Positions 1 through 64,000 of a stretch of DNA of 64,000 bases are shown here, in pieces. The position numbers were made by a program, and so were the translations under genes. Origin of the DNA: Nanobdellota archaeon (GTDB taxonomy: Archaea > Nanobdellota > Nanobdellia > Woesearchaeales > UBA583). The stretch lies in assembly GCA_022565615.1 (NCBI GenBank), contig JAIUMM010000003.1:1012-65011 (forward strand), in the 5' to 3' direction. Below the pieces are notes generated by a model that searched no databases, had not been told where the DNA came from, and worked only from the letters and a program-made list of their open reading frames with translations. Numbering within the stretch: the stretch's first letter is position 1; every line of letters starts with the position of its first letter.

Positions 1-96
1 CCCACTCCCCTCTACACAACCTGCGATAAAAATCATCATAATTAATCCAATACTTAAAAATACCTTATTAATTTTAGTTTTAAAAAATTGAGTCAT
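1..96 (-). CDS. lipoprotein precursor, N-terminal 32 codons only (gene runs off the window start)
   Basis: ATG at 94-96 on the minus strand. My translation MTQFFKTKINKVFLSIGLIMMIFIAGCVEGSG shows a basic n-region, a hydrophobic core and a lipobox-like IAGC. Absent from the ORF track because there is no stop in the window. Confidence 0.45.
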   Translation of the reverse strand, partial: MTQFFKTKINKVFLSIGLIMMIFIAGCVEGSG

Positions 97-97
97 T

Positions 98-745
98 TTA
101 TTCCCTTCCTCCTGTTTCAATATTTACTCTTGTATTCCCCGTTGTATAATCAAAGTTAGGATCATCTTCTTTACTAATCCACCAAAATAATGCAATAAAT
201 AAAATTAAAATATACAATACAGGGTCTTGAAGTAATCTTAATAACCAATTATCTCCAAATGAACCTCCTCCTCCAAAGTCGAAAAATGCACTTCCCCATT
301 GCCATAATACAATTAATGCACCAATTCCACCAAGAACATAAATTACCAAAGGATTATCCTTTCCTAAGAAATTTGTTAAATCTCTTCCTAGAAGTGCTGC
401 AATAATATATAAACATAAAATTCCAATTGCAAATAGACTCACACCAGGGAATAAAGCACTCATATATGTACCTAATGTACAATATCCTAAATACGCAGAA
501 GTATTAATGTTACAAGTTTGAGAAACTGGAAATGAAACTGAGAATAATGCAAATACAAGAGCAATAATTACTCTTGTTGCTTTATTACCTTTAAACACTT
601 CTGCTCTATTCATAATTGTTAATACAATTGCATAGATTAATAAAAATGGGAAAAAAAATTCTACCCATCCTCCCATTATTAACGAATCTATAAACCCTCT
701 AAAATCTATAGAAGATATGCTATCTAAAATTGGACTACTTGACAT
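98..745 (-). CDS. polytopic membrane protein, unknown function
   Basis: 215-aa ORF with about 6 hydrophobic segments and a Gly-rich loop (FGGGGSFG). No family recognised. Confidence 0.5.
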   Translation of the reverse strand: MSSSPILDSISSIDFRGFIDSLIMGGWVEFFFPFLLIYAIVLTIMNRAEVFKGNKATRVIIALVFALFSVSFPVSQTCNINTSAYLGYCTLGTYMSALFPGVSLFAIGILCLYIIAALLGRDLTNFLGKDNPLVIYVLGGIGALIVLWQWGSAFFDFGGGGSFGDNWLLRLLQDPVLYILILFIALFWWISKEDDPNFDYTTGNTRVNIETGGRE

Positions 746-898
746 ATTAAATTATTTTTAAGTAAATTAGTATTTAAATATTTGTCACTATAATAAGTAG
801 TTGTTTTGAAATAAATGAACAAAAGTTAGAATTTTTTTTAAATTTACTTCAAAGTAACACCTATAATTAATAAATAGTAAACTTTAATTACTCAATAG

Positions 899-1327
899 AT
901 GGAACAACATAAAAAAATTCAAGCAATTGTATTTAGAAAAAATTCACAAGATTCTCTTGAAATTCTTGCACTTAGAAGAGTAAAACAAAGAGGTGGGAAT
1001 TGGCAACCAATAACTGGAAATGTTGATTCCAATGAAACCTTTGAAAATGCTTTAAAAAGAGAAATAAAAGAAGAAATTGGTGTAAATAAATTAGGTACCA
1101 TTATAGATTTAAATTTAGAGTTTGAATTCTCCAAAAACAATAAACAATACTTAGAAAAAGCATTTGCTGTTGAACTTAGTATTGAAGAGAGAATCTCTTT
1201 AGAACAAAATCCATCTCTTGAACATGATGACAGTATATGGATTTCATATGATGGAGCATTTGAAATGTTTGATTTCGTACAGCAAAAAGAGGCACTTAAC
1301 AAATTATATCAAAAATTTTATCATTAA
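899..1327 (+). CDS. NUDIX hydrolase
   Basis: Nudix box GNVDSNETFENALKREIKEEIGV (Gx5Ex7REUxEExGU pattern); 142 aa. Confidence 0.8.
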   Translation: MEQHKKIQAIVFRKNSQDSLEILALRRVKQRGGNWQPITGNVDSNETFENALKREIKEEIGVNKLGTIIDLNLEFEFSKNNKQYLEKAFAVELSIEERISLEQNPSLEHDDSIWISYDGAFEMFDFVQQKEALNKLYQKFYH

Positions 1328-1449
1328 CTAAAACATTGTTTTAAGTTATTTAAAATTCATTTTTCTTAAAATCACTTCAATTGATTCATATTTTCATACC
1401 CTTCCAATTAGAACATAATAATAAATAAATATATTTTTTTATCTCAACT

Positions 1450-3489
1450 ATGAATACTAAATTACAATCGATTCACAATTTATTTTATCCAAGTTCAATT
1501 GCAATTGTTGGAGCAAGTAATGATACTTCAAAAATAGGAGGATTTATGTTTGAACAAATAAAAGACCACCCCTCAATTACTGCATATGCAGTAAATTCAA
1601 AAGGAGAAGAAATTCAATCTAGAGAGTCATACAAATCAATTATTGAAATTGAAGACGATGTTGAAGTAGCAATTATCGTAATCCCTAAGCAATTTGTATT
1701 AAATATATTACACGAATGTGCTCTTAAAAAAATTTCAAAAGTCGTAATCATTTCAGCAGGATTTAAAGAAGTAGGGGAAGAAGGTAAAAAACTAGAACAA
1801 GAAATTACTACATTTTGTAAAAACAATAATATTACATTAATAGGACCCAATTGTCTTGGATTTTTAAACGCTGAATTAAAACTTAATGCATCATTTGCAA
1901 AAGATATTCCTCAAAGTGGAGGAGTTGCATTAGTTTCTCAAAGTGGAGCTGTAATTGATGCTATAATTGACTGGTCATTTGCACACAATATTGGATTTTC
2001 TAAAATTATTAGTGTAGGTAATATGGCGGGAGTCACTCAACATGATTTTTTAGAGTATTTAATGCAAGATGATAAAACTAAATCAATTGTATTTTATTTA
2101 GAAAGTTTAGAAGAAGGTAAAAAATTTCAAGAATTATTAAATAAAACTACTCCTCTAAAACCTGTATTTATTCTTCATCCGGGGAAATCTGTAAATGCAC
2201 AAAATGCAATTGGGTCCCATACCGGATCACTAGCTCATAACTATGAATTAATTAAAACAATTTATTCTTATTCAAATACAATACTTGTAGAAGGATTTGA
2301 TGAATTATTTTCACATTTAACTGCTCTTAAAACTAAACTTCCAACTGGAAATAAAATACTTATCATTACAAATGCAGGAGGACCAGGAGTTATTGCAACT
2401 GATTGTCTTGATGATTTTAATTTACATAAATACACTCTTACAAATGAAGAAAGAGAATTATTTAAAGAATTACCACAAGCAGCTTCTCTTGAAAATCCAG
2501 TTGACATACTTGGAGATGCAGACCCCAAACGATACTCTTATGCTCTAAATACTGCCCTTAAAACTCAAGCAGATGGATTTTTAATATTATTAACACCTCA
2601 AATGATGACTAATTCAAAAGCAATTGCACAAGAAATTATTGAACTTGATAAAGAAACTAATAAGCCAATTTATTGCTGTTTTTTGGGTAGTAAAGAAGTT
2701 AAAGATGCTCTATCTTATTTTGATTTAACAAATGTTGCATATTTTTCATCTCCAAGAGCTGCACTTGAATCTTATTCAAAATTACTCACATATAACACTT
2801 CAAAACCTCTTCTTACAAACTCAAAATCATCACCACAAAGAAATATTGAAGTTCAAAAAAAAGGATTATTAAATCAAGAAGAAACTTTAAAAATTTGTAA
2901 ACAGTTAGGTTTAAAAACTCCTAAGACGTATTTACTTAACTCAGTTCATGATATTTACACAACTAATTTTGACCCTCATTGTACATACTTTGTAAAAGCA
3001 GATAATATTTTACATAAAAAAGATGTAGGAGCAGTAAAACCACATATACAACCTGAAGAATTAGTTCCAACATTAGAAGAGATGTTCTCAACATTTTCAA
3101 AAGAAAATCCAGATGTTACTATTATTGTTCAAGAAGAAATTAAAGGAATTGAAGTTATTGCAGGTTTAAAGTGTGATGAGAGTTTAGGTAATTTTTTATT
3201 ATTTGGTTCAGGAGGAACTGCTGTTGATATTTTTAAAGATATAAGTTTTGCACCAACTCCAATAACTACTGAAATTTCTCAAAAAGTAATTAATTCTACA
3301 CTTATTTCTAAATTACTCCATGGATATAGAGGAGATGAGGCAGTAAATATTGAAGATTTACAGCAAGCACTTGAAAAAATATCTTACCTTCCTTCAATGT
3401 ATGAAAATTTAGTAGAAGTTGATTGTAACCCAATTATTGTAAATAAAGAAGGAGCATATTTAGTAGATGTGAAATTATTATTCAAATGA
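1450..3489 (+). CDS. acd: acetate--CoA ligase (ADP-forming), fused alpha/beta subunits
   Basis: 679 aa. N-terminal CoA-binding fold (IAIVGASNDTSKIGG), succinyl-CoA-synthetase-like ligase domain (GPNCLGF, SQSGA) and C-terminal ATP-grasp. This length and architecture are typical of fused archaeal ACD. Confidence 0.85.
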   Translation: MNTKLQSIHNLFYPSSIAIVGASNDTSKIGGFMFEQIKDHPSITAYAVNSKGEEIQSRESYKSIIEIEDDVEVAIIVIPKQFVLNILHECALKKISKVVIISAGFKEVGEEGKKLEQEITTFCKNNNITLIGPNCLGFLNAELKLNASFAKDIPQSGGVALVSQSGAVIDAIIDWSFAHNIGFSKIISVGNMAGVTQHDFLEYLMQDDKTKSIVFYLESLEEGKKFQELLNKTTPLKPVFILHPGKSVNAQNAIGSHTGSLAHNYELIKTIYSYSNTILVEGFDELFSHLTALKTKLPTGNKILIITNAGGPGVIATDCLDDFNLHKYTLTNEERELFKELPQAASLENPVDILGDADPKRYSYALNTALKTQADGFLILLTPQMMTNSKAIAQEIIELDKETNKPIYCCFLGSKEVKDALSYFDLTNVAYFSSPRAALESYSKLLTYNTSKPLLTNSKSSPQRNIEVQKKGLLNQEETLKICKQLGLKTPKTYLLNSVHDIYTTNFDPHCTYFVKADNILHKKDVGAVKPHIQPEELVPTLEEMFSTFSKENPDVTIIVQEEIKGIEVIAGLKCDESLGNFLLFGSGGTAVDIFKDISFAPTPITTEISQKVINSTLISKLLHGYRGDEAVNIEDLQQALEKISYLPSMYENLVEVDCNPIIVNKEGAYLVDVKLLFK

Positions 3490-3939
3490 GAATATTTTTA
3501 CCCTTTCTTCCCCATATACTTCATCATTCCAGAATTTAATTTTTTTAGGCTTAATTAAATACATTTTATAATTATTATCATTTGATTTAAAGTAACTTGA
3601 ACTAAGATTATTATTATCAAACTTAATTTTATATAAATTAACAGCTTCATCTAATTCCCTATCCTCAGTAATTTCTATGCAAGTTCCTTCACCTTGAATT
3701 CCCTTTCTGTTATTTAAGTTATCTTTATCAAACCAAGATACTGAAAATGCAACATTAGAATTATTGAGTAAATCTTTTGAATGCTTAGAATTACTTTCTG
3801 AAATGAAGAAAAAATCACACTCATCATTTGAACAATAATATACATTGGTAATCCACAATCTACTATTATAAGTAGAGAATACCAATAACTTTTGAGAATT
3901 TAAAAATTCCAATAACTTTTTCATAAAATATAAATACAA
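3478..3939 (-). CDS. pyridoxamine 5'-phosphate oxidase-like FMN-binding protein (tentative)
   Basis: 153 aa with a split-barrel-like pattern (LLVFST..., VAFSVS..., GIQGEGTCIEI). Overlaps the acd 3' end by 12 nt (convergent). The true start may be the second Met (MKKLLEF). Confidence 0.4.
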   Translation of the reverse strand: MYLYFMKKLLEFLNSQKLLVFSTYNSRLWITNVYYCSNDECDFFFISESNSKHSKDLLNNSNVAFSVSWFDKDNLNNRKGIQGEGTCIEITEDRELDEAVNLYKIKFDNNNLSSSYFKSNDNNYKMYLIKPKKIKFWNDEVYGEERVKIFSFE

Positions 3940-3975
3940 TTAGATTATTTAAACATTTAGAATTTTTAAATTATA

Positions 3976-4494
3976 TTAAAAAGGTCTCCTTGAATCTTCA
4001 ATTTCAAATATCTCTGCTAAATTCATTTTAGAATCATAAATTGCATATGAAGCCAATTCTTTATTTGCATATATTGAACCAGGATTGAGAAGCAATACTC
4101 CATTATTTTTTTGAATAAATTTTAAATGATCGTGTCCATACATAACTGCATCAAATTGCTGAGATTTTTCTGCAAGGTTTGCAAGTTCAGGAAAATGTGT
4201 TAAAAATAATTTCTTCCCATCAATTTCAATTGCTAAAAAAGATTGAGAACTTACAACAGAGTTTTTATGAGAAGAGTTGATGATTTGTGTGATTACTACT
4301 TTATCTCCATCATTATTTCCCCATACAAATATAATAGGAAGTTGAAGAGTTTCACAAATTTCTTTAATAATAAAAGGAGAATTGCTATCACCAAGAATAA
4401 TTAACTTCTCTATATTCTTTTCTTTAAGTTCAATTAATACGTTTCGCAAATTATACCTATTATCATGAATATCTGAAATTACACCTATTTTCAT
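3976..4494 (-). CDS. YfcE/MJ0936-type metallophosphoesterase
   Basis: Motifs MKIGVISDIHDN, ILGDSNSP, GNNDGD, GHDH in the canonical order; 172 aa. Confidence 0.8.
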   Translation of the reverse strand: MKIGVISDIHDNRYNLRNVLIELKEKNIEKLIILGDSNSPFIIKEICETLQLPIIFVWGNNDGDKVVITQIINSSHKNSVVSSQSFLAIEIDGKKLFLTHFPELANLAEKSQQFDAVMYGHDHLKFIQKNNGVLLLNPGSIYANKELASYAIYDSKMNLAEIFEIEDSRRPF

Positions 4495-4613
4495 ATTTCA
4501 ATTCAAATATTAAAACTATTTAAAATTTTGTAAATATATTTTATTTATTAAGTGAAATATTAATAATTAAATAATTGAAAGTTCAAAAACTAACTAATTT
4601 TAGAAAAAAATAT

Positions 4614-4690
4614 ACGACTCTAGTGGGATTCGAACCCACGATCCCTGGCTTAGAAGGCCAGTATCATATCCAGACTAGACCATAGAGTCG
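4614..4690 (-). tRNA. tRNA-Arg (anticodon TCT)
   Basis: The reverse complement folds as a cloverleaf: acceptor CGACTCT/AGAGTCG, anticodon loop CTTCTAA, T arm GTGGG-TTCGAAT-CCCAC. No encoded CCA. Confidence 0.9.
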
Positions 4691-4767
4691 TCTAATAAAT
4701 AAAACACACAAACCATTTAAAAAGTTTATGATTAATTTTAAATTAAAAAAAATAAATCTTTAATAAT

Positions 4768-5301
4768 TTAATTTTGTTCAACTTCAATAACACTAATTTT
4801 CATAGGTAATTTTTTACCTGCTCTTTTTAATGCATCTCTTGCATCTTGAGTTTTAGCTTTTGGAACATGTAAATCAAACATTACACTACCTGCTTCAACT
4901 CTTGCTGCCATACAAATAATTTTACCAAAGGAGTGTTTCATACCAGTTGATAAACGATCTGCTCCTGCACCTGCTGCTAATGGGTTTTCACGAATTGCAT
5001 GATGTGGAACAGTTCTAATTCTCATCATAAAACCTTTTTTTCCAAGTTCTCTTTCAAGTCCTCTTAAAGCTGCAATTCTTGCACTCTCTAAAGCGTGAGC
5101 TCTTACATTTCTAAACTCTTTACAAACAAGTTGTAAATGAGCATCAAATTGTTCAGCTCCTCCTTTAACATCTCCCATGTTATACTTGATTACTTTCTTA
5201 CCAGGTCTAGTTTTTACAAAAGCTTTACCTCTTACTTTTGAAAATCTAGTATAAGGTCTCTCAATAGTTCTATAAGCACACCACTTTCTTAATTTTGCCA
5301 T
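4768..5301 (-). CDS. rpl10e: 50S ribosomal protein L10e (uL16)
   Basis: The N-terminus YRTIERPYTRFSKV...KYNMGD and the overall 177 aa match the L10e family. Confidence 0.95.
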   Translation of the reverse strand: MAKLRKWCAYRTIERPYTRFSKVRGKAFVKTRPGKKVIKYNMGDVKGGAEQFDAHLQLVCKEFRNVRAHALESARIAALRGLERELGKKGFMMRIRTVPHHAIRENPLAAGAGADRLSTGMKHSFGKIICMAARVEAGSVMFDLHVPKAKTQDARDALKRAGKKLPMKISVIEVEQN

Positions 5302-5310
5302 TTTTCAAGA

Positions 5311-5574
5311 TTAATTTTTAACCTCCACTCTTTGACCAATTGCTTGACCAGGCATTCCTCTTTCAAATAAAACTCTCATTGCTCCTGAGTTACCATGAGT
5401 TGATCTAATTTCACCTGAAATTTGTTTTTTATCTTTACCTTCACAAGTATATACTACTTTTTTACCTACTAATGATTGAGCTTTTTCCTTAGTCATACTA
5501 GGAGCTGTAATAATCATTTGATTAGTAGTTTGAGTTTTTCTTCCCCTTTTAAAGTTTACAATAATAGCTTCCAT
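5311..5574 (-). CDS. rpl35ae: 50S ribosomal protein L35Ae (eL33)
   Basis: 87 aa. The C-terminal signature HGNSGAMRVLFERGMPGQAIGQRVEV is typical of L35Ae. Confidence 0.9.
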   Translation of the reverse strand: MEAIIVNFKRGRKTQTTNQMIITAPSMTKEKAQSLVGKKVVYTCEGKDKKQISGEIRSTHGNSGAMRVLFERGMPGQAIGQRVEVKN

Positions 5575-5575
5575 T

Positions 5576-5959
5576 TTACTTCATATCCTCCTTAGTATCT
5601 TGAAGCAACTTTCTACCTTGTGCAGTTAACACTTTACCAGCTTTTCCTTCTTTATTAGCTTGAATTAAACCTGATTCTTCTAATTGTTGAAGTACTTTTC
5701 TAATAATATTTCTTGAACCTGATTTTTTAATATCTGGTTTATAACCCCTATTTTGTTTCCCACCATATTGTTTAGCTAAACTATTAGTTCCAACAGGTCC
5801 AAACTTTGCAACTTTTTTTAAAACACTCGCACTTCTAATTATCCACCAATTATCTTGTACAGGAGGTCTTTCTTTATGCACACCAGTTTTTACAAATTTT
5901 GCCCACTCCGGTGCTTGAATTGCCTTATTTTTAGTTAATTCTTGAATTAATTTATCCAT
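5576..5959 (-). CDS. rps19e: 30S ribosomal protein S19e (eS19)
   Basis: PEWAKFVKTGVHKERPP..NWW..R.ASVLKKV...GPVG...YGG..NRG...GSRNIIRKVLQQLE matches S19e. Confidence 0.9.
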   Translation of the reverse strand: MDKLIQELTKNKAIQAPEWAKFVKTGVHKERPPVQDNWWIIRSASVLKKVAKFGPVGTNSLAKQYGGKQNRGYKPDIKKSGSRNIIRKVLQQLEESGLIQANKEGKAGKVLTAQGRKLLQDTKEDMK

Positions 5960-6389
5960 TCTTCTTATCCTCCTTCTCTACTTTATCACTTTTTTTTTCA
6001 GTAGTTTTTTCCTCATCTTGTTTTGATTCTTTCTCTTCAACTTGTGCATCTACTACTTCTTTATCAGAAATAGCTGGTGCAGCAACTGATGCATTATACA
6101 ATGCTCTTTGTGAATCTACTCCAAATTCTTTTAAGTTTACAAGCACTTTTTCTTCAGATCCATCATTGAATCTTAGAGCAATTACTTCAACTTTTCCAGG
6201 AGGATGTTTAGAACCTCTACTCCAAATATGCTCATTTAACTCAGCACACACAATTACGTTCTCACATTTCATATGTTTAGTTATGAAATCTCTAAGAACA
6301 GCAACAGCCTTTTTACTTCTTCTCCATTTAGGAGCTGATACAAATCTTCTCCTAAGTGGGATAATATATTCTCGTTTTAGCTCTGCCAT
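5952..6389 (-). CDS. rpl31e: 50S ribosomal protein L31e (eL31) with Lys/Glu-rich C-terminal tail
   Basis: REYIIPLRRRFVSAPKWRRSKKAVAVLRDFITKHMK...NEHIWSRGSKHPPGKVEV. The ORF-track start is TTG at 6413; the first ATG (MAELK) is at 6389. Overlaps rps19e by 8 nt. Confidence 0.85.
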   Translation of the reverse strand: MAELKREYIIPLRRRFVSAPKWRRSKKAVAVLRDFITKHMKCENVIVCAELNEHIWSRGSKHPPGKVEVIALRFNDGSEEKVLVNLKEFGVDSQRALYNASVAAPAISDKEVVDAQVEEKESKQDEEKTTEKKSDKVEKEDKKNG

Positions 6390-6527
6390 TTTACGATTAC
6401 TTATAACTAACAAATATTCCTTTTTAAAGGTTTAGATAATAGATTTTAATAACTACACAATTTTATTAAAATACAACTAGAATTTTAACTAAATTTTATA
6501 AATCAAAATTAATTATAACAATTAGAA

Positions 6528-7163
6528 ATGGTTTTATCAGTAAGTGCAAATAGATCTGAGTTATTAAAATTAAAAGATAGAAGTAGAACTGCTCAAAAAG
6601 GGCATAGTTTACTTAAAAAAAAAAGAGATGGATTAATCATCGATTTCTTTAAACTTTTAGAACATTCAAAAGATGTAAGAGCTGAGATGAATGAACTATA
6701 TAAAAAAGCTCAAAAAGAATTAAAACTTGCAAGAATTAATTCATTTGAATTAGAACTTAAATTACTTGCAAAAGGAGCTCAAGGAAGAGCAACAGTTGAT
6801 TTTCAAAGCAAAAACATAATGGGTTTAAGTGTCCCACAAATTAAATCACTCTTTGAGAAAAGAAATTTTATTGAACAAAAAAAAACACCTTTTGCATCAT
6901 TGTATATTAGAAACACAATCTCTTCATATGATGAATTACTTGAAAAAATAGTTCAAGTTGCTGAAATTGAAACTGCATTAATTAAACTATTAAAAGAAAT
7001 TGAAAAAACTAAAAGAAGAGTAAATGGACTTGAGTTTTCAATTATACCTGAATTACAAGACACTCAAAAATATGTACAATTAGTACTAGATGAACAAGAA
7101 AGAGATGCATTAATTGCTCTTAAAAAAATTAAAGCTAAAATTGACAAGAAAAAATTAAATTAA
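6528..7163 (+). CDS. atpD: A/V-type ATP synthase subunit D
   Basis: N-terminal NRSELLKLKDRSRTAQKGHSLLKKKRDGLI and a coiled-coil 211-aa protein, typical of subunit D. No other ATPase subunit genes are adjacent. Confidence 0.85.
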   Translation: MVLSVSANRSELLKLKDRSRTAQKGHSLLKKKRDGLIIDFFKLLEHSKDVRAEMNELYKKAQKELKLARINSFELELKLLAKGAQGRATVDFQSKNIMGLSVPQIKSLFEKRNFIEQKKTPFASLYIRNTISSYDELLEKIVQVAEIETALIKLLKEIEKTKRRVNGLEFSIIPELQDTQKYVQLVLDEQERDALIALKKIKAKIDKKKLN

Positions 7164-7273
7164 AAAAAAATTTAATCTATATCAAATTACTTCTAAGTTA
7201 TTTTAAAAAAAATTTAACTTTAAAAAAAATGATTTTAGAATTTAAAAAATAATTAGAATAAATAAATTCAATT

Positions 7274-7350
7274 TTACTTCTTCATAAATCTTCGTAGTAA
7301 TGAAAAATCTCCTCATGCAGGAATAACTATTCCTGCTGACCTTTGTATAA
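7274..7350 (-). pseudogene. fossil secY 3' end (echo of the last ~25 codons)
   Basis: The reverse complement of 7274-7312 reads GDFSLLRRFMKK-stop, against the secY C-terminus EDFSLLRRFMKK-stop. Similarity is weaker up to about 7350, with an in-frame TGA (7313-7315) and indels. Confidence 0.65.
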
Positions 7351-7405
7351 GACATTCGTTACAAAGTAACTCAATCTCATTAATTATTAAAAATAAAAAA
7401 TAAAA

Positions 7406-8827
7406 CTATTTTTTCATAAATCTTCTCAATAATGAAAAATCTTCCATACTCTCCCTACTTAATTGCTGATAGAATTGATATACAATCATCACAAGTAATA
7501 AAATTCCAGTTCCCTGAGTAAGAGCTGAGAACATATCTGCAAATGCTGCAAGTAGACCTACTCCAATACCACCCATAATAGTTAATGGGCCAATATATCT
7601 CTCAAGTAGTCTCTCAATAATTCTTACATCTTTTCTAAATCCAGGAATTTGTAACCCTGAACTTACAATTTGTTTTGCTTGAGAATAAGGATCCATTCCT
7701 GCTGTTTGAACCCACAAGTATGCAAAGAGTGTCGAACCACCAATCATAAGAAGAGCATATAATAATGCATGCCAATAAGTCATAAATAATGATAAATCTG
7801 TACTTGGATCTAAAAAATTAACCGGGGTGAACCAAAGAGCCATTCCAGAAATAGGATTTCCTGCAGGATCATGTTGTCCAAAAATATTTGTAGATACAAA
7901 ATTTCTAAATGCACTTGCATCATCAGGATTATTTGGTTCAACTGCTAATGCTAACAATGACACATTTGCTAAAATTGCTGAAATAAAAATAACTGGAATT
8001 ACTCCTGCATAGAAAAAATTTAAAGGCCATTTATAACTTTGACCTCTTACTTTACCAAATGAAAGAGGAATTTGAACATTTACGGCTTGAAAAAATACAA
8101 TGATAAGTAAAAGTGCTATTGTAACAGCAATTGGTAATAATACATCATTTGATAGTTGAAGCCATTGAGTATTAATTATATATATGAAAAATAAAAATAT
8201 TTTTCCAATAGGATTTTCCCCACTACCTGGGAAAAATTCAGCACTTGCTGTAAATGGTGAAAATAATTGAACAAATACTGCTGCTCCAATACCTGCTGCA
8301 ATAAATATACTCACACCTGACCCAAACCCCCATTTTTTTACAATTTCATCTAAATAAAATATAATTAAACCTCCTAAAATCAATTGAAGTACAATCAAAA
8401 AGAAACTATTAGCAATAGTGGGATCTGCCGAGAGCCCTCCCAATTGTACAAATATGAAAGCTTGAAGTATAATAAATACAAAAGTTAAAATCTTGTGAGT
8501 ACCATGATAAATAAACTTTCCATCTTCTGTATTCATATCAAAATTTAAAATTCCAGCTCCTTTAAACAATTGAAGCATAATTGAAGCAGTAACAATTGGA
8601 CCAATTCCTAACGTCATTAACGTTCCAATACTTGCTCCAAAAAGTAATTCTAATCTTTGTAGTTGTTGAGCAACTTCTCCTTGAATTCCATATAAAGGTA
8701 TAGCTGATAAAAATAAGAATAAAAATAGTATACCTAATGTCCATGTTAATCTTGTCTTCAAATCCCTCTTTTTTTCAGGTGATTTCACCTCAGGAATATG
8801 CATAAGTAAATTTCTATAAAAAGACAT
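7406..8827 (-). CDS. secY: preprotein translocase subunit SecY
   Basis: 473 aa with 10 TM segments; archaeal SecY/Sec61-alpha-like N-terminus and C-terminal region (GLQIPGFR...IERLLERYI). TAG stop. Confidence 0.95.
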   Translation of the reverse strand: MSFYRNLLMHIPEVKSPEKKRDLKTRLTWTLGILFLFLFLSAIPLYGIQGEVAQQLQRLELLFGASIGTLMTLGIGPIVTASIMLQLFKGAGILNFDMNTEDGKFIYHGTHKILTFVFIILQAFIFVQLGGLSADPTIANSFFLIVLQLILGGLIIFYLDEIVKKWGFGSGVSIFIAAGIGAAVFVQLFSPFTASAEFFPGSGENPIGKIFLFFIYIINTQWLQLSNDVLLPIAVTIALLLIIVFFQAVNVQIPLSFGKVRGQSYKWPLNFFYAGVIPVIFISAILANVSLLALAVEPNNPDDASAFRNFVSTNIFGQHDPAGNPISGMALWFTPVNFLDPSTDLSLFMTYWHALLYALLMIGGSTLFAYLWVQTAGMDPYSQAKQIVSSGLQIPGFRKDVRIIERLLERYIGPLTIMGGIGVGLLAAFADMFSALTQGTGILLLVMIVYQFYQQLSRESMEDFSLLRRFMKK

Positions 8828-9010
8828 ATTAAAATAAAAATAATATCAGTATTTAAAGTTTTTGTTATTATCTAAAAAATACATCTAAAGAAGCATTTAA
8901 AAATATAACAAATAAATTAATAATGTCATTTAAAATTTAAAAAAACTTTGATAATAAGTCAAAATCAATTATCTAGAATGTTAAAAATTACTTGTGATTA
9001 TTTTAAAAAA

Positions 9011-10463
<1,453 letters not shown>

Positions 10464-10561
10464 TATTTATTGCTATAAGTTTGTACTACTGCTATTTTCG
10501 TCAATCACAAACAACACATGCGTTTGTTTGCTCACAAGTATATAGTACAAACTAGATTTGG

Positions 10562-10569
10562 TTTATAAA
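10562..10569 (-). promoter_or_regulatory. candidate TATA box of the 16S rRNA promoter
   Basis: TTTATAAA lies about 95 nt upstream of the mature 16S 5' end. The leader contains nested inverted repeats. Confidence 0.35.
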
Positions 10570-10589
10570 TGTTATCCTAGTGTGAAATC

Positions 10590-11844
10590 TTATTCAACTT
10601 TAGATTTATAAATAAAAAAATTAAATATAATAACAATAAGAATTGAAATTACGACTAAAATTATTGAAATTAAAATTAATGAATATTCTAATGCAAATTT
10701 ATCTATTAAAATACCTGAAACAAATAATAATAATGAAGCAAATATAGCTTGGAAAAAAGAAAATAAAGAATGAATTGAAGCTTGGATTTTTTCATTTGAA
10801 CTTTGAGTCTGAATTTTTTCAGATATAAGTATATATAATAAACTACCAATTGACTACATAACACCCATTACTAAAATAACTATGAGCCAATGCATTAAGA
10901 TTACAGCTATCAAACAACTAAACCAAACTACTACCACCACAATGAATAAATTCTCCTCAAAAAAAGTAATTATCTTTGATGAATTCCAAACAATCAATGA
11001 TTGTATTATAGTTGCTAATGCAAAAATAATTCCATAAATCTCAATCCCAAAACGCTCTTTTATCAAAGGCTGATTAAATAAATCCCCAAAAATAGAAATC
11101 AGTCCTCCAAATATTATTGAGAATAGAAGAATAAAAACCAAATATTTATTTTTAAATAAACATATTATTGGAAATTTAAACATTGAAACTATTTCAAAAT
11201 ATAGCCGAGATAATTTCAAGTTTTTCTTTTTAACTTTTTTAATAATTTTTGAATTTTGTAAATTAAAATCAATATTTAAACTTTCTTTAAGTAAAAAAGT
11301 AATTACTAAACTTGAAACTGCAAACGTAGCACTTACAATATAAGGTACAACATAGTTTATATTGAATAAAAATGGAGCAATTAAATTAGTTACAACACCA
11401 GTTACAACCAAGTAAACTTGAATTTTGGATAAATAAAACGAAAATTGATTTGAATTATCAACATAATTTTAAACTCTCATATAACAATGATTCTTCAGCA
11501 CCTGAACTAAATGAAGATCCTAAAATTAAAAATAAAAAGCCTAATAGAAAAGGAATAAATGAAGTTCCAAATATGAAAAATAACATACAAATTGAATAAC
11601 ATACATACGATAACTTTAAACTTATTACCCTTCCATAAACATCTGCAAATAAACCTGTTGGATATTGAAATATAATAGATGCCAAAACAGGTACTGCTAA
11701 AAGTAATCCAATTTGAGAATAAGAATTAATGAATATTTCTAAAAATAAAATGTTAATTACTGCAAAGAAAAATACAAATCCTTTCAAACCAGCAAGAAGT
11801 TGAATCAATAAAATATTTCTATTGAAATAATAAATATTTATCAT
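10590..11844 (-). pseudogene. MFS-type transporter, disrupted (one frameshift and one in-frame TAG)
   Basis: Three collinear pieces. Piece one is 11844-11458 (PTGLFADVYGRV, MFS loop 2-3-like motif). Piece two is 11411-10854. Piece three follows the TAG at 10854-10856 in the same frame for 87 more hydrophobic codons, to the TAA at 10590-10592. The first junction needs a 1-nt frame change near 11455-11472. The total of about 418 codons is normal MFS size. Confidence 0.55.
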
Positions 11845-11930
11845 TACGTATATTTAAAATAAAATACTTATTAAATTTTGTAATTACAGTATAAAAAATC
11901 ATTATACAAAATATCTCTTCAAAATTTATA

Positions 11931-12120
11931 AATCATAATTTGAGAGAATTTGTTCCTCTGACTACTTTTTACTAAAGTACTCAAAAAATATAACTTTGCC
12001 ATCTGGCAATATCTGTGATTCAAAAATTAAAATATAAATTAATTATAATTTTAAACTATTTCTTCCCTCAACTACTTTTTACTAAAGTACTCAAAAAATA
12101 TAGCTTTGCTATATGAAAAT
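11931..12120 (-). repeat. two tandem ~110-nt units, each ending in a fossil L39e C-terminus
   Basis: A 46-nt block at 11955-12000 is repeated at 12065-12110 (about 41/46 identical). The reverse complements of 12043-12075 and 11933-11965 read VVEGRNSLKL-stop and VVRGTNSLKL-stop. Confidence 0.75.
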
Positions 12121-12291
12121 TTATACTTTTAAACTATTTTTTCTCCAACTTCTCTTCATACTCATCTGAGAAGGATGCACTCTTTTACCTTTTCCAAATT
12201 TTTTAATAATAGCAAACATTGGTGCCCATCTTGTTTGAGACTTAGCACTAATTAGTCTTGCTTTTTTTGCAGGATGTTTATATCTTGTCAT
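12121..12291 (-). CDS. rpl39e: 50S ribosomal protein L39e (eL39)
   Basis: 56-aa ORF below the ORF-track length cut-off: MTRYKHPAKKARLISAKSQTRWAPMFAIIKKFGKGKRVHPSQMSMKRSWRKNSLKV. It has the L39e pattern (K..RLa.a.kq.r..P.....K......hp..R.WRr). Confidence 0.85.
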   Translation of the reverse strand: MTRYKHPAKKARLISAKSQTRWAPMFAIIKKFGKGKRVHPSQMSMKRSWRKNSLKV

Positions 12292-12332
12292 TTTTTCTTT
12301 ATATTAGATTATTTTAGATTATTTTCAAATCC

Positions 12333-12617
12333 CTACTCTTCTCCCTCAACTGCAGGATTATTTCTCTTAGCAATATGCTTTGGAACTAAACTCTCCATTA
12401 CATCTTGACTCTCATACACATATACAATTATATGAATTGTTTGTGACCCATAATGAGATTTAATTTCTTGAATTGAAACTAACTTCTCATCAGCTTTTAA
12501 TTGTTTAACAATTTGAGTTTTCAACTCTTCTCTTGAAGGTGTTGAACTTGATTGTATTTCAAATACATACTCAACTCTATCAAGTAATTTATTTTCAACT
12601 TTACTAACTTCTTTCAT
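12333..12617 (-). CDS. rps24e: 30S ribosomal protein S24e (eS24)
   Basis: ENKLLDRVEYVFEI...TPSREELK...HYGSQ...VYVYES...PKHIAKRN; 94 aa; TAG stop. Confidence 0.9.
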   Translation of the reverse strand: MKEVSKVENKLLDRVEYVFEIQSSSTPSREELKTQIVKQLKADEKLVSIQEIKSHYGSQTIHIIVYVYESQDVMESLVPKHIAKRNNPAVEGEE

Positions 12618-12647
12618 TTTTATTTTATTAATTTTATATTTGAAATT

Positions 12648-13283
12648 TTAAAAATCAACATCTACAAATCTATTTTCAATAGACTTTCTTGCAATTTCCT
12701 TAATTCCAGATTTCGTAATAACTTTTGCAATATACCCTCCTCCAGACATATTATCATTCTTAAAAGATGCTAAAAAACCTCTTTCAACTAATTCTTGAGC
12801 CTCTTTTACACTCATATTTGGTTTATAAAATGTATCCAGAACACCTTTTACATATGCAGAACCTGATCCATCAACCACATATCCATCATGAGGTAATATT
12901 GTTCCATCAGGACTTAAATTAAATAACTGAGCACCTTTTGAGGAATCAAATCCACCTAAAATAACACTCACAATTGAACCCATCTGTCTAAGCATTGAGT
13001 ACTGAGTTGAATTAATAAGCATTGCAGCTTCAATAACATAAGACTCTCGTTCATTTTTAAGTTTTGATAATTTCAACTCACCTTGCATTGCTCTCATTAC
13101 ACGTTGATTATCAGCAGCATGACCTGCTGTTGTTGCAACAATATTTGATGATAACTCATACACTTTAGTTGCTGCATCTGATGCAATAAATCCCGCAGTA
13201 GTTCTTCTATCTGCAGCTAGTATTACTCCATCTTTACATAACAAACCAATACAAGTTGTTCCTGTTTTAACTTTTTCAACCAT
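12648..13283 (-). CDS. psmB: proteasome subunit beta
   Basis: Short propeptide followed by the catalytic Thr context GTTCIGLLCKDGVILAADRRTT; 211 aa. Confidence 0.9.
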   Translation of the reverse strand: MVEKVKTGTTCIGLLCKDGVILAADRRTTAGFIASDAATKVYELSSNIVATTAGHAADNQRVMRAMQGELKLSKLKNERESYVIEAAMLINSTQYSMLRQMGSIVSVILGGFDSSKGAQLFNLSPDGTILPHDGYVVDGSGSAYVKGVLDTFYKPNMSVKEAQELVERGFLASFKNDNMSGGGYIAKVITKSGIKEIARKSIENRFVDVDF

Positions 13284-13318
13284 TTTTTTATATTTTTTAT
13301 AAATTTAATAAAATAACT

Positions 13319-13924
13319 CTACTTAGCAGCAGCAGCCATTTTCTCAATTTCATTTCTTCTTGACATTGCAAGTGAATTTCCTGTCCAATTATAACAATCC
13401 ATAATTTCATCAACAAGAGTATCTTTTAATTTTGCAGTTGAACCAAACGCTTTGTGTGTTGCTCCTTGTGCAATATATCTAAGTACTAAATCAACTCTTC
13501 TTTGAGGTCCAATATCAACTGCTTGAGCATATCTTGCACCTGATCTTTCAATTGTAATTACTTCTTCTCTTGGAGCTGCATTTTCAATTGCTTTAACAAG
13601 TACTTGAATTGGATTTAATTTAGTTCTTCTCTCTAATTCCTCTAAAACTGAATACATAATTGTAGCATGAGTCATAGCTTTTCCAGTATTATAACCTGAA
13701 GTAAATTTATGTTTTTTACCTTTATGACCACACACTGCAAGTCTAATCATTAATCTCTCAATAATATTTACTTTAGTTTTATAAAAAGGAGTATTATGAA
13801 AGTATCCATTAGTTTTAGGAACTACAATTGGTTCTATATTTAAATAACCAATAAGTCCTTGATCTTGAATCATTACATCATCAAACGACCATCTATTAAA
13901 TAATTTTAATTGCTGATTTGCCAT
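13319..13924 (-). CDS. rps7: 30S ribosomal protein S7 (uS7)
   Basis: 201 aa of the archaeal S7/S5e type (KLFNRWSFDDV..., RLMIRL..., ARYAQAVDI...); TAG stop. Confidence 0.95.
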   Translation of the reverse strand: MANQQLKLFNRWSFDDVMIQDQGLIGYLNIEPIVVPKTNGYFHNTPFYKTKVNIIERLMIRLAVCGHKGKKHKFTSGYNTGKAMTHATIMYSVLEELERRTKLNPIQVLVKAIENAAPREEVITIERSGARYAQAVDIGPQRRVDLVLRYIAQGATHKAFGSTAKLKDTLVDEIMDCYNWTGNSLAMSRRNEIEKMAAAAK

Positions 13925-13935
13925 TTTTTATATAA

Positions 13936-14358
13936 TTACTTTCTCGCCCTCTCAATTTTACCTTTAACAAGTGCCTTTAAAGATTGCCCATTTACTTTAA
14001 TAACTTTTCTTCTAATACCTGGAATATCTCCTTTAGCTTTTCCTTGAATTCCACCAATTCCTTCAATAACTACTTCATCGTGTTCATTTACAAACTTAGA
14101 AGCATTATTTCCAGGTAAAAAAGCACCAACAGTTTTTCCATTTTTAGATAATTGAACAGTTACACACTTTCTAAGAGCTGAATTTGGTTGTTTAGCACCT
14201 TTTTGTGTTTTTTCAATTACAATCCCTTTTGCTTGAACTGAATTTCCAAGTGGGTCATATTTTGCTTTTTTAAGTAAATCTACTTTTTTTTTCTTAAAAG
14301 TTTTTCTCTTTGCAATCATCTTCTTTGCTGCAAATAATCCATTAGTTTTTCTTGACAT
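13936..14358 (-). CDS. rps12: 30S ribosomal protein S12 (uS12)
   Basis: [26 protein letters not shown]...[29 protein letters not shown]. Confidence 0.95.
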
Positions 14359-14360
14359 CT

Positions 14361-14735
14361 TTATTGAACCTCCTTACTCACCCAAACAGTTGATACTGCA
14401 AATGGTTTTGATAACTTTCTTCCTAACTCATTATTATCAATTGCTACTTGTTCAACTTCAATTCCATTTAATTGAGCATAGTATGATAACTTTTGTTGTG
14501 TTAGTTCATCACAATTACTAGCAAAAAACACTTTTACAGCTTTTGCATTTTTAAGTGCTTTTTCAGCAACTTTTGAACCACAGTGTAATCTTAACTCTCT
14601 TTGAAATGAAAGAAGCTCTTTAATTGCTCCATCTTCTTGTTTTTTATCTTTAGTTCTTTTAACAAAAGACTTTGTAAAACCTTTCAATTCATTAGATGGT
14701 GTTACACTTTCTTGATAACTATCTTGTAAATCCAT
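14361..14735 (-). CDS. rpl30e: 50S ribosomal protein L30e (eL30) with ~30-aa N-terminal extension
   Basis: L7Ae/L30e-fold pattern [24 protein letters not shown]...[28 protein letters not shown]. It sits upstream of rps12-rps7, as in archaeal str-like clusters. Confidence 0.75.
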
Positions 14736-14899
14736 TTTTTAATTACGATTTTAAATAGAAGAAGAATGATACTCTTTGTTACACTTTAATAACAAAAATT
14801 TCTAAAAAAGAGCACTCCACATATATAATATATGCTTCTCATCTCTTCTTCTTAACAAAAGAAAAGAAATAAGTATTTATAAAATTAAGTAGTTAATAC

Positions 14900-15211
14900 T
14901 TAGCCTACAATCATCCAAATTATAGAAAATACAACTGTTAATGCTAAATGAATATAAGGTGCAGAAATTAATAATACCTCTAAATTATTAGATTTATTCT
15001 TCTTTAAAACATACGTTAATAATGATGCGAAATAAGTTATAGGATATGACATTGAAAGTATTAAAAATAATGTTGCAACTAATGCATTTAAATCAAAACT
15101 TTCTCCTCCAACTGCTGCAAGAGACATAATTCCTGCAATAAATACTAATGGATATATTAAGAGTAATGAACCTGAAACTATAAATGAAACTATTGGAATT
15201 AATTTATTCAT
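14900..15211 (-). CDS. small membrane protein (3 TM), unknown function
   Basis: The ORF-track ORF (to 15337) runs into tRNA-Glu. The internal ATG at 15211 (MNKLIPIVSF...) gives a 103-aa hydrophobic protein. Confidence 0.4.
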   Translation of the reverse strand: MNKLIPIVSFIVSGSLLLIYPLVFIAGIMSLAAVGGESFDLNALVATLFLILSMSYPITYFASLLTYVLKKNKSNNLEVLLISAPYIHLALTVVFSIIWMIVG

Positions 15212-15277
15212 TAATATCTTAAAACTTATATGCTTAAATATATTTGCACTACTTAAAAACTTCAAAAAAAAGAAATA

Positions 15278-15285
15278 TTTATAAA
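15278..15285 (+). promoter_or_regulatory. candidate TATA box for tRNA-Glu
   Basis: TTTATAAA ends 25 nt upstream of the tRNA 5' end. Confidence 0.35.
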
Positions 15286-15309
15286 ATGAATGATAATTAT
15301 TATACTTAT

Positions 15310-15384
15310 CCCCCTGTGGTGTAGTCCGGCCAATCATTTCGGCCTTTCGAGCCGAGGACCTGGGTTCGAATCCCGGCGGGGGGG
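15310..15384 (+). tRNA. tRNA-Glu (anticodon TTC)
   Basis: D arm GTGTAGTCCGGCCAATCAT is typical of archaeal tRNA-Glu. Anticodon loop CTTTCGA; T arm CTGGG-TTCGAAT-CCCGG. Unusual acceptor CCCCCTG/CGGGGGG (C1:G72). Confidence 0.85.
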
Positions 15385-15435
15385 CTAATTTATTTTTCTA
15401 AACTTAAATTTTAACTCTATAATAAAGTATACTAT

Positions 15436-15510
15436 GAGCTGTTAGCTCAGTCTGGTCAGAGCAGTGGACTCTTAATCCAAAGGTCGCGGGTTCGAATCCC
15501 GTACGGCTCG
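15436..15510 (+). tRNA. tRNA-Lys (anticodon CTT)
   Basis: Acceptor GAGCTGT/ACGGCTC, D arm AGCTCAGTCTGGTCAGAGC, anticodon loop CTCTTAA, T arm GCGGG-TTCGAAT-CCCGT. Confidence 0.9.
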
Positions 15511-15613
15511 TATGTTTTAAATATATTGCAACTATTTTACTTACTAAAATTAAGATATACTCCTTTTAAAGAATACATAACTATTTTAAAAAAAATATTT
15601 TATAATAAAATAT

Positions 15614-16426
15614 ATGAATATTTCACTCTTTGACTTTGAACAAAAATTTAAATCAATTACCATAATCTCTTTAAAAGACTGCTCTTCAAAAGATTATAAA
15701 GAGTCTAGATATACAATACTTGGATATAGAGCAGATGATATAAAATCATTTATCTACAAACCATATTTAGAACTAGAAACTAAATCAAAAATAGAGTTTT
15801 TAAATTCTATTATATTATATTCTAAAATTAGTGAGAGTGTAAGTTGGGCATTGTATAAATTAGAAGAATTTAACATTGAGGAATTAATTCAAAATAAAAA
15901 TATTCTTCTCAATTGGGCAAATATAATTGAAAACTGGTGGCATTGCGATCAACTAAGCTCAATATATAACCAAATATTAGATAATCATCGTTTATTTTTC
16001 AAAGAACTACAATCATTTAATTCATTTTCATATCCTTGGCATAGAAGACTCTCTGTAACATCTCTATATTACTATGCAAAAAATTGTAAAAAACCTCTTC
16101 CACTTGAGATGACACTCCCACTTATTGAAAGATTATTGTCTGATGAACATTATTATGTTCAAAAAGCAGTTGGATGGACACTTAGAGAAATGAGTCAAAT
16201 TAATTATGAGCACACACTTAAATTTTTAAAAATTCATGCAAAACACATTGCACCTGCTGGATTTAGTACAGCTCTTGAAAAAATTAAAGAAAAAGATAAA
16301 ACATATATTAAAGAATTAAGAAAAAAAGATAACTCAAATCCGCATGAATTTGAAGCACACCATACACCTTTTTCAATTTCATCACACAAATTAAAAGAAG
16401 ATATTCACAATCATTTGCGAAATTAA
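15614..16426 (+). CDS. DNA alkylation repair (AlkD-like HEAT-repeat) protein
   Basis: 270 aa, helical repeats. YYVQKAVGWTLREMS matches the conserved motif of the DNA_alkylation family. Confidence 0.6.
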   Translation: MNISLFDFEQKFKSITIISLKDCSSKDYKESRYTILGYRADDIKSFIYKPYLELETKSKIEFLNSIILYSKISESVSWALYKLEEFNIEELIQNKNILLNWANIIENWWHCDQLSSIYNQILDNHRLFFKELQSFNSFSYPWHRRLSVTSLYYYAKNCKKPLPLEMTLPLIERLLSDEHYYVQKAVGWTLREMSQINYEHTLKFLKIHAKHIAPAGFSTALEKIKEKDKTYIKELRKKDNSNPHEFEAHHTPFSISSHKLKEDIHNHLRN

Positions 16427-16432
16427 TTAAAA

Positions 16433-17635
16433 ATGAAAACATTAAACATAATACTAACTCTAATTTTATTCATCACTTCAATAATAAAAAGTGCATATGC
16501 AATCCCACCTCCTGAATTTTTTATTGCATTTTTTAATATGATGTTACAATTTTTAGGACTTGTTTTTGCTATTTTTTTAGGATGGTTATACTCATTTTTT
16601 AAATTTTTTAAGTTTCATAAAAAAAGAATTTTAATATTAACATTAAGTATTATTTTATTTTTAATAATCATTATTGTGGGAATTTCATATTATAATTTTA
16701 AAGTACAAGAATCTGAGCAAGAATGGAACTCTCAAATCCAAAATGAAATTTCAAGTTCTATTCAAGAAACACTTATGTTAATGGAAAATTTAACCCCTGA
16801 AGAAAAGAAATTGTGGAGTAGTCATGAACAAATTTCAAATTTAGTTATTGAAGAAGTTACATTTAAAAATCCTCAACTTGATAAACAAATAATCTCAAAT
16901 GATTTTATTGAAAATATTGGAACTTATGAAGATTTAAATATCCTAATTTTAGATATAAGAGATAACATTTCATTTCAAAGAGGTAAATTTAAAGATTCTC
17001 TTCATATCAAACTTGCAGATCTAGTTTCAGGAGGATGGGAAAATTTAAGTTTAGAAGAATATGATTATGTATTTTTAGTATGCTATGCTGGAACAAGTGG
17101 TTATTTGGCAACTGAATTTCTAACTAGTAAAGGATTTAACAATATTTATTATTTTAAAAATGGATTATTAGAATTTACCCAACATCAATTATTTAGAGAA
17201 CTATATGAAGGTGAATTTGTTTTAAGTTTTCCAGCTAATCAAAATTCATTCTTAACATTACAAGAATTTAATACTCTACAAAATAATGATGAAATTGTTT
17301 TACTTGATATTAGACCAATTACTAAATTCATTAATGAACCAATTAGTCAAAATGCTCATTATTTTTTTTATGAAGCAATGACCACTAAACAAGTTGATAT
17401 ATTTTTTTCTCAGTTTGAACCAAATACTCAGTTTATTTTATATTGTGATTCAGGTCTTACTTGCTGGCTTACAGGAGTAATTTTTTATGAGCTTCAAAAT
17501 AGAGATTTTCAATATAGAGGAAGATTTACAACTAATGAAGAACTTTTATTGACATATAGAAATGGTCAAAGTATTTCAAATGAAAATTATCAAAGAGTAA
17601 TTCAAAGTCTAAATAACAATGGAAGAATCAAATAA
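16433..17635 (+). CDS. membrane-anchored protein with two rhodanese-like domains
   Basis: Signal/TM segments at the N-terminus. Two rhodanese-like modules: ILDIRD...VFLVCYAGTSG...YYFKNG and LLDIRP...FILYCDSGLTC. Confidence 0.6.
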   Translation: MKTLNIILTLILFITSIIKSAYAIPPPEFFIAFFNMMLQFLGLVFAIFLGWLYSFFKFFKFHKKRILILTLSIILFLIIIIVGISYYNFKVQESEQEWNSQIQNEISSSIQETLMLMENLTPEEKKLWSSHEQISNLVIEEVTFKNPQLDKQIISNDFIENIGTYEDLNILILDIRDNISFQRGKFKDSLHIKLADLVSGGWENLSLEEYDYVFLVCYAGTSGYLATEFLTSKGFNNIYYFKNGLLEFTQHQLFRELYEGEFVLSFPANQNSFLTLQEFNTLQNNDEIVLLDIRPITKFINEPISQNAHYFFYEAMTTKQVDIFFSQFEPNTQFILYCDSGLTCWLTGVIFYELQNRDFQYRGRFTTNEELLLTYRNGQSISNENYQRVIQSLNNNGRIK

Positions 17636-19406
17636 ATTTAAATATCTTAACATTGCAAAAAATAAAGGAATTAATGTGCCAGATTTAATATATATTAATT
17701 TTGAAAATTATAATCAAGACACTGTCAAATTATTTCTAAAAAAATCCTCTTCAAAATATTTTATTATTAGAAGTGCAATTCAAGTTGAAGATTCTATTTC
17801 AAAGTCATATGCAGGACATTTTTATAGCTCTTCTAAAATTAGTAAAGAAAATATTTTAAAAGAGTTATTAACTGTAAAAAATAAAAATGAAGAACTCATT
17901 ACAGAATATAATTTAGATTTAAAAGTCACACTATTTATACAAGAATTTATTGATTCAAAAATTGGAGGAATTTCTTTTTTTCCTTGGAAATATTATTCAA
18001 AACATTTTTTAACCAATATTTCAACAAGTGGGATTCAAAATTGTGTTAATGGAGTTGATTCAACATCATATCTAATTTCAATAGACAAATTATTTAAAAT
18101 TTCAAAATATGAAGATTCACTAAATTTAATTGATGAATTTATTAAAGAAAAATTAATTTCATTAATCTTAAAACTTAAAGAAATTTTTTCATTTAAATTT
18201 GATATTGAATGGATTTATTACAATAAACAAATTTATTTAGTTCAAATTAGACCTGTGACAATTGAGCCCTCATCAATTCTAAATGAAAATGAGAATATTA
18301 AAAAATACAATATTACTCAATTAAACAAAAATTCAACTCAATTAGAAATGAATTGGCAATTTACTCAATTTAGTGAAAATCTTGGAATTTTATCGCCTCT
18401 TTCATTTAGTTTAATACAAAAATTATTCAATGAATCAAATACGTATTTACAAGAAATCAATTTTAAAGCTTTAAATAGTAATTATCTTCATAGATTAACA
18501 AATGGCCAAGTATTAGTTAATGTTGATAAATATAATTCAAATTTTAATAATTGCTCTATTTTTTCTGCATTTTTAAGAGGTCTTAATAATTATAAGCAAT
18601 TAAATTTAATTAATGAGTTTATTGAAAATTACTTGAAATCTCAAAAATCCAAATTTAATTATAATCTGATCGTAAAAATATTTGGATATTGGCAACAATC
18701 TATCATTTATTCATATGGATTTAAAGAAAAATTTAATTCTAATTATTACTCACATAATGAATATGAGTTAACAAATATATTTCCCCTTCCAACTCCCTCT
18801 TTTAAGTATTTAAAAAATTGGAATCTAGTTAAAAATTTATTAAAATTACTATTTCTATTTGAACTCAATAAACTTAAAATTGAATTACAAAAGTCAAATT
18901 TTGATTTTCAATTTTTAGAATTTGATTATTACTTACAAATTAGACATAATTCTTCTCATTTCTCATCATCTCTAAACACTAGTAAAATTAGAGAAAATTA
19001 TATTAAAGATTTGGAACTTGGAGTATTTGATATTGAGTTTTTTTTGGAGAATTCTAATCAAAAAGTTAAAAGTTCATTAAATTCTAAAAAAATAAAATCA
19101 ATTAAAGGTGAAGTTATTGTTATTAAAAATTCTAATTTAAATTTAGAACAATTACATATTACTTTAATTCCAAAGTCTGAAAAAAAAATTCTAATTTCTA
19201 AATATTTTAAAAATGAATGGATTTCACAAATTGAAAATTTTAAAGCAATAATTCTAGAATTAGGAGGTGAACTCTCACATAGTGCAATAGTTGCAAGAGA
19301 AAAAAATATTCCATATGTTATACAACAAAAAGATATTACTTCAAAATTTAAAACTGGAGATTTAATTTATTACAATTCTAAAACTAGCTCTTTTGAGAAA
19401 AAATAA
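17619..19406 (+). CDS. PEP-utilising-enzyme family phosphotransferase (PPDK_N-like ATP-grasp plus swivel His domain, no TIM-barrel domain)
   Basis: The N-terminus FIIRSAIQVEDSISKSYAGHFYSS resembles VRSSA..ED....SFAG of PEP synthase/PPDK. The C-terminus GGELSHSAIVAREKNIPYV is the mobile phospho-His domain. Overlaps the upstream gene by 17 nt. Confidence 0.65.
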   Translation: MEESNKFKYLNIAKNKGINVPDLIYINFENYNQDTVKLFLKKSSSKYFIIRSAIQVEDSISKSYAGHFYSSSKISKENILKELLTVKNKNEELITEYNLDLKVTLFIQEFIDSKIGGISFFPWKYYSKHFLTNISTSGIQNCVNGVDSTSYLISIDKLFKISKYEDSLNLIDEFIKEKLISLILKLKEIFSFKFDIEWIYYNKQIYLVQIRPVTIEPSSILNENENIKKYNITQLNKNSTQLEMNWQFTQFSENLGILSPLSFSLIQKLFNESNTYLQEINFKALNSNYLHRLTNGQVLVNVDKYNSNFNNCSIFSAFLRGLNNYKQLNLINEFIENYLKSQKSKFNYNLIVKIFGYWQQSIIYSYGFKEKFNSNYYSHNEYELTNIFPLPTPSFKYLKNWNLVKNLLKLLFLFELNKLKIELQKSNFDFQFLEFDYYLQIRHNSSHFSSSLNTSKIRENYIKDLELGVFDIEFFLENSNQKVKSSLNSKKIKSIKGEVIVIKNSNLNLEQLHITLIPKSEKKILISKYFKNEWISQIENFKAIILELGGELSHSAIVAREKNIPYVIQQKDITSKFKTGDLIYYNSKTSSFEKK

Positions 19407-19442
19407 CTTAACTTTTTAAAAGTTGAATTTCTAATTACTTAT

Positions 19443-20054
19443 ATGAAAATAGGAATAATAATTGGAAGTCATAGAAGTGAGTCACAATCAAGTAAAGTTG
19501 GAAAATATATTAAAAAAGAATTAGTAAAATTATATTCAAATACTGCTTCATTCTACACACTTGATTTGAGAAATAATCCTCTTCCTTTATGGAGGGAAGA
19601 AAAGTGGCAACCTGAGAGTGATATGCAAAAACTATGGGAACCTTATTCTGAAGAACTCAAAACTTGTGATGGATTTATAGTAATTTCTCCTGAATGGGGA
19701 GGAATGGTACCAAGTGGACTTAAAAATTTCTTTTTATTATGTGAATCACAAGAACTTGCACATAAACCCGCGTTATTAGTTAGTATAAGTGCTGGGATTA
19801 ATGGAGTATATCCAATTAGTGAGTTAAGAATGAGTAGTTACAAAAATACATATATTTCATATTTACCAAGTCATATAATTGTAAGAAATGTAGGAGATGT
19901 TCTTAATGAAGAAGAATCAATAAATGAAAGAGATAAAAGTATTCGTGAGAAAATTTGGTATGAATTAAATATATTTACTCATTATGTTAAAGCATATAAG
20001 AAAATAAGACAAGAAGGAGAATTTGATTTCAAGAAATATCCCTTTGGAATGTGA
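19443..20054 (+). CDS. NAD(P)H-dependent FMN reductase family protein
   Basis: MKIGIIIGSHRSESQSSKVGKYI...DGFIVISPEWGGMVPSGLKNFF flavodoxin-like pattern. Confidence 0.7.
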   Translation: MKIGIIIGSHRSESQSSKVGKYIKKELVKLYSNTASFYTLDLRNNPLPLWREEKWQPESDMQKLWEPYSEELKTCDGFIVISPEWGGMVPSGLKNFFLLCESQELAHKPALLVSISAGINGVYPISELRMSSYKNTYISYLPSHIIVRNVGDVLNEEESINERDKSIREKIWYELNIFTHYVKAYKKIRQEGEFDFKKYPFGM

Positions 20055-20071
20055 AAATTCCCCCGAAGAGA

Positions 20072-20227
20072 ATGTCTAAAAAAGTAAAGCTAAAATGCCC
20101 TAAATGTAATTACACATCGAGGTTTAGTAAAGATAAATTGAAAGATCCTAGAAATTTGCCTTGTTCAAGTTGTAGTTTTAATTTAAATAATGAATACTTT
20201 AAATTTGTGTTAACTAAATATTTATGA
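20072..20227 (+). CDS. small zinc-ribbon protein (51 aa)
   Basis: My translation is MSKKVKLKCPKCNYTSRFSKDKLKDPRNLPCSSCSFNLNNEYFKFVLTKYL, with a CxxC...CxxC pattern. Below the ORF-track length cut-off. Confidence 0.45.
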   Translation: MSKKVKLKCPKCNYTSRFSKDKLKDPRNLPCSSCSFNLNNEYFKFVLTKYL

Positions 20228-20243
20228 TAAATAAAGTATGAAA

Positions 20244-20525
20244 TTACAATTTAAATTTTTGATTTCTATTGTAAACTTTAAACTTAGACTTTATTACCAT
20301 TAATTCTTCTTCCAATCTACTAAATATTGCATCAATTTGTTCTTCATTAAACTCATAAATAACTTTATTTGATAAATTAGATAATATTCTAAGTTCTTCT
20401 AATATTTTACTAACCCTTTTTTCTGCAAGTCTTTTAAATTTCTCTTGCTTATTCTCCAAATTTATTTTTTTATTGAAAATCTCATTATTTTTTTCCTTTT
20501 GATAATTTCTAGATAGTATATTCAT
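20244..20525 (-). CDS. hypothetical coiled-coil protein (93 aa)
   Basis: Heptad-like Lys/Glu-rich ORF. Its start lies 1 nt after the stop of the upstream 68-aa ORF. Confidence 0.35.
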   Translation of the reverse strand: MNILSRNYQKEKNNEIFNKKINLENKQEKFKRLAEKRVSKILEELRILSNLSNKVIYEFNEEQIDAIFSRLEEELMVIKSKFKVYNRNQKFKL

Positions 20526-20526
20526 T

Positions 20527-20733
20527 TTAATTATCCTCCATAATACTTTTTGTTAAACACTCCTCCTCAAGTGAATTCAATACACAGTTATTTGTTAATT
20601 CTAAAACTTCTATAACTAAATTTAATGATGCAGAATTTTCAATTGTAATTCTTTTTAATTTATAATCAATTATTTTTTTACTAAATAACTGCTTTAGTTT
20701 TCTTATTTCTTCTAATTTTGTATTAGTTTCCAT
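20527..20733 (-). CDS. hypothetical helical protein (68 aa)
   Basis: ORF tightly coupled to 20244-20525. No family recognised. Confidence 0.35.
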   Translation of the reverse strand: METNTKLEEIRKLKQLFSKKIIDYKLKRITIENSASLNLVIEVLELTNNCVLNSLEEECLTKSIMEDN

Positions 20734-20856
20734 TTGTAATTATATTAGTGTTTAAAAGTATTAAAATTAATATTGTAACAAAAAAAAGAAACTAATATAT
20801 TACAATTCAATATACCAATAAATATCTTTTTAAATTATGAACTTAATATATAGTTT

Positions 20857-21576
20857 ATGACTAACTTAAACTTTGATAATTTTGGTTTTATTTTAAATAA
20901 TAAAGAAGTTTTAGAATTTTTCAATAACAATATGAAAACATTATCACGAGAGTTCTCAAAGAAAGATATTAATAACTACTATAAAATATTTTCAAAATTA
21001 ATTAAAAAAAATATTATTTTAAGAATTAATAGTACTAATAAATATTTACTTTCATCTCAATATCATCTATTTCTAAGCAATAACTATAATTTAAATAAAG
21101 TTAAAGAGATTTATGAAAATAAGATTGAAGAAAATAAAAAATACAATAATAAAATATGTGAAAAAGATAGGATTAAAAACAAGAATCTTTCTAAAAAAGT
21201 TTCAAATAGCTTGAGTGATTCAAAAATAAAACCATTCTTTGAAAAATTTACACATATAACTGATGAAACTCTTAATCAATTCTTAATTGAAAATATTTTA
21301 TATACCAACAATAAAAACAAAATTAAAAAAGAAATTCTAATTATTATATATCAGTTAAATTTTGAGTATTTCACTAAAAAAATTATTTATAAATGTCATA
21401 AAAAAATTTTCTCCGTTAATATTAAAAAAGATAATTTTGATAAAATATTTCAAGAGTTGAAATACGGTTGTAAGGACCATGAAATATTGATAAAAAGTTT
21501 AAATATGAATAATAGATATAAAATTTTTACAGTAACAGAAGCAAGCAAAAAAATTAAAAATATAAATTTATTTTAA
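20857..21576 (+). CDS. hypothetical Asn/Lys-rich protein (239 aa)
   Basis: Long ORF in an extremely AT-rich stretch. No motif recognised. Confidence 0.4.
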   Translation: MTNLNFDNFGFILNNKEVLEFFNNNMKTLSREFSKKDINNYYKIFSKLIKKNIILRINSTNKYLLSSQYHLFLSNNYNLNKVKEIYENKIEENKKYNNKICEKDRIKNKNLSKKVSNSLSDSKIKPFFEKFTHITDETLNQFLIENILYTNNKNKIKKEILIIIYQLNFEYFTKKIIYKCHKKIFSVNIKKDNFDKIFQELKYGCKDHEILIKSLNMNNRYKIFTVTEASKKIKNINLF

Positions 21577-21642
21577 AAACAAAGTTATAATATACTTATA
21601 TGTCTGACAAATATTTTTATTGTAGTAATTGTTATTTAAAAT

Positions 21643-22023
21643 ATGGATACTCAAATTAATGCTAAACTATTTGAAAAATCTTATGCTAAAATCCATTCTC
21701 CAACATATCATATTTATGTATTAGAAAATCCTCTTCAAAATGCCTTTATTAATATAGTTGATGAAGATGAAATTACTTGTATTACAACACAAGAAATTGA
21801 AAATTTTAAAGAAAAAAATGAAAATTGGATTCGAGTTAGCATCTTCATAGATGCTCCTCCACAAAGTAAAGGAATTGCAGCCATATTAACACATCAATTT
21901 GCAACATATAACATAAGTATTGTACCTATTGCTTCATTTTCAAAAGCACACATATTTATTCAAAAAAAAGATTTAAATTTAGCAAAGAAATGTCTAAAAA
22001 GTTTAAATATTACAATAATATAA
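21643..22023 (+). CDS. ACT-domain protein (ACT_7-like)
   Basis: WIRVSIFIDAPPQSKGIAAILTHQFATYNISIVPIASFSKAHIFIQKKDLNLAKKCL fits the ACT_7 pattern (GI.A.i...la...IsI..iStf..dhilV...dl..A...L). Confidence 0.5.
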   Translation: MDTQINAKLFEKSYAKIHSPTYHIYVLENPLQNAFINIVDEDEITCITTQEIENFKEKNENWIRVSIFIDAPPQSKGIAAILTHQFATYNISIVPIASFSKAHIFIQKKDLNLAKKCLKSLNITII

Positions 22024-22025
22024 TC

Positions 22026-22892
22026 CTACTCTCTTCCTTCACTAAGCATCCCACACGCAGCTTCAATATCTTCTCCCATATTAAATCTAATAAAACATTT
22101 ATACCCTTTATCTCTAAGGGCTTGTTTAAACTCTTCACATCTTTTCATACTTGAAGCATAATATGTTATATCATTAATTTTCATAGAACCATTGAGTGGA
22201 ATTAAATTAAAATTTATGTTTTGTTCAAAGTCAATTTGAAGTAATGCATTTAAATCTTCTTCTAAATCGGTAAAATGTTCAATCATAATATACTCAATCA
22301 TCATTCCTGCTTTTCTTTGTCTTGAATACTCATTACATACTTCAACTAAATCTGTTATTGGAAATGGTTTTAAATATGGCATCAAAATATCTCTTTTTTC
22401 TTGAATTGCACTATGAAATGAAATTGCTAAATGAGATGGAAAATTTGTATTTACATACTCCTTCATTTTTGGTAAAATTCCTGAAGTAGAAATTGTTATT
22501 TTTTTATAAGGATATGAGTATTTTGAATTCAAGAACTTAATTGATGAAATTACATTTGTATAATTATTAAACGGCTCACCCATCCCCATAAACACAATTG
22601 AAGTGATATGTTGATGAGCATAAATTTGATTTTGTTTTGAATATTCTTTGAGATAGTTAAATGATTCTTCAAATTGTGCTACTATTTCTCCTTGAGTTAA
22701 ATTTCTAATAAAACCCATCTTAGCAGTTAAACAAAATTCGCAACCCATAGCGCATCCAACTTGAGATGAAATACATAAAGTAGTTTTATTATTTTTAAGA
22801 GGAATTAATACACAATGAAAACCTTCTTTAAACATAAGTTTTATTGTATTATCTTTAGAAGTTTCAATACTCTCAATAGTAGGAGATGACAT
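22026..22892 (-). CDS. RlmN/Cfr-family radical SAM rRNA/tRNA adenine-C methyltransferase (short form)
   Basis: TTLCISSQVGCAMGCEFCLTAKMG (methyl-carrier Cys plus the CxxxCxxC cluster), MGMGEPFNNY, and C-terminal EAACGML (second catalytic Cys). 288 aa, lacking the ~60-aa N-terminal domain of bacterial RlmN. Confidence 0.8.
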   Translation of the reverse strand: MSSPTIESIETSKDNTIKLMFKEGFHCVLIPLKNNKTTLCISSQVGCAMGCEFCLTAKMGFIRNLTQGEIVAQFEESFNYLKEYSKQNQIYAHQHITSIVFMGMGEPFNNYTNVISSIKFLNSKYSYPYKKITISTSGILPKMKEYVNTNFPSHLAISFHSAIQEKRDILMPYLKPFPITDLVEVCNEYSRQRKAGMMIEYIMIEHFTDLEEDLNALLQIDFEQNINFNLIPLNGSMKINDITYYASSMKRCEEFKQALRDKGYKCFIRFNMGEDIEAACGMLSEGRE

Positions 22893-22941
22893 TTATATTA
22901 TAATTAAAACATATTTCAATTAAAAAGAGTTTGGTTATTTA

Positions 22942-23568
22942 TTATAAATTAACTCTTTTTTTTTTAATCATCTCTAATACTTTTTCAAATAATTGTGCTT
23001 GACATATTGCATCATATAAAGCATGATGCTCTCTTTGATTTTTAAAGTCTATTGTTATATCTTTTAATGTTCCAGAAGTATCTTTAATAACTCCTCTATA
23101 CATTGAATTCATATCTTCACTTCTATTTCCAAATGGACTTTCATCTAAAAAATTATGAAAATACCAGTTTGAAAATTGTCTATCAAAACCAATTGGAGCT
23201 GCTGCTTCTACTTGAGCATTTTTTGAAGATTTAACTTCACTTAACCAATCTCTATACTCCTGCATTGCTAATTTAGGATCTTGAGCTTCATCCATTAATA
23301 ACTCTAATGTTCTTTTAGGATTAAATAATGGACTTCTTGAATTAAACTCATCTCCTCTTTCTTTTAATAAATCTAATTCTAAACAACCAATTCTAAGAGC
23401 ATTATCTTGAAAATTAATATTTAAAGGTTTAATTTCTCTATAAAATTGTTCACTTATATCTCCAACTACACATGCTCCTAATGAGAGCATTGAATATTTT
23501 GCAGGAATTGGTCCTGATGCTTCAATATCAAAAGAAATATATTGTTTATCTGTATTATTACGTACCAC
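22942..23568 (-). CDS. DEDDh-type 3'-5' exonuclease
   Basis: ISFDIEASGP (ExoI), an internal acidic motif, and HHALYDAICQAQLF (ExoIII with His); 208 aa. Confidence 0.65.
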   Translation of the reverse strand: MVRNNTDKQYISFDIEASGPIPAKYSMLSLGACVVGDISEQFYREIKPLNINFQDNALRIGCLELDLLKERGDEFNSRSPLFNPKRTLELLMDEAQDPKLAMQEYRDWLSEVKSSKNAQVEAAAPIGFDRQFSNWYFHNFLDESPFGNRSEDMNSMYRGVIKDTSGTLKDITIDFKNQREHHALYDAICQAQLFEKVLEMIKKKRVNL

Positions 23569-23604
23569 ATTACTGTTATATGATTTTAAGATATATAAAT
23601 CTAA

Positions 23605-23961
23605 CTACAGTACTAATTTGTAATCTGGAAAACAACTCTCTTCTCTATCATCCTCTTCAAAACCAAATTTTCTAAAAAAACCTAAGCTTTCTGCTTTATT
23701 TAAAACAATTGAAGAATAACCTAAATTTCTAGCTGTTTCAATTAAATATATCATTACCTGAGTTCCTGCTCCTTTTCTTTTATTTTCTACTCTAATACTA
23801 TTTAATATCAGTTCTTGATGAATTCCTCTATATAATCTTTGAGCTAGATTAAGAGTTACTTGTGATGAAGGAATGTATATATATGAAGGAGGAGTAATAA
23901 CTTTAGCTTTTAAAAAATTTTGAGAACATAACTGTATTAATTCTTCTAATTTATCATTCAT
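23605..23961 (-). CDS. GNAT family N-acetyltransferase
   Basis: RKGAGTQVMIYLIETARNLGYSSIVLN...FFRKFGFEE (acetyl-CoA-binding motif A). Confidence 0.7.
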   Translation of the reverse strand: MNDKLEELIQLCSQNFLKAKVITPPSYIYIPSSQVTLNLAQRLYRGIHQELILNSIRVENKRKGAGTQVMIYLIETARNLGYSSIVLNKAESLGFFRKFGFEEDDREESCFPDYKLVL

Positions 23962-24030
23962 TATTGTATTTATATAGAATTTTAAAATATATTTTTAAAC
24001 TATAATAAATTGAGAATTTAAATTCACTAA

Positions 24031-24477
24031 TTAAGGTTTATTATAAAAATGTAGTATTTTCAAAAATCTTGGAGATTTGAATATTGGTTCAATAAAACGC
24101 TCAAAATGAACTAATCTCTCAACTTCTCTTCCTCTTCCAACTGCTCCTTGTGTATTATTCATTGCACTTGATAACTCTCCTACTAATCCTATTGCTTCAA
24201 ATACTCTAAATACTATAAAAAAAGGAAATAATGCTACAATATCAAACCAACTTGATTTTAAAAATTCAGGCCAATTACTAGCCCTATAAAATTTAAATAT
24301 TAAATCAAATGCAAAAATAGACAATCCAAATATTTGAAGTATAATAAAATATATATTAAACTTTAGATGAAATATTGGATAGAAAAAATGTATTATAAAA
24401 TCAACTGCTAATATCATAATTGCATACGGGAGAAGTTTATCAGTTAATGTGTGTAATTGAATTAAAAACTGGTGCAT
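24031..24477 (-). CDS. membrane protein resembling an isolated ion-transport/voltage-sensor-like module (tentative)
   Basis: Four hydrophobic helices. WFDIVALFPFFIVFRVFEAIG resembles the S3-S4 region of ion_trans proteins. No pore region. Confidence 0.3.
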   Translation of the reverse strand: MHQFLIQLHTLTDKLLPYAIMILAVDFIIHFFYPIFHLKFNIYFIILQIFGLSIFAFDLIFKFYRASNWPEFLKSSWFDIVALFPFFIVFRVFEAIGLVGELSSAMNNTQGAVGRGREVERLVHFERFIEPIFKSPRFLKILHFYNKP

Positions 24478-24546
24478 TATATTACTTTATTAAATGCATT
24501 ATTTAAAAAATGTTGTAATAACTCTCATCTACTTTATTTTTATGAA

Positions 24547-25020
24547 TTAATATTGATTAGGAGGAGGAGAGAGGAATTGTAATTTTTTAAGTTGTAATAA
24601 TTTAATTTCTTCAAGTACTTGATTTACAAATAGTTTAAACTCTTTAATATTTATATTATGTTTTTTCAAGTAATATTTGTATATATATTCTTCTACAAGA
24701 AAGTAATCATTATCAAATTTCACATTCAAATCTTTCCAAAGAATATCTTTTAAAGCATATGCATAACTTTGATTATATGAAATCTTTTCTTTAAGCATTA
24801 AGTATGCAATTGCTGGATAACCTAAATATCCTACATAATATGAACCATTATCATTACTCACAATTGCATGTTTTTTTTCATCATACTCAATAACATAATA
24901 TTTATTTCTACTTGAAGAATACACTCGTATCTCACCACTTTCTTCAACAATTCTCTTATCAACAATACATCCAAGAGCTTCATAAATTTTAATTGGAGGA
25001 GGATTTTTCCAAATAGACAT
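24547..25020 (-). CDS. hypothetical protein (157 aa)
   Basis: Clean ORF with non-extreme composition. No family recognised. Confidence 0.4.
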   Translation of the reverse strand: MSIWKNPPPIKIYEALGCIVDKRIVEESGEIRVYSSSRNKYYVIEYDEKKHAIVSNDNGSYYVGYLGYPAIAYLMLKEKISYNQSYAYALKDILWKDLNVKFDNDYFLVEEYIYKYYLKKHNINIKEFKLFVNQVLEEIKLLQLKKLQFLSPPPNQY

Positions 25021-25086
25021 AATCTAACTTTAGTATTTTAAACTATATAAATATATTTATAAAAGTTAAATTTGTATGTAATATAT

Positions 25087-25674
25087 ATGAAACATATTCT
25101 CTATATTATTCCTGGCTGGACTGAATCTACATCTCAAAGAGAATATCAAGAATTAAAAAAATATTTTTCAAGTAAAGGATTTAAAGTTATTGAAATTTCA
25201 ATTACATGGAAAAGAAGAGTAATGAGTCAGTATGTTGAAGAGTTTTTATCTCAATGTGTTCATTCTAGTACAGATAAAATTTCTATTCTAGGATATTCAT
25301 TTGGAGCAATGATTGCATTTGTTTCATCCCAACAAATTCAATATTCAAATATGATTCTCTGTTCATTATCTCCTTTTTTTAAAGAAGATTTGGATACTAT
25401 TCCTACAAAATGGAAAAACGCATTGGGTAAGAATAAATTAAAAGATTTTAATACTATTTCATTTGAAAATATAGCTAATCAATTCCTCTCTTCAACTTCT
25501 CTTTACTTATTTTATGGTGAACAAGAACCAACATTTCTAATTCAAAGAGTTCAAAAAACTCATACGAAAATTAAACCTTCACATATAATCTCAATTTCTA
25601 ATATGAAACATCAACTCTCTCATCCAAAATATATTGAGGCAATAAAAAATAATTTAAAAATAAATATTTCATAA
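25087..25674 (+). CDS. alpha/beta hydrolase
   Basis: Nucleophile elbow GYSFGA, with the N-terminus LYIIPGW preceding it. The ORF-track start is TTG at 25072; the first ATG is at 25087. Confidence 0.55.
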   Translation: MKHILYIIPGWTESTSQREYQELKKYFSSKGFKVIEISITWKRRVMSQYVEEFLSQCVHSSTDKISILGYSFGAMIAFVSSQQIQYSNMILCSLSPFFKEDLDTIPTKWKNALGKNKLKDFNTISFENIANQFLSSTSLYLFYGEQEPTFLIQRVQKTHTKIKPSHIISISNMKHQLSHPKYIEAIKNNLKINIS

Positions 25675-25712
25675 TTAAATAATATATGGTTCTCTCTTTT
25701 ACTCTTCCTCCC

Positions 25713-27833
25713 CTACTCTTTTTTCCCCTTCACCACAGAAGAAATTGCCATTTCAAAATCCTCTTTTCTAATTTCAACTTTCTCTTTTTTTTCTTGCTTC
25801 TTTCTTCTCAAAGCTAAGAGTCCAGCTTTTTGACATACTCCTTCAATAACAGCTCCTGAAACTGCTCCAACTTCTTTTGCAAGTTTTGTAATATCAACAT
25901 TTTTTGTAAGTGGCATATTTTTAGTATGAATATTAAATATTGCTTCTCGTGTTTTTTCATCAGGTAATCCTATTTCAATAATATTATCCAATCTTCCAGG
26001 TCTTTTAAGAGCTTCATCAATTAAATCAACACGATTTGTTGCAGCAATAATACTCACACCACTTAATTCTTCTACTCCATCTAACTCTGTGAGTAATTGA
26101 TTTACTATTTTATCATTTACATTATTTGAACTTGTTCCTCTTACACTTGCAATACTATCAAACTCATCAAAAAAAATAACACAAGGTGCTACTTGTTTTG
26201 CTTTTTTAAACATTTCACGAATTGCTTTTTCACTCTCACCAACCCATTTTGAAACTAGCTCAGGCCCTTTTACTGAAATAAAATTTGCTTCACATTCAGT
26301 AGCTACTGCTTTAGCCAGTAATGTTTTTCCAGTTCCAGGAGGACCTGTAAGTAATACTCCTTTTGGTGCTTTAATTCCAGCTTCTTTAAAACTCTCTGGC
26401 TCTTTTAAAGGCATCTCCACTTCTTCATATAATGCTTGTTTAGCTTCTTCAAGTCCTCCAATATCAGACCATTTTACATTTGGTTTTTGAATTAATACTT
26501 CTCTCATAGCAGAAGGTTCAACATGATGCAGAGCTTCTTCAAAATGTTGTTGAGTTACTTTAATAGTCTCAAGCACATTAGTAGGAACAGTTCCTTCAAA
26601 TTTTACTAAATCGGGAATGTATTTTTTAAGTGCCTTCATTGCAGCTTCTTTTGTTAAAACCTCTAAATCAGCTCCTGTAAATCCATGAGTTTGATTTGCA
26701 ATAATATCTAAATTTACATCTTCACTAAGTGGCATTCCTCTTGTATGTACTTCTAGAATTTCTTTTCTCCCTTCACGTGAAGGAGGATTAATTGGAATCT
26801 CTCTATCAAATCTCCCTGGTCTTCTAAGAGCAGGATCAATAGAATTAGGTCTATTAGTTGCAGCAATTACAACAACGTTTCCTCTCCCTTTAAGTCCATC
26901 CATAAGAGTTAATAACTGGGCTACAACTCTTCTCTCAGCTTCACCTTGAGTTTCATTTCTATTTGGTGCAATACTATCAATTTCATCTAAAAATATAATT
27001 GAGGGTGCTTGTTTTTCTGCATCTTCAAAAATTTCTCTGAGTTGTTTTTCGCTCTCTCCATAAAATTTAGACATAATTTCAGGCCCATTAATAGTAATAA
27101 AATGAGCATCTAATTCATTAGCCAAAGCTTTTGCAAGTAGTGTCTTTCCAGTTCCAGGAGGTCCATGTAAAAGAACCCCTTTAGGAGGAGAAATACCAAT
27201 TCTCTCAAAAACTTCAGGATGTTTCATTGGAATTTCAATCATTTCACGAATTGCGCTTACTTCTTCTTTTAATCCACCAATTTCATCATATGTAATACTT
27301 GGAACTTTAATATCTTTTGGATTTGTAACTTTCTCACTTACTTTTAACTCAGTATTAGCAGTCACTCTCACATATCCTTTTGGAGTTGTCTTAGTTACAA
27401 TATAATGCAGAGTTGAACCCATAATGTTAAAATTTACAACATTTCCTTTCAAAATTGGTTTTGCAAGTAATTTATTTTTAAAAATCTCAGTAGGATCTCC
27501 ACTAAATCTTACTTCTTGAGTTGGTGCAATCTCAACTCTTTTAGCTTCAATTACTTCAACTTTTTCAACTTGAACTTCATCTCCTAAACTAGCTTTTGCA
27601 TTATTTCTCAAAGAAGAATCCATTCTAATAATTCCTAAATTCTCATCTTGACTCTCAACTCTATACACTCTTGCAAGAACTTTATTATTTCCTTGAATTA
27701 ACACATACTCGCCATCACTAAGTCCTAGTTCAAACATTGATTTAGAATCAATTCTCACTCTACTAGTTCCAATATCTTCATGTGTAGTCTCAGCTACATT
27801 TAATATAATTTTAGATTTTTTTGAACTTTCCAT
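25713..27833 (-). CDS. cdc48: Cdc48/VCP-like AAA+ ATPase (two AAA domains)
   Basis: N-domain plus D1 ([43 protein letters not shown]) and D2 ([43 protein letters not shown]); 706 aa. Confidence 0.95.
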
Positions 27834-27949
27834 GAAAGTAAGTATGCATTAATAATTTATAAATTTAACTAATTTTTATCAAAAACGTAATATCATTAAA
27901 ATATTTAGGAAAATGTAAAATGATAATTTTGTGAAAATATAGAATAAAG

Positions 27950-28210
27950 TTATTCCTTTTCCCTATATTTTATTGTTAAAAAACCAATAACAAACCACAG
28001 TAAAGCATTAAGTCCTGTTACAATACTTGAAAAATATAAATCAAGTGTAAACATTGCAAAAGAAATTGCACTTAAACCAACACCAAGTGTAAATGTATTA
28101 ATTAAGCTTAAAGTTGAAACTTTTAATTTTAAAATCTCATAAATTTGCTCAGATAAAGAGAAAATAAAAATCGTATTTGCTAAAGCAATAACAATATCTT
28201 GCCAAATCAT
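27950..28210 (-). CDS. 3-TM protein, SemiSWEET/PQ-loop-like (tentative)
   Basis: 86 aa with three helices. SLSEQIYEILKLK sits where the PQ-loop motif (lPQi..i.k.k) would be, but Pro is replaced by Glu. Confidence 0.3.
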   Translation of the reverse strand: MIWQDIVIALANTIFIFSLSEQIYEILKLKVSTLSLINTFTLGVGLSAISFAMFTLDLYFSSIVTGLNALLWFVIGFLTIKYREKE

Positions 28211-28290
28211 AACTATACAAAGATAGTAATATTTATAAAAATTAGTTATTAGTTTAAAATGAAAATATTTAAATACATTAAATTTAAATT

Positions 28291-28935
28291 ATGGATATGA
28301 AAAGAACATCCCAAATTATAGGTTCTGGAAAATTTGGAATAATTTCAAGAATATCTAAAAAATTAAAAGACTATAAATCTGATTTAGAATTTACTAAAGA
28401 ATATATAATTAAAACTTTTACATCTGAGAAAGAATTAAATAATTCTCTAGAAATTTATAATCAATTAAAAAATTATGCACATATAAAAAATAAAATTCCT
28501 AAATATTATAAAAAAATAAATTCTAAACAAATTGCTATGCCAAGCTTAAGTAATGAATTTACAACATATTGTGTATCTTTTACAAACAAAAATTCTGATG
28601 ATTTTATTAAATTAAAATCATTAGAAATTCAAAATATCTTTCTCCTAGAAAATTTTCTTAATTCATTTTACAATATTAATGATATATTATATATGAATAA
28701 TATATTCTTCCCACCTGATTGCTATTTCTTTATATTTACATATAAACTAGAGTCTAAGTCTATCGAAATTGATTATATAATTGGAGATTTAGATAAGATT
28801 GAATTTGATTATTCTAAGAATAAAATGAATGAATGGAGTAATTATATTCTCTTTAAAGGAAGTTTATTACAACTACTAAAAAGCTTAGAAATTAATGAAG
28901 AATTAATAAAAAAAGTCGAAAGTATATTCAAATAA
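28291..28935 (+). CDS. hypothetical protein with protein-kinase-like glycine loop (tentative)
   Basis: IIGSGKFGIIS (GxGxFG), then YIIKTF (possible Lys of subdomain II), then IGDLDKI (DFG-like position). The rest is unrecognisable. Confidence 0.3.
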   Translation: MDMKRTSQIIGSGKFGIISRISKKLKDYKSDLEFTKEYIIKTFTSEKELNNSLEIYNQLKNYAHIKNKIPKYYKKINSKQIAMPSLSNEFTTYCVSFTNKNSDDFIKLKSLEIQNIFLLENFLNSFYNINDILYMNNIFFPPDCYFFIFTYKLESKSIEIDYIIGDLDKIEFDYSKNKMNEWSNYILFKGSLLQLLKSLEINEELIKKVESIFK

Positions 28936-29029
28936 TCTAAATAATTCTAATTTTAACTAATAATAAATAAAAAGAAACATAAAAGGACTAAAATAAAAAT
29001 CAAGTTTTTCTTTGAAAAACTTAGAAAAA

Positions 29030-29983
29030 CTACTCCTCTTTATCATCAATTCCTGACATATTTACAAAGAACATACATTCATTTTCAGGTAAATTTGGAC
29101 TATCAACTAATTTTGCAACTCTACTTCCTTTCTTTCCTTTTCTTAAATAAATTCTAAATGTAGAGGAGTGTCCTACAATGTGCCCTCCAATTGCTTGTGT
29201 TGGGTCACCAAACATGACATTTGGTTTTGACATTACTTGATTAGTAACCATTACACAACAATTATACATATCAGCAAGTTTTAGAAGTGTATGCATATGT
29301 TTATTCAACTTTTGCTGTCTCTCACTTAATGTTCCCCTTCCAATAAATTCTGCTCTAAAGTGTGCAGTGAGTGAATCTACAATCATTAAATTATATTCTC
29401 CTGTTTTAAGTAAATCCTCAGCTTTTTCACACAATAACATTTGGTGATCTGAATTATATGCTCTTGCTACTTTAATACTCTTTAAAGCTTGCTCAACATC
29501 AAGACCAACTTTTTGTGCCATTTGAATAATTCTCTCAGGTCTAAACGTATTTTCAGTATCAATATAAATTACCTTTCCTCCAAGTCCTCCTTGTTCTTTT
29601 GGAAGTTGTACATTTACTGCTAGTTGATGACCAATTTGTGTTTTTCCTGAACCAAATTCTCCATAACACTCAGTAATTGCACCAGTTTCAAACCCTCCTC
29701 CCATTACTTCATCAAACCCTAAACTTCCAGTTTTAATTTTATTAACATCTTGTCTTTTTTTTAAAATTTCATCAGCTGTGTCAAATCCCATATCAAGCAT
29801 ATCTCTTGCTGCTTGAATCATCTTTCTTGCAACACTATCACTCACTCCCGCTTCATTTGTTAAAATTCCAATAGATGATACTGCAACAGCAAGTAATGTA
29901 TCAATACCTGCAGCTTCAAGTTTTTCAGCAGTTGAAGGTCCAACTCCTGGTAAATCACTAATACCTAATTCTTTATCTTTCAT
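29030..29983 (-). CDS. radA: DNA repair and recombination protein RadA
   Basis: N-terminal HhH ([17 protein letters not shown]), Walker [10 protein letters not shown], Walker B LMIVDS; 317 aa. Confidence 0.95.
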
Positions 29984-30079
29984 ACATATACAAGTATAAC
30001 TTTGATTTATAAGGTTTTTGTGTGAGAAGAGTAGAATTTATGTGTAAATGTTTATAAAAACTAGATTCTTATTTCATAT

Positions 30080-30490
30080 ATGGAAGATTCTAAATATGAA
30101 GAATTACTTGACACATGTTATAGTGAGTTACCTGAAGTTTTAAGTAAAAAACAACGATTTGAAATACCAGATGTGAAAGGTAGAGTGATTAAAACAAGAA
30201 CTATTATCAACAATTTTACTGATATTTCTAAACAATTTAATAGAGATTCTGCTCATATGTACAGATTTATGATTAAGTTTGTAGGTGTAAGAGGAGAAGT
30301 AAATGATAGAGGAGATGTTACATTATTTTCAAGGTTTCAACCTGCAATGCTCAATAAAGGAATACATGCATATTTTAATCAATTTGTTGAATGTAGTTAT
30401 TGTAAAAGTCCTGATACTGAACTTTTAGATAATAATTTGAAAATTAAATGTAAAGCATGTGGTCATGAAGAAAAAATTCCACAAATTTAA
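30080..30490 (+). CDS. eif2b: translation initiation factor aIF2 subunit beta
   Basis: YEELLDTCYSELPE..., RFEIP, and the C-terminal zinc knuckle CSYCKSPDT...CKACG; 136 aa. Confidence 0.9.
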   Translation: MEDSKYEELLDTCYSELPEVLSKKQRFEIPDVKGRVIKTRTIINNFTDISKQFNRDSAHMYRFMIKFVGVRGEVNDRGDVTLFSRFQPAMLNKGIHAYFNQFVECSYCKSPDTELLDNNLKIKCKACGHEEKIPQI

Positions 30491-30517
30491 TAATTTTATA
30501 ATATATTAGTTTTAAAA

Positions 30518-30808
30518 ATGAATAGAGAAGTTACTGACGAAAAATTGAATAAGTATTTTGATGTATCAACAAGAGCATATAATAAAGTGAAAATTGTAGC
30601 TCCAAAAGGAACTCATCTCTACAAAATGGCTGTTGATTTTTTAGAAATGGCTAAAAATTATATTGATGATGCTCATCATTTCAAAGAAAAAGGAGAAATT
30701 GTAACAGCGTTTGCTGCTCTAAATTATGCACATGGGTGGCTTGATGCTGGTGCAAGAGGAGGATTATTTGATGTAGAGCATGATAGTGTATTATTTACAG
30801 TAGATTAA
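30518..30808 (+). CDS. DUF357-like helical protein
   Basis: 96 aa. AFAALNYAHGWLDAGARGGLFDV resembles the conserved core of archaeal DUF357 (from memory). Confidence 0.45.
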   Translation: MNREVTDEKLNKYFDVSTRAYNKVKIVAPKGTHLYKMAVDFLEMAKNYIDDAHHFKEKGEIVTAFAALNYAHGWLDAGARGGLFDVEHDSVLFTVD

Positions 30809-30905
30809 TAATTTATGATAAAAACCAAGAGAAATATCTTGTATGGAGCATTAAAGTGTATTGTTTAGAGTTTTAATATATTAAAATATTTAAAAAAAAT
30901 TCAAA

Positions 30906-31688
30906 TCACTTTAAATCTAGTTCTGATTCTATTCTCCATCCATCTACTTCAAATCCTCCCATCTCCTCCAACACATACTTAACTAAATCTTCTAATACTT
31001 TCATTTTAGAACTCATCTCAATATTTTTTGAAATTAATGTTAAATACTCCTCTCTAAAATATGAATCAGTAAATTCTTGAACTAAATATTTATCTCTATA
31101 ACTTTCTTGAGTTAAATATCTCTCAACTCTCTCACTACTAATAATTGGAAGTCGTAAAAATTTAGCATATGTAACATATAAATTTGAATATATAAACGTG
31201 TAAAAACTCAATTCAAAACTCTTCTCCTCTCTTTGATATGCTTCTTGTAAATTATCAAATCCATCCCACAAAGAATATTTCATTATCTCAATTTGAATAG
31301 TATTTAACTCTTTAAATTTTAAATTAAGTGTTTCTTGTGCTCTTAATTTTAATTCTTGAGCAATACTTGAATTTTTTTGATAATATATATTCCCTGTATG
31401 AATCATATGAGCAGTATTTTGAGTATTTGAATTATACTCTTCTTTAAAATAACTCTCAACTTGACAAAGAGGATTAACAAAATACTCCACTAATACACCA
31501 TTAATAATTTTATTTCCTCTTACTCTAGTATGTATAGAATTATTTGTTACAATATGCACATCAATATCACTATGTTTTGAAGGATTGCCAGTAACATAAC
31601 TTCCACAAATAAAAATAACTTCAACCTCCTCTTTATGTATCCAATTTTGTAAAAATATATCAATAATTTGTTTAATTTTTATATCCAT
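30906..31688 (-). CDS. nucleotidyltransferase (Pol-beta superfamily, KNTase-like two-domain architecture)
   Basis: GSYVTGNPSKHSDIDVHIV (GS...DxD NTase motif) followed by a helical C-terminal domain; 260 aa. Confidence 0.6.
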   Translation of the reverse strand: MDIKIKQIIDIFLQNWIHKEEVEVIFICGSYVTGNPSKHSDIDVHIVTNNSIHTRVRGNKIINGVLVEYFVNPLCQVESYFKEEYNSNTQNTAHMIHTGNIYYQKNSSIAQELKLRAQETLNLKFKELNTIQIEIMKYSLWDGFDNLQEAYQREEKSFELSFYTFIYSNLYVTYAKFLRLPIISSERVERYLTQESYRDKYLVQEFTDSYFREEYLTLISKNIEMSSKMKVLEDLVKYVLEEMGGFEVDGWRIESELDLK

Positions 31689-31768
31689 ATCAATATTTAA
31701 AATTAATAATATTTAAAATTACGTTATTTTAATAAAACGCACATTTAAAAAGATAAGAATATAAGAAT

Positions 31769-32077
31769 ATGCCCGTGAACAAAATAAAACTAATCATTCT
31801 ACCACTAATGTTAATAATTTCTTTTCTAATAACAGGTTGTGTAGCCCAAAATATTGAAGAAATAAAGCATGAAGATAATATTGGAAAAACTGTTACTGTA
31901 AAAGGAACTGTTTCAAATTCAATTAAAATTGGAGAACTCTCAGGATACCTTATAACAGACAATAAAGGTGATACTATTGCTATTTCCTCAGACTCAATAC
32001 CTGAAAATGGAGAAGAATTAAGAGTTTCTGGAACCTTAATGAGAGATACTATATTTGGTTATTATATTAAAAATTAA
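31769..32077 (+). CDS. small lipoprotein with OB-fold-like domain
   Basis: Signal peptide plus lipobox LITGC. The beta-rich core TVTVKGTV...ELRVSGTL is OB-like. Confidence 0.45.
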   Translation: MPVNKIKLIILPLMLIISFLITGCVAQNIEEIKHEDNIGKTVTVKGTVSNSIKIGELSGYLITDNKGDTIAISSDSIPENGEELRVSGTLMRDTIFGYYIKN

Positions 32078-32134
32078 ATAAATAATAATCTTGAAAAATA
32101 ATAATAATAAATATTTAAAATTATTTAACTGTTT

Positions 32135-33475
32135 TTAAAATTCTCTTTTTTGTTGGTCTTCAAGCAAAAATACTGTTTTTCCAAGTTCATACCCCATCTC
32201 TTCAGCTACTTCAACAATTCCTTCTTTTAGAACAACTGGACCGTGAGCTGGAACTAAATATTTAGGATGAACCATATTTAGCATATCTCTATGATCTTCT
32301 CTTGAAGCGTGACCTGATACATGTAAATCCCTATAAATTTTACAATTAAACGCTTCTAATTTTCCTTGTAGAACTTGTGAAGCCTCAATATTAATTTGAG
32401 TTGGGATAACTTCTGAGGAAAAAATTACTTTATCATCTGCTTTTAATTCATAAGGAGTTCTCCCTTCTGCAATTTTTGAGAGAACTGCATTATCTTCTCC
32501 TTGATGTCCAGTACATACAACAATATAATCTTTTTTATTTTTATTAATAATTTCAAGCCATTTATTTACCTCAGCTGGACTCTCTGCAATTTCAACCCCT
32601 TTTGCTTTAAAATCAATAATTCCTGCATTTTTAGCAGCTCTACAATATTTAGACATACTCCTTCCTAAAAATACAATTTTTCTACCAAGTTCTTGAGTAA
32701 GTTCCATAATTGATTTTAATCTTGTAATATGACTTGCAAACGTTGTAATAATTACTCCTTGAGTATCTACAATATCTGTTTCAATAAATACATCTCTTAA
32801 CATCTCTTTTACTACAATTTCTGATAATGTTTTTCTTTTATTATTTGAACGAACAGAGTCAGCAATCATTAACTTAATCCCCATTTTATCAAGTTCTTTA
32901 AGTCTCTCATAATTAGTTCTTTGCCCAAGAGCAGGTCTATTATCAAATTTAAAATCCATTGCATATAAAATAATCCCCTCAGGTGCATGCATTGCAACAA
33001 CAGCTGATTGAGGTGTTGAGTGAGTCACATTTACAAATTCAATTTTCATACCAGCAGGTGTTTCAAATGATGAATTTACATTTACTTTAATAAATTTATT
33101 TTTAAGACCTTCTCTGATAGTCATTTGAGATTTCATCAAAACTTTTAATACTTCAATAGTGTAAGGTGTTCCATAAATTGATGCATTTGGGAATAATGAA
33201 GCCATATATTGCACTCCTCCAACATGATCTAAATGAGCGTGAGTTACAATAATTGCTTTAACTTTCTCTTCTTTTCCTTTAAGCATTGTAGGATCAGCTA
33301 CAATTCCTTTCTCAACAATTTCATCAAGAGCCATTTTATCAACTGCATCATTATGAGCAATTAAATTTGATAATTCAAGTCCCATATCACAGATGATAAT
33401 TTCATCTTCAAATTCAAACGCAAACATATTACGTCCTACTTCATTCACTCCTCCAAGTGTATATAGTGTTACCAT
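32135..33475 (-). CDS. rnj: archaeal RNase J (beta-CASP metallo-beta-lactamase)
   Basis: VTHAHLDHVGG (motif 2), further beta-lactamase/beta-CASP motifs (HVSGHASRED), and 446 aa as in archaeal RNase J. Confidence 0.85.
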   Translation of the reverse strand: MVTLYTLGGVNEVGRNMFAFEFEDEIIICDMGLELSNLIAHNDAVDKMALDEIVEKGIVADPTMLKGKEEKVKAIIVTHAHLDHVGGVQYMASLFPNASIYGTPYTIEVLKVLMKSQMTIREGLKNKFIKVNVNSSFETPAGMKIEFVNVTHSTPQSAVVAMHAPEGIILYAMDFKFDNRPALGQRTNYERLKELDKMGIKLMIADSVRSNNKRKTLSEIVVKEMLRDVFIETDIVDTQGVIITTFASHITRLKSIMELTQELGRKIVFLGRSMSKYCRAAKNAGIIDFKAKGVEIAESPAEVNKWLEIINKNKKDYIVVCTGHQGEDNAVLSKIAEGRTPYELKADDKVIFSSEVIPTQINIEASQVLQGKLEAFNCKIYRDLHVSGHASREDHRDMLNMVHPKYLVPAHGPVVLKEGIVEVAEEMGYELGKTVFLLEDQQKREF

Positions 33476-33908
33476 TTTTCAACGTATAATATCAATACTT
33501 TAAAATGCGAAATAAAACTAGTCATACTCTTTTTTCAACTTCCAAAGACCAAACTAAAAAAAATAAAAACGCATCTTAAACGTATTCTAATAAATACTAT
33601 GTAATGAGTATTTATAAAACTTTGTTGAACTATAAGTTGAATTGAGTATAAATTTTAGATAGGTAAATTTAAGTTTGATTTTTTCTTCATCTAAATTTTG
33701 TATTTCCATTTTTATTTCACTATTTTGATTAATTAAGCTTGTAAATAATACTATCTATATGGATCAAATAATTGCTTTGAATCTTGATAATAAAAAAACG
33801 CTTTATCTTTAAATTTATCAAATAATACTCTAGATTCAATATCTTGTGAAATATCTACACTGTCAAATTTAATATATTCAAATAGTTTCTCAAATCAATT
33901 ATAAGTAA

Positions 33909-34625
33909 TTTTTTCTCTCCTCTTTTATTTGTGGAATTTTAAATAGAGTTGAAAATTCAGATGAAATTGTAATTGTTTGTCATGGATTCTCTTCAACTAA
34001 ACATAATGTTTCTGGAGAAATAATTGAAGAAGAATTATCTAAGCTTAACATTTCAACTCTTAGAATTGATTTAGATAATCAAGGAGAGAGTGAATTAGAA
34101 TTTAGATATGGATTTGTCAGTAATTATATTAAACAAGTAAATTCGACAATTAAGTATTGTCAAACACTTGGATTTAAGAAAATTAATTTAATTGGTGGAA
34201 GTTATAGTGGAGTTGTAGCCCTTGCAGTTGCATCTCAAAGAAATGATTTGAAGAGATTATTTTTACGATGTCCTGGAATTGGTACATTTTATTATCAATA
34301 TTTAAAAGATAAAAGCTCTCAAAATTATCTTGGTGTTAAAAATGGAGGAATTATTAAAACTCACGATGAAACATTCAATATTGAAATATTAAATGATATA
34401 GAACAATACTATCCTCTTTCTCATCTTGCTCAAAAAGTAAAAATACCTGTTGGAATTGTACATGGTGATTGTGATGAAATAATCCCGTATCAAGATACAA
34501 TTAAGTTTTCAAAGTATATTGAGAATTGTTCTCTACATATTATCAAAGGAGCAAGACATAATTTACAAGTTGAAGAGAATCATAATGAATTTAGAAAAAG
34601 TCTAAGAGAATTTTTTAAGAAGTAA
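33909..34625 (+). pseudogene. alpha/beta hydrolase lacking a recognisable start codon (5'-truncated or non-canonical start)
   Basis: The frame is open from the stop at 33906-33908 and reads ...CGILNRVENSDEIVIVCHGFSSTKHN...INLIGGSYSG...HGDCDEIIP...GARHNL (oxyanion HG, GxSxG, Asp, His). There is no in-frame ATG/GTG/TTG before the TTG at 34248 that the ORF track used. Confidence 0.5.
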
Positions 34626-34645
34626 TTATTAAGAATAATTTAAAA

Positions 34646-35359
34646 CTAATCTGATTTAATTCTCAAAATCCCATAACTTCTAAAAGAAATTCCTGTCCTT
34701 GGATCAACAAAAAATATTTGAACATTACCAGTTACTAGTTCATTAGCACTAAAAGTGTTTAAATCACATTGAAATGTCATCTCTCCCCTATGTGCTCTTA
34801 AAAAGACAACTGGAGAATTTTTTTGAGAGTCTATTTGTGTATCTGAATTTTTAACTTGTATAGCATTACATTTAGAAATTTCATCAAATGAATTATTATC
34901 AATAATAGTTATGGTTGATAATCGGGTTTCAAAAATTTCTGTAGAATTATGTCTCATTTCAATTCTTTCATTTCCATTATATGTGAAAAAAAGAGTTATT
35001 TGTTGATTAGAACTTAAAGCACTAGAATACTCAATATTCCCTTTCAAATTGTTAGTTAAATCTAGTATTTCTGCTTCTAGTGATTCAAAATCTATTTGAT
35101 AAAAAATAAAAGCACCTATAATTGTTAAAATAATAGGAACTAAAATAATAACTAATATAATAACTATAATTAATACTATTATCCAAGTATTATTGGTAGT
35201 AGCAGTTCTATTTTTAATATCTTTATCATAAATCTCTTTTGTAACTTCTTCTATCTCTTGTTTATCATATCCATTTCTAAGAAGTTCTTGAACTAATTGT
35301 TCTTTAGAATAAGAGTTTTTATTACTCAAGATATAGCTTTTAATATTCTCTTTAGACAT
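34646..35359 (-). CDS. single-pass membrane protein with extracytoplasmic beta-rich domain, unknown function
   Basis: 237 aa: cytoplasmic helical N-terminus, one TM (WIIVLIIVIILVIILVPIILTIIGAFIF) and a C-terminal domain. Confidence 0.45.
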   Translation of the reverse strand: MSKENIKSYILSNKNSYSKEQLVQELLRNGYDKQEIEEVTKEIYDKDIKNRTATTNNTWIIVLIIVIILVIILVPIILTIIGAFIFYQIDFESLEAEILDLTNNLKGNIEYSSALSSNQQITLFFTYNGNERIEMRHNSTEIFETRLSTITIIDNNSFDEISKCNAIQVKNSDTQIDSQKNSPVVFLRAHRGEMTFQCDLNTFSANELVTGNVQIFFVDPRTGISFRSYGILRIKSD

Positions 35360-35459
35360 TTTAATTAATAATTTTGTTATAGCTATATTTATAATAATTT
35401 GTATAATTTAAAAAAATATTCTCCACCATATTTATAAATTACTACTAACTAGTAATCTT

Positions 35460-35867
35460 ATGATAACTGAAATTTTATTTCCTGAAATTGACAGATTGGG
35501 CATAAGTTCATTAGAAAGAACTGAATCTTTTAAATTTCCTTCTTATACTGATAAATTAAGAGATTATGGATTTTATGAAGTCCCAAAATAGTGTATTGTT
35601 TTATTTAAACCTATTTTAGTGGATTACCTTAAAGGCAAATACAAAAGACCTGCTAGAAGAATTATGTCTAAACCTTTTGAATACCAAATTGTTTCAAAGG
35701 TGGAAGATGATTGTTTAGTTCTTGAAAGAACTAATTCTCAATTATCTCTTAAAATGGAAAATCTCTTTAATGATATAAACACTAAAAGGTTATTAGATTC
35801 TACTGTAAGTGGAGTTATACCTAGAAGATTGCTCTCATTAGATGAAGTTTTAACAAGATTTAATTAA
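35460..35867 (+). pseudogene. 135-codon frame interrupted by a single in-frame TAG (35589-35591); unknown family
   Basis: ATG at 35460, 43 codons, TAG, then the same frame continues through the GTG used by the ORF track (35619) to the TAA at 35865-35867. Confidence 0.4.
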
Positions 35868-35910
35868 TTTTCTCCAACACATTTTTAAAACTCTGTGTAT
35901 TATATATTCT

Positions 35911-36186
35911 ATGATTACATCACAAGACAAAAAAGAACTTAGAAGAATGAGTGAAACATTAAAACCTCAATTCTTCATTGGTAAAAATGGAATAACGCCA
36001 GAGTTTATTCAAGAATTAAAGACATATTTTGAAAAATATGAATTAGCTAAAATTAAATCACATAGTGCAATTAATTCTGACTCTTTGACACTTCAAGCTC
36101 AAGAACTTGCACAAAGAATTAATGCTCAAATTGTAACTAAAAAAGGATTTGTATTTACTTTATACAAAGAAAGAGATGAAAATTAA
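35911..36186 (+). CDS. CRS1/YhbY (CRM-domain) RNA-binding protein
   Basis: LRRMSETLKPQFFIGKNGITPEFIQELKTYFEKYELAKIK matches the YhbY pattern (LR..a..l.P.v.iGk.Git....e.i...l...ELiKvk). Confidence 0.8.
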   Translation: MITSQDKKELRRMSETLKPQFFIGKNGITPEFIQELKTYFEKYELAKIKSHSAINSDSLTLQAQELAQRINAQIVTKKGFVFTLYKERDEN

Positions 36187-36542
36187 TTTTTAAAAAACTT
36201 AGAAATATTTGCTTCTTTATATTCATCTCCTTTGATCATTTTTTGAGAAGAATATGTTTTACTCATTTGTGATTTATGTACTTCTTCAAATATCTCATCA
36301 ATTACATCTTGAAGTCCATGTTCTAATATTGTTCCATATACACAGTATAAAATGTCACATAATTCTTTTGCAATGTTTTCTGGGTCATTATCCTCAACTC
36401 CTTTAATATATTCATCCACTTCCTCTTTGATTAAATTAAATCTTAATTGTGCTCTATCTCCAATTTCTGCTCTTGGAGTTTCAAGAATTGGAACATTAAA
36501 TTTTTTATGAAAATCTTTAACTAATTCTAATTGTTTATTCAT
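36183..36542 (-). CDS. MazG-like nucleotide pyrophosphohydrolase
   Basis: LRFNLIKEEVDEYIKG...AKELCDILYCVYG (EExxE...D metal-binding helices). The ORF-track start is TTG at 36605; the first ATG is at 36542. Confidence 0.7.
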   Translation of the reverse strand: MNKQLELVKDFHKKFNVPILETPRAEIGDRAQLRFNLIKEEVDEYIKGVEDNDPENIAKELCDILYCVYGTILEHGLQDVIDEIFEEVHKSQMSKTYSSQKMIKGDEYKEANISKFFKN

Positions 36543-36638
36543 ATTAATAATAAATATGTAATATTTAAGTATATTTTCATTGAATTTATATTTTCTCAAT
36601 GACAAAGATTTTTAAAATAAAAATTTATTCTTTATTTT

Positions 36639-36860
36639 ATGGCTAAACGAAAAAATATGCTCCCCTTTACTCCAATTGGAGAATTTATGCATGAAAAATC
36701 TCAATTAAGAATTGGTACTGATGCAAAAATAGAAGCTGAAGCAGTTCTAGATGAATTGTGTGAGAAAATAGTGTCACAAGCAGTATTAATTTGTGAACAT
36801 TCTAAAAGAAGTACTTTAAATGGAGAAGATATTAAACTAGCATATAAACAAATAAAATAA
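36639..36860 (+). CDS. archaeal histone (HMf-type histone fold)
   Basis: LPFTPIGEFMHEKSQLRIGTDAKIEAEAVLDELCEKIVSQAVLICEHSKRSTLNGEDIKLAYK; 73 aa. Confidence 0.85.
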   Translation: MAKRKNMLPFTPIGEFMHEKSQLRIGTDAKIEAEAVLDELCEKIVSQAVLICEHSKRSTLNGEDIKLAYKQIK

Positions 36861-36923
36861 AAATGAAAAAAAATAATAAAAATATTTTTAACATCTCAAA
36901 TCATAGAGGTGATTTATAACATA

Positions 36924-37142
36924 ATGAGAAAAAATGTAAAAGGAAGTCCCTTTCCAAATTTGGCACTCAATAACATTATGAAGAAGTATGGAGCTCACAG
37001 AGTAAGTGAAGAAGCACGAGTTGAACTTAGAAAAATTTTAGAATTAAAACTTGAAGACATAACAATTAAAGCATCACAAATTGCAAAGCATTCAAAGAGA
37101 AAAACAATTAATTCAGGAGATGTGAGAATTGCAAATAAATAA
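36924..37142 (+). CDS. archaeal histone (second paralogue)
   Basis: FPNLALNNIMKKYGAHRVSEEARVELRKILELKLEDITIKASQIAKHSKRKTINSGDVRIA. The ORF-track start is GTG at 36909; the first ATG is at 36924. Confidence 0.8.
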   Translation: MRKNVKGSPFPNLALNNIMKKYGAHRVSEEARVELRKILELKLEDITIKASQIAKHSKRKTINSGDVRIANK

Positions 37143-37156
37143 TCTATTAATATTTA

Positions 37157-38110
37157 TTATATAATCTTTCTAACTTCTCTTAATTCTAAATTTAATCTAT
37201 ATACATTTGAATTAGATGTGAATATATAAACAATATTTTCATCATTTAAATCATACTCAAATTGAAGAATAAATTCATTTTCTTTTAATTCTAAATTTAA
37301 AAATCTCATAACTTCCTCATCACCTAAATTTAAATTTTTTCTAACAATTTCAAAATTTCTAAATAGCAGTAGTTCTTGACTATTTTGAGGATTTACTCCA
37401 ACCCCTCCAAAAATTCCTCCTTCAATTAATTCCCATGTTTTTCCAACATCTTTACTTTTAAATAATCCTTCAAATGTTGCACCATAAAGAAGTTGAGGAT
37501 TTTGAGTATCAAATACTAAACAAGGAGCTCCTGCACACGCTCCAGAAGGTAAATTTGTATTAAATCTTTGCCAATTAATTCCCCCATCTTGAGTATTATA
37601 AATTGCACCATGATAATATCCTACAACATTATCTGAGTTAACTATACTAAGTGCCATTGAATGAAAATCCAAAGGTCTATTAGTTCCAATATTAGATAAA
37701 ATTCTACTCCAATTTTTCCCTCCATTTTTAGATTTCATAACTCCCAAATTTCCTGTAAATGGAGCATGTCCACTTGCATACATAATTTGAGGATTTTCTT
37801 TATTAATCACAAATGCCATATAATCATACGATGTTTCATTTAACCAAAATAAATCTGAATTCTCAACAACATATATTCCAAAATGAGTTGCTAAAAATAA
37901 TTGTTCATTTATTGAATCATATTGAATTGCGTGAATATGGTTATGATAATTTTCTCCATGAATTGAATCTACTTCAATTAGTTGAGCTGAAAATGTACTA
38001 CTCTCATATTGATTTGATACAAAAATTCCAAGAATATACAAAAGATATAAACTTACTAGGACTATAAGTATAAATACTACACTAAGCACATATATATTTT
38101 TAAGTTTCAT
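37157..38110 (-). CDS. membrane-anchored BNR/Asp-box beta-propeller protein (Ycf48-like)
   Basis: N-terminal TM followed by three Asp-box repeats: SKNGGKNWSRI, TQDGGINWQRF, SKDVGKTWELI. Confidence 0.6.
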   Translation of the reverse strand: MKLKNIYVLSVVFILIVLVSLYLLYILGIFVSNQYESSTFSAQLIEVDSIHGENYHNHIHAIQYDSINEQLFLATHFGIYVVENSDLFWLNETSYDYMAFVINKENPQIMYASGHAPFTGNLGVMKSKNGGKNWSRILSNIGTNRPLDFHSMALSIVNSDNVVGYYHGAIYNTQDGGINWQRFNTNLPSGACAGAPCLVFDTQNPQLLYGATFEGLFKSKDVGKTWELIEGGIFGGVGVNPQNSQELLLFRNFEIVRKNLNLGDEEVMRFLNLELKENEFILQFEYDLNDENIVYIFTSNSNVYRLNLELREVRKII

Positions 38111-38152
38111 TTTATTATTTTATATTATTATTTTAAATATTTACTACAAATC

Positions 38153-38773
38153 TCATTCTAATAAAGAATTCATTAACGTTATCTCTTCTTCTTGAACTCT
38201 AATTATTTCTTGTGCGAGTTCTTTTACTTCATCTCTTACATCTTCAATTTCTAATACACTTTGAGCCATAATTATTGCCATTTGATGATGCATTATCATT
38301 CCCATTAAATAAGCATTATCTCTATTAGTTCCTTGCAGTTGAGTCAAATCTGGCATCATTTGCATATAATTAGATTCATAAACTTCATCTGAGTACCAAC
38401 TCTCTAACCACATTTGCATCATTGAGATTTCCCCTTCTTGTGCAACTATAACTTCATTGAGTAATATTTTTAATTCTTCATTATTAGTTCCAAGCTGCAG
38501 TAGTTGTCTTGAACTATCAACTGCTTCTTGATGATGAGGAATCATTTCAATAATAAACTCTAACTCAGAACTCACCTCATGCATCATCATAGAATGATCC
38601 ATTTGATTTGAATGTATCATATTATTAGTATGCATAGAATTATGCACCCCACCCATATAATTTCCACCAATCATATTATGATGTGTCATTATTGAAAAAC
38701 CAGCTATTATAATTGCAATAATTGATAAAACTATTGCAACAGTTGTAATTATAATTATTATATTTTTATTCAT
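38153..38773 (-). CDS. DUF305 (ferritin-like four-helix) protein, membrane-anchored
   Basis: Duplicated MIPHHQEAV / MIMHHQMAI motifs plus a His/Met-rich linker (HNSMHTNNMIHSNQMDHSMMMH). The internal ATG at 38773 is preferred because the ORF-track start leaves only 28 nt to the divergent gene. Confidence 0.7.
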   Translation of the reverse strand: MNKNIIIIITTVAIVLSIIAIIIAGFSIMTHHNMIGGNYMGGVHNSMHTNNMIHSNQMDHSMMMHEVSSELEFIIEMIPHHQEAVDSSRQLLQLGTNNEELKILLNEVIVAQEGEISMMQMWLESWYSDEVYESNYMQMMPDLTQLQGTNRDNAYLMGMIMHHQMAIIMAQSVLEIEDVRDEVKELAQEIIRVQEEEITLMNSLLE

Positions 38774-38867
38774 AATAGTAATTACATACATGTAACTATA
38801 TATAGAATTTCTTGTAACTATTCTTCCTAAAAGATACATTTAAATATAATTCTCTACAAATTTAGTT

Positions 38868-39341
38868 ATGGAATCAAAAAATAAATTATTAATTCTAACA
38901 CTTTTAATTTCAACTCTTTTAGTTTTATTTAGTCTAACTATTGTATCCTATTTTTTCTTAAGTTTTGAAACTAATAATTCTTTAATTAATTTTTTTGTTA
39001 CCTACCATTTATTATTTATGTTTATTGTTACAATTCTCTCATTAATTATTGGAGCTTATTCTTACTTTATAATTTCAAAAGATTTATACGAATATTCTAA
39101 AATTAAAAAAGACTTAATTAATGAATTTATTAATTTCTTAGATAAAGATGAAAAAGAAATTATTGATTTTCTTTTACTAAATAATGGTGTTTCAACCCAA
39201 TATGAATTACAACAAATATCTAATTCTCACAAAGTGAAATTACACCGATTACTTGAAAAATTAGAAGAGAGAAAAATTATTGAAAAGAAAAAAATTGGAA
39301 AAATGAATAAAATTTATTTAAATAAACAACTCCTTTATTAA
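38868..39341 (+). CDS. membrane-tethered winged-helix (MarR/TrmB-like) protein
   Basis: Two or three N-terminal TM helices, then EKEIIDFLLLNNGVSTQYELQQISNSHKVKLHRLLEKLEERKIIEKKKIGKMNKIYL (a wHTH pattern). Confidence 0.5.
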   Translation: MESKNKLLILTLLISTLLVLFSLTIVSYFFLSFETNNSLINFFVTYHLLFMFIVTILSLIIGAYSYFIISKDLYEYSKIKKDLINEFINFLDKDEKEIIDFLLLNNGVSTQYELQQISNSHKVKLHRLLEKLEERKIIEKKKIGKMNKIYLNKQLLY

Positions 39342-39361
39342 AAAAAAATTATAATACTAAA

Positions 39362-40552
39362 ATGGAAGATAATAGAACTTTTAAATCCTCTAAACAAGAA
39401 TATCTCTCAAACATAAAAAAAGAATTTTATAATCAACTCAAAACATACAAAGAAGAATTTAAACCAACTAAAGAACTCACAACACATTCAACCATTCCTC
39501 TTCTTACAAGCAAAACATATCCTCAAATTTCTACATTTCAAGTTACTAATTTAAGTGTTGAAAATACTCAATTTAATCAAAATGAATTTGTCAAAAAAGA
39601 TTATTCACATATTTTAAAACATAAAGCTCGATCAATTGTTGCAACATCAAGTCCAATTCATAAAACTCATACAAAAGAACAACTACACACTCAACTTACA
39701 ACTATCTACTCTTCTAAAAAAGCAGTTGAGAGTGAGCATATTTTTGAAACTGAACTAAAAATTGGTAAAGTCTTAAGTTCAAAAACAGCAGGATTACTTG
39801 GTAATTCAACTCCTCTTCTTCAAATTAATACATATGATAACATTTCAATTTCAAAACATTTAGAAAAACATCAACAAGGAGAAACTAAATCTAAAGATGC
39901 AATTATAGAGTTATATGAAAGAGGATTTAATGACACACAAATTAGAACACTCTTGAGTCTTGGAACATTTGGACTTGAAAAAAATAAACTTTTAGTTCCA
40001 ACTAAATGGTCAATTAGTGCGTGTGATAGTGTACTAGAACAATATCTATATTCAAAAATTATTAATTATAAGGTAGCAAACGAATACTTAGTATTTGAAC
40101 ATCTCGATAAAGGAAATCATTTTATTATGTGTTTTTTACCATATCAATTCTGCTCAGAAGTAATTGAAACATACAAAAACTCTCAAAATATTCAAATTAT
40201 TGAACAAGATTTTGTTTCTTTCTCAAATAAACTTTCAAAAAAAGAACCTGTATGTGCTGGGGGGTACTGGGCAACAAAACTTGCAATGCTTGAAAAAATG
40301 AATTCACTTAAAAAACAATATGCGTGTATTTCAATTAGAATTATTGAAAATTATGAAATTCCATTAGGAGTTATATTTGTACGAGAATGTGTAAGAGAAG
40401 CAGTAAATAAACAACCAATATTTAATACATTTTTAAAAGAAGAATTTGAAGAGTTTCTAAACAATAATTTTTCAAAACATTATACATTATATAAAAAATC
40501 TAAACTATTACAAGAAATATCTACTCTTAAACATCTCAATGAATGGATATAA
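39362..40552 (+). CDS. Nre-family (DUF650/DUF651-like) protein, tentative
   Basis: LVPTKWSISACDSVLEQ resembles the conserved VPTRWSITA.D core I remember from archaeal Nre proteins. The N-terminal ~180 aa is low complexity and has no zinc finger. Confidence 0.4.
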   Translation: MEDNRTFKSSKQEYLSNIKKEFYNQLKTYKEEFKPTKELTTHSTIPLLTSKTYPQISTFQVTNLSVENTQFNQNEFVKKDYSHILKHKARSIVATSSPIHKTHTKEQLHTQLTTIYSSKKAVESEHIFETELKIGKVLSSKTAGLLGNSTPLLQINTYDNISISKHLEKHQQGETKSKDAIIELYERGFNDTQIRTLLSLGTFGLEKNKLLVPTKWSISACDSVLEQYLYSKIINYKVANEYLVFEHLDKGNHFIMCFLPYQFCSEVIETYKNSQNIQIIEQDFVSFSNKLSKKEPVCAGGYWATKLAMLEKMNSLKKQYACISIRIIENYEIPLGVIFVRECVREAVNKQPIFNTFLKEEFEEFLNNNFSKHYTLYKKSKLLQEISTLKHLNEWI

Positions 40553-40591
40553 TAAAAAATTGATTAAAGAAAATTAAAAAAATATTATTAT

Positions 40592-41383
40592 TTATTCATT
40601 TCCATCAATAAAGTTTTTAACAATTCCAACAGGAATATACTTTAATAATGTAAAAGAAATTCTACTTGGCAATACTTCAATATTTTCATTTTGAAACTCT
40701 ATGAAAACATCAATTAAGTTTCTATCATCTTGAACCAATTCATTTAACAACAATCCAAAACTAATTGAATGTAAATCTAAGCCCTGTTCCAGTTCAATCT
40801 CATCAAGAGCTGATTCTAATAATGGCCTTGCCATCTCTTCTAATTCTTCCCCTAAGTCTAAACTCTCAAGTAATATTGAAGTAAGTTCTTCTTTGGGATT
40901 TGGTGAATCTAAAACAACTCTAATACTACTCACTGGAAGCCCAATATCATCAGAAGTCATCATCGAAATACTCTCATCTCCAAGCAATTCATTAATTGAA
41001 ATTGTTCGATTCTCAATAATATCAAATACGTTTGAATGAACTAATATAGTAAATATCTCTTCATTTGAATTTAAATTAGATTCGAACTCCTGTGAACTTA
41101 AAGTGTTAACCTCTGAAATTTCTAACTCCTCTTCTGCAGAAAATGGGAATGTAATTCCCGTATGAAATTCATCATTTAACATATAAACGACGTTTATTGT
41201 TGCATTCTCAGTTTGAGTTAAATCTTGCACATCTAAATAAACAAGTCCTGCTATTGCTACTAATGAGAGTAAAACAATAATTACAGATGTAATAATTGCA
41301 AAAATAATCTTTTTTATCATCTTAAAAACTAATATTATTAAGACAATTATTATTATGAAGTATAATATTAATCCTATATCCAT
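40592..41383 (-). CDS. membrane-anchored, strongly acidic extracytoplasmic protein, unknown function
   Basis: Two N-terminal TM helices followed by a Glu/Asp/Leu-rich domain; 263 aa. Confidence 0.4.
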   Translation of the reverse strand: MDIGLILYFIIIIVLIILVFKMIKKIIFAIITSVIIVLLSLVAIAGLVYLDVQDLTQTENATINVVYMLNDEFHTGITFPFSAEEELEISEVNTLSSQEFESNLNSNEEIFTILVHSNVFDIIENRTISINELLGDESISMMTSDDIGLPVSSIRVVLDSPNPKEELTSILLESLDLGEELEEMARPLLESALDEIELEQGLDLHSISFGLLLNELVQDDRNLIDVFIEFQNENIEVLPSRISFTLLKYIPVGIVKNFIDGNE

Positions 41384-41474
41384 AAATTTAAATATTACAT
41401 CAAAATTTATATATCTTTGTGATTACTAATTAAAATAACAATTAATAAGTTACCTCATTTTTAATCTTGAATTA

Positions 41475-41960
41475 CTATTTTTTAGATTTTTTAATTTTAC
41501 AAACTTGTAAATTCTTTAATAAATAAAAATTAACTATCAAAAGAATTATTATACTAATTAACTTCAACTCTAAGCCATCATAAGGAAAAAATGAAATCAT
41601 TGTTGCAAGACCTAAATAAGAAGCAATCGTAATTGAACATGCTGGACATCCTGCAACTAATACTCCCAACATTGAACCAAAACTTCCAATACCACTTTGA
41701 GTAACTGAAGAATTTGAAAAATAATACAATTTAAATACACTCAAAACTACAAACAAAGAAAATAATACAGAAATTAATATTTGAAAAGTCCACATTATAT
41801 TATAATAAAATACTCCATAATTAACTTTTATGAGTTCATCTGCAGTTTGAGTTGTAAAAAAATAAATAATTCCAATATTTAATAAAATAAAAAATAGTGT
41901 ATACTTCCAATTAAAAAATACTAATTTGAAGTTTAAAAAAATACTCTTTAAAAAAATCAT
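41475..41960 (-). CDS. small polytopic membrane protein with intramembrane CPAC motif
   Basis: 161 aa, about 4-5 TM. LGVLVAGCPACSITIASYLGLA places a CxxC inside a predicted helix. It lies directly downstream of the DsbA-like gene on the same strand. Confidence 0.45.
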   Translation of the reverse strand: MIFLKSIFLNFKLVFFNWKYTLFFILLNIGIIYFFTTQTADELIKVNYGVFYYNIMWTFQILISVLFSLFVVLSVFKLYYFSNSSVTQSGIGSFGSMLGVLVAGCPACSITIASYLGLATMISFFPYDGLELKLISIIILLIVNFYLLKNLQVCKIKKSKK

Positions 41961-41980
41961 ATTTAATTTGAAGTTTAAAA
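41922..41980 (-). repeat. 42-nt tandem duplication spanning the start codon of the CPAC membrane protein gene
   Basis: The 17-nt perfect repeat TAATTTGAAGTTTAAAA occurs at 41922-41938 and 41964-41980. On the minus strand this reads IFLKVLNFKLN-M-IFLKSIFLNFKLV. Confidence 0.6.
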
Positions 41981-42074
41981 CTTTTAAAAATATATGTAAC
42001 TCACTTTTGTTAATTAATAGAAATTCATAATTAAAAATATATTAATTAATAAAATATATTAATTAATATTATTT

Positions 42075-42962
42075 TTATGCAGTAATAATTTGACACTCAT
42101 TCACATAAAATGGTGTTCCTGCAAGTTCTAATTGAATAGCTTGTTCAAATGTTGAAATAGGACATGCTCCTACAATTAATTTGTCATTAATTACAACACT
42201 AGGTGTTCCTGTAACACCTACACTTTGAGCTTCTTGAAAGTCTTGTTGAACTAATTCTTGTGCTCTTGGTGATGCCATACAATCATCATAATTAGCCTCA
42301 TTAGCACCAAGTTCAACTGCCCAATTTTTTAAATTTGAAAGAGATGTAATTCCTGCTCTATTATTTGCATGTTCTTCAAATATTTTATCATGAAATTCAT
42401 AAAACATATCTGTTCCTTCTTCTAAATATACACAAGCACTAGCTAAGGCTGGATTTTCTCCTCCCACAACTGGAAAGTGTTTGTATACAAAATTTGCAGT
42501 TCCATCATCAACATATCGCATTAATTGAGGATATGTTTGTGAAAAAAATCTCTCACAAAAAGGACAACCAAAATCACTATACTCTACAAGAGTAATTGAA
42601 GCATCTAAATTTCCTTTAACAGGTCTATTTTCAAGACTTGGTCTTTGGACTGTTGGAAAATTATCTGGAGTTAACTCCTGAGGAGTTCCCGCTTCATATT
42701 CAGGAATATTATTTTTAAAAAAATTATCTAATCTTGTAACTTTCTCATTAATTTCATTAAGTTGAGAACCTTCTGATGTTGTCTGATGAGATGACATTGT
42801 TAATAGAACAACAATTAATAATATAATGACAACTGCTAATAATCCTATGATTGTTAATAATAACACGTTAGAATTACTCGAATTTGATTCATTATCTCTT
42901 GATGAATAATCCTTTGGTGAGACTTCATCTGAATTTACCTTTCTTACTTTAGTTTTAACCAT
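42075..42962 (-). CDS. membrane-anchored DsbA-family thiol:disulfide oxidoreductase
   Basis: N-terminal TM anchor, then a thioredoxin fold with YSDFGCPFCERF (CPFC active site) and the cis-Pro region GVTGTPSVVIN. Confidence 0.75.
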   Translation of the reverse strand: MVKTKVRKVNSDEVSPKDYSSRDNESNSSNSNVLLLTIIGLLAVVIILLIVVLLTMSSHQTTSEGSQLNEINEKVTRLDNFFKNNIPEYEAGTPQELTPDNFPTVQRPSLENRPVKGNLDASITLVEYSDFGCPFCERFFSQTYPQLMRYVDDGTANFVYKHFPVVGGENPALASACVYLEEGTDMFYEFHDKIFEEHANNRAGITSLSNLKNWAVELGANEANYDDCMASPRAQELVQQDFQEAQSVGVTGTPSVVINDKLIVGACPISTFEQAIQLELAGTPFYVNECQIITA

Positions 42963-43117
42963 GTAGTAATTTATATAAATTATGTAAGCATTTTAAAAGT
43001 AACTATTCACTAATAATAAAAACACTAGAATTATATAACTGTAATAAATTTGTAAAATAAATTTTTTTGTTAAATACAGTTCGAACGAACTTTGGTTAGA
43101 CGATTTATCTTCATTTC

Positions 43118-45944
<2,827 letters not shown>

Positions 45945-46069
45945 GAAATGAATTTTTTATTAGGAAGAAAAAACTTTGTTGTTTTCTTTTATCGTCTAAC
46001 CATCATTAAAAGTCACAAGTGACTTTTTCCGTTCTTCGTAAGTAATGTTAATTACTCACTGCATTAAAG

Positions 46070-46143
46070 TGGACCCGCCGGGATTTGAACCCGGGGCCCC
46101 CGCCTTGCAAGGGCGGTGCTCTACCGGACTGAGCTACAGGCCC
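46070..46143 (-). tRNA. tRNA-Ala (anticodon TGC), co-oriented directly upstream of 23S
   Basis: The reverse complement is GGGCCTGTAGCTCAGTCCGGTAGAGCACCGCCCTTGCAAGGCGGGGGCCCCGGGTTCAAATCCCGGCGGGTCCA. G3:U70 identity pair is present; anticodon loop CTTGCAA. Confidence 0.9.
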
Positions 46144-46200
46144 ATACCATGTTCGCACCACCACTTGTGGCTGGCGATAGTATAGAAGAACATAATTCCC

Positions 46201-46208
46201 TTTATAAA
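46201..46208 (-). promoter_or_regulatory. candidate TATA box for the tRNA-Ala/23S transcription unit
   Basis: Palindromic TTTATAAA about 58 nt upstream of the tRNA-Ala 5' end, in the divergent region shared with tRNA-Arg(CCT). Confidence 0.35.
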
Positions 46209-46353
46209 GATTTTCCCCTAGTGACTTCTTGCTCACATACACATTTAAAAACAAACCTAGATTTTTTTTAAAGTAGAGAAGTAATAAGAACAAATAACTC
46301 CTCAAAATTTTATTTTCCTCTCCCCAACATACTACAATTAACATCATTTAATT

Positions 46354-46428
46354 GATCCTGTGGTCTAGTCTGGATATGATGATAGCCTCCTAAGCTGTAG
46401 ATCGCGAGTTCGAATCTCGCCAGGATCG
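46354..46428 (+). tRNA. tRNA-Arg (anticodon CCT)
   Basis: Acceptor GATCCTG/CAGGATC, the same D arm as tRNA-Arg(TCT), anticodon loop CTCCTAA, T arm GCGAG-TTCGAAT-CTCGC. Confidence 0.85.
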
Positions 46429-46504
46429 TTAGAAAATAAGAGATGAGGACGAAGTTCCTTAGGTGTAAGAACGACTTGAGTGGAACTCAACAAAGTGTCT
46501 CTCA

Positions 46505-46524
46505 CGAATCTCGCCAGGATCGTT
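46505..46524 (+). repeat. perfect 20-nt echo of the tRNA-Arg(CCT) 3' end
   Basis: CGAATCTCGCCAGGATCGTT at 46411-46430 (T loop to 2 nt past the tRNA end) recurs at 46505-46524. Confidence 0.85.
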
Positions 46525-46573
46525 TTTTCCTAAAAATAAAAAATATAATTCTTTGAAATAATACTCTTTACAA

Positions 46574-47356
46574 TTATAGTAAATATACAAACATATCTTC
46601 ATTTGAATGCTCTTCACTATATATATGACCTTTTGTATGCCTAAACTTTTTCAAATCATCTTTAGAAATAGAATTAAAACCAACTACATATCTAATAAAC
46701 TCACCTTTTAACTCCTTTGAGGCATGACCTTCTAATTTATAGAAATCACCAGATTTTTTAGCAAAAATAATCTCCAATCTATTCACATTACCCTCTTTAC
46801 TAACAATTTCTCTATGAGAATTAGGCAATACATCCAAAACCAATTTATCCCTACACACATATTCAAAATATCCTCTCAACTCTTTTTGCCAAAATTTAGC
46901 AAGAGTTGAATCAAATAATCTCATAGAAACCTTACACTTATAATTTGGAATCAAATCTAAAGGTTTTAATAAACCAAATAAACCATCAAGAATAATTACT
47001 GACTCCTCAAAATTTCTTTTCTCAATATCTTTTAAAGAACTATATTCAATTGCATTATACATAACACCTGACATCCTCTCAATAGCTGACATACACTCCT
47101 CATCTTTTAAAGCAGTCATTGTTGAAATTGCACTCTTCAAATTATCACCCTTCAAATCAAAAAAAACAGATAATTCCTCCTCACCATAATCCCTAATTAT
47201 TCTCCTAATCTCATCAACAATCAAATCTCTTTGAGGTTGAAGCTTAATAAAATAATTATTTTTTTTCAAATTAGAAACAAATCTATACGCTAAATCAACA
47301 TCCCCTCCTTCAATTTTCCCCTCCGAATTTGGAATTAATATCATATAATTTACCAT
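46574..47356 (-). CDS. yaaA: YaaA-family (DUF328, peroxide-stress) protein
   Basis: N-terminus MILIPNSEGK and ILDGLFGLLKPLDLIPNYKCKV fit the DUF328 pattern (ilSglyGllrp.D.i.pYR). This family is typically bacterial. Confidence 0.65.
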   Translation of the reverse strand: MVNYMILIPNSEGKIEGGDVDLAYRFVSNLKKNNYFIKLQPQRDLIVDEIRRIIRDYGEEELSVFFDLKGDNLKSAISTMTALKDEECMSAIERMSGVMYNAIEYSSLKDIEKRNFEESVIILDGLFGLLKPLDLIPNYKCKVSMRLFDSTLAKFWQKELRGYFEYVCRDKLVLDVLPNSHREIVSKEGNVNRLEIIFAKKSGDFYKLEGHASKELKGEFIRYVVGFNSISKDDLKKFRHTKGHIYSEEHSNEDMFVYLL

Positions 47357-47404
47357 AATTACATTATAAATTTAATATTTATAAATATATGGAATCCTCA
47401 AAAC

Positions 47405-47421
47405 TTTAACTTCACAAAAAT
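47405..47421 (-). repeat. 17-nt perfect echo of the aIF2-alpha 3' coding end
   Basis: TTTAACTTCACAAAAAT at 47459-47475 (encodes FCEVK at the C-terminus) recurs at 47405-47421. This is 54 nt (18 codons) downstream, in the same frame. Confidence 0.65.
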
Positions 47422-47452
47422 AATTTTGAATATTAAATAATTTAAATAATAA

Positions 47453-48226
47453 TTAAATTTTAACTTCACAAAAATTAGATTTAGAACTATTCTCAAGTTC
47501 TTGCTTAAAAATTTTATAAATAAAATCAGCACTCTTCATATCCTCATGAGTAATTTTAACTTCAAAATCTCCAGCCCCTAAATAAATAACATTAATTTTA
47601 TCATAATTAGTCTTTTCAACAGCATTTTTAATTACTGATCTCACCCTAATTACACCATCCTCCTTAATAGAAGTTAATTCAAATTTTCTTTTTAATGTCT
47701 CTTCCTCAGGTTTAATTCTATCATTTACTAATTGAAGAAATACTTCCTTCTCCTCTTTACTAAGTTTAGAAAATACTTCAATTTTAGAATTATCAATCAT
47801 AATAGCATATAACATTTCAAACACCAAATCAAATTCCTCAAAAATTTCTTCATATGTTTTCTCAAACAAATCATCTTTAGAAATCTCTAATTTTTGAGCA
47901 ATCTCCTCATACATTCTATCAGCAAAGTCTTCCTTTTTAATTTGCTCTTGTTTTCTCTTTCTAGCTTGTAAATTAACTCTTCTCAAAGAAACATCTATCC
48001 TATTTTGTTTTTCATCAACCCTTAAAATTTTACAAATAATATTTTTCTCCTCAACTACATGATCTCTTAAATTTCTAATCCTACCTGGAGCCACTTCAGA
48101 AATAGTCAAAACTCCCTCTTTTTCATATTCTGGAAGTTTTACAAAAACTGAATTACCATAAATTTTAGAAACCACACACAACACATCTTCATTTACTTCT
48201 GGAAAACCATCTTTAACATATAACAT
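47453..48226 (-). CDS. eif2a: translation initiation factor aIF2 subunit alpha
   Basis: N-terminal S1 domain (PEVNEDVLCVV...GVLTISEVAPGRIRNLRDHV...IDVSLRRV) plus helical and alpha-beta domains; 257 aa. Confidence 0.9.
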   Translation of the reverse strand: MLYVKDGFPEVNEDVLCVVSKIYGNSVFVKLPEYEKEGVLTISEVAPGRIRNLRDHVVEEKNIICKILRVDEKQNRIDVSLRRVNLQARKRKQEQIKKEDFADRMYEEIAQKLEISKDDLFEKTYEEIFEEFDLVFEMLYAIMIDNSKIEVFSKLSKEEKEVFLQLVNDRIKPEEETLKRKFELTSIKEDGVIRVRSVIKNAVEKTNYDKINVIYLGAGDFEVKITHEDMKSADFIYKIFKQELENSSKSNFCEVKI

Positions 48227-48324
48227 ATAAATAAAGTAAAAAGTTGTTCTTTAAAAATATATCTCTTGAAAATGTTTTAATTAAAATACTCCTAATTTCT
48301 ATATTACACATCATTCATTATTAC

Positions 48325-49863
48325 TCACTTACTAAAAAAAGAATTCAAACTCTCAACTACATCTGCTGAACTCCTCTTTTTATCAATAATCATTTGTGAA
48401 TCTTTAAATAACTCCCTCAATAATTCTTGCCTCATCTCCAAATCCTTAGAATGAACAAATTCACCTTTAAATTCTAAAATATCAAAAATTCTAATTCCAA
48501 GAACAATATTAGATTTCAAATTATGAGATTTAGTCATAATTCTCTTAGATAACTCTTGAAACTCAACTTGAGCAAACGAATATTTATCAAAACCCACACA
48601 CTCACAATCTAATACACAAGAAATTTGTGAAAAATTAGCCCTCATAAATGAAATAACCTCTAAAAATTGTGAGGTTAAATTTTCTAAATTTCTTGAAAAT
48701 AACTTCACATCTCCAAAATTATTTTGAATAATTAGTCTCAAACCATCATATTTATAATCACAAAATAAAGGAAATTCTAATTTAGAACCCACCTCCTCAA
48801 AAGAGTACATTCTAGGTCCCAACATCACTTTTACAGGTTTATTAAAAATAATGGGAGGATTAAATAAATTCAATATATTTTCTTGTAATTTAGCAAAAGA
48901 TATCTCATAAGACACATTAAACGCATACAATGAATCAAATAAACTTTTAAATTCATTATAAAGCAATCTTTGAGTTGCCCCTTTTGTATCCAAATCCCTA
49001 ATAACAACTTTACTAAAAGGAAATTTTAATTTTTTTTTAGAACATACTTCAAATATATAATTACTACAATAAAAATTATAATCCTCAAATATTTTAGAAT
49101 TCATGTCCAAATTAGAATCCATTTGTAAATTTAGGTCATTAGCAATATCTACAAACTCAAATTCAACATATCTAGAAAAACCTAAATTCACAAATTTCTC
49201 CTTTACAAGTTTATAATTTCCACTTTCATAAATTTTTAAATAACTCTCTAAAATATCTTCATTAATTATAAATCTCCCAAGATTTTCTTCAAATCTATAA
49301 AAATTTTCAATTTTAGGAAAATAAGTGAAAACAAATGCATCATGAATCAATCCCTCATTTACTCCAATTTTAAGTAAATCTGATAAATAAGCTACAAGTA
49401 TTTGCCTCTCATGTAACCTTTTAGTTAATGAAAATAAAAACAATAATTTATTTTTCTTATACAAATTTGAATTTTTTCCAGAAATTAATGAAATCTCTTT
49501 TAAAGTAGTAGTTAAAATCTCAATTGTTAAACTACCATTTTGCGATAAACTTTCATTATTAAAATTAAATTCTAATTCTCCAACAGTTTGAAAAATGTCC
49601 CCTGATTTGTAAAATAAATCCTCTATTTGACTTCTTGAAACTAAATAATATGAAGATAAAACTTCAAAAACTGATTTAATTGAGATTCCCAATTCTTTTT
49701 TAGATATCTCTCTTGCAAAATTACCACTTAATAAATCACACACTAGCATAGAATCAGCATACGAAAATAAACTCAAATAATCACTTAAAATTTGTGTTTT
49801 TAACAACTTTTTTGAATTATTTTTCAAATTAAAACACAACTCACAAAAAAAATCAAACTCCAT
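48325..49863 (-). CDS. lig: ATP-dependent DNA ligase homologue lacking the end of the adenylation domain and the OB domain
   Basis: Motif I CDYKYDGLR, motif III LDCECVGF and the IRIFDIL region are present. The ORF stops about 47 aa later, before the EGLM.K / K.K motifs and the OB fold. The ORF-track start is TTG at 49905; the first ATG is at 49863. Confidence 0.65.
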   Translation of the reverse strand: MEFDFFCELCFNLKNNSKKLLKTQILSDYLSLFSYADSMLVCDLLSGNFAREISKKELGISIKSVFEVLSSYYLVSRSQIEDLFYKSGDIFQTVGELEFNFNNESLSQNGSLTIEILTTTLKEISLISGKNSNLYKKNKLLFLFSLTKRLHERQILVAYLSDLLKIGVNEGLIHDAFVFTYFPKIENFYRFEENLGRFIINEDILESYLKIYESGNYKLVKEKFVNLGFSRYVEFEFVDIANDLNLQMDSNLDMNSKIFEDYNFYCSNYIFEVCSKKKLKFPFSKVVIRDLDTKGATQRLLYNEFKSLFDSLYAFNVSYEISFAKLQENILNLFNPPIIFNKPVKVMLGPRMYSFEEVGSKLEFPLFCDYKYDGLRLIIQNNFGDVKLFSRNLENLTSQFLEVISFMRANFSQISCVLDCECVGFDKYSFAQVEFQELSKRIMTKSHNLKSNIVLGIRIFDILEFKGEFVHSKDLEMRQELLRELFKDSQMIIDKKRSSADVVESLNSFFSK

Positions 49864-50048
49864 AATAACTCTAAGAACATATAATTTATAAGTATATCCT
49901 CTCAAAAAATATAAATCAATAATATAAATCTATTTTACCAAATTAATTTCCAATTCCACAATTTTTATCTTCTAAATCAATAAAAAACAACAATAAGAAA
50001 CAATATTTAAGTTAAATTTAAATAGTTATTTTAATATATACCTAGTAT

Positions 50049-50699
50049 ATGGAAGTTAGTATAATTATATTTGTAAGTCTTTTCATAATACTAATCGCTC
50101 TTTTTACTCTCTCCCAATCTCCTTACTTTATCATGCTTGTTAGAAAAAAATTTGGATATTCAAAAATAGTTTATGATATCAAAGAACAAGTCAAAGGTAA
50201 AATTGATGCAGAAGGTTATTTCTCACAAAATCAAGAGATTTTAACCCCAAATGCATTTAAAAATTTAAGAATGAGTGATCAAAAAAAATATACTAAATGT
50301 TACAATATTTTAAAATTTAAAACTGAAAATTCTAATTGGGAACTTTTCTTTTATATTGTTAAAGATGGATTTTCATACAGTGAAATTTTGACCATAAGAG
50401 CATTTCCACAATATAAAATTATCACTCAAGAAGCAAGCATTGAAAGAGTTAATGGACACATCTCAATATTTTCAAGTAGTAGATTTTTATCAGAAATTTT
50501 AGAAGAAAAAAGCACAATTAGTGCATTTGAATGGATTATTCGAACAAACACCGATTCATTTTTAATTCAAAATAATAATTTAGCATTCAAAATTTTCTGT
50601 AATGATAAAACTATTCAACAAAAAAAAATTCTAGACTATATCAAAGTAATAAATCATATTAAAAATAAAGTTTTTAAAAATGATAACTTAAGATTGTAA
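50049..50699 (+). CDS. N-terminally anchored hypothetical protein (216 aa)
   Basis: One N-terminal TM helix. No family recognised. Confidence 0.4.
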   Translation: MEVSIIIFVSLFIILIALFTLSQSPYFIMLVRKKFGYSKIVYDIKEQVKGKIDAEGYFSQNQEILTPNAFKNLRMSDQKKYTKCYNILKFKTENSNWELFFYIVKDGFSYSEILTIRAFPQYKIITQEASIERVNGHISIFSSSRFLSEILEEKSTISAFEWIIRTNTDSFLIQNNNLAFKIFCNDKTIQQKKILDYIKVINHIKNKVFKNDNLRL

Positions 50700-50767
50700 A
50701 TTAATAATTTATAAATTTTAGCATCTACAAAGGAAAATATAATAAAGGGTTAAAAATTAATAATTTT

Positions 50768-51769
50768 ATGAACAAAAGACCTCTTTTAAAAATTGGACCT
50801 GATTCATATGGAATCACAATACCAAAACAATGGGTTGAAGAATTTAATTTAATTGAAAATTCACAAATATACTTAAAAAATCACAGTAATTTCATCTCAA
50901 TTCACGCCTCCGAGATTAAAGTTGATAACAAAGAAGCTATAATTAATTTTGACGATATTTCACTTAAAATATTCAATAAAATTCTAATCTCATACTATAT
51001 CAAAAACTACTCCACAATAACAATTCAAGGAGAAAATATTACTCAAAGAATTGATTCAATTAAATCTTATATCTCAAAACTCCCAAATCTTGAAATTATT
51101 GAAATTCAATCAACTAAATTAATCCTCTACAATCCAATTAACTCAAATAACTATAAATTAGAAGAATTAATTAAAAATATGAAAAAATCCATCAAATCAA
51201 TGATTGAAATTTTAATAGAAGAAATTAATACTACTCATTATACCAGCTCAAATCATAATAAAATAAAATTATTAGACTCTACTTTAAATCAACTATATTT
51301 TATTTCAATTAAAACATTAAATTATAAAATTGAAATAGAACAAGACTTTAAAATATTACAAAATTTTGGATATTATTCAAAAATTGTAAGTTTACTTGAG
51401 AAAATTGGAGATATTTTAAAAAGGATTTCAAAATACTTAATAAGTTATAAAATAGATTCTAAAGAAGATGATTTTCAACCTCTCAATCAAAGCAATACAA
51501 TTGTTTTAGAATTATTTGAAACTATAAAGAAGTATCATCAATTATTTGAAACTTTAGAACTAAATTTAAAATTATTAGAAAATTCAACACTAAATAATAT
51601 TCAAGATAAAAAAAATTCAATTTTAAAAATTCTTGAAGACTATACTCAAAATAATATTAAGCATCCAAAAGAATATCAAATTCAACTAGTAGTAGCACAA
51701 TTACTTAAAGATTTATTAGGAACATATGATGAAATTTTAATATTAATAATTGATTTAAGTTTAGAATAA
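50768..51769 (+). CDS. AbrB/SpoVT-domain protein with PhoU-like helical C-terminal region
   Basis: LLKIGPDSYGITIPKQWVEEFNLIENSQIYL is a swapped-hairpin AbrB-type motif. The long helical-repeat C-terminus is as in archaeal PhoU-like regulators. Confidence 0.55.
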   Translation: MNKRPLLKIGPDSYGITIPKQWVEEFNLIENSQIYLKNHSNFISIHASEIKVDNKEAIINFDDISLKIFNKILISYYIKNYSTITIQGENITQRIDSIKSYISKLPNLEIIEIQSTKLILYNPINSNNYKLEELIKNMKKSIKSMIEILIEEINTTHYTSSNHNKIKLLDSTLNQLYFISIKTLNYKIEIEQDFKILQNFGYYSKIVSLLEKIGDILKRISKYLISYKIDSKEDDFQPLNQSNTIVLELFETIKKYHQLFETLELNLKLLENSTLNNIQDKKNSILKILEDYTQNNIKHPKEYQIQLVVAQLLKDLLGTYDEILILIIDLSLE

Positions 51770-51883
51770 TTGATATTAAAATATAAACGCAAATTATTTG
51801 AAAAAAGTTTTATTAGACCTACATATTTAACTACTTAAAAATTATTATAAATCTCTAAAAAATTAAACATTAATAATTAATTA

Positions 51884-52321
51884 ATGAAAAATCAAATTCT
51901 GGTAACTTCTGTTGATGAAATTGTGACATTTATTAAACATAATCCACACAAAACAATTGCTGAGATTTCAAAAGTCTTTAAAATTAAAGAAGATATTGTA
52001 GATAAGTGGGTTGCAGTTCTTGAAGAATATAATGTTTGTAAAGTTGAATTTCATGGACTAGAAGGAAAAGTAGAATTTATTGAAGATACTAAAACTAAAA
52101 AAAAAGTTAAAGTTGATCAAATTAAAGATCTTTTCATCAGAGCATGTTATGCTAAAAAAATTTCAACTGATAAAATGAAAGAACTGTGGGTACTATTTTT
52201 TGATGAATACGAAATTGAAATTAAAAAAGAGTTTGAAAAAGAATGTGAAGAAAAGAAATTTGATAAGAAAAAAATTCCTCTAGCTTGGGAGAGATTTAAA
52301 CAAGTAAATAAAACATTATAA
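51884..52321 (+). CDS. small winged-helix-like protein with Lys/Glu-rich tail; first gene of the type IV filament operon
   Basis: VDEIVTFIKHNPHKTIAEISKVFKIKEDIVDKWVAVLEEYNVCKVEF. There are 9 nt to the next gene. Confidence 0.4.
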   Translation: MKNQILVTSVDEIVTFIKHNPHKTIAEISKVFKIKEDIVDKWVAVLEEYNVCKVEFHGLEGKVEFIEDTKTKKKVKVDQIKDLFIRACYAKKISTDKMKELWVLFFDEYEIEIKKEFEKECEEKKFDKKKIPLAWERFKQVNKTL

Positions 52322-52330
52322 GAGATAAAA

Positions 52331-53584
52331 ATGGCAATTGATTTTGAAGAATTTTTAAATAAAGCACTAGCTAGTAACTCTGGAGTTAGTGATGATATTT
52401 TTGAGGAAGAACTTGATGAAACTGAAGAAAAAGAGGAAGAAATAATCAATTCTATTTCAATTGAACCAATTTTAGAACAAATTAAAAATCTTAAAGAAAA
52501 AGCGTTAGACACCCCTGAGAAGTTTAAAGAAATTTATTCTAAATTTGAAGAATTTGAGAAGAATTATCCTTATTTTTTTATAGATATACAATCTAATCTC
52601 TATGATAATCAATCAATTTTAAAAACTAAATATTTACAAGATACATTAACTAAAGAAAATGAAAAAGTTGAAAAAATCAATATATTTTTTGAAAATCAAT
52701 TTAAAGAAGTTGAAGAATTAATAAAACAAAACAAATTTCAAAATGCACACAATAAAATAATCTCCCTAAATTATGAAATATATCAAATCCCACAATCTTA
52801 TACAAAATTAAAATTTAATTTACTTAAAAAAAATTTATTTCAAATAAATAATTATTATAATCAACAGCAAAAAATAAAAACTCAATTATTAAAAGAATAT
52901 ATCAATTCAATGAAATATATTCTATCTCAAAAAAATACTATTTTTTCAAGTATTAATAGAACCGAGTTAGATGAATTAATTAAAAGTATTCAAATTTTAT
53001 TTTTAAAAAGAAGAATAGAATTTGATTTATATTTAGGCGAATATTTCCAAAAATTTATCTCATTTAATAATAAATTAATTGAACATAGACTAGAATTACA
53101 AACAAGATGTGAAAATGATTTTATAAAATATTTTACAATGTTAGAATCTAAATTTCAAAACTACTTAGAACAAAAACAAGTGTATGAAGCATTAGTTGTA
53201 TTAGAAGTAACTCATATGTTATTAAAAAAAGAAACTTGTTATAATCAAGATTTAAAAATAACATATTTTTTAAAATTAATAGAATATAAAAAAGAAATTA
53301 ATAAATTAAGTTATGCTACTAAAAAAGGATTTAGTGAAGAAGAATTAACTCTTTGTTATGCATACTCTAAGTTAAATTTGATTAATCTCTTAAATCACTC
53401 AATAATTAGATTTAATAAAAATGAAATTAAAGAAACTATTAATGAAATTTATAATCTTGAAAATTTAAAAAATAATCATAAAAAACTAATATTAAATAGA
53501 ATTATTACTAAATTCAAACCTTCAAATAATAGTAAAGAAAAATCTAATACTAGAATAACAACTAATGTAAATACTAAAAAATGA
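52331..53584 (+). CDS. 417-aa helical protein of unknown function; overlaps the ATPase gene by 4 nt
   Basis: Acidic N-terminus followed by a long predicted alpha-helical region. The ATGA overlap with 53581 implies translational coupling. Confidence 0.4.
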   Translation: MAIDFEEFLNKALASNSGVSDDIFEEELDETEEKEEEIINSISIEPILEQIKNLKEKALDTPEKFKEIYSKFEEFEKNYPYFFIDIQSNLYDNQSILKTKYLQDTLTKENEKVEKINIFFENQFKEVEELIKQNKFQNAHNKIISLNYEIYQIPQSYTKLKFNLLKKNLFQINNYYNQQQKIKTQLLKEYINSMKYILSQKNTIFSSINRTELDELIKSIQILFLKRRIEFDLYLGEYFQKFISFNNKLIEHRLELQTRCENDFIKYFTMLESKFQNYLEQKQVYEALVVLEVTHMLLKKETCYNQDLKITYFLKLIEYKKEINKLSYATKKGFSEEELTLCYAYSKLNLINLLNHSIIRFNKNEIKETINEIYNLENLKNNHKKLILNRIITKFKPSNNSKEKSNTRITTNVNTKK

Positions 53585-55089
53585 AAATTTTAAAACAATA
53601 TGAGGTTTTTTTTGAAGGAGTTGGAATTCCAATTACAATTTATGAAGAACCTAAACAATTTGTCCCAATTTATGAAGTTGGAATTTTAGAACTTGGAAAA
53701 TATACTCAATTAATTGTTAAAAAAATTAAAGAAGACTTACTTAGAGAAGGAGTTTTAGATTCATTTTCAAGAAAAACTAATGTTGGATATGAAGAAATTA
53801 AACAAGCATATATGGACAAAATTAAAGAATTATTGAACTATTATTTTCCAAATATTTCTTTTGATGAAAAATCAAAAATTTTAACTGTCATTCTTCAAAC
53901 TAGTTTTGATTTAGGGTACGTAGATATTTTAGTTAGTGATTCACAAATAGAGGAAGTTACTATTAATGGTGCAAAAAATGAAATCATGATTTATCACAGA
54001 ACATTTGGATGGTGTAAAACTAATTTAAACTTTAAAGATGATGTTGAAATTAGAAATATTGCAACTAGAGTTGCAATGGAGAACAAGAAATTTTTTTCAA
54101 ATTTAAATCCTCTTCTAGATGCACACCTCTTAGGAGGACATCGTGTAAATGCAACACTTTCTCCAATTTCAACTGATGGTTCAACTATGACTATTAGACG
54201 ATTCTCCGATACTCCTTGGACTGTATGCGATTTAATTAGGGCTAAAACTTCTACACCTTTAGGACTTGCAATTATTTGGCTTGCAATTGAAAATGAATTT
54301 TCATTAATAGTAGTTGGAGGGACAGGATCAGGTAAAACTTCATTTTTAAATGCAATTTCAGGATTTATTCCTGCTGATCAAAGAATTATCTCAGTTGAAG
54401 ATACAAGAGAAGTAAGACTTCCCGAATATGCTCATTGGGTTCCAATGGAGTCAAGATCAGCGAATCAAGAAGGAAAAGGAGAAGTTTCAATGCTTCATTT
54501 AATTGTGAATAGTCTTCGTATGAGACCTGATAGAATTTTAATTGGAGAAATTAGACGTAAAGAAGAAGCTGAAATTTTATTTGAAGCAATGAGAACTGGA
54601 CACAGTGTATATGGTACATTTCACGCAAATACTGCTGAGGAGATGGTTCTGCGTATGTCTTCATCACCAATTGAGATTCCAAAAATTACTCTAAACTCAC
54701 TTGGTTTAATAGTAGTTCAGCACAGAGATAGAAAAAATGGAAGAAGAATTACTCTACAAATTGCAGAAATGACTCCTGAAGGAGATAGTAGGGTAATTTT
54801 TCAATATAACCCTAAAAAAGATGATTTAGAACTTAAAAGAAAACCTAAATATTTTATGGACAAACTTGATGAGTTTCATGGAATTGATTCTGAAGAATTT
54901 TTAGAAGAATTAAAACACAGAGCTTGGTTTTTAAACGCTTTAAGTGAAGCAGGTGCAAAAGATATCACTCAAATTGGAAATTATATTAACCAATATAATA
55001 AAGATAAAGATAAAATTTTACTTAAACTCTCAAAACTTGTTGAAAAAAAGAAAAAACATAAAAAAGCATTAAACAATAATAATAAATAG
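53581..55089 (+). CDS. type II/IV secretion-family ATPase (PilB/ArlI/TadA-like)
   Basis: VTINGAKNEIMIYH, Walker A GGTGSGKTSFLNA, Asp box RIISVEDTRE, Walker B PDRILIGEIR, His box GHSVYGTFHA; 502 aa. Confidence 0.85.
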   Translation: MKILKQYEVFFEGVGIPITIYEEPKQFVPIYEVGILELGKYTQLIVKKIKEDLLREGVLDSFSRKTNVGYEEIKQAYMDKIKELLNYYFPNISFDEKSKILTVILQTSFDLGYVDILVSDSQIEEVTINGAKNEIMIYHRTFGWCKTNLNFKDDVEIRNIATRVAMENKKFFSNLNPLLDAHLLGGHRVNATLSPISTDGSTMTIRRFSDTPWTVCDLIRAKTSTPLGLAIIWLAIENEFSLIVVGGTGSGKTSFLNAISGFIPADQRIISVEDTREVRLPEYAHWVPMESRSANQEGKGEVSMLHLIVNSLRMRPDRILIGEIRRKEEAEILFEAMRTGHSVYGTFHANTAEEMVLRMSSSPIEIPKITLNSLGLIVVQHRDRKNGRRITLQIAEMTPEGDSRVIFQYNPKKDDLELKRKPKYFMDKLDEFHGIDSEEFLEELKHRAWFLNALSEAGAKDITQIGNYINQYNKDKDKILLKLSKLVEKKKKHKKALNNNNK

Positions 55090-55092
55090 AAT

Positions 55093-55908
55093 ATGGTTTT
55101 AAAAGAAATTATTAGAAAAATTGCCTCAAAATATCCTAATTTAAACCATAAATTAAAACTTGCAGGTTTAAATCAAAGTCCATTTCAATATATTTTTCAA
55201 ACTATTGCATTAACAGGAATGATTTGTGCAGGAATTTTTATATTTATATTTATTTTGTTCTCATCAAGTCCAAATTTTTTAACACTACTTATTGGAAGTA
55301 TTTTAGCAATTCCTCTAATTTATTTATTTTTATTTTCAATTGCAGATGTTAAAGCAAAACAACTTGGAAGAGAACTTGATAGAGATTTACTCTTTGTATC
55401 AGAATATTTACTTGTAACACTTGAATCAGGAATTCCTCTTCCTAATGCACTTGAAGAAATGAGTAAAATTCAAAGACCTGGTGGAATCTATTTTGAGAGA
55501 ATTTTAAGAGAGTTTAAAATGGGTGAAGATTTAGAACAAACGCTTGATGATGCAATTGATTACTGTCCTTCTGAAGATTTTAGAAACTTAATTAAAAAAT
55601 TAAGAGATAGTTTAAGTATTGGTGTTCAATTGGATAAAACATTAGTTGATTTTGTAGAAGAGAGTTCTGATAAAAAATTAATTGAAATTCAAGGATACTC
55701 TAAAAAATTAAATCCTCTTATTATGATGTATTTAGTTCTTGGAATTGTAGTACCATCACTAGGTGTTACTTTTTTTATTTTATTTGCAGCAATTAGTGGG
55801 ATGAGTGAAGGTATGCTTGCATTTATTCTTTCAATAATATTTTTATTTATGTTTTTATTTCAATACATTGCATACTCTTCCCTTAAATTTAGTAAATCAA
55901 CTCTTTAA
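55093..55908 (+). CDS. type II secretion system F-domain platform protein (TadB-like half)
   Basis: Single T2SSF-type domain (LESGIPLPNALEEMSK...) flanked by TM helices; 271 aa. Confidence 0.7.
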   Translation: MVLKEIIRKIASKYPNLNHKLKLAGLNQSPFQYIFQTIALTGMICAGIFIFIFILFSSSPNFLTLLIGSILAIPLIYLFLFSIADVKAKQLGRELDRDLLFVSEYLLVTLESGIPLPNALEEMSKIQRPGGIYFERILREFKMGEDLEQTLDDAIDYCPSEDFRNLIKKLRDSLSIGVQLDKTLVDFVEESSDKKLIEIQGYSKKLNPLIMMYLVLGIVVPSLGVTFFILFAAISGMSEGMLAFILSIIFLFMFLFQYIAYSSLKFSKSTL

Positions 55909-55922
55909 AAAAAAATATAAAA

Positions 55923-56969
55923 ATGGCAAATAATATTATTTCATTAAAAAATTTAGGAAAACTCTTAATGCCTAATAAAATTCTCTCACTACAATATTCT
56001 GATAAAATAAAAGTAGCATATGAAAGAGTAAATGGTGAAAAGATTCGATACGAAATTATGTTCTATTTTTATATTTCTTCATTTTTTTTAAGTCTAATAA
56101 TTTCTTTTTATTTGCTTGACTATGTCTATTTTTTTCTAGAAAATTTCATGAACTCAACATTATATCAAGTAGGAATATTTACACTTTACTTTTCAATTAT
56201 TCAAATTTCAGTATATTATGGTATTTTAATTGGTTATTTAATTAAATTTGATTCCAAAATTACTCAATATGAAATTAATGTTGAAAAAGATTTACCTGAC
56301 TTTTTAGATAACTTGATTTCAAATTTAAAAGGTGGATTAATTCTTGAAAAAGCTCTAATGAGATCAGTTAGAGATGACCAGAAAGAATTACTTCACGAAG
56401 TTACATTAATTAATGAAAAAATATTATCAGGAACATCAGTTGAAAAAGCATTAAGTGAAATGAGAGAGAGGTTTAATTCACAAATAATTTCAAGAACACT
56501 TTTTTTAATTATTGAAGGATTAAAGGGAGGAGGAAATTTGTCAGCACCACTTGAGAGAATTTCAAATAACTTGAAAAAACTCTATCTTTTAGATAGTGAA
56601 GTTAAATCAAGTGTTGGAGGATTTACAGTTGTAATTAAAGCAATTGGTGGATTTTTAGCCCCAGCTCTTTTTGCACTAGCAATTACTCTATTGGTATTTA
56701 TTGGTGATTTATTAGTCCTATTATCTAGTAGTGGAACTAATGTCATTGCAATGTCTGAATTACCTGAGAATTTTGTATTTTATTTAGTTACATTTTCATA
56801 TTCAATGATTGTTCTAGTTTCTATTTTTTCAAATTTAATTACATCCCAACTTAAAAATGAAGAAGGATATAAAGCTCTTAAAAGTATCCCCATTACAATT
56901 ATCTTATCTTCCTTTCTATACTACTATCTCTCTGATATTTTAATTGCATATTTCTCAAATATTATTTAA
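55923..56969 (+). CDS. type II secretion system F-domain platform protein (TadC-like half)
   Basis: Single T2SSF-type domain (LKGGLILEKALMRSV..., GLKGGGNLSAPLERIS) plus TM helices; 348 aa. Confidence 0.7.
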   Translation: MANNIISLKNLGKLLMPNKILSLQYSDKIKVAYERVNGEKIRYEIMFYFYISSFFLSLIISFYLLDYVYFFLENFMNSTLYQVGIFTLYFSIIQISVYYGILIGYLIKFDSKITQYEINVEKDLPDFLDNLISNLKGGLILEKALMRSVRDDQKELLHEVTLINEKILSGTSVEKALSEMRERFNSQIISRTLFLIIEGLKGGGNLSAPLERISNNLKKLYLLDSEVKSSVGGFTVVIKAIGGFLAPALFALAITLLVFIGDLLVLLSSSGTNVIAMSELPENFVFYLVTFSYSMIVLVSIFSNLITSQLKNEEGYKALKSIPITIILSSFLYYYLSDILIAYFSNII

Positions 56970-57060
56970 TAATATTAATAATTATAATTCAGTTTTTAAC
57001 TAAAGTTTAATTATAAAATAAATAGATACTTTTTTAAACAATTTACACAATTATATTGAT

Positions 57061-57282
57061 ATGGAAGAATGGAAAGTTATTTCAAAAGAAGAGTTTGACT
57101 TAGATGAAGAAGGTAATTTTATAGAAGTTTCTTTAAAAGAACATCCAATTAGCAAAGAATTGTTATATGGGATTTCTAAAGGATGGAAAAATAAAGAAGG
57201 GTTTAAAAAATATAAATCTAATATTATTATATCAAAAGAAAATAAAGATAAATTAGTTAAATTATTATCTAAAATTGAATAA
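57061..57282 (+). CDS. hypothetical small protein (73 aa)
   Basis: Isolated ORF, Lys/Glu-rich. No family recognised. Confidence 0.3.
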   Translation: MEEWKVISKEEFDLDEEGNFIEVSLKEHPISKELLYGISKGWKNKEGFKKYKSNIIISKENKDKLVKLLSKIE

Positions 57283-57406
57283 TCATTAAAAATATTTAAT
57301 TTTGTAACTAATTACAATATCTATTCTACAATATTTTTATTATTATTTGTGTTATTATAAAAAAGTTAAACTAAATATTATTAATATAATAATATATAAT
57401 TTAAAT

Positions 57407-58693
57407 ATGAAAATAAATCATATACAAGCAATTGAAATTTTAGATTCAAGAGGAAATCCTACTGTAAAAGTTGAAATGTTACTCGAAGATGGATCTTTTG
57501 GAGATTTTAGTGTTCCTTCTGGTGCTTCAACAGGAATTCATGAAGCTCATGAATTAAGAGATGAGGACCCTTTAAGATATCATAAAAAAGGAGTATTAAA
57601 AGTAATTGAAAATATTAATTCTATCAAAAATGATTTATATAAGCGTTCTTTTACTCAAACATCATTAGATGAATTTTTAATTACTAAAGATGGAACTACT
57701 AATAAGAACAATTTAGGTGCTAATGCAATTCTAGGAATTAGTATAGCATTTGCAAAAGCTTGTTCTAAACATTACAATTTGCCATTATATGAATATTTAC
57801 ATAGACTCTATGAAAATAAAGGAATGCGTTCAAAAACTACTCTTAGTTCCCACACACCACTTTTATTCTCTAATATTATTAATGGAGGGGAGCATGCAGA
57901 TAATGACTTAATGGTTCAAGAATGTATGATTATATGTAATTCTAGAAATATTCAAGAAAGTGTAAGAAAAACTTCTGAAGTATATCAATCATTAAAGAGT
58001 GAAATTAAAAAAAAATATGGTGCTGGAAGTACTGGTCTTGGAGATGAAGGAGGATTTGCACCTAATGTGAAAAATGTTGAAGATTCATTCAATTTAATTA
58101 CAAAAGTATTAAAACATTTAAATTATACTTCTAATTTTGTGTTTGCAATTGATGCAGCTGCTTCTGAGTTTTATAATGAAAAAGAGAAAACATATGAAAT
58201 TGAAAAAGGTAAAAAAGTAAAATCTAAAGAACTAAATGAATATTATAAAGAATTAATTTCAAAATTTCCTTTAGTCTCTATTGAAGATTCTTTCTCAGAA
58301 GATGATTTTTCAGGTTTTGCTAGTTTTCAAAAAATGATATCTAAATTATCTAAAGAAGAAAACCCATTCTCAAATATTTTAAGTGTTGGAGATGATTTAT
58401 TAGTTACAAATCCTCAAAGAATCAAATTAGGAATTGAAAAACAATTGTGTAATGCACTACTTTTAAAAATTAATCAAATTGGAACATTAACTGAGAGTTT
58501 TAAAGCAGCAAAACTTGCTCAAGAACAAGGTTGGAGTGTTATTGTATCACACAGATCTGGTGAGACTATTGACTCATTTATCTCAGATTTAGCAGTTGCA
58601 ATTGGAGGGGAAATTAAACTTGGAGCTCCTGCAAGAGGAGAGAGAGTTGCTAAATATAATAGACTCTTAGAAATTTGTAGAAATTTTAACTAA
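57407..58693 (+). CDS. eno: enolase
   Basis: IEILDSRGNPTVKVE, SGASTGIHEAHELRD, DDLLVTNP, SHRSGETID. The ORF-track start at 57347 adds 20 implausible residues; the ATG at 57407 gives the canonical N-terminus. Confidence 0.95.
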   Translation: MKINHIQAIEILDSRGNPTVKVEMLLEDGSFGDFSVPSGASTGIHEAHELRDEDPLRYHKKGVLKVIENINSIKNDLYKRSFTQTSLDEFLITKDGTTNKNNLGANAILGISIAFAKACSKHYNLPLYEYLHRLYENKGMRSKTTLSSHTPLLFSNIINGGEHADNDLMVQECMIICNSRNIQESVRKTSEVYQSLKSEIKKKYGAGSTGLGDEGGFAPNVKNVEDSFNLITKVLKHLNYTSNFVFAIDAAASEFYNEKEKTYEIEKGKKVKSKELNEYYKELISKFPLVSIEDSFSEDDFSGFASFQKMISKLSKEENPFSNILSVGDDLLVTNPQRIKLGIEKQLCNALLLKINQIGTLTESFKAAKLAQEQGWSVIVSHRSGETIDSFISDLAVAIGGEIKLGAPARGERVAKYNRLLEICRNFN

Positions 58694-58753
58694 TAGAAAC
58701 TCAAATTAAAAAACATAAGTTTTTTAAAGAGATTTTAATTTTATTTACTTAAT

Positions 58754-58825
58754 GCGTCTATAGCTCAGGGGTAGAGCGGCTGCCTTGTAAGCAGCAGGCC
58801 GTGGGTTCAAATCCCACTAGGCGCT
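58754..58825 (+). tRNA. tRNA-Thr (anticodon TGT)
   Basis: Acceptor GCGTCTA/TAGGCGC, D arm AGCTCAGGGGTAGAGC, anticodon loop CTTGTAA, T arm GTGGG-TTCAAAT-CCCAC. Confidence 0.9.
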
Positions 58826-58912
58826 TATTCTAAGCTTTATTGTGATTTTCACCCACTACGTGGTAAGCAAAAATTTATTCTAAATTTTTTTATATTTAGT
58901 AAAACTAAATAT

Positions 58913-58936
58913 TTCAAATCCCACTGGGCGCTTATT
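58913..58936 (+). repeat. 24-nt echo (1 mismatch) of the tRNA-Thr 3' end
   Basis: TTCAAATCCCACTAGGCGCTTATT at 58806-58829 is matched by TTCAAATCCCACTGGGCGCTTATT at 58913-58936. Confidence 0.8.
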
Positions 58937-59001
58937 TTAATTTTTTATATATCTTAGTAAAATAAAAAAATTTATATTCTTATAAACCTTATAGTAATAT
59001 A

Positions 59002-59502
59002 ATGTCTAAACCAATTGAAGTTCTACCTTCTCCTTTTAATTTTCTTGAAAAGATATTTAATGAAATCCAAGAGCTAAATATTGATATTTCTTCATTTGAA
59101 TGCGACCATATTTGTTATAGAGTTGAAACATATGAAAGATATAAAGAATTAAAAAATAAGTTACAAACAATAGGTGAATTTCTAAGTGAAGAGATAATTG
59201 CAAATAGACCTATTTCAACATTTAAGCTTTTTGCTCCAATTAAGTTTAAAGATAAAACTATCTCGTGTTTGGAACTTCCTGCTCCTAAAGAAAACTCTTC
59301 ATACAATGAAGGATTCGAACACATAGAATTTGTAATTAATGAGAGTTTTTCTACATTTATGCAAAAGTATCCAAATTTAACATTTAAGATTTCATCAATA
59401 AATAAACAAATGAATCCTGAAATCTCTTTAGAATTAAAAGGAGGAACAATTAAATTTCATCACAATTCATTAGAATATGTTGTAAAATATCTTCAAACTT
59501 GA
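59002..59502 (+). CDS. yecM: YecM-family (VOC-fold) protein
   Basis: CDHICYRV...LSEEIIANRPISTFKLFAPI...CLELPAP...YNEGFEHIEFVI...TIKFHHNSLEYVV is collinear with E. coli YecM as I remember it (DHISLRC...GRPICLFKL...GWEHIEIVL...IKFHP). Confidence 0.7.
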   Translation: MSKPIEVLPSPFNFLEKIFNEIQELNIDISSFECDHICYRVETYERYKELKNKLQTIGEFLSEEIIANRPISTFKLFAPIKFKDKTISCLELPAPKENSSYNEGFEHIEFVINESFSTFMQKYPNLTFKISSINKQMNPEISLELKGGTIKFHHNSLEYVVKYLQT

Positions 59503-59593
59503 TATATAATTAAATAAAATTAAACAAAATGGTTATGTTGTTGTATGTTATAGTGACATAACTTTAAAAATTATTCTCTTTAAAAAATACTTA

Positions 59594-60514
59594 ATGAAGT
59601 CCTCAATTTTGAAGTATTTGTTACTTCTAATAGCTCTTTTGTCTTCTATCTCTCTTGGATTTTCAAGTACAGTATTTGAATTGTTTAGTGATGTTTCTAT
59701 AATATTTCAAAATATGGGTCCTGAAGTTGCATATTTTATTTCATTTGTTCTTCTAACAGTTTTATTTTTTGTAATATTTAAACAAGGTACTGTGAGAATG
59801 CTTCCAAATAATTCAAGGGGAGCTAAAGCAGTTGCAGTTATTCTAGGTTTATTTGCAGCTATTGGGTTAGTTACACATGAAAGATTAGCAAATACAGATA
59901 ATGTACTCATAGCAATTGGACAGGGAGTTTTATTTCCAGTATTATTACTGGCACTATTTGCAGGTTCATGGGCAGTTTTAAGAGGTATTAATGGAGCAAA
60001 AGTAAGTGGATTTGGTAAAATTTTAATGTATTTAGGATTTTTAGTACTATTTACATTTGCATTTATTCAATTAATGATTTTTGGAGGTGCAACATTATTT
60101 AGTGGAATAATTCAAACAGACTTTGTTCAAGGAATTATTAGTTTCTTTACTTACTTATTAATTGTGCTTACAATCATCTTTGTAGTAGCTTTAATATTTA
60201 TCTTCTTCACAGTAAAAGAATTTTTAGAATTATTTGATAGTTCTGATGATGAATCAGTTCTTGCAAGAGCAAGAAAAAAGAAAAAAGAGAAAAAAATTCA
60301 AGATGCAAATACAATTGAGCAACTCAATCAACTTAAAAAAGCATTTCAAAAAATGAAAAATGCTTATGATGACAAAGCAGTTCATTTAAGAGACATTGGA
60401 AATATGGGAGATATTAGAACAACTCTTGATAGAGCAGAAGAAGTTCCACCTCAAGATACTGATGGAAGAGGATTATATAAAGCTCCTCAAAACTTTGGAG
60501 GTCCTTTTAAATAA
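59594..60514 (+). CDS. polytopic membrane protein with charged cytoplasmic tail; first gene of an uncharacterised three-gene operon
   Basis: Signal-like N-terminus and about 6 TM helices. The tail is DSSDDESVLARARKKKKEKK... and ends in GGPFK. Confidence 0.5.
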   Translation: MKSSILKYLLLLIALLSSISLGFSSTVFELFSDVSIIFQNMGPEVAYFISFVLLTVLFFVIFKQGTVRMLPNNSRGAKAVAVILGLFAAIGLVTHERLANTDNVLIAIGQGVLFPVLLLALFAGSWAVLRGINGAKVSGFGKILMYLGFLVLFTFAFIQLMIFGGATLFSGIIQTDFVQGIISFFTYLLIVLTIIFVVALIFIFFTVKEFLELFDSSDDESVLARARKKKKEKKIQDANTIEQLNQLKKAFQKMKNAYDDKAVHLRDIGNMGDIRTTLDRAEEVPPQDTDGRGLYKAPQNFGGPFK

Positions 60515-60523
60515 ATTAGAAAA

Positions 60524-62191
60524 ATGGTATCATCAGAATTTGCAATATTTCAAAATTATAGACAAAAAGCAGCTGCTCTTAGAAGTGCAGCAAAAGATGC
60601 ACTAGATATTTTTACAAATTTAGGAAAAGGATTTGACTCAACTAATAAATATTTACTTCAAAGAGCAGGAATCTCAGAGAAATTACAAGATAGATTAATT
60701 AGAGGAGATAAACAAATTAAGCCTCTTCTTCAAGGATTAATTCAAGAACTTGATAGAGAAATTAAAGAATTAGATTCTATGCTTGGACATATTCAAATTT
60801 TTGGAGCTGATGCATTTCATAATTTTCAACGAAGTGCAATTTCACATCAAAAAAAACAAGCTGATATATTAAATGAATTATATGAATTAGGAATTGGATA
60901 CTTCCATGCACTTGAAGATCAAATTCATGCAAGATACTTAAGTGTGGAACAAGCCCATAACAGATTTAGAGAAAAACTCTTTGAAATTTTAAGAGCATTA
61001 GTTGAAGATAAAATGCCTAAAAGTGCAATTGTTGATACTTGGATTGATTGTTTTGAATTTTTAGTATTGTATTTACGTGATGATTTAGAAATGGCTCTTC
61101 CAAGACATACATTTATTGAACTTGTTGAACAAGAAACATACTCTCCTGCAAGAGTTGTATTACAACGATATTTTACAGTTGGACAAGGAGAACATTATAT
61201 TAAACAAGTTGAAGAACAAGGATTAACTAGAAGAGCAAGAGATAGTAACTCTCAAAAAGTATCTTATTTATCATTAAAAGAAGAACAACAGAAGAAGATT
61301 GACAAAATTGTAATGGCGTCCCTAATTAATTTACTTGAAGGAGTTGAATTTGAGGACTCAAATGAAGGAAGATATGTCTGGGATCAAGATACTGATAAAC
61401 CTGAAGACTCTAGAAGAGGTATAAAACAACGAATTGAAGATAAATTCAAAGAAAAAGAAAAATCTCCAATTACTGATGAAGTTACAGCTGTAATAGAACA
61501 ACTTCTTATTGAATTTAGAACTAAAGTAATTGAACTTAAAGCTAAAAAATTCTTCAAATATGAAGAAGCAAACAAAAATCTAGGGTACGATAAATTCATT
61601 ATATTTGTAACTGATAATGGGCAACCTGTCTATGTTGAAAATTTAAGAGATGATAAATGGAGGGAAAAAAATGCAACAACTGTTCTTGGAGTAAGAGAAT
61701 TCTTAAAAAGAGTTCTTGATTCAGGAACTAAAGAACCTCAAAAAGATGTATATGTTAAATATTTATTAGAACTTGAAGAGAATAAACAACTACTTGCATC
61801 TTCTCAAGAAGGAGGAAGTGGAGGCGAAGATGAAGAAGATTGGTTTAGTGGAGTAGAAGCATTTTCAAATTATAACGAACTTCATAGTGCAATTCAAGAA
61901 ATGTTAACATTATGTAATGGACTTAAAGATGATTCCCTATATTCAGAAGATAGGGTAAATAGTGACTCTACTAATGCTGTTGAATTAAAAATTAATGGAT
62001 TAAAAGAAGGTTCAAAAAGAATAGCTAAAAGTTTATCCTCCAAAGATTACTTTGGAACTATAAATAAACAAGAAATGATTGCTCAAATTAAAAATATTCT
62101 TAATTCTTTAAATTCAATTAATATTCATTCCTCAAAAAGTATTATCTTAAATACTGTTAATCAAATTGAAGGAGTACTACAACAGTTTTAG
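60524..62191 (+). CDS. 555-aa predominantly helical protein, unknown family
   Basis: Starts 9 nt after the upstream stop. Balanced (not Asn/Ile-swamped) composition suggests a constrained protein. No motif recognised. Confidence 0.5.
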   Translation: MVSSEFAIFQNYRQKAAALRSAAKDALDIFTNLGKGFDSTNKYLLQRAGISEKLQDRLIRGDKQIKPLLQGLIQELDREIKELDSMLGHIQIFGADAFHNFQRSAISHQKKQADILNELYELGIGYFHALEDQIHARYLSVEQAHNRFREKLFEILRALVEDKMPKSAIVDTWIDCFEFLVLYLRDDLEMALPRHTFIELVEQETYSPARVVLQRYFTVGQGEHYIKQVEEQGLTRRARDSNSQKVSYLSLKEEQQKKIDKIVMASLINLLEGVEFEDSNEGRYVWDQDTDKPEDSRRGIKQRIEDKFKEKEKSPITDEVTAVIEQLLIEFRTKVIELKAKKFFKYEEANKNLGYDKFIIFVTDNGQPVYVENLRDDKWREKNATTVLGVREFLKRVLDSGTKEPQKDVYVKYLLELEENKQLLASSQEGGSGGEDEEDWFSGVEAFSNYNELHSAIQEMLTLCNGLKDDSLYSEDRVNSDSTNAVELKINGLKEGSKRIAKSLSSKDYFGTINKQEMIAQIKNILNSLNSINIHSSKSIILNTVNQIEGVLQQF

Positions 62192-62203
62192 TAGTAATTA
62201 AAA

Positions 62204-64000
62204 ATGAATTCTAACTATAATGCAACAACTGGAATTTTAAGTAAACCAACTCAAATAGGGAACTTGAAATTAAAACAAACTTACTTCATTGAACCTAATC
62301 ATCCTACTCTTTTTGTTGATGATGCTCTAATGGGCATTTGGATAAATTTAGATTCTACTCAATTTAGTAACAAGCAATCAATTGGATTTCCAATTAGTAT
62401 TCAAAGAATAAATAATGGTGATAAAAAGGATTTCAAATTATTATCATTTCCTTCTTATAAAATAACTAGTGAAGGTAAATTACCAGTTCAAATTTTTTTA
62501 GACGATGTTTATGAAATTTTTAATACAGCTTTCCCACTTGGAGCTAGAGAAAATGAAGGAGAAGAAAATCAAACTGATAAAGAATTAGATTTAGAACAAA
62601 AAATTGATATTTTGCATAAAATTTTTGAATTTGATACCTCTAAAGGTAGAATTCCTAAAAATTATCTAGAGGCTAAAGATAAACTTAGTAGTTCTGTTTT
62701 AGAGAAAATGAGGTTATTTCTAAAATTTATAAAAAATCTTAGAAAAGCACCTCTTAAAGAATTATTAACAGATAAAACAAAATCTATTATATTTGGAACA
62801 CTATCAATGAAAGATGAACTAGAAAATCAAGTTGCAACAATGAATGTTCAATATAAAAAAATTGATGATAATTCCTGTCAAAGAGTATTTGATGAAGCAT
62901 TTAAAAGTCTATATTTATCAGATTCACAATTACACGATATATTTGATGCCATTGGGTTTAAATATTGGTCAAATGGTAATATCCCGCTAACAGGAGGAGC
63001 TATATTTGTAGATTATGGAGGAACTGGTAAATCTCTTTCTAAATCTGCAATTAGAAGTTTCACAAAAGGTTTAGCAAAATCAGTAAAAACAGATTGTGAA
63101 ATTAAAGAAGTAACTTCTGGAGAAATTTCTTCTTATGTCAACTCAGGACCACAAACAGTTCAAAGATGGTATTTAGGTTCAAAGATAAGTGACCATATTT
63201 CAAGTAAACAACCAAATTTAGTTGAAAAAGCAAGAATAAATCAATTTCCATCATTTTTAATTGTAGATGAAGCACAAGATTTAATCAAATCAAGTGATTT
63301 AAGAAGAATTGGAGAGTCTGATCCAGGAACTATTGAACCTTTTAAGAGATTTATTCAAGATGTTAATAAAGGAGGTGTTACAGGGTTTGTAATTACAATT
63401 CTAATTGCAAATATGAGACCTGAGCAAATAGATAATCCTCTCTCTCAAGGTGGAGAAAGATTAAAAACAATTTGGTTTGGACATCCAAAAACAGTGGAAG
63501 CATGGAGTGCTGTTGCACTATTTCAATTTGAGGATAAAAAATTAAAATTTAATTTAGAATATAATCAACTTCCTCTTAAAAATATTGGAAAAATTCTTCT
63601 AAAACAGCAAGAATTTTTAAAAAATAGTTTCCAAATTAGAGAATTTGAAGAAGAAAAAGGAGGAGTTTCTCAAAGGATTTTTGGAGATATTGTAGCTGAG
63701 TTTAAATCAAGAAATTCTAATGAAAATATTACTAGCTTTAGCATAAACCAATTTAGACATACAGAAGATATAGATAAAATATTTGATTTTATATCATTTC
63801 TTGAATTTTTAATAGAAAAAGCAATATCAACTGCTAGAAGAGGAGGATTTAGTATTAATGAACAACAGTTGAGGAATTTACTTAGAAATGAAATTAATCT
63901 TGAAACTAACTCTACATCATCTTCAAATGATAATCACTCACATAGTTTTGAAAATGTCAATCCACAGCTTACTCAATTCTATAATAAAATATTAAAAACT
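62204..64000 (+). CDS. divergent classic-clade AAA+ ATPase with ~260-aa unknown N-terminal domain (partial; continues past the window end)
   Basis: My translation from the ATG at 62204 is open for all 599 codons. Walker A-like DYGGTGKSL (about 63011-63037), Walker B FLIVDEAQDL (about 63254-63283), sensor-1/Arg-finger-like ILIANMRPEQIDNPLSQGGERL (compare ATNRP..lD.AllRPGRfd). Absent from the ORF track because there is no stop in the window. Confidence 0.65.
   Translation, partial: MNSNYNATTGILSKPTQIGNLKLKQTYFIEPNHPTLFVDDALMGIWINLDSTQFSNKQSIGFPISIQRINNGDKKDFKLLSFPSYKITSEGKLPVQIFLDDVYEIFNTAFPLGARENEGEENQTDKELDLEQKIDILHKIFEFDTSKGRIPKNYLEAKDKLSSSVLEKMRLFLKFIKNLRKAPLKELLTDKTKSIIFGTLSMKDELENQVATMNVQYKKIDDNSCQRVFDEAFKSLYLSDSQLHDIFDAIGFKYWSNGNIPLTGGAIFVDYGGTGKSLSKSAIRSFTKGLAKSVKTDCEIKEVTSGEISSYVNSGPQTVQRWYLGSKISDHISSKQPNLVEKARINQFPSFLIVDEAQDLIKSSDLRRIGESDPGTIEPFKRFIQDVNKGGVTGFVITILIANMRPEQIDNPLSQGGERLKTIWFGHPKTVEAWSAVALFQFEDKKLKFNLEYNQLPLKNIGKILLKQQEFLKNSFQIREFEEEKGGVSQRIFGDIVAEFKSRNSNENITSFSINQFRHTEDIDKIFDFISFLEFLIEKAISTARRGGFSINEQQLRNLLRNEINLETNSTSSSNDNHSHSFENVNPQLTQFYNKILKT

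Follow-up and report, generated by a model that had tools for sequence, protein, structure and literature searches.

Why is the end of an intact secY gene repeated a short distance behind its own stop codon, and how could the two copies have come to differ almost only in synonymous positions? In this work we are addressing this question by comparative analysis of the locus in a DPANN-type archaeon and in its relatives. The DNA under study, called here the window and meaning the whole stretch analysed (64 kb, AT-rich, 27% GC), contains archaeal 16S and 23S genes with 33 kb between them, and among named relatives Candidatus Woesearchaeota MAGs are the closest.

Results

The repeated end of secY

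The secY gene is located on the minus strand (7406-8827, stop codon TAG at 7406-7408) and encodes an intact protein of 473 aa, as assigned from the ORF list, PF00344 and more than 4000 SecY homologs. Downstream of it the intergenic region is bounded by the convergent gene of V-type ATPase subunit D (6528-7163, plus strand; PF01813 in the identical locus L001). The ORF of 37 codons at 7242-7355 is not to be annotated as a gene, and the same applies to the second copy of the secY end described below.

On the minus strand the gene ends with the nucleotides GAAGATTTTTCATTATTGAGAAGATTTATGAAAAAATAG, so that the protein finishes as ...ESM EDFSLLRRFMKK*. The first copy of the repeat, hereafter the tail (7406-7447, minus strand), consists of the ATG of Met461, the last 12 codons (EDFSLLRRFMKK) and TAG. 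The second copy, hereafter the echo (7274-7312, minus strand), has the reverse complement GGAGATTTTTCATTACTACGAAGATTTATGAAGAAGTAA and encodes GDFSLLRRFMKK* with TAA as the stop; it has no start codon, and TGA is placed directly upstream. Tail and echo match at 32 of 39 nt with an offset of 132 nt, and differ by one non-synonymous codon (E to G), four synonymous codons and the stop (TAG to TAA). Reading in frame past the secY stop gives 30 sense codons and then TGA at 7313-7315. An earlier note on this DNA had described the in-frame echo in the same terms (7 of 39 nt different), and all of its counts were reproduced exactly.

At the junction between the intervening DNA and the echo (ATG+A, 7313-7316, minus strand) the Met461 codon is repeated with one nucleotide added, which puts TGA in the echo frame. 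Homology of tail and echo ends at this ATG. The earlier note had also seen weak similarity to secY upstream of the echo, reaching to about 7350 (YKGQQE compared with YQFYQQL), but in four genomes such similarity was at chance level (p = 0.16-0.93). Further decayed copies were sought downstream of the echo as well, and the candidates were no better than shuffles.

The whole window was searched for short-range repeats (at least 30 of 36 matches, offsets 45-600), which were found at only three places including the tail/echo pair; chance origin of the echo is therefore excluded. Mis-assembly, which the earlier note had named as a possible objection, was discarded, since contigs of two sequencing runs reproduced the sequence: a Logan contig of the run SRR13748698 is 100% identical to the window over 3100 nt, and 7251-7401 is matched with no difference by a contig from another run of that study.

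In another part of the window the 3' end of tRNA-Thr has a classic att-like echo 107 nt downstream. Duplication of a 3' end around a small insert is thus not confined to secY in the window genome.

Occupied, empty and tandem sites in related genomes

A homologous element (62-74 nt) was found 3' of secY in three Woesearchaeota lineages, namely L004, L002 (same as L013) and L007, with SecY identity to the window of 87%, 85% and 77%, respectively; the L007 locus sits on a contig of 1.09 Mb. In all of them the order is the same: secY stop, element, ATG plus 1 nt, and an echo of the genome's own tail (FTLLRRFMRK in L004, FTLLRQFMKK in L002, FSLLRKLMRK in L007). The more distant L014 (SecY identity 57%) has the same layout with a long hairpin insert that is not homologous, no homology to the element being detected, and with the junction ATG + C + GGGGAC.... 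Thus ATG plus 1 nt is present at the junction in 5 of 5 echo-bearing genomes, the extra nucleotide being A, A, A, G and C. The first codon (Glu to Gly in four genomes) and this extra nucleotide look like a part of the insert's own end. According to the earlier note, the same structure present and identical in distant relatives would speak for a functional element and against a scar; the architecture does recur in relatives, whereas identity of sequence does not.

The offset between tail and echo amounts to 110, 116 and 147 nt in relatives, and to 209 nt in L002 as assembled across an N gap. Divided by three, it leaves a remainder of 0 in the window and of 2 in L004, L007 and, across the N gap, L002.

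The closest relatives have no insert. These are L012 (95% identical at the protein level, 13.9% different at the nucleotide level) and L029 (97% and 12.8%, respectively). An empty site, i.e. secY directly joined to the flank, was also seen in L005, L006, L028, L008, L009, L015, L016, L022 and L023.

In L002/L013 the unit is arranged in tandem, in about 2-3 copies. Depth in the run X5 was 38.9 over the body of the element compared to 15-16.5 over the flanks of this array, which is probably heterogeneous in copy number. Assemblies break at tandem units, with an N gap in L002 and contig ends in L003. In the last unit of L002 the echo is reduced to 10 nt, hence the echo is dispensable.

A soda-lake run (X3) yielded a contig of 268 nt with a depth of 3.5x, spanning 7348-7612 of the window. 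It is identical to the window over 7382-7453, which covers 9 nt ahead of the ATG, the tail and the spacer, and carries 23 differences, 20 of them listed; all listed ones fall within 7454-7577 (about 16% divergence). The breakpoint lies within 9 nt of the ATG that begins the repeat. The mosaic, which is one low-depth (3.5x) Logan contig of 268 nt, therefore points to movement of the upstream copy between strains together with the spacer and the element, the breakpoint being the start of the repeat.

Protein-level signature of the echo

When codon differences between tail and echo were pooled over the five genomes, with the first codon excluded, 15 were synonymous and 1 was non-synonymous. The synonymous ones include an AGT to TCA serine switch and AGA/CGA arginine switches in both directions, and the sole non-synonymous one is Thr to Ser, at a site where members of the family have either Ser or Thr. 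For an unselected echo about 75% of mutations are expected to be non-synonymous, and in random-mutation simulations run with three transition biases 0 of 20,000 were as extreme as 15:1. The earlier note had taken the synonymous excess as an argument against neutral decay of one copy in place, and the pooled data bear this out. Its suggestion that the differences arose between lineages fits the soda-lake strain, with a secY body 16% diverged and a tail identical to that of the window.

Divergence between tail and echo in the window (about 15%) equals that between the window and its nearest relatives, and in L007 the synonymous divergence is near saturation. The repeat of L014 reaches about 20 nt beyond the stop, with 8 of 25 nt different there versus 2 of 33 nt in the coding part. 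The non-coding part is much more diverged than the coding one, which is what an allelic origin would predict, not decay in place. Overall, tail and echo are 79-95% identical; the stretches shared without a mismatch measure between 5 nt (L014) and about 25 nt (L004), with no position common to all genomes.

Nearest-neighbour comparisons gave the following picture. The echo of the window is closer than its tail to the tail of L012 (5 vs 7 differences), and the tail of the window is closer than its echo to the tail of L029 (6 vs 8 differences). In L007 it is the tail, not the echo, that is nearest to a relative's tail.

TGA is placed directly before the echo in three genomes, and there is no conserved start or ORF leading into it. 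A protein-level signature in untranslated DNA, found across five uncultivated archaeal lineages, is unusual.

Several ways of expressing or processing this DNA were considered and rejected. In-frame readthrough of TAG/TGA or bypass has no conserved frame relation, the 132-nt spacing being unique to the window. A small ORF, or entry into the echo by frameshifting, is contradicted by L004, which lacks the ATG that the window has within the element, and by the different frame offsets of the window and L007. Leaderless peptides starting from the junction ATG would be products of the +1 frame, conserved in neither length nor sequence. A scan for the bulge-helix-bulge (BHB) intron motif, or its relaxed form hBH, across both junctions gave none in L004 and L007, and weak candidates at non-homologous positions in the window and L014. 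Differences expected for a diversity-generating retroelement (DGR) were not seen either: of the 7 differences in the window only 2 fall on adenines of the echo, or 4 on adenines of the tail, and the differences are synonymous.

A conserved two-hairpin element between the copies

The secY stop is followed by an AT-rich spacer with a T-run (7381-7405, minus strand; TTTTATTTTTTATTTTT...). It looks like an archaeal oligo-T terminator, and the role in termination is proposed from this resemblance. Length of the spacer varies among the genomes (about 25, 3, 0 and 16 nt).

The element itself, referred to as E, occupies 7313-7380 of the minus strand (68 nt) and is composed of two hairpins. Hairpin H1 (7347-7380, minus strand) has a 7-bp outer stem, two of its pairs being G.U; its internal loop UGA/GAAU is invariant and its apical stem-loop varies. 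A linker (7337-7346, minus strand), single-stranded and carrying the motif AGGTC, invariant in the alignment, joins it to hairpin H2 (7317-7336, minus strand), which has 9 bp formed by GCAGGAATA and TATTCCTGC. Folding of E was significant on the secY-sense strand (z = -4.5).

Both hairpins carry compensatory changes. In the outer stem of H1 the pair table shows A-U replaced by G-C, and the apical stems are wholly different between genomes and complementary in each of them; in H2, A-U is replaced by U-A in L004 and L002, and by G-C in L007. The outer stem of H1 with its G.U pairs forms only in the sense RNA, in neither the antisense strand nor DNA, which suggests an RNA role in the 3' UTR of secY.

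Outside the apical stem E is 76-91% identical between genomes where fourfold degenerate sites of secY differ at 46-58%, and is therefore constrained. Its divergence follows the SecY tree. E was seen only at secY: the 64-kb window has a single copy, and in the 193 kb examined every copy is linked to secY. E would most probably act as an RNA of the secY-sense strand, i.e. in the secY 3' UTR, and is itself under selection.

No known family was matched. Among the Rfam 15 covariance models only rRNAs and tRNAs scored above the gathering score in the window, and a search of 7150-7500 returned only chance matches (E-value > 2). Hammerhead, K-turn, H/ACA and C/D readings of H1 were discarded on inspection, as the motifs misfit. 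The inserts (68-104 nt) contain no conserved ORF. A pattern scan of metagenomes for E gave one GC-rich chance match, L011. A MITE or other dispersed small repeat was rejected on account of the single secY-linked site (64-kb window; 193 kb examined), and a viral or plasmid parent on account of four viral-contig scans without a match. Whatever becomes of the cassette proposed below, the two-hairpin element represents a new conserved RNA-like motif on the translocon gene, without an Rfam match.

Discussion

A proposed cassette carrying a spare gene end

Obtained results could best be accommodated by a miniature site-specific cassette that arrives with a surrogate tail, the resident tail being displaced and left as the echo. 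We put this reading forward tentatively and would give it a little less than an even chance. The observations on which it is built are the architecture of the locus and the return of this architecture in relatives, the constrained sequence of E, the bias towards synonymous differences, the sites found empty or amplified in tandem, and the mosaic strain. The cassette would correspond to 7313-7444 at the secY 3' end, would be non-coding, and would consist of the surrogate last 12 codons with a stop, the T-rich spacer, E and an imperfect copy of Met461 (ATG plus 1 nt). It would be inserted after the codon of Met461, ahead of the last 12 codons of the resident gene. SecY would be kept intact by the cassette's own tail (the copy at 7406-7447), and the resident tail, pushed downstream, would remain as an untranslated echo.

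Until insertion or exchange, the two copies would thus have served as functional SecY tails in two different but related genomes, with no drift in place. The differences between tail and echo would be nearly all synonymous because they are allelic differences between related genomes, and no translation of the echo is needed. Recombination of tail with echo would remove the cassette precisely and restore a clean secY, giving the empty sites; as direct repeats, the two copies would also permit amplification by unequal exchange, giving the tandem copies, and entry of the cassette into empty alleles of related strains by recombination. We infer both the movement of the cassette and which of the copies is the resident one; the enzymes proposed for the movement are those of homologous recombination in the host or, alternatively, a recombinase supplied in trans. 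Neither a recombinase nor a parent element of full size with a secY tail was found, and the four viral-contig scans were empty. The mechanism is most likely an extension of familiar recombination biology.

Several observations may weaken the proposal. The divergence of E that follows the SecY tree would be as compatible with vertical descent and repeated loss as with transfer limited to the lineage. The echoes share the residues of their own lineage (RRFMKK, RRFMRK, RQFMKK), which requires either donors whose tail was alike or a crossover after which both copies descend from a single source. The nearest-neighbour comparisons appear inconsistent as to which copy is resident, and the near-saturated synonymous divergence in L007 would also fit an old duplicate under selection.

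If the cassette is real, it would be a minimal natural insertion that shields its essential host gene with a spare end. Woesearchaeota strains diverged by about 15% would then still exchange DNA at the secY locus, and secY would hold a recurrent and tolerated insertion site.

Alternative explanations

The locus may also be read without any horizontal movement, which we consider unlikely, although it is the alternative that survives best. E would then be an old cis-acting RNA of the secY 3' UTR, inherited vertically. A second tail would have come to lie behind it by ancient tandem duplication, occasional unequal exchange or conversion would maintain the likeness of echo and tail, and deletion between the repeats would have removed the element from many lineages; stability, termination, localisation and protein binding were considered as its roles. 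Such a history agrees with the congruent divergence of E and SecY, with a constrained element that folds as sense-strand RNA, and with each echo tracking its own tail, and the tandem units heterogeneous in copy number show that unequal exchange occurs. It would, however, require at least 4-5 independent precise losses, including those in both closest relatives. The 15:1 ratio cannot result from decay or conversion in place, for which about 75% non-synonymous changes are expected, and both the mosaic strain with its breakpoint at the repeat start and the unrelated insert of L014 with the same junction are left unexplained.

Rather unlikely, in our opinion, is the footprint of a conventional integrase-driven element, a plasmid or a virus, for which the secY 3' end served as attB. 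Tail and echo would be attL and attR, E a remnant of an attP arm or a minimal mobilisable version, and the integrase would be supplied in trans. Duplication of a gene's 3' end around an insert with secY intact in five genomes, empty sites in close relatives, tandem copies, two unrelated inserts at the same junction and the tRNA-Thr echo in the same window are all in line with it. Yet there is no integrase in or beside any of the five loci, whose neighbours are ATP-synt_D, CutA1, peptidase M17 and similar, and none of the four scans gave a viral contig with a secY tail or E. The stretch identical between the repeats is also short (5-25 nt) and not fixed in position, and the G.U pairs in the H1 stem favour an RNA role over an arm site in duplex DNA.

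It is improbable, though worth stating, that something altogether new operates here: E could be an undescribed self-propagating RNA or DNA element at one codon boundary, the insertion being neutralised by a spare gene end, or it could direct a new kind of archaeal mRNA processing, with the echo as a real C-terminal exon. If true, either of them would add an element or mechanism of a new class to those of DPANN archaea.

Expression of the echo in its own right seems quite improbable. RNA processing or recoding would join codon 461 to the echo, which would act as an alternative C-terminal exon under purifying selection. The strong protein-level signature in five genomes, with near synonymous saturation in L007, would be explained in this way, and ATG plus 1 nt is conserved at the junction with structured RNA immediately upstream. 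Against this, no bulge-helix-bulge motif is conserved at the junctions, and direct repeats are unable to pair into the helix between exons on which such a motif depends. Of the window, L004, L002 and L007, only the window has a spacing that is in frame. The echo is preceded by TGA in three genomes and lacks any conserved ORF or start that would open into it, and it is missing from the terminal unit of L002; moreover, the product would be the same protein, hence no benefit is evident.

Finally, the proposal of the earlier note, a xenologous replacement of whole secY that left the last 12 codons of the old gene as a dead, decaying scar, would account for the synonymous-only differences but is hardly credible, as the window secY shows ordinary divergence from its closest relatives, even along the whole length, the intervening DNA is not secY-derived and is a conserved structured element that recurs at this position in several lineages, each with an echo that tracks the lineage-specific tail of its genome, the two closest relatives have clean empty sites, and one genome has the unit in tandem, which does not suit a one-off event.

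Comparison with known systems

The secY arrangement resembles several known systems in part. Translational bypass gaps (phage T4 gene 60; mitochondrial byp elements) likewise have a hairpin-containing gap between matched codons. At secY, however, a complete tail and stop precede the gap, frame relations vary between genomes, and landing at the junction ATG gives the wrong frame.

Template and variable repeat pairs of diversity-generating retroelements are common in DPANN archaea, and they too place a non-coding near-copy of a gene 3' end just downstream of the gene. The differences at secY are synonymous and not adenine-specific, unlike in DGR pairs, the repeat is only 39 nt, and the target is SecY.

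With MITEs and small palindromic repeats the insert shares its small size, non-coding character and ability to form hairpins. It differs from them in being single-site as far as seen, in lacking terminal inverted repeats, and in a duplication of about 40 nt or more, the copies of which differ like alleles.

The likeness to homing elements (group I introns, inteins, homing-endonuclease genes) lies in patchy presence at the same position of an essential conserved gene and in signs that diverged strains have exchanged DNA, with the breakpoint at the border of the insertion. In contrast to them, the secY insert carries no nuclease gene, ribozyme or BHB fold, and needs no splicing because its own stop codon and tail are supplied.

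Archaeal SSV- and pNOB8-type elements and bacterial P4-like elements, all using tyrosine recombinases, insert into the 3' end of tRNA or protein genes and carry a surrogate 3' end. Unlike these integrative elements, the secY insert is only about 70-95 nt with no integrase or other gene, its repeats are 79-95% identical and appear to have no fixed identical core, and between them lies a conserved structured RNA-like element seen at one site only. What it has in common with them is direct repeats of the target 3' end around the insert, a gene kept intact, empty sites, tandem copies and different inserts at one site.

Variability of the region downstream of secY

The interval between secY and the convergent V-ATPase D gene is highly variable in content among close relatives. 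Across six of their loci, three carrying the homologous two-hairpin element and echo (L002, L004 and L007) and three without the element (L005, L006 and L029), it is occupied by CutA1, a 146-aa ORF, peptidase M17, DHH phosphoesterase or nothing, and this stretch is a local hotspot of rearrangement. In another set of secY loci, L023-L027, the stop codon is followed by two perfect hairpins, GGATACTTTGTATCC and CAACTACTTTGTAGTTG, and, about 95-115 nt past it, by an (AT)n microsatellite, the length of which varies between samples with identical encoded SecY. The echo is absent downstream of secY in L023-L027, despite the two perfect hairpins.

In the window, the element and the echo are crossed in a different frame by an ATG-initiated ORF of 37 codons (MSYTKVSRNSYSCMRRFFITTKIYEEVKLNLFILIIF; 7242-7355, minus strand). 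Its start is absent in L004 and it lacks conservation, so it does not merit annotation as a gene.

The record of L013/L002 (CAZULG010000009.1) and that of protein P0126 are titled 'uncultured Methanosarcinales archaeon'. Their SecY shows 80-85% identity to the Woesearchaeota-type protein, and the gene neighbourhood agrees with that of the window. The locus and P0126 probably represent a mislabelled or contaminated bin.

Other features of the window

The 16S rRNA gene (9012-10463, minus strand) has the same orientation as secY and sits immediately upstream of it. It is unlinked to the 23S gene (43107-45955, minus strand), because 33 kb separates them; tRNA-Ala (46069-46143) is located just upstream of the latter. 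An intergenic direct repeat of 66 nt, CTACTTTTTACTAAAGTACTCAAAAAATATA[A/G]CTTTGC, is present on the plus strand as near-perfect copies at 11947-12012 and 12057-12122, spaced by 110 nt.

A short direct repeat also surrounds an insert at the 3' end of tRNA-Thr(TGT), within 58754-58940 (plus strand). The final 19 nt of the tRNA gene with 9 nt of flank, TTCAAATCCCACTAGGCGCTTATTCTAA (58806-58833, plus strand), recur with 2 mismatches 107 nt downstream, at 58913-58940. The enclosed insert of about 80 nt contains a CCAC/GTGG hairpin and bears no relation to the secY element; together with the tRNA-Thr repeat around it, it constitutes an att-like footprint.

Follow-up and report, generated by a model that had tools for sequence, protein, structure and literature searches.

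The DNA downstream of the ribosomal protein gene rpl39e was found to be a head-to-tail repeat of three units, each carrying the last ~45 bases of the gene together with the terminator predicted to follow it, within the 64-kb stretch of DNA analysed here (referred to as the window). The array is best read as a gene end and terminator that were duplicated in tandem and are now decaying, a kind of structure already known. It likely began when a segment spanning the stop codon was duplicated in tandem, after which the array expanded and decayed and a 38-nt core was recently homogenised. The array is old, is shared among related lineages and has changed in copy number between them. Serial gene replacement or integration, which the initial annotation had suggested for the locus, is not needed to account for it.

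The rpl39e gene and its setting

The window has a GC content of 27% and includes unlinked archaeal 16S and 23S rRNA genes and six tRNAs. The rpl39e gene ends a minus-strand cluster (L7Ae-S12-S7-proteasome beta-S24e-L39e) and is followed by an MFS transporter gene. Fifty-four rpl39e homologues were detectable, the sources of some of which name ribosomal protein L39E, and the gene order around rpl39e was kept in relatives, the nearest named one being the Candidatus Woesearchaeota MAG L003 (proteasome beta 93% identical). A BRE/TATA-like motif is the probable promoter of the MFS gene and is similar to sequences that precede other genes of the window. This motif, ACAAA(A/G)ATTTAATAA, located 3′ of the third unit and 22-27 nt ahead of the MFS start, was the sole intergenic element kept in every relative. 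The features of the locus are listed in Table 1.

Table 1. Features of the rpl39e locus and of other gene-end echoes in the window
Feature	Coordinates	Strand	Description	Basis
rpl39e CDS	12121..12291	-	Intact, 56 aa, C-terminus KRSWRKNSLKV-stop; final gene of the cluster	ORF list
Unit 1 (U1)	12093..12163	-	71 nt; true gene end GAGTATGAAG...GTATAA and 28-nt flank closing in a T-run	Unit alignment
Terminator-like element 1	12093..12114	-	7-bp stem ATATAGC-AAA-GCTATAT, then TTTTTT; starts 7 nt past the stop	Fold
Unit 2 (U2)	11983..12092	-	110 nt; pseudo gene end (echo 1) and 60-nt flank closing in TATATTTTTT	Alignments
Hairpin opening unit 2	12073..12089	-	TACTTT-AGTAA-AAAGTA	Fold, alignments
Echo 1 core	12043..12065	-	GAAGAAATAGTTTAAAATTATAA	21/23 vs resident gene end, 23/23 vs L008 gene end
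Terminator-like element 2	11983..12009	-	Stem TTGCC-AGAT-GGCAA, then AGTTATATTTTTT	Terminator scan; fold z = -5.3
Unit 3 (U3)	11893..11982	-	90 nt; second pseudo gene end (echo 2) and 40-nt flank closing in GATTTTTT	Repeat and unit alignments
Second hairpin copy	11963..11979	-	TACTTT-AGTAA-AAAGTA	Repeat search, fold
Echo 2 core	11933..11956	-	GGA ACA AAT TCT CTC AAA TTA TGA	Sequence
MFS-gene promoter candidate	11867..11881	-	BRE/TATA-like ACAAAATTTAATAAG, 22 nt ahead of the ATG at 11844	Alignment
SecY echo	7272-7310		Seven sites differ from the gene end, six synonymous or stop-preserving	P=0.001
Genes with 3′ echoes	30518..30808 (96-aa gene)		SecY, L39e, the 96-aa gene, tRNA-Arg(CCT), aIF2-alpha, tRNA-Thr	

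Anatomy of the array

The stop codons on the minus strand are located at 12123-12121 (rpl39e), 12045-12043 (TAA of echo 1) and 11935-11933 (TGA of echo 2) at spacings of 78 and 110 nt. The positions, strand, stops and spacings read by the initial annotation were all reproduced, and both echoes are genuine remnants of the 3′ end of L39e. Echo 1 matched the last 23 nt of the gene at 21 positions while the best of 3,000 shuffles reached 19, and echo 2 matched echo 1 at 17 of 23 positions in register with the surrounding repeat. This direct repeat (11921-12010 versus 12031-12120) was 79% identical over 90 nt and contained a core of 32 exact nucleotides (38/39 with one mismatch), which was present twice in the 64 kb against an expectation of 0 and was the longest short-range repeat of the window. 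The 46-nt spacer block reported at 41/46 identity is real, although 40 of its positions are identical.

Echo 1 is longer than first quoted, as a gapped alignment covered the last 43 nt of the gene (p<0.001). The 3′ arm of the TACTTT hairpin, AAAAGTAGT, is therefore a remnant of the gene codons AAG AGA AGT, while the 5′ arm lies within a 6-nt insertion absent from the gene. The hairpin described in the spacer is thus present, but the spacer is in part the echo itself. Owing to a 1-nt indel, the pseudo-units leave the frame of the gene upstream of its last eight codons, and the residues VVEG and VVRG do not represent L39e peptide. A reading of the echoes as small ORFs or peptides was rejected since the frames are closed by stops.

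Units were delimited by cutting the region at the recurrent GAGTA. Each began with this sequence, continued with the last ~43-50 nt of the gene and closed in a T-run, which was preceded by a stem-loop in U1 and U2. An alignment of the units from the window and from the related lineages L019 and L008 showed that all of them open with GA(G/C)TA and that those with a preserved 3′ flank close in a sequence like GCAA(A/C)GC(T/A)ATATTTTTT. In the window GCAAAG(C/T)TATATTTTTT closes units 1 and 2 and U3 retains only the terminal T-run, the similarity of its flank to the other flanks being weak (p=0.5). The pseudo-units of all three lineages share the 6-nt insertion CTTT(A/T)(G/C) and the change from AAGAGAAGT to AAAAGTAGT, neither of which occurs in the gene. 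The shared derived indels and homologous flanks in three lineages identify the echoes as units of one array instead of independent gene ends, as they had first been taken to be.

No ORF of at least 25 aa with coding character was detected between successive echoes (55 and 86 nt), and no integrase, ORF or foreign DNA was present between the copies. A search of positions 11400-12700 against Rfam 15 at gathering and permissive thresholds returned nothing relevant at E ≤10.

Assembly support

The exact 32-38-nt core interrupted the Logan assembly (k=31) of SRR13748698, contigs of which were identical to the window, with L001 ending and L062 starting within it. This speaks for a loop that was collapsed, expanded or mis-joined out of strain variants, as the number of traversals of the loop comes from the window assembly alone. 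However, L062 reads through the core and echo 2 into the MFS gene independently of the window assembly, and every junction type was supported. The gene-core and core-echo 2-MFS junctions were present in independent Logan contigs, and orthologues of the core-echo 1 junction were present among the contigs that ENA (MEGAHIT) and Logan provide for other samples. The 110-nt period is also shorter than the read length. With the junctions recurring in independent assemblies and in related lineages, the assembly artefact against which the initial annotation had cautioned can be given next to no credence.

Relatives and age of the array

Relatives with a 96%-identical L39e were obtained from other samples and assemblers, namely Logan SRR324568xx (L004-L009, L019-L022) and ENA ERZ27301260 (L008). 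The L019 and L008 lineages have the same U1-U2 structure with a more degenerate continuation. Unit 2 of the window is orthologous to a unit in L019-L022 and L008, and a stem with T6-7 equivalent to terminator-like element 1 follows the stop in L019 and L008 as well. The number of extra units was two in the window, at least one plus a degenerate second in L019 and L008, and none in L003, whose gene end runs straight into the flank located 3′ of echo 1 in the window. Echo 1 and its flank in the window matched the gene end and flank of L003.

Distances calculated for S24e, L39e and the MFS protein placed the window as the outgroup of L003, L004/L019 and L008. L003, the only genome with a single copy, is thus nested among lineages that bear the array, which indicates that the array predates the clade and that the L003 state is a loss by deletion between direct repeats. 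Since units 1 and 2 are common to two related lineages in independent assemblies and lost in a third, the array is old and is not an artefact. The dynamics of such arrays are directly visible in this clade, as L003 has a 94-nt unit twice, with 100% identity, at the start of rpl39e (its 5′ end) and L019 has an additional 22-nt mini-echo. The flank of unit 2 in L008 was 85% identical to the flank of unit 1 in the window over 33 nt. Among ~30 further L39e loci considered as a possible general hot spot, significant 3′ or 5′ echoes occurred in this clade only, and sliding identity against L019 and L003 gave no clear boundary of a recombination tract around rpl39e.

The spacer had been described as better conserved than the adjacent echo. 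This is seen in the window, but it probably reflects a recent homogenisation of the 38-nt core of U2 and U3, as the corresponding units are far more diverged in L008 and L019.

Between the window and L019, four-fold sites were 67% identical (465 sites) while the first 107 aligned nucleotides past the stop, in units 1 and 2, were 85% identical. This difference requires either selection on a terminator or promoter function or a gene end, itself highly conserved, that has converted the units repeatedly. It is conceivable, though improbable, that the units are a selected cis-element, with the hairpin and T-run units serving as a multi-terminator or the TATA-like copies AAATAGTTTAAAATTA serving as promoters or small-RNA starts in the interval from the ribosomal protein cluster to the MFS gene, which would explain their retention and not their origin. 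The persistence of the stem and T6-7 after the stop in three lineages is consistent with such a role, as is the similarity of the echo core to the local promoter pattern AAAnnTTTAWAWA. However, L003 has an intact rpl39e ORF and no array, the sequence 3′ of the TATA-like motif of the echo is not conserved, no Rfam family matched, and conversion from the conserved gene end could yield equal conservation. No compensatory changes were detected in the TACTTT hairpin between the window and its relatives, and the window version is weaker than theirs, in which the 8-nt core arms are perfectly complementary (CTACTTTT and AAAAGTAG in L019).

Synonymous changes in echo 2

Echo 2 differs from echo 1 by AGT>TCT, TTA>CTC and TAA>TGA, which amounts to five nucleotides over six codons. 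All five changes within N-S-L-K-L-stop are synonymous or stop-preserving, as the initial annotation had observed. It had also argued that neutral decay does not predict the pattern. The permutation test at the codon level, which it had named as a possible refutation, did not refute the pattern. An all-synonymous outcome had P=0.004 with changes at the same positions and P=3e-5 at random positions, and the pattern is therefore nominally beyond chance, but the case was chosen post hoc and concerns three changed codons in a unit where the pseudo-unit indels are already present. As a cause of the TCTCTC cluster, pairing of echo 2 with the downstream GAAGAGA in a hairpin was considered and rejected, the fold being no better than those of shuffles (z = -0.85).

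These changes bear on an alternative in which the end of rpl39e was replaced. DNA of a diverged relative, or a small integrating element, would have recombined in rpl39e with an illegitimate join just upstream of the resident stop, supplying a new end and terminator and leaving the old ones behind. Two such events would make echo 2 the oldest end, echo 1 intermediate and the current end the newest. Both the replacement and this sequence of events appear rather unlikely to us, although the respelling of echo 2 speaks for them and serine TCN, leucine CTN and a TGA stop do occur at the corresponding positions in more distant L39e genes. Against them, no L39e allele spelled AAT TCT CTC AAA TTA TGA was present among 20 relatives, and none of the more distant L39e loci has these codons at its end. 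At the position equivalent to U3, L019 has AAT TGA ATT ATT TAA TGA, a stretch with in-frame stops that is not peptide-like and that has an A>T change and the TGA in common with the window, its homology to U3 not being significant (p=0.5). Further points against end replacement are that the supposed inserts are just 55-86 nt without an ORF or integrase, and that derived indels are common to the pseudo-units, including those of L008 where no recent homogenisation is evident. To suppose identical B-to-A junctions in both events amounts to special pleading.

Origin of the array

Tandem duplication across the stop codon remains the account we favour. In the ancestor of this Woesearchaeota clade, a segment reaching from ~45 nt inside rpl39e, past the stop, to the end of the terminator (stem-loop and oligo-T) would have been duplicated in tandem. 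Such an event would be harmless as the first copy completes the ORF and the second is a headless pseudo-end without a promoter. A third unit may have been gained later by unequal crossing-over or slippage between units, and the pseudo-units would have decayed through the 6-nt insertion that created the hairpin, a frameshift of 1 nt and flank indels. More recently, the 38-nt core of units 2 and 3 would have been homogenised in the lineage of the window through gene conversion or re-duplication. The three serial T-runs, at 12093-12098, 11983-11988 and 11893-11898, probably still end transcription of the ribosomal protein cluster ahead of the MFS gene. We infer the duplication mechanism, the conversion and this terminator role.

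The common start and end of the units, the homology of their flanks, their shared derived changes and their variation in copy number are all in keeping with tandem duplication, and neither an ORF nor an Rfam family nor a dispersed copy plays a part. Other gene boundaries of the window also had plain tandem duplications, at aIF2-alpha (54-nt period), at tRNA-Thr and at the gene 41475..41960. Against this account, synonymous-only changes such as those of echo 2 are unlikely in neutral decay, the homology of the U3 flank to the other flanks is weak, and the independently found echo of SecY, which is not a simple tandem repeat, has the same synonymous signature.

The insertion of block B as a small mobile element with a target duplication was also considered. 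Beyond the two copies of B in the window, none was detected elsewhere in the 64 kb, at other sites within 139 kb of related loci or in the IMG/VR viral collection. Most of B shares homology with the gene and the adjoining flank. The duplication, at 43-50 nt and interrupted by indels, lacks a fixed length, and terminal inverted repeats are absent. Such an insertion is thus very improbable for the array, even though a hairpin element of the kind envisaged, described below as G, occurs in this clade.

Other gene-end echoes and the G element

When every gene end was scanned, strong downstream echoes were identified at 6 of 79 gene 3′ ends, whereas a strong upstream echo was present at a single 5′ end, and the genome appears unusually rich in gene-end echoes. 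The echo of aIF2-alpha is a plain tandem duplication while that of tRNA-Thr is a ~57-nt duplication with a further insertion. At SecY and tRNA-Arg the order is end-insert-end-flank, and the insert is novel. An independent Logan contig reproduced what was seen at aIF2-alpha and tRNA-Arg. The inserts at the SecY, tRNA-Thr, tRNA-Arg, aIF2-alpha and DUF357-like sites had no homology to any other sequence compared. Because stop-straddling duplications are harmless, much of the 3′ enrichment would be what purifying selection leaves in a compact genome. This does not explain the SecY signature or the G element.

Of the changes in the SecY echo, five could be polarised on L019 and were AT>GC in a genome otherwise low in GC. 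The echo is located in a remodelled region from which the CutA1 and 146-aa genes of the relatives are missing, and no copy of the insert follows the echo. These features, together with the near-absence of non-synonymous changes, would suit end replacement, as would the tRNA-Arg and tRNA-Thr echoes, which extend from within the T-loop as far as the 3′ end, like the att blocks of integrases. Perfect hairpins adjoin the fossil at SecY (8 bp, null P 0.004) and tRNA-Thr (9 bp, null P 0.0014), and these are among the observations that would fit a mobile hairpin element.

At tRNA-Arg, the gene is separated by 74 nt from an exact 20-nt fossil, and this interval holds an imperfect hairpin of ~45 nt, termed G. 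The same hairpin occurs in L003 (two copies), L008 and the more distant L010-L013, where it is located between a fossil rpl39e start (AAAATGACAAGAT..) and the real start. A ~75-nt sequence bearing G therefore occupies two unrelated gene termini, in each case between direct 20-nt copies of the terminus, and GRCRAGAT is located just ahead of the element at both. Its stem has compensatory changes at four pairs. In the tRNA-Arg loci of relatives both G and the fossil were absent. A search of 139 kb with the covariance model R1 gave only the five known copies, exact matches to the G pattern were not present in IMG/VR or JGI metagenomes, and no Rfam family was assigned at gathering or permissive thresholds. 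Readings of G and the tRNA fossils as C/D-box RNA, split tRNA or BHB intron were rejected by eye as the defining boxes or structures are missing.

An undescribed process could be envisaged that inserts short hairpin DNA at gene termini and duplicates ~20-40 nt of the terminus, sometimes with the end of a diverged, once-functional allele. It is suggested by the frequency of echoes, the hairpins adjoining fossils and the compensatory changes in G, by the position of G between 20-nt duplications at two unrelated targets that share GRCRAGAT, and by the SecY and L39e echoes differing from their genes almost only synonymously. We regard such a process as unlikely. If it existed, the rpl39e array would be one of its products.

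Implications

Read as a tandem duplication, the array is of little import beyond being a clean example of stop-straddling duplications surviving as gene-end fossils in a compact genome. It illustrates that gene conversion can make non-coding repeats seem better conserved than a supposedly coding remnant. Caution is also warranted when DPANN MAGs are annotated and assembled, since the 38-nt core is a point at which contigs break. Were the wider pattern real, with frequent echoes, two of them changed only synonymously, and a hairpin element at two termini, it would suggest that DNA recombines or moves in Woesearchaeota by a route not yet described.

Comparison with known systems

A MITE or insertion sequence with target-site duplication was rejected since B is confined to the rpl39e locus, lacks terminal inverted repeats and is bounded by a duplication of variable length. 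A diversity-generating retroelement was likewise rejected as the differences are T/C, G/C and A/T in both directions and are not confined to adenines in one copy.

Integrase att sites duplicate gene ends, as with prophage e14 or phage 21 in icd and archaeal elements in the 3′ halves of tRNAs. Fragments of tRNAs left behind by integrated elements have been described (PMC9897764, PMC3293823). The rpl39e locus is similar in having a direct repeat of a gene 3′ end, a fossil with the native flank and a functional end that differs synonymously. In contrast to att sites, the array has no integrated element or integrase, and the short DNA between its copies is homologous to the gene end and flank. A literature search for short gene-end echoes in DPANN found nothing.

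Homology-facilitated illegitimate recombination accompanies the uptake of diverged DNA in Acinetobacter and Streptococcus and is, to our knowledge, not known in DPANN archaea. It would place a donor end and flank beside the old end of the recipient and would account for synonymous divergence, but it predicts neither the derived indels shared among the fossils nor their regular head-to-tail register.

As in intrinsic or archaeal oligo-T terminators, the unit flanks close in T6-7, with a short stem first in units 1 and 2, directly past the last gene of the cluster. A stem-loop followed by at least five T residues is thus present where a terminator would be predicted, although the stems of the array are AT-rich and weak.

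Partial tandem duplication of a gene across its stop codon differs from the array in that the latter shows conservation across lineages above the neutral level, a hairpin at the start of its pseudo-units and, in echo 2, changes that are all synonymous. The array shares with such duplications its head-to-tail units, the homology of the flanks, the change in copy number, the decay of the distal units and the concerted evolution of the core.

Hairpin element G between duplicated gene ends

The hairpin element G was located between duplicated gene termini at tRNA-Arg(CCT) in the window and at the 5' end of rpl39e, the L39e gene, in relatives. The tRNA-Arg(CCT) 3' end, CGAATCTCGCCAGGATCGTT, occurs as exact 20-nt copies at 46411-46430 and 46505-46524, and the 74-nt insert between them contains G as an imperfect hairpin of about 45 nt reading GAGACACTTTGTTGA-loop-TCAAGTCGTTCTTACA on the minus strand. 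Insert and fossil 3' end were also present in the independently assembled Logan contig L063, and neither was found at the tRNA-Arg loci of relatives.

At rpl39e in relatives, G is preceded by a fossil start (AAAATGACAAGAT[AG][TC]) and followed by the real one, and it forms a conserved 8-codon upstream ORF here, MTR[YC]E[TI]L[CSD]-stop. This 5' end carries two 94-nt units (100% identical) in L003, a Candidatus Woesearchaeota MAG, while G has been lost there from the window and from the related loci L004 and L019. The sequence GRCRAGAT immediately precedes G at both target sites, tRNA-Arg and the rpl39e 5' end, and compensatory changes were present in the G stem.

Coordinates of genes, gene-end copies and G sites (window unless a related locus is named)
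Feature	Location	Strand	Copy or echo
SecY	7406..8827	minus	fossil C-terminus 7272-7310
16S rRNA	9012-10463	same as 23S	
MFS transporter, downstream of rpl39e array	10854-11844		
96-aa gene	30518..30808	plus	30846-30878
Gene 41475..41960	41475..41960	minus	5'-end echo 41922-41980
23S rRNA	43107-45955	same as 16S	
tRNA-Arg(CCT)	46353-46429		echo site 46431-46524
aIF2-alpha	47453..48226	minus	47399-47452
tRNA-Thr(TGT)	58754-58825		fossil 58913-58940
G hairpin 5' of rpl39e	L003 4982-5200; L008 347-465; L010 852-945		
Mini-echo after echo 1	L019 5720-5750; L004 3259-3281		

Other gene-end copies in the window

The 3' end of tRNA-Thr(TGT), from the T-loop onward, was repeated together with 8 nt of flank 107 nt downstream (26/28 identical), and a perfect 9-bp hairpin, ATATTTAGT-AAA-ACTAAATAT, adjoins this fossil. 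The flank 3' of the fossil is a repeat of that part of the insert which holds the T-run and the hairpin (p=0.003). The first unit includes 43 extra nt bounded by 8-nt repeats, TATTCTAA.

SecY has a fossil C-terminus at a distance of 132 nt on the downstream side of the functional end, reading GGA GAT TTT TCA TTA CTA CGA AGA TTT ATG AAG AAG TAA against GAA GAT TTT TCA TTA TTG AGA AGA TTT ATG AAA AAA TAG, and six of the seven differences left the amino acid or the stop unchanged (P about 0.001). An 8-bp hairpin, GCAGGAAT-AGTT-ATTCCTGC, ends 5-6 nt ahead of the fossil. The echo was absent from relatives and is positioned within a remodelled spacer (7164-7405). In the related contigs L019-L021, SecY and the V-type ATPase subunit D gene are separated by the CutA1 gene and a 146-aa gene, both of which are missing from the window.

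Three further genes carried end copies. The aIF2-alpha stop codon is straddled by a plain 54-nt tandem duplication, whose echo, ATTTTTGTGAAGTTAAAGTTT, matched the gene end at 19/20 positions in its core and aligned over 37 nt with small gaps. A decayed copy of the last ~33 nt of the 96-aa gene lies 70 nt downstream, with a 5-bp hairpin ending 4 nt ahead of it. The sole strong 5'-end echo within the window was that of gene 41475..41960, where an exact 17-nt repeat, TTTTAAACTTCAAATTA (minus strand), spans the start codon with a 42-nt period.

Neighbourhood of the rpl39e array

About 33 kb separates the unlinked 16S and 23S rRNA genes. In relatives, as in the window, the 16S gene is flanked by the MFS gene on one side and SecY on the other. 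The MFS gene of the window is divided into two ORFs (128 and 185 aa) where relatives have a single 410-aa ORF, and its DNA is only about 67% identical to their copies. The same split was found in the independent Logan contig L062, and the gene is probably a pseudogene in the window's lineage.

Within the L019 group an extra 22-nt mini-echo, AACAGTTTAAAATTATAA-CTT-AACTAGTTTAAATTTATAA, occurs straight after echo 1, the first pseudo-end of the rpl39e array, and the same was found in L004, which shows that small duplications are ongoing at this spot.

Follow-up and report, generated by a model that had tools for sequence, protein, structure and literature searches.

At the end of the analysed DNA (the whole stretch of 64,000 nucleotides, called the window) lie three co-directional genes, which encode a polytopic membrane protein (gene 1), a 555-aa protein (gene 2) and an AAA ATPase (gene 3), and which are separated by gaps of only 9 nt (gene 1/gene 2) and 12 nt (gene 2/gene 3) (Table 1). 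The window contains archaeal rRNAs with unlinked 16S and 23S, its GC content is 27%, and its relatives carry the names Woesearchaeota or Nanoarchaeia. An earlier note, made from this sequence alone, had reported the arrangement and spacing of the trio as well as a third gene that is open to the window end and absent from the list of open reading frames. Coordinates and gaps were verified, and the sole reason for the absence of gene 3 from the list is that it runs off the window. The rest of this gene, which the note had recommended to obtain, was recovered; the stop lies near position 64222, beyond the window, and the full product has 672 aa (P0001). At this base composition 0.081 stops are expected per codon, and a stretch of 555 codons without a stop has a probability of about 1e-20; chance open frames can be excluded. 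The alignable parts of the trio are under purifying selection, with dN/dS values of 0.11-0.31 versus 0.06-0.13 for the flanking genes. The data support a DPANN-type archaeon in which the trio forms a conserved unit.

Table 1. Features of the three-gene locus, in positions of the window.
Feature	Residues (aa)	Position	Strand	Basis
Gene 1, membrane protein		59594-60514	+	ORF, 306 aa
Gene 1, membrane part	1-215	59594-60238	+	Hydropathy: N-terminal hydrophobic segment, then about 5-7 TM spans
Gene 1, charged tail	216-306	60239-60511	+	Alignment of 10 homologues; K/R cluster after last TM
Gene 2, middle protein		60524-62191	+	ORF, 555 aa
Gene 2, conserved N-module	1-320	60524-61483	+	AF2 model; identity across relatives
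Gene 2, middle alpha/beta region and linker	321-424 (region), 425-447 (linker)	61484-61864	+
Gene 2, C-terminal helical bundle	448-555	61865-62191	+	AF2 helices; variable domain
Gene 3, AAA ATPase		62204 to window end (64000)	+	Open frame, 599 codons in window
Gene 3, N-terminal region	1-255	62204-62968	+	Translation; predicted beta-rich domain (about 1-110), then helical linker
Gene 3, AAA core		62969-63493	+	Motif coordinates; homology to L006 orthologue
Walker A, YGGTGKS	271-277	63014-63034	+	Coordinates verified
Pore-loop-1, SSYVNSG		63128-63148	+
Walker B, FLIVDEA	351-357	63254-63274	+	Coordinates verified
Sensor-1 Asn403 and SRH-like IANM...SQGGERL, IANMRPEQIDNPLSQGGERL	401-420	63404-63463	+	Coordinates verified
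Gene 3, lid/linker, helical	431-599	63494-64000	+	Cut by window end; last 73 aa outside

Hydropathy agrees with the earlier description of gene 1 as a protein of about six TM helices with a long, charged, cytoplasmic tail. The tail of 91 aa contains 19 K/R and 15 D/E residues and starts with KKKKEKK. It is probably cytoplasmic, because the K/R cluster directly follows the last TM span (positive-inside rule). Among 10 homologues its motif DDES..ARKKKKEKK..EQLNQLKKAFxKM[KR]xAYDDK is the most conserved part of gene 1, and it is kept even in a homologue with only 29% overall identity (locus L001), so that the tail presumably forms a helix on which a conserved partner docks. Homologues of gene 1 (dN/dS 0.11-0.31) are found immediately upstream of the middle gene wherever the contig extends that far. 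Pfam, other profile libraries and PHROG yielded no family match.

Gene 2 is a true orphan, a soluble, mostly helical, multi-domain protein. The AF2 model (pLDDT 71.3) predicts long helices at residues 4-32, 52-88, 95-161 and 166-190 of the N-module and helices at residues 436-472, 482-505, 515-530 and 535-554 in the C-terminal part, and in between lies an acidic, Gly/Ser-containing linker (ASSQEGGSGGEDEEDW...) with a pLDDT below 50. Close relatives share 74-87% identity with the N-module and the most distant ones 31-37%; its dN/dS is 0.18-0.23. That no motif is recognisable stands: Pfam, PDB and PHROG gave no match, Foldseek found no counterpart of the AlphaFold model in PDB or BFVD, and profile and structure searches placed gene 2 in no characterised system. 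When 1.84 billion representatives were searched exhaustively with HMMER, eight proteins and no weaker matches were retrieved. Hydropathy predicted no TM segment in either gene 2 or the ATPase.

Gene 3 encodes a classic-clade AAA ATPase of one domain, in which the catalytic residues are intact. The motifs quoted in the earlier note, including YGGTGKS, were located exactly as placed, and the ATPase has only one Walker A/B pair, i.e., a single AAA module. The window copy itself matches no profile library; P0001 is similar to the same-position orthologue of locus L006 with E=2e-26, and this orthologue is PF00004-positive. PF00004 scores of 31.6-45.4 bits (cutoff 21.2) were obtained for the ATPases of L003, L006, L009, L016, L018 and L019, and some alleles of the same locus contain the canonical GPPGTGKT. 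Therefore, of the earlier designation as a highly divergent AAA+ ATPase, the diverged classic-clade AAA part holds, but the divergence is allelic and not family-wide. Residues K276, D355, E356, N403 and R419 are invariant in six alleles and retained in 11 of 11 where the contig reaches (the L014 contig ends just before the R419 column). Best PDB matches of the ATPases are Sec18/NSF, Afg2, archaeal Vps4-like AAA and paraplegin. The N-terminal domain, which the note could not place, matched nothing in Pfam, NCBIfam or PDB, and its secondary structure is taken from a low-confidence model (ATPase pLDDT 36.5). However divergent, 11 ATPase alleles have a common N-terminal motif, ...Lx[IL]W[IL]N[LI]...K.S...[IV]x[RK][IV]. 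In the window-type ATPase a Gln replaces the first SRH arginine (SQGGERL versus TRDG-RM), and the aromatic pore-loop-1 residue, present in most alleles, is deleted in L013; some alleles may not be active as translocases.

The order of the trio is the same in 12 of 12 distinct loci (the window, L001, L002, L003, L006, L009/L010, L013, L014, L015, L016, L018 and L019), all from metagenomic assemblies of Woesearchaeota/Nanoarchaeia type, and trio genes are absent from a locus only at contig ends. The earlier note had regarded a lack of synteny elsewhere as an argument against a system, and synteny was found. The position is fixed in nine of the ten loci that show a flank, with YecM/enolase upstream and TatD downstream (95% conserved between L003 and L006); the flank of L001 differs, and L002 shows only downstream genes, which are not TatD. 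The occurrence of the trio seems clade-wide and not sporadic. Its GC content equals that of the surroundings, and its constant parts have the same dS as the flanks, but as a whole it evolves faster than the flanks.

Comparison of the loci revealed the most unusual feature, a hypervariable cassette, which is invisible in one sequence and was absent from the earlier note. The locus is a mosaic of two parts with discordant histories. The constant module, which follows the genome tree, consists of the TM protein, the N-terminal half of gene 2 and the C-terminal tail of the ATPase, while the variable cassette comprises the C-terminal domain(s) of gene 2 and the N-domain and core of the ATPase. Between the window and L013, the TM protein is 86% identical, the ATPase 34%, and the last 40 aa of the ATPase 70%; residues 1-440 of gene 2 are 67-97% identical per 40-aa block (84% overall) and residues 441-555 about 23%. 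The pattern is reversed between the window and L001, with 29% for the TM protein, 34% for the N-half of gene 2, 42% for its C-end and 55% for the ATPase, the AAA core of which reaches 67-82% per 40-aa block. The conserved C-terminal tail of the ATPase, encoded beyond the window end, is 76%, 49% and 33% identical to that of the window in L013, L006 and L001, respectively.

Lineages have swapped the cassette, and the exchange points lie at domain boundaries. In 40-aa blocks, the identity of gene 2 drops at about aa 280-320 versus L006 and at about aa 440-460 versus L013, and the BLAST HSP versus L003 ends at aa 424. The recombination breakpoints are the two ends of the middle stretch of gene 2, and they match the predicted borders between domains and the linker of low pLDDT. 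Similarity to the C-terminal bundle of the window was found in L001 (37-42%) and, weaker, in L014 (34%), while L002 shows only a collinear resemblance (E=0.28), and all three carry window-like ATPases. No similarity of the bundle to L006, L003 or L009 was detectable, and the residual similarity of the C-region to L013 lies upstream of the breakpoint. Likewise, the C-terminal type of gene 2 tracks the ATPase type in the group of L006, L009 and L019 (43-45% and 45-52% identity, respectively), and the N-half of the L019 protein is only 33-38% identical to anything. The window, L013, L003 and L006, whose gene 2 N-halves are 74-87% identical, contain four different cassettes with ATPases of at most 34% identity. 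The co-replacement of the gene 2 C-terminus and the ATPase may merely reflect that they are neighbours on one recombination tract.

An ordinary lineage-specific housekeeping AAA, a very diverged paralogue of CdvC, Cdc48 or FtsH type with two fast-evolving DPANN partners, shaped by neutral drift and occasional recombination, would fit the fixed position in a housekeeping neighbourhood and the purifying selection on the alignable parts. DPANN genomes evolve fast and contain many orphan genes (PMC6393860). However, drift along one tree cannot yield the opposite identity patterns of the L013 and L001 pairs, and in the comparison of the window with L006 the flanking genes are 83-94% identical where the ATPases are about 22-25% identical. 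In addition, the catalytic residues are held in all alleles at 20-35% identity, which speaks for distinct functional alleles having been maintained over a long time, and we regard drift without conflict as unlikely. Antiviral immunity of the abortive-infection type, with the variable ATPase and the gene 2 C-domain as a fast-evolving sensor of viral proteins and the conserved gene 1 product as membrane-damaging effector, would account for the different cassettes of the four close strains and for the fast evolution of the whole trio; defence systems commonly pair a constant effector with a variable sensor. In L001 an IS3-family element splits and inactivates the ATPase gene, so that the system is non-essential, and at least one lineage can do without it or is losing it. 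Faint IteA and TRIP13 profile matches are at noise level. On the other hand, no PADLOC model matched at a meaningful E-value, no nuclease, protease or other recognisable effector domain was found, the site is the fixed housekeeping one and not a variable defence island, and the constant module is vertically inherited in a seemingly clade-wide manner. Immunity is thus a possible, though rather doubtful, explanation.

The conserved N-terminus of gene 2, the sharp switch to a variable C-terminus and the co-varying downstream gene formally repeat the layout of CdiA-CT/CdiI and Rhs loci. In a polymorphic-toxin-like or self/non-self module, gene 2 would be a constant anchor with a variable effector or recognition domain, and the ATPase its cognate chaperone or immunity partner. 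This is improbable, as none of the 12 middle proteins has a signal peptide, TM segment, secretion domain or toxin domain, the breakpoints are spread over about aa 320, 424 and 450 instead of lying at one conserved motif, and the ATPase tail returns to the constant module. The immunity partner would, furthermore, be a catalytically intact AAA ATPase of 560-930 aa, for which we know of no precedent. Least credible, and very improbable, is a descent of the trio from a mobile element or provirus, as its remnant or cargo. In L009 an integrase-helicase element is present between enolase and YecM, a few kb upstream of the trio, and the ATPases of L006 and L016 match phrog_9172 (E=1e-7 to 7e-10), but these matches cover only the generic AAA core. 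Apart from L009 and the IS of L001, neither an integrase nor any other mobile-element gene lies next to the trio, the GC content and the dS of the constant parts are those of the surroundings, and gene 2 and the window-type ATPase have no relatives in IMG/VR contigs or GenBank phages. The family phrog_9172 is a viral AAA family of unknown function.

The best explanation, which we put forward as a tentative candidate only, is a clade-specific, membrane-tethered AAA machine for protein remodelling. The trio combines a soluble helical protein, a membrane protein with a charged cytoplasmic tail as its best-conserved part, and a catalytic AAA. The tail of gene 1 would anchor the N-module of gene 2 at the cytoplasmic face of the membrane, and the C-terminal bundle of gene 2, on its flexible linker, would dock on the N-domain of the ATPase, which would explain the joint replacement of both. 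The presumably hexameric ATPase could then thread or unfold a substrate at the membrane, either gene 2 itself, as Vps4 does with ESCRT-III tails, or a client presented by gene 2, as in SNAP-NSF or p97 with its adaptors. Against this reading weigh the IS-split ATPase gene of L001, the altered SRH and pore-loop residues of some ATPase alleles, and the finding that gene 2 has no detectable relative or structural analogue that could support its putative role as scaffold or adaptor. Because evolution is faster in the trio than in its flanks and close strains contain many deeply diverged cassette alleles, the data suggest diversifying pressure (conflict) on the motor-adaptor interface; the antagonist might be a virus, a host or a competitor.

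The trio represents a three-gene operon of a small DPANN (Woesearchaeota-like) clade without a described counterpart, in line with the earlier view of an undescribed system. The proposed logic of Vps4/ESCRT-III or Cdc48 with adaptors remains an analogy. The Cdv system (Vps4/CdvC, ESCRT-III/CdvB and CdvA) also has a single-ring classic-clade AAA gene beside those of a helical partner and of a membrane-targeting component. Among the NCBIfam profiles CdvC scores best with three trio ATPases, and in the trio, too, the C-terminal element of the partner appears matched to the ATPase N-domain. ESCRT-III and Vps4 are joined by the MIM-MIT contact, the co-evolution of which is reportedly discussed in one study. 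However, the CdvC scores are 20-29 bits versus a cutoff of 650, the trio ATPase has a predicted beta-rich N-domain and no MIT domain, the 555-aa gene 2 does not resemble ESCRT-III/PspA in Pfam, Foldseek or hhalign, the membrane component is polytopic whereas CdvA is peripheral, and the Cdv genes are conserved whereas the trio is hypervariable. With NSF/Sec18, SNAP and SNAREs the trio would share the logic of an N-domain that binds a helical adaptor presenting membrane-anchored helical substrates, and among PDB entries the L006 orthologue matches the Sec18 D1 domain best (E=5e-4). This match reflects generic AAA similarity; NSF is built from two AAA rings, its N-domain has a defined fold, and the trio has no detectable SNAP or SNARE homology. 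Cdc48/p97/VAT are likewise classic AAA unfoldases with a beta-rich, adaptor-recruiting N-domain and a use in membrane extraction, but the trio ATPase has one AAA module, no CDC48_N match and CDC48 profile scores of 14-21 bits versus a cutoff of 803. Variable-module loci with a switch inside a conserved gene include ess/T7SS of Staphylococcus aureus (essC variants), CdiA-CT/CdiI and Rhs. The proteins of the trio are unrelated to these, its variable unit is an AAA motor with an adaptor domain, TatD follows instead of variable effector/immunity genes, and similarity returns at the ATPase C-terminal tail. Nevertheless, it has in common with them a conserved 5' module, an abrupt in-gene switch to deeply diverged alleles that reaches into the next gene, and several alleles among close relatives.

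Three co-directional genes at the end of the window encode a polytopic membrane protein, a middle protein and an AAA ATPase. They lie exactly where the earlier note had placed them, with gaps of 9 and 12 nt. Stop codons are expected about every 12 codons at this base composition, and the chance of 555 open codons, the length of the middle gene, is about 1e-20. The hydropathy profile of the membrane protein consists of a polytopic N-terminal part of 215 aa and a charged tail of 91 aa, as had been described from the sequence, and a charged, cytoplasmic helix motif is the best-conserved element of this protein. The other two proteins lack transmembrane segments by hydropathy. The upstream neighbours are a type IV pilus-like cluster, which encodes one T2SSE ATPase and two T2SSF proteins, the enolase gene, tRNA-Thr and a YecM homologue, and therefore the trio is regarded as a separate unit.

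Coordinates of the trio, of elements of its products and of features in its surroundings (window positions unless a locus or aa is given)
Feature	Position	Length or content	Basis or remark
Gene 1, membrane protein	59594-60514	306 aa	ORF
Gene 2, middle protein	60524-62191	555 aa	ORF
Gene 3, ATPase	62204 to window end, frame open	672 aa (full product, P0001)	
ATPase, Walker A	aa 271-277	YGGTGKS	
ATPase, Walker B	aa 351-357	FLIVDEA	
ATPase, motif with N403 and R419	aa 401-420		
ATPase, pore-loop-1	63128-63148	SSYVNSG	
Middle protein, helical N-module	aa 52-88, 95-161, 166-190	very long helices	AlphaFold2 model
Middle protein, small alpha/beta region	~aa 320-424		AlphaFold2 model
Middle protein, linker	aa 425-447	acidic, Gly/Ser	AlphaFold2 model, low confidence
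Middle protein, C-terminal helical bundle	to aa 555		AlphaFold2 model
16S rRNA gene	9012-10463		archaeal
23S rRNA gene	43107-45955		archaeal
Type IV pilus/archaellum-like cluster	50049-56969		
T2SSE ATPase	53581-55089		
T2SSF	55093-55908; 55923-56969		
Enolase, listed ORF	57347-58693		begins at TTG
tRNA-Thr	58754-58825		
ATPase orthologue parts in L001	L001:8497-8808; L001:10001-11785		
IS3-family element in L001	L001:8764-10000		
Region 3' of the L002 ATPase	L002:3826-5104		
L003 ATPase allele	L003:3093-5891	932 aa	
Enolase-YecM interval in L009	L009:2107-8077		

The window has a GC content of about 27%, and its 16S and 23S rRNA genes are unlinked. They share one strand with about 33 kb between them, tRNA-Ala adjoins the 23S gene, and both form GC peaks (0.38-0.42), while the rest of the window has 20-30% GC. 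Four unannotated ORFs lie upstream in the pilus-like cluster, and two of these are just 57-65% identical to their counterparts in L006, a trio locus of another assembly, compared to 94% for the T2SSE ATPase. By sequence comparison, the stretch resembles a second patch of rapid evolution and may encode pilins or accessory proteins. The listed enolase ORF carries 19 additional N-terminal amino acids; judging from the L006 orthologue and the match to Pfam Enolase_N, translation begins at the ATG at about 57404 (MKINHIQ...) instead.

Genomic context could be compared for 12 distinct loci, i.e., the window and the loci L001, L002, L003, L006, L009/L010, L013, L014, L015, L016, L018 and L019 from other assemblies. 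The order membrane protein, middle protein, ATPase is found in all 12, and genes are absent only at contig ends. A lack of synteny, which according to the earlier note would refute its proposal, is thus not observed in any recovered locus, and the three genes form a conserved operon. Flanks are available for ten of the other loci, and in nine of these the trio occupies a single chromosomal position, with YecM (or enolase) on one side and a TatD-family gene on the other. The neighbours in L001 are different from YecM and TatD, and only non-TatD genes are found downstream in L002. In the latter (GCA_041241995.1), the most divergent ATPase of the window type is followed by genes for a 231-aa protein and a truncated 194-aa protein, with no TatD, which suggests that the trio is not always positioned between YecM and TatD. 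The dN/dS is 0.11-0.31 in the membrane protein and 0.18-0.23 in the N-terminal half of the middle protein, compared to 0.06-0.13 in flanking genes; the trio genes are thus real and constrained, but their evolution is two to three times less restricted than that of their neighbours.

The locus is a mosaic. Between the window and L006, flanking genes are 83-94% identical (T2SSE ATPase 94%, enolase 87%), the membrane proteins 65% and the first 319 aa of the middle proteins 74%; similarity of the last ~240 aa is undetectable by BLAST, and the ATPases are 22-25% identical. The comparison with L013 yields 86% for the membrane protein and 84% for aa 1-440 of the middle protein (67-97% per 40-aa block), followed by about 23% for aa 441-555 and 34% for the ATPase, the last 40 aa of which reach 70%. 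The values for L001 are 29% for the membrane protein, 34% and 42% for the N- and C-terminal parts of the middle protein, and 55% for the ATPase, with 67-82% per block in the AAA core. Together, the L013 and L001 patterns would be impossible on a single tree with gene-specific rates, and the modules of the locus have discordant histories. Also beyond the window group, the C-terminal type of the middle protein tracks the ATPase type: L006, L009 and L019 share middle-protein C-termini (43-45% identity) and ATPases (45-52%), and the N-terminal half of L019 is at most 33-38% identical to anything. The middle proteins of L014 and L015 agree at 92% in their N-terminal halves and have unrelated C-termini. 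The last ~90 aa of the window ATPase are 76%, 49% and 33% identical to L013, L006 and L001, respectively, and thus follow the genome tree again.

Therefore, a constant module (membrane protein, N-terminal half of the middle protein, ATPase tail) can be distinguished from a hypervariable cassette (C-terminal domain or domains of the middle protein, N-domain and AAA core of the ATPase) that lineages have exchanged. The breakpoints in the middle protein, at about aa 320, 424 and 450, coincide with predicted domain borders and a flexible linker. No two of the four closest strains (window, L013, L003 and L006) have the same cassette. The constant parts, too, outpace the flanks in evolution: the comparison of L018 with L006 yields identities of 58-85% for flanks, 48% for the membrane protein and 30% for the middle protein. 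A diversity-generating retroelement as the source of the variability was rejected on inspection, because whole domains are replaced with indels and no A-site substitutions in an alignable region are seen.

The ATPase motifs quoted in the earlier note were all located, and the window protein contains the Walker A and Walker B motifs of classic AAA proteins. Six alleles show no variation at K276, D355 and E356, and all 11 have these residues; the same is true for the sensor-1 residue N403 and for R419 wherever the contig reaches (that of L014 stops just before the R419 column). The first Arg of the R-x-G-R pair in the SRH is Gln in the window type (SQGGERL), while L006, L009 and L019 have TRDG-RM and L003 and L018 have RR. 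The window pore-loop-1 contains an aromatic residue, as do most alleles (QYINAG, KFAGAY, SYVGAY or SYYGAL); in L013, a deletion has removed the loop. The AAA module is single, with one Walker A/B pair. The orthologues of L003, L006, L009, L016, L018 and L019 score 31.6-45.4 bits with PF00004 (gathering threshold 21.2 bits), L013 (16.9) and L014 (16.8) remain below the threshold, and P0001 has no match. However, P0001 aligns with the L006 orthologue over aa 218-672 (E=2e-26) and therefore belongs to PF00004 by transitive homology. The best PDB sequence matches of the L006 orthologue are Sec18/NSF D1, Afg2, an archaeal Vps4-like AAA and paraplegin (E 5e-4 to 2e-2), and CdvC is the best NCBIfam profile for L006, L016 and L018 (20.2-28.6 bits versus a cutoff of 650 bits). 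By sequence, gene 3 thus appears to encode a classic AAA motor with intact catalytic residues, very diverged, with a weak Vps4/CdvC-NSF affinity and outside of every named subfamily. The earlier description as a diverged classic-clade AAA holds through the homology to PF00004-positive orthologues, but divergence of the motifs is not general, as L016 and L018 have the canonical GPPGTGKT.

The first 255 aa of the ATPase have no known relatives, including no MIT and no other Pfam match. A low-confidence model predicts the N-terminal 110 aa to be beta-rich, and a beta-type sequence motif is common to all alleles, which are therefore diverged versions of one gene. Their lengths are 559-932 aa. The structure model of the ATPase, built from a three-sequence alignment, was unusable (pLDDT 36.5). 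The longest allele, from L003 (Woesearchaeota MAG GCA_047602745.1), has a C-terminal extension; a glycosyltransferase was considered for it, and the matches were too weak (GT4 24 bits, E=4e-5, below cutoff; TuaC 16 bits). If real, a GT4-like extension would tie one ATPase allele to envelope glycan synthesis. A J-domain was also considered for the tail (LYHPDQY) and rejected: HPD occurs in the window and L013 only (FPD in L006, HPN in L001, YRQ in L009), no Pfam DnaJ match was found, and hhalign with the E. coli DnaJ J-domain gave a probability of 3.6% over 22 columns.

The AlphaFold2 model of the middle protein, based on a 12-sequence alignment, has a pLDDT of 71.3 and a pTM of 0.44. Foldseek searches with the full-length model against PDB and BFVD yielded nothing at E<=0.001 (best E=0.6 and 0.09, TM<=0.26), and the matches were generic long-helix noise (vinculin, catenin, tape-measure proteins). 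No Pfam family is common to the 12 members. The middle protein thus seems to be an orphan both by sequence and by predicted fold. An ESCRT-III/PspA/Vipp1 identity, considered because of the long helical hairpin, is not supported, as none of the 12 members matches Snf7 or PspA_IM30 in Pfam. No ESCRT-III entry was among the top 50 PDB matches of Foldseek with the full-length model, for which a domain-level search could differ, and the hhalign probabilities were 0.4% for PspA and 0.1% for CHMP1B (with manually entered reference sequences).

Scans of Pfam, NCBIfam, PADLOC and PHROGs gave nothing significant for any of the three window proteins, and thus no profile hit places the trio in a characterised system, in line with the earlier suggestion of an undescribed one. 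No PDB sequence matched P0001, the profile of the middle protein or the C-terminal extensions of the L003 and L018 ATPases. A word-indexed search of 5.8 billion proteins retrieved only two ATPase relatives (58% and 34% identity) and six middle-protein relatives, and its profile version gained no further members. When 1.84 billion cluster representatives were searched exhaustively with the middle-protein profile (hmmsearch), eight proteins were found, all at E<=4e-75, and none between that value and E=0.001. The family is therefore sharply bounded, with no detectable remote relatives. Among 185,579 GTDB species representatives, the middle-protein alignment matched two genomes, both already-known loci, and the ATPase alignment none; neither alignment had a match in the JGI metagenome collection and IMG/VR. 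Relatives of the window are labelled Candidatus Woesearchaeota or Nanoarchaeia, and the genome is therefore of the DPANN type. The contig CAZULG010000003.1 (L012, the same locus as L009) is labelled "uncultured Methanosarcinales archaeon" by GTDB/ENA and "Candidatus Nanoarchaeia archaeon" for the NCBI proteins; the former label is probably wrong, because the pilus cluster, enolase, the trio and 67-84% identity to the L006 flanks fit DPANN. A full-text literature search found no description of the operon. The family is limited to about a dozen metagenomic loci, all from uncultivated archaea.

How might the trio work? By analogy, we tentatively favor a membrane-tethered AAA-adaptor machine as a real possibility, although we are far from certain. 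The tail of the membrane protein would anchor the constant N-module of the middle protein, and the tethered C-terminal bundle of the latter would dock on the N-domain of the ATPase, which would explain why bundle and ATPase are replaced together. The constant ATPase tail would contact the constant module, and at the membrane the hexamer would unfold or disassemble either the middle protein or a client that the middle protein presents. The co-replacement may also reflect only physical linkage. In L001, an IS3-family element interrupts the ATPase gene, and therefore at least one lineage can dispense with the system. The existing cognate and non-cognate pairs represent a natural experiment on the adaptor-motor interface.

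That close relatives carry many ancient alleles suggests that an antagonist exerts diversifying or balancing selection. A new type of conflict system in DPANN archaea, for immunity or for symbiont-host or competitor recognition, is conceivable but rather doubtful. In such an "allelic unfoldase", a membrane-anchored AAA unfoldase and a tethered adaptor domain would be kept as ancient, interchangeable specificity alleles, and cassette exchange would set the target range. An explicitly defensive role is unlikely; the sole match in PADLOC-DB 2.0 is TRIP13 for the ATPase (E=0.008, 13.7 bits), and the membrane and middle proteins match nothing. We regard neutral fast evolution of a housekeeping paralogue as just as unlikely. 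AAA motors usually belong to the best-conserved proteins of a genome, and alleles that are 20-35% identical with intact catalytic residues, where neighbouring genes are 83-94% identical, would represent an unusual regime for them.

A polymorphic-toxin-like module, in which case the exchanged C-termini would be the variable part, is very improbable. A mobile-element origin is the least probable explanation and hardly to be expected: tblastn against GenBank phages gave no match, and the middle-protein family is absent from them. Mobile elements were observed near or inside the trio. Where the window has tRNA-Thr, the enolase-YecM interval of L009 contains genes for an integrase of the phage type (527 aa) and a UvrD/AAA_30 helicase of 895 aa, as well as small ORFs. 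This interval, which lies a few kb upstream of the trio, resembles an integrated element at a hotspot associated with tRNA. The L001 element is located on a 1.09-Mb ENA contig. Its rve transposase and HTH_Tnp_1 are encoded on the minus strand, and its terminal inverted repeats are imperfect (...GGACACTTAGTTAAGCTT / AAGCTTAACTAAGTGTCC...). It interrupts the ATPase orthologue near codon 89; thus the trio is inactivated, or being lost, in this lineage.

To our knowledge, the cell biology of uncultured Woesearchaeota-type episymbionts is almost unknown. Should the diversification stem from conflict with viruses or hosts, the trio would be a first point of entry to a mechanism of immunity or interaction in these organisms.

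The earlier note had likened the trio to Vps4 with ESCRT-III and to Cdc48 with adaptors. An analogous working is retained in the membrane-tethered machine proposed here, but membership in these families was tested and not found. Vps4 and CdvC have an N-terminal MIT three-helix domain, whereas Pfam detects no MIT in the N-domain of the trio ATPase; L006, L016 and L018 score far below the NCBIfam cutoff of the CdvC equivalog, and P0001 and L013 have no match. Cdc48, p97 and VAT have tandem D1 and D2 modules and a CDC48_N double-psi barrel, in contrast to the single module of the trio ATPase, which has no match to the barrel and scores at most 21 bits with the CDC48 NCBIfam profile, versus 803. 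If the "allelic unfoldase" exists, it would be unlike any defence, secretion or remodelling machine described so far. Vps4 with ESCRT-III, NSF with SNAP and p97 with its adaptors exemplify the unfolding or disassembly of an adaptor or a presented client by an AAA protein. The trio would be of this kind, combining an AAA motor of a known superfamily with an adaptor and a membrane anchor, and its novelty would lie in these two partners, which have no relatives by sequence or fold and therefore represent new protein families.
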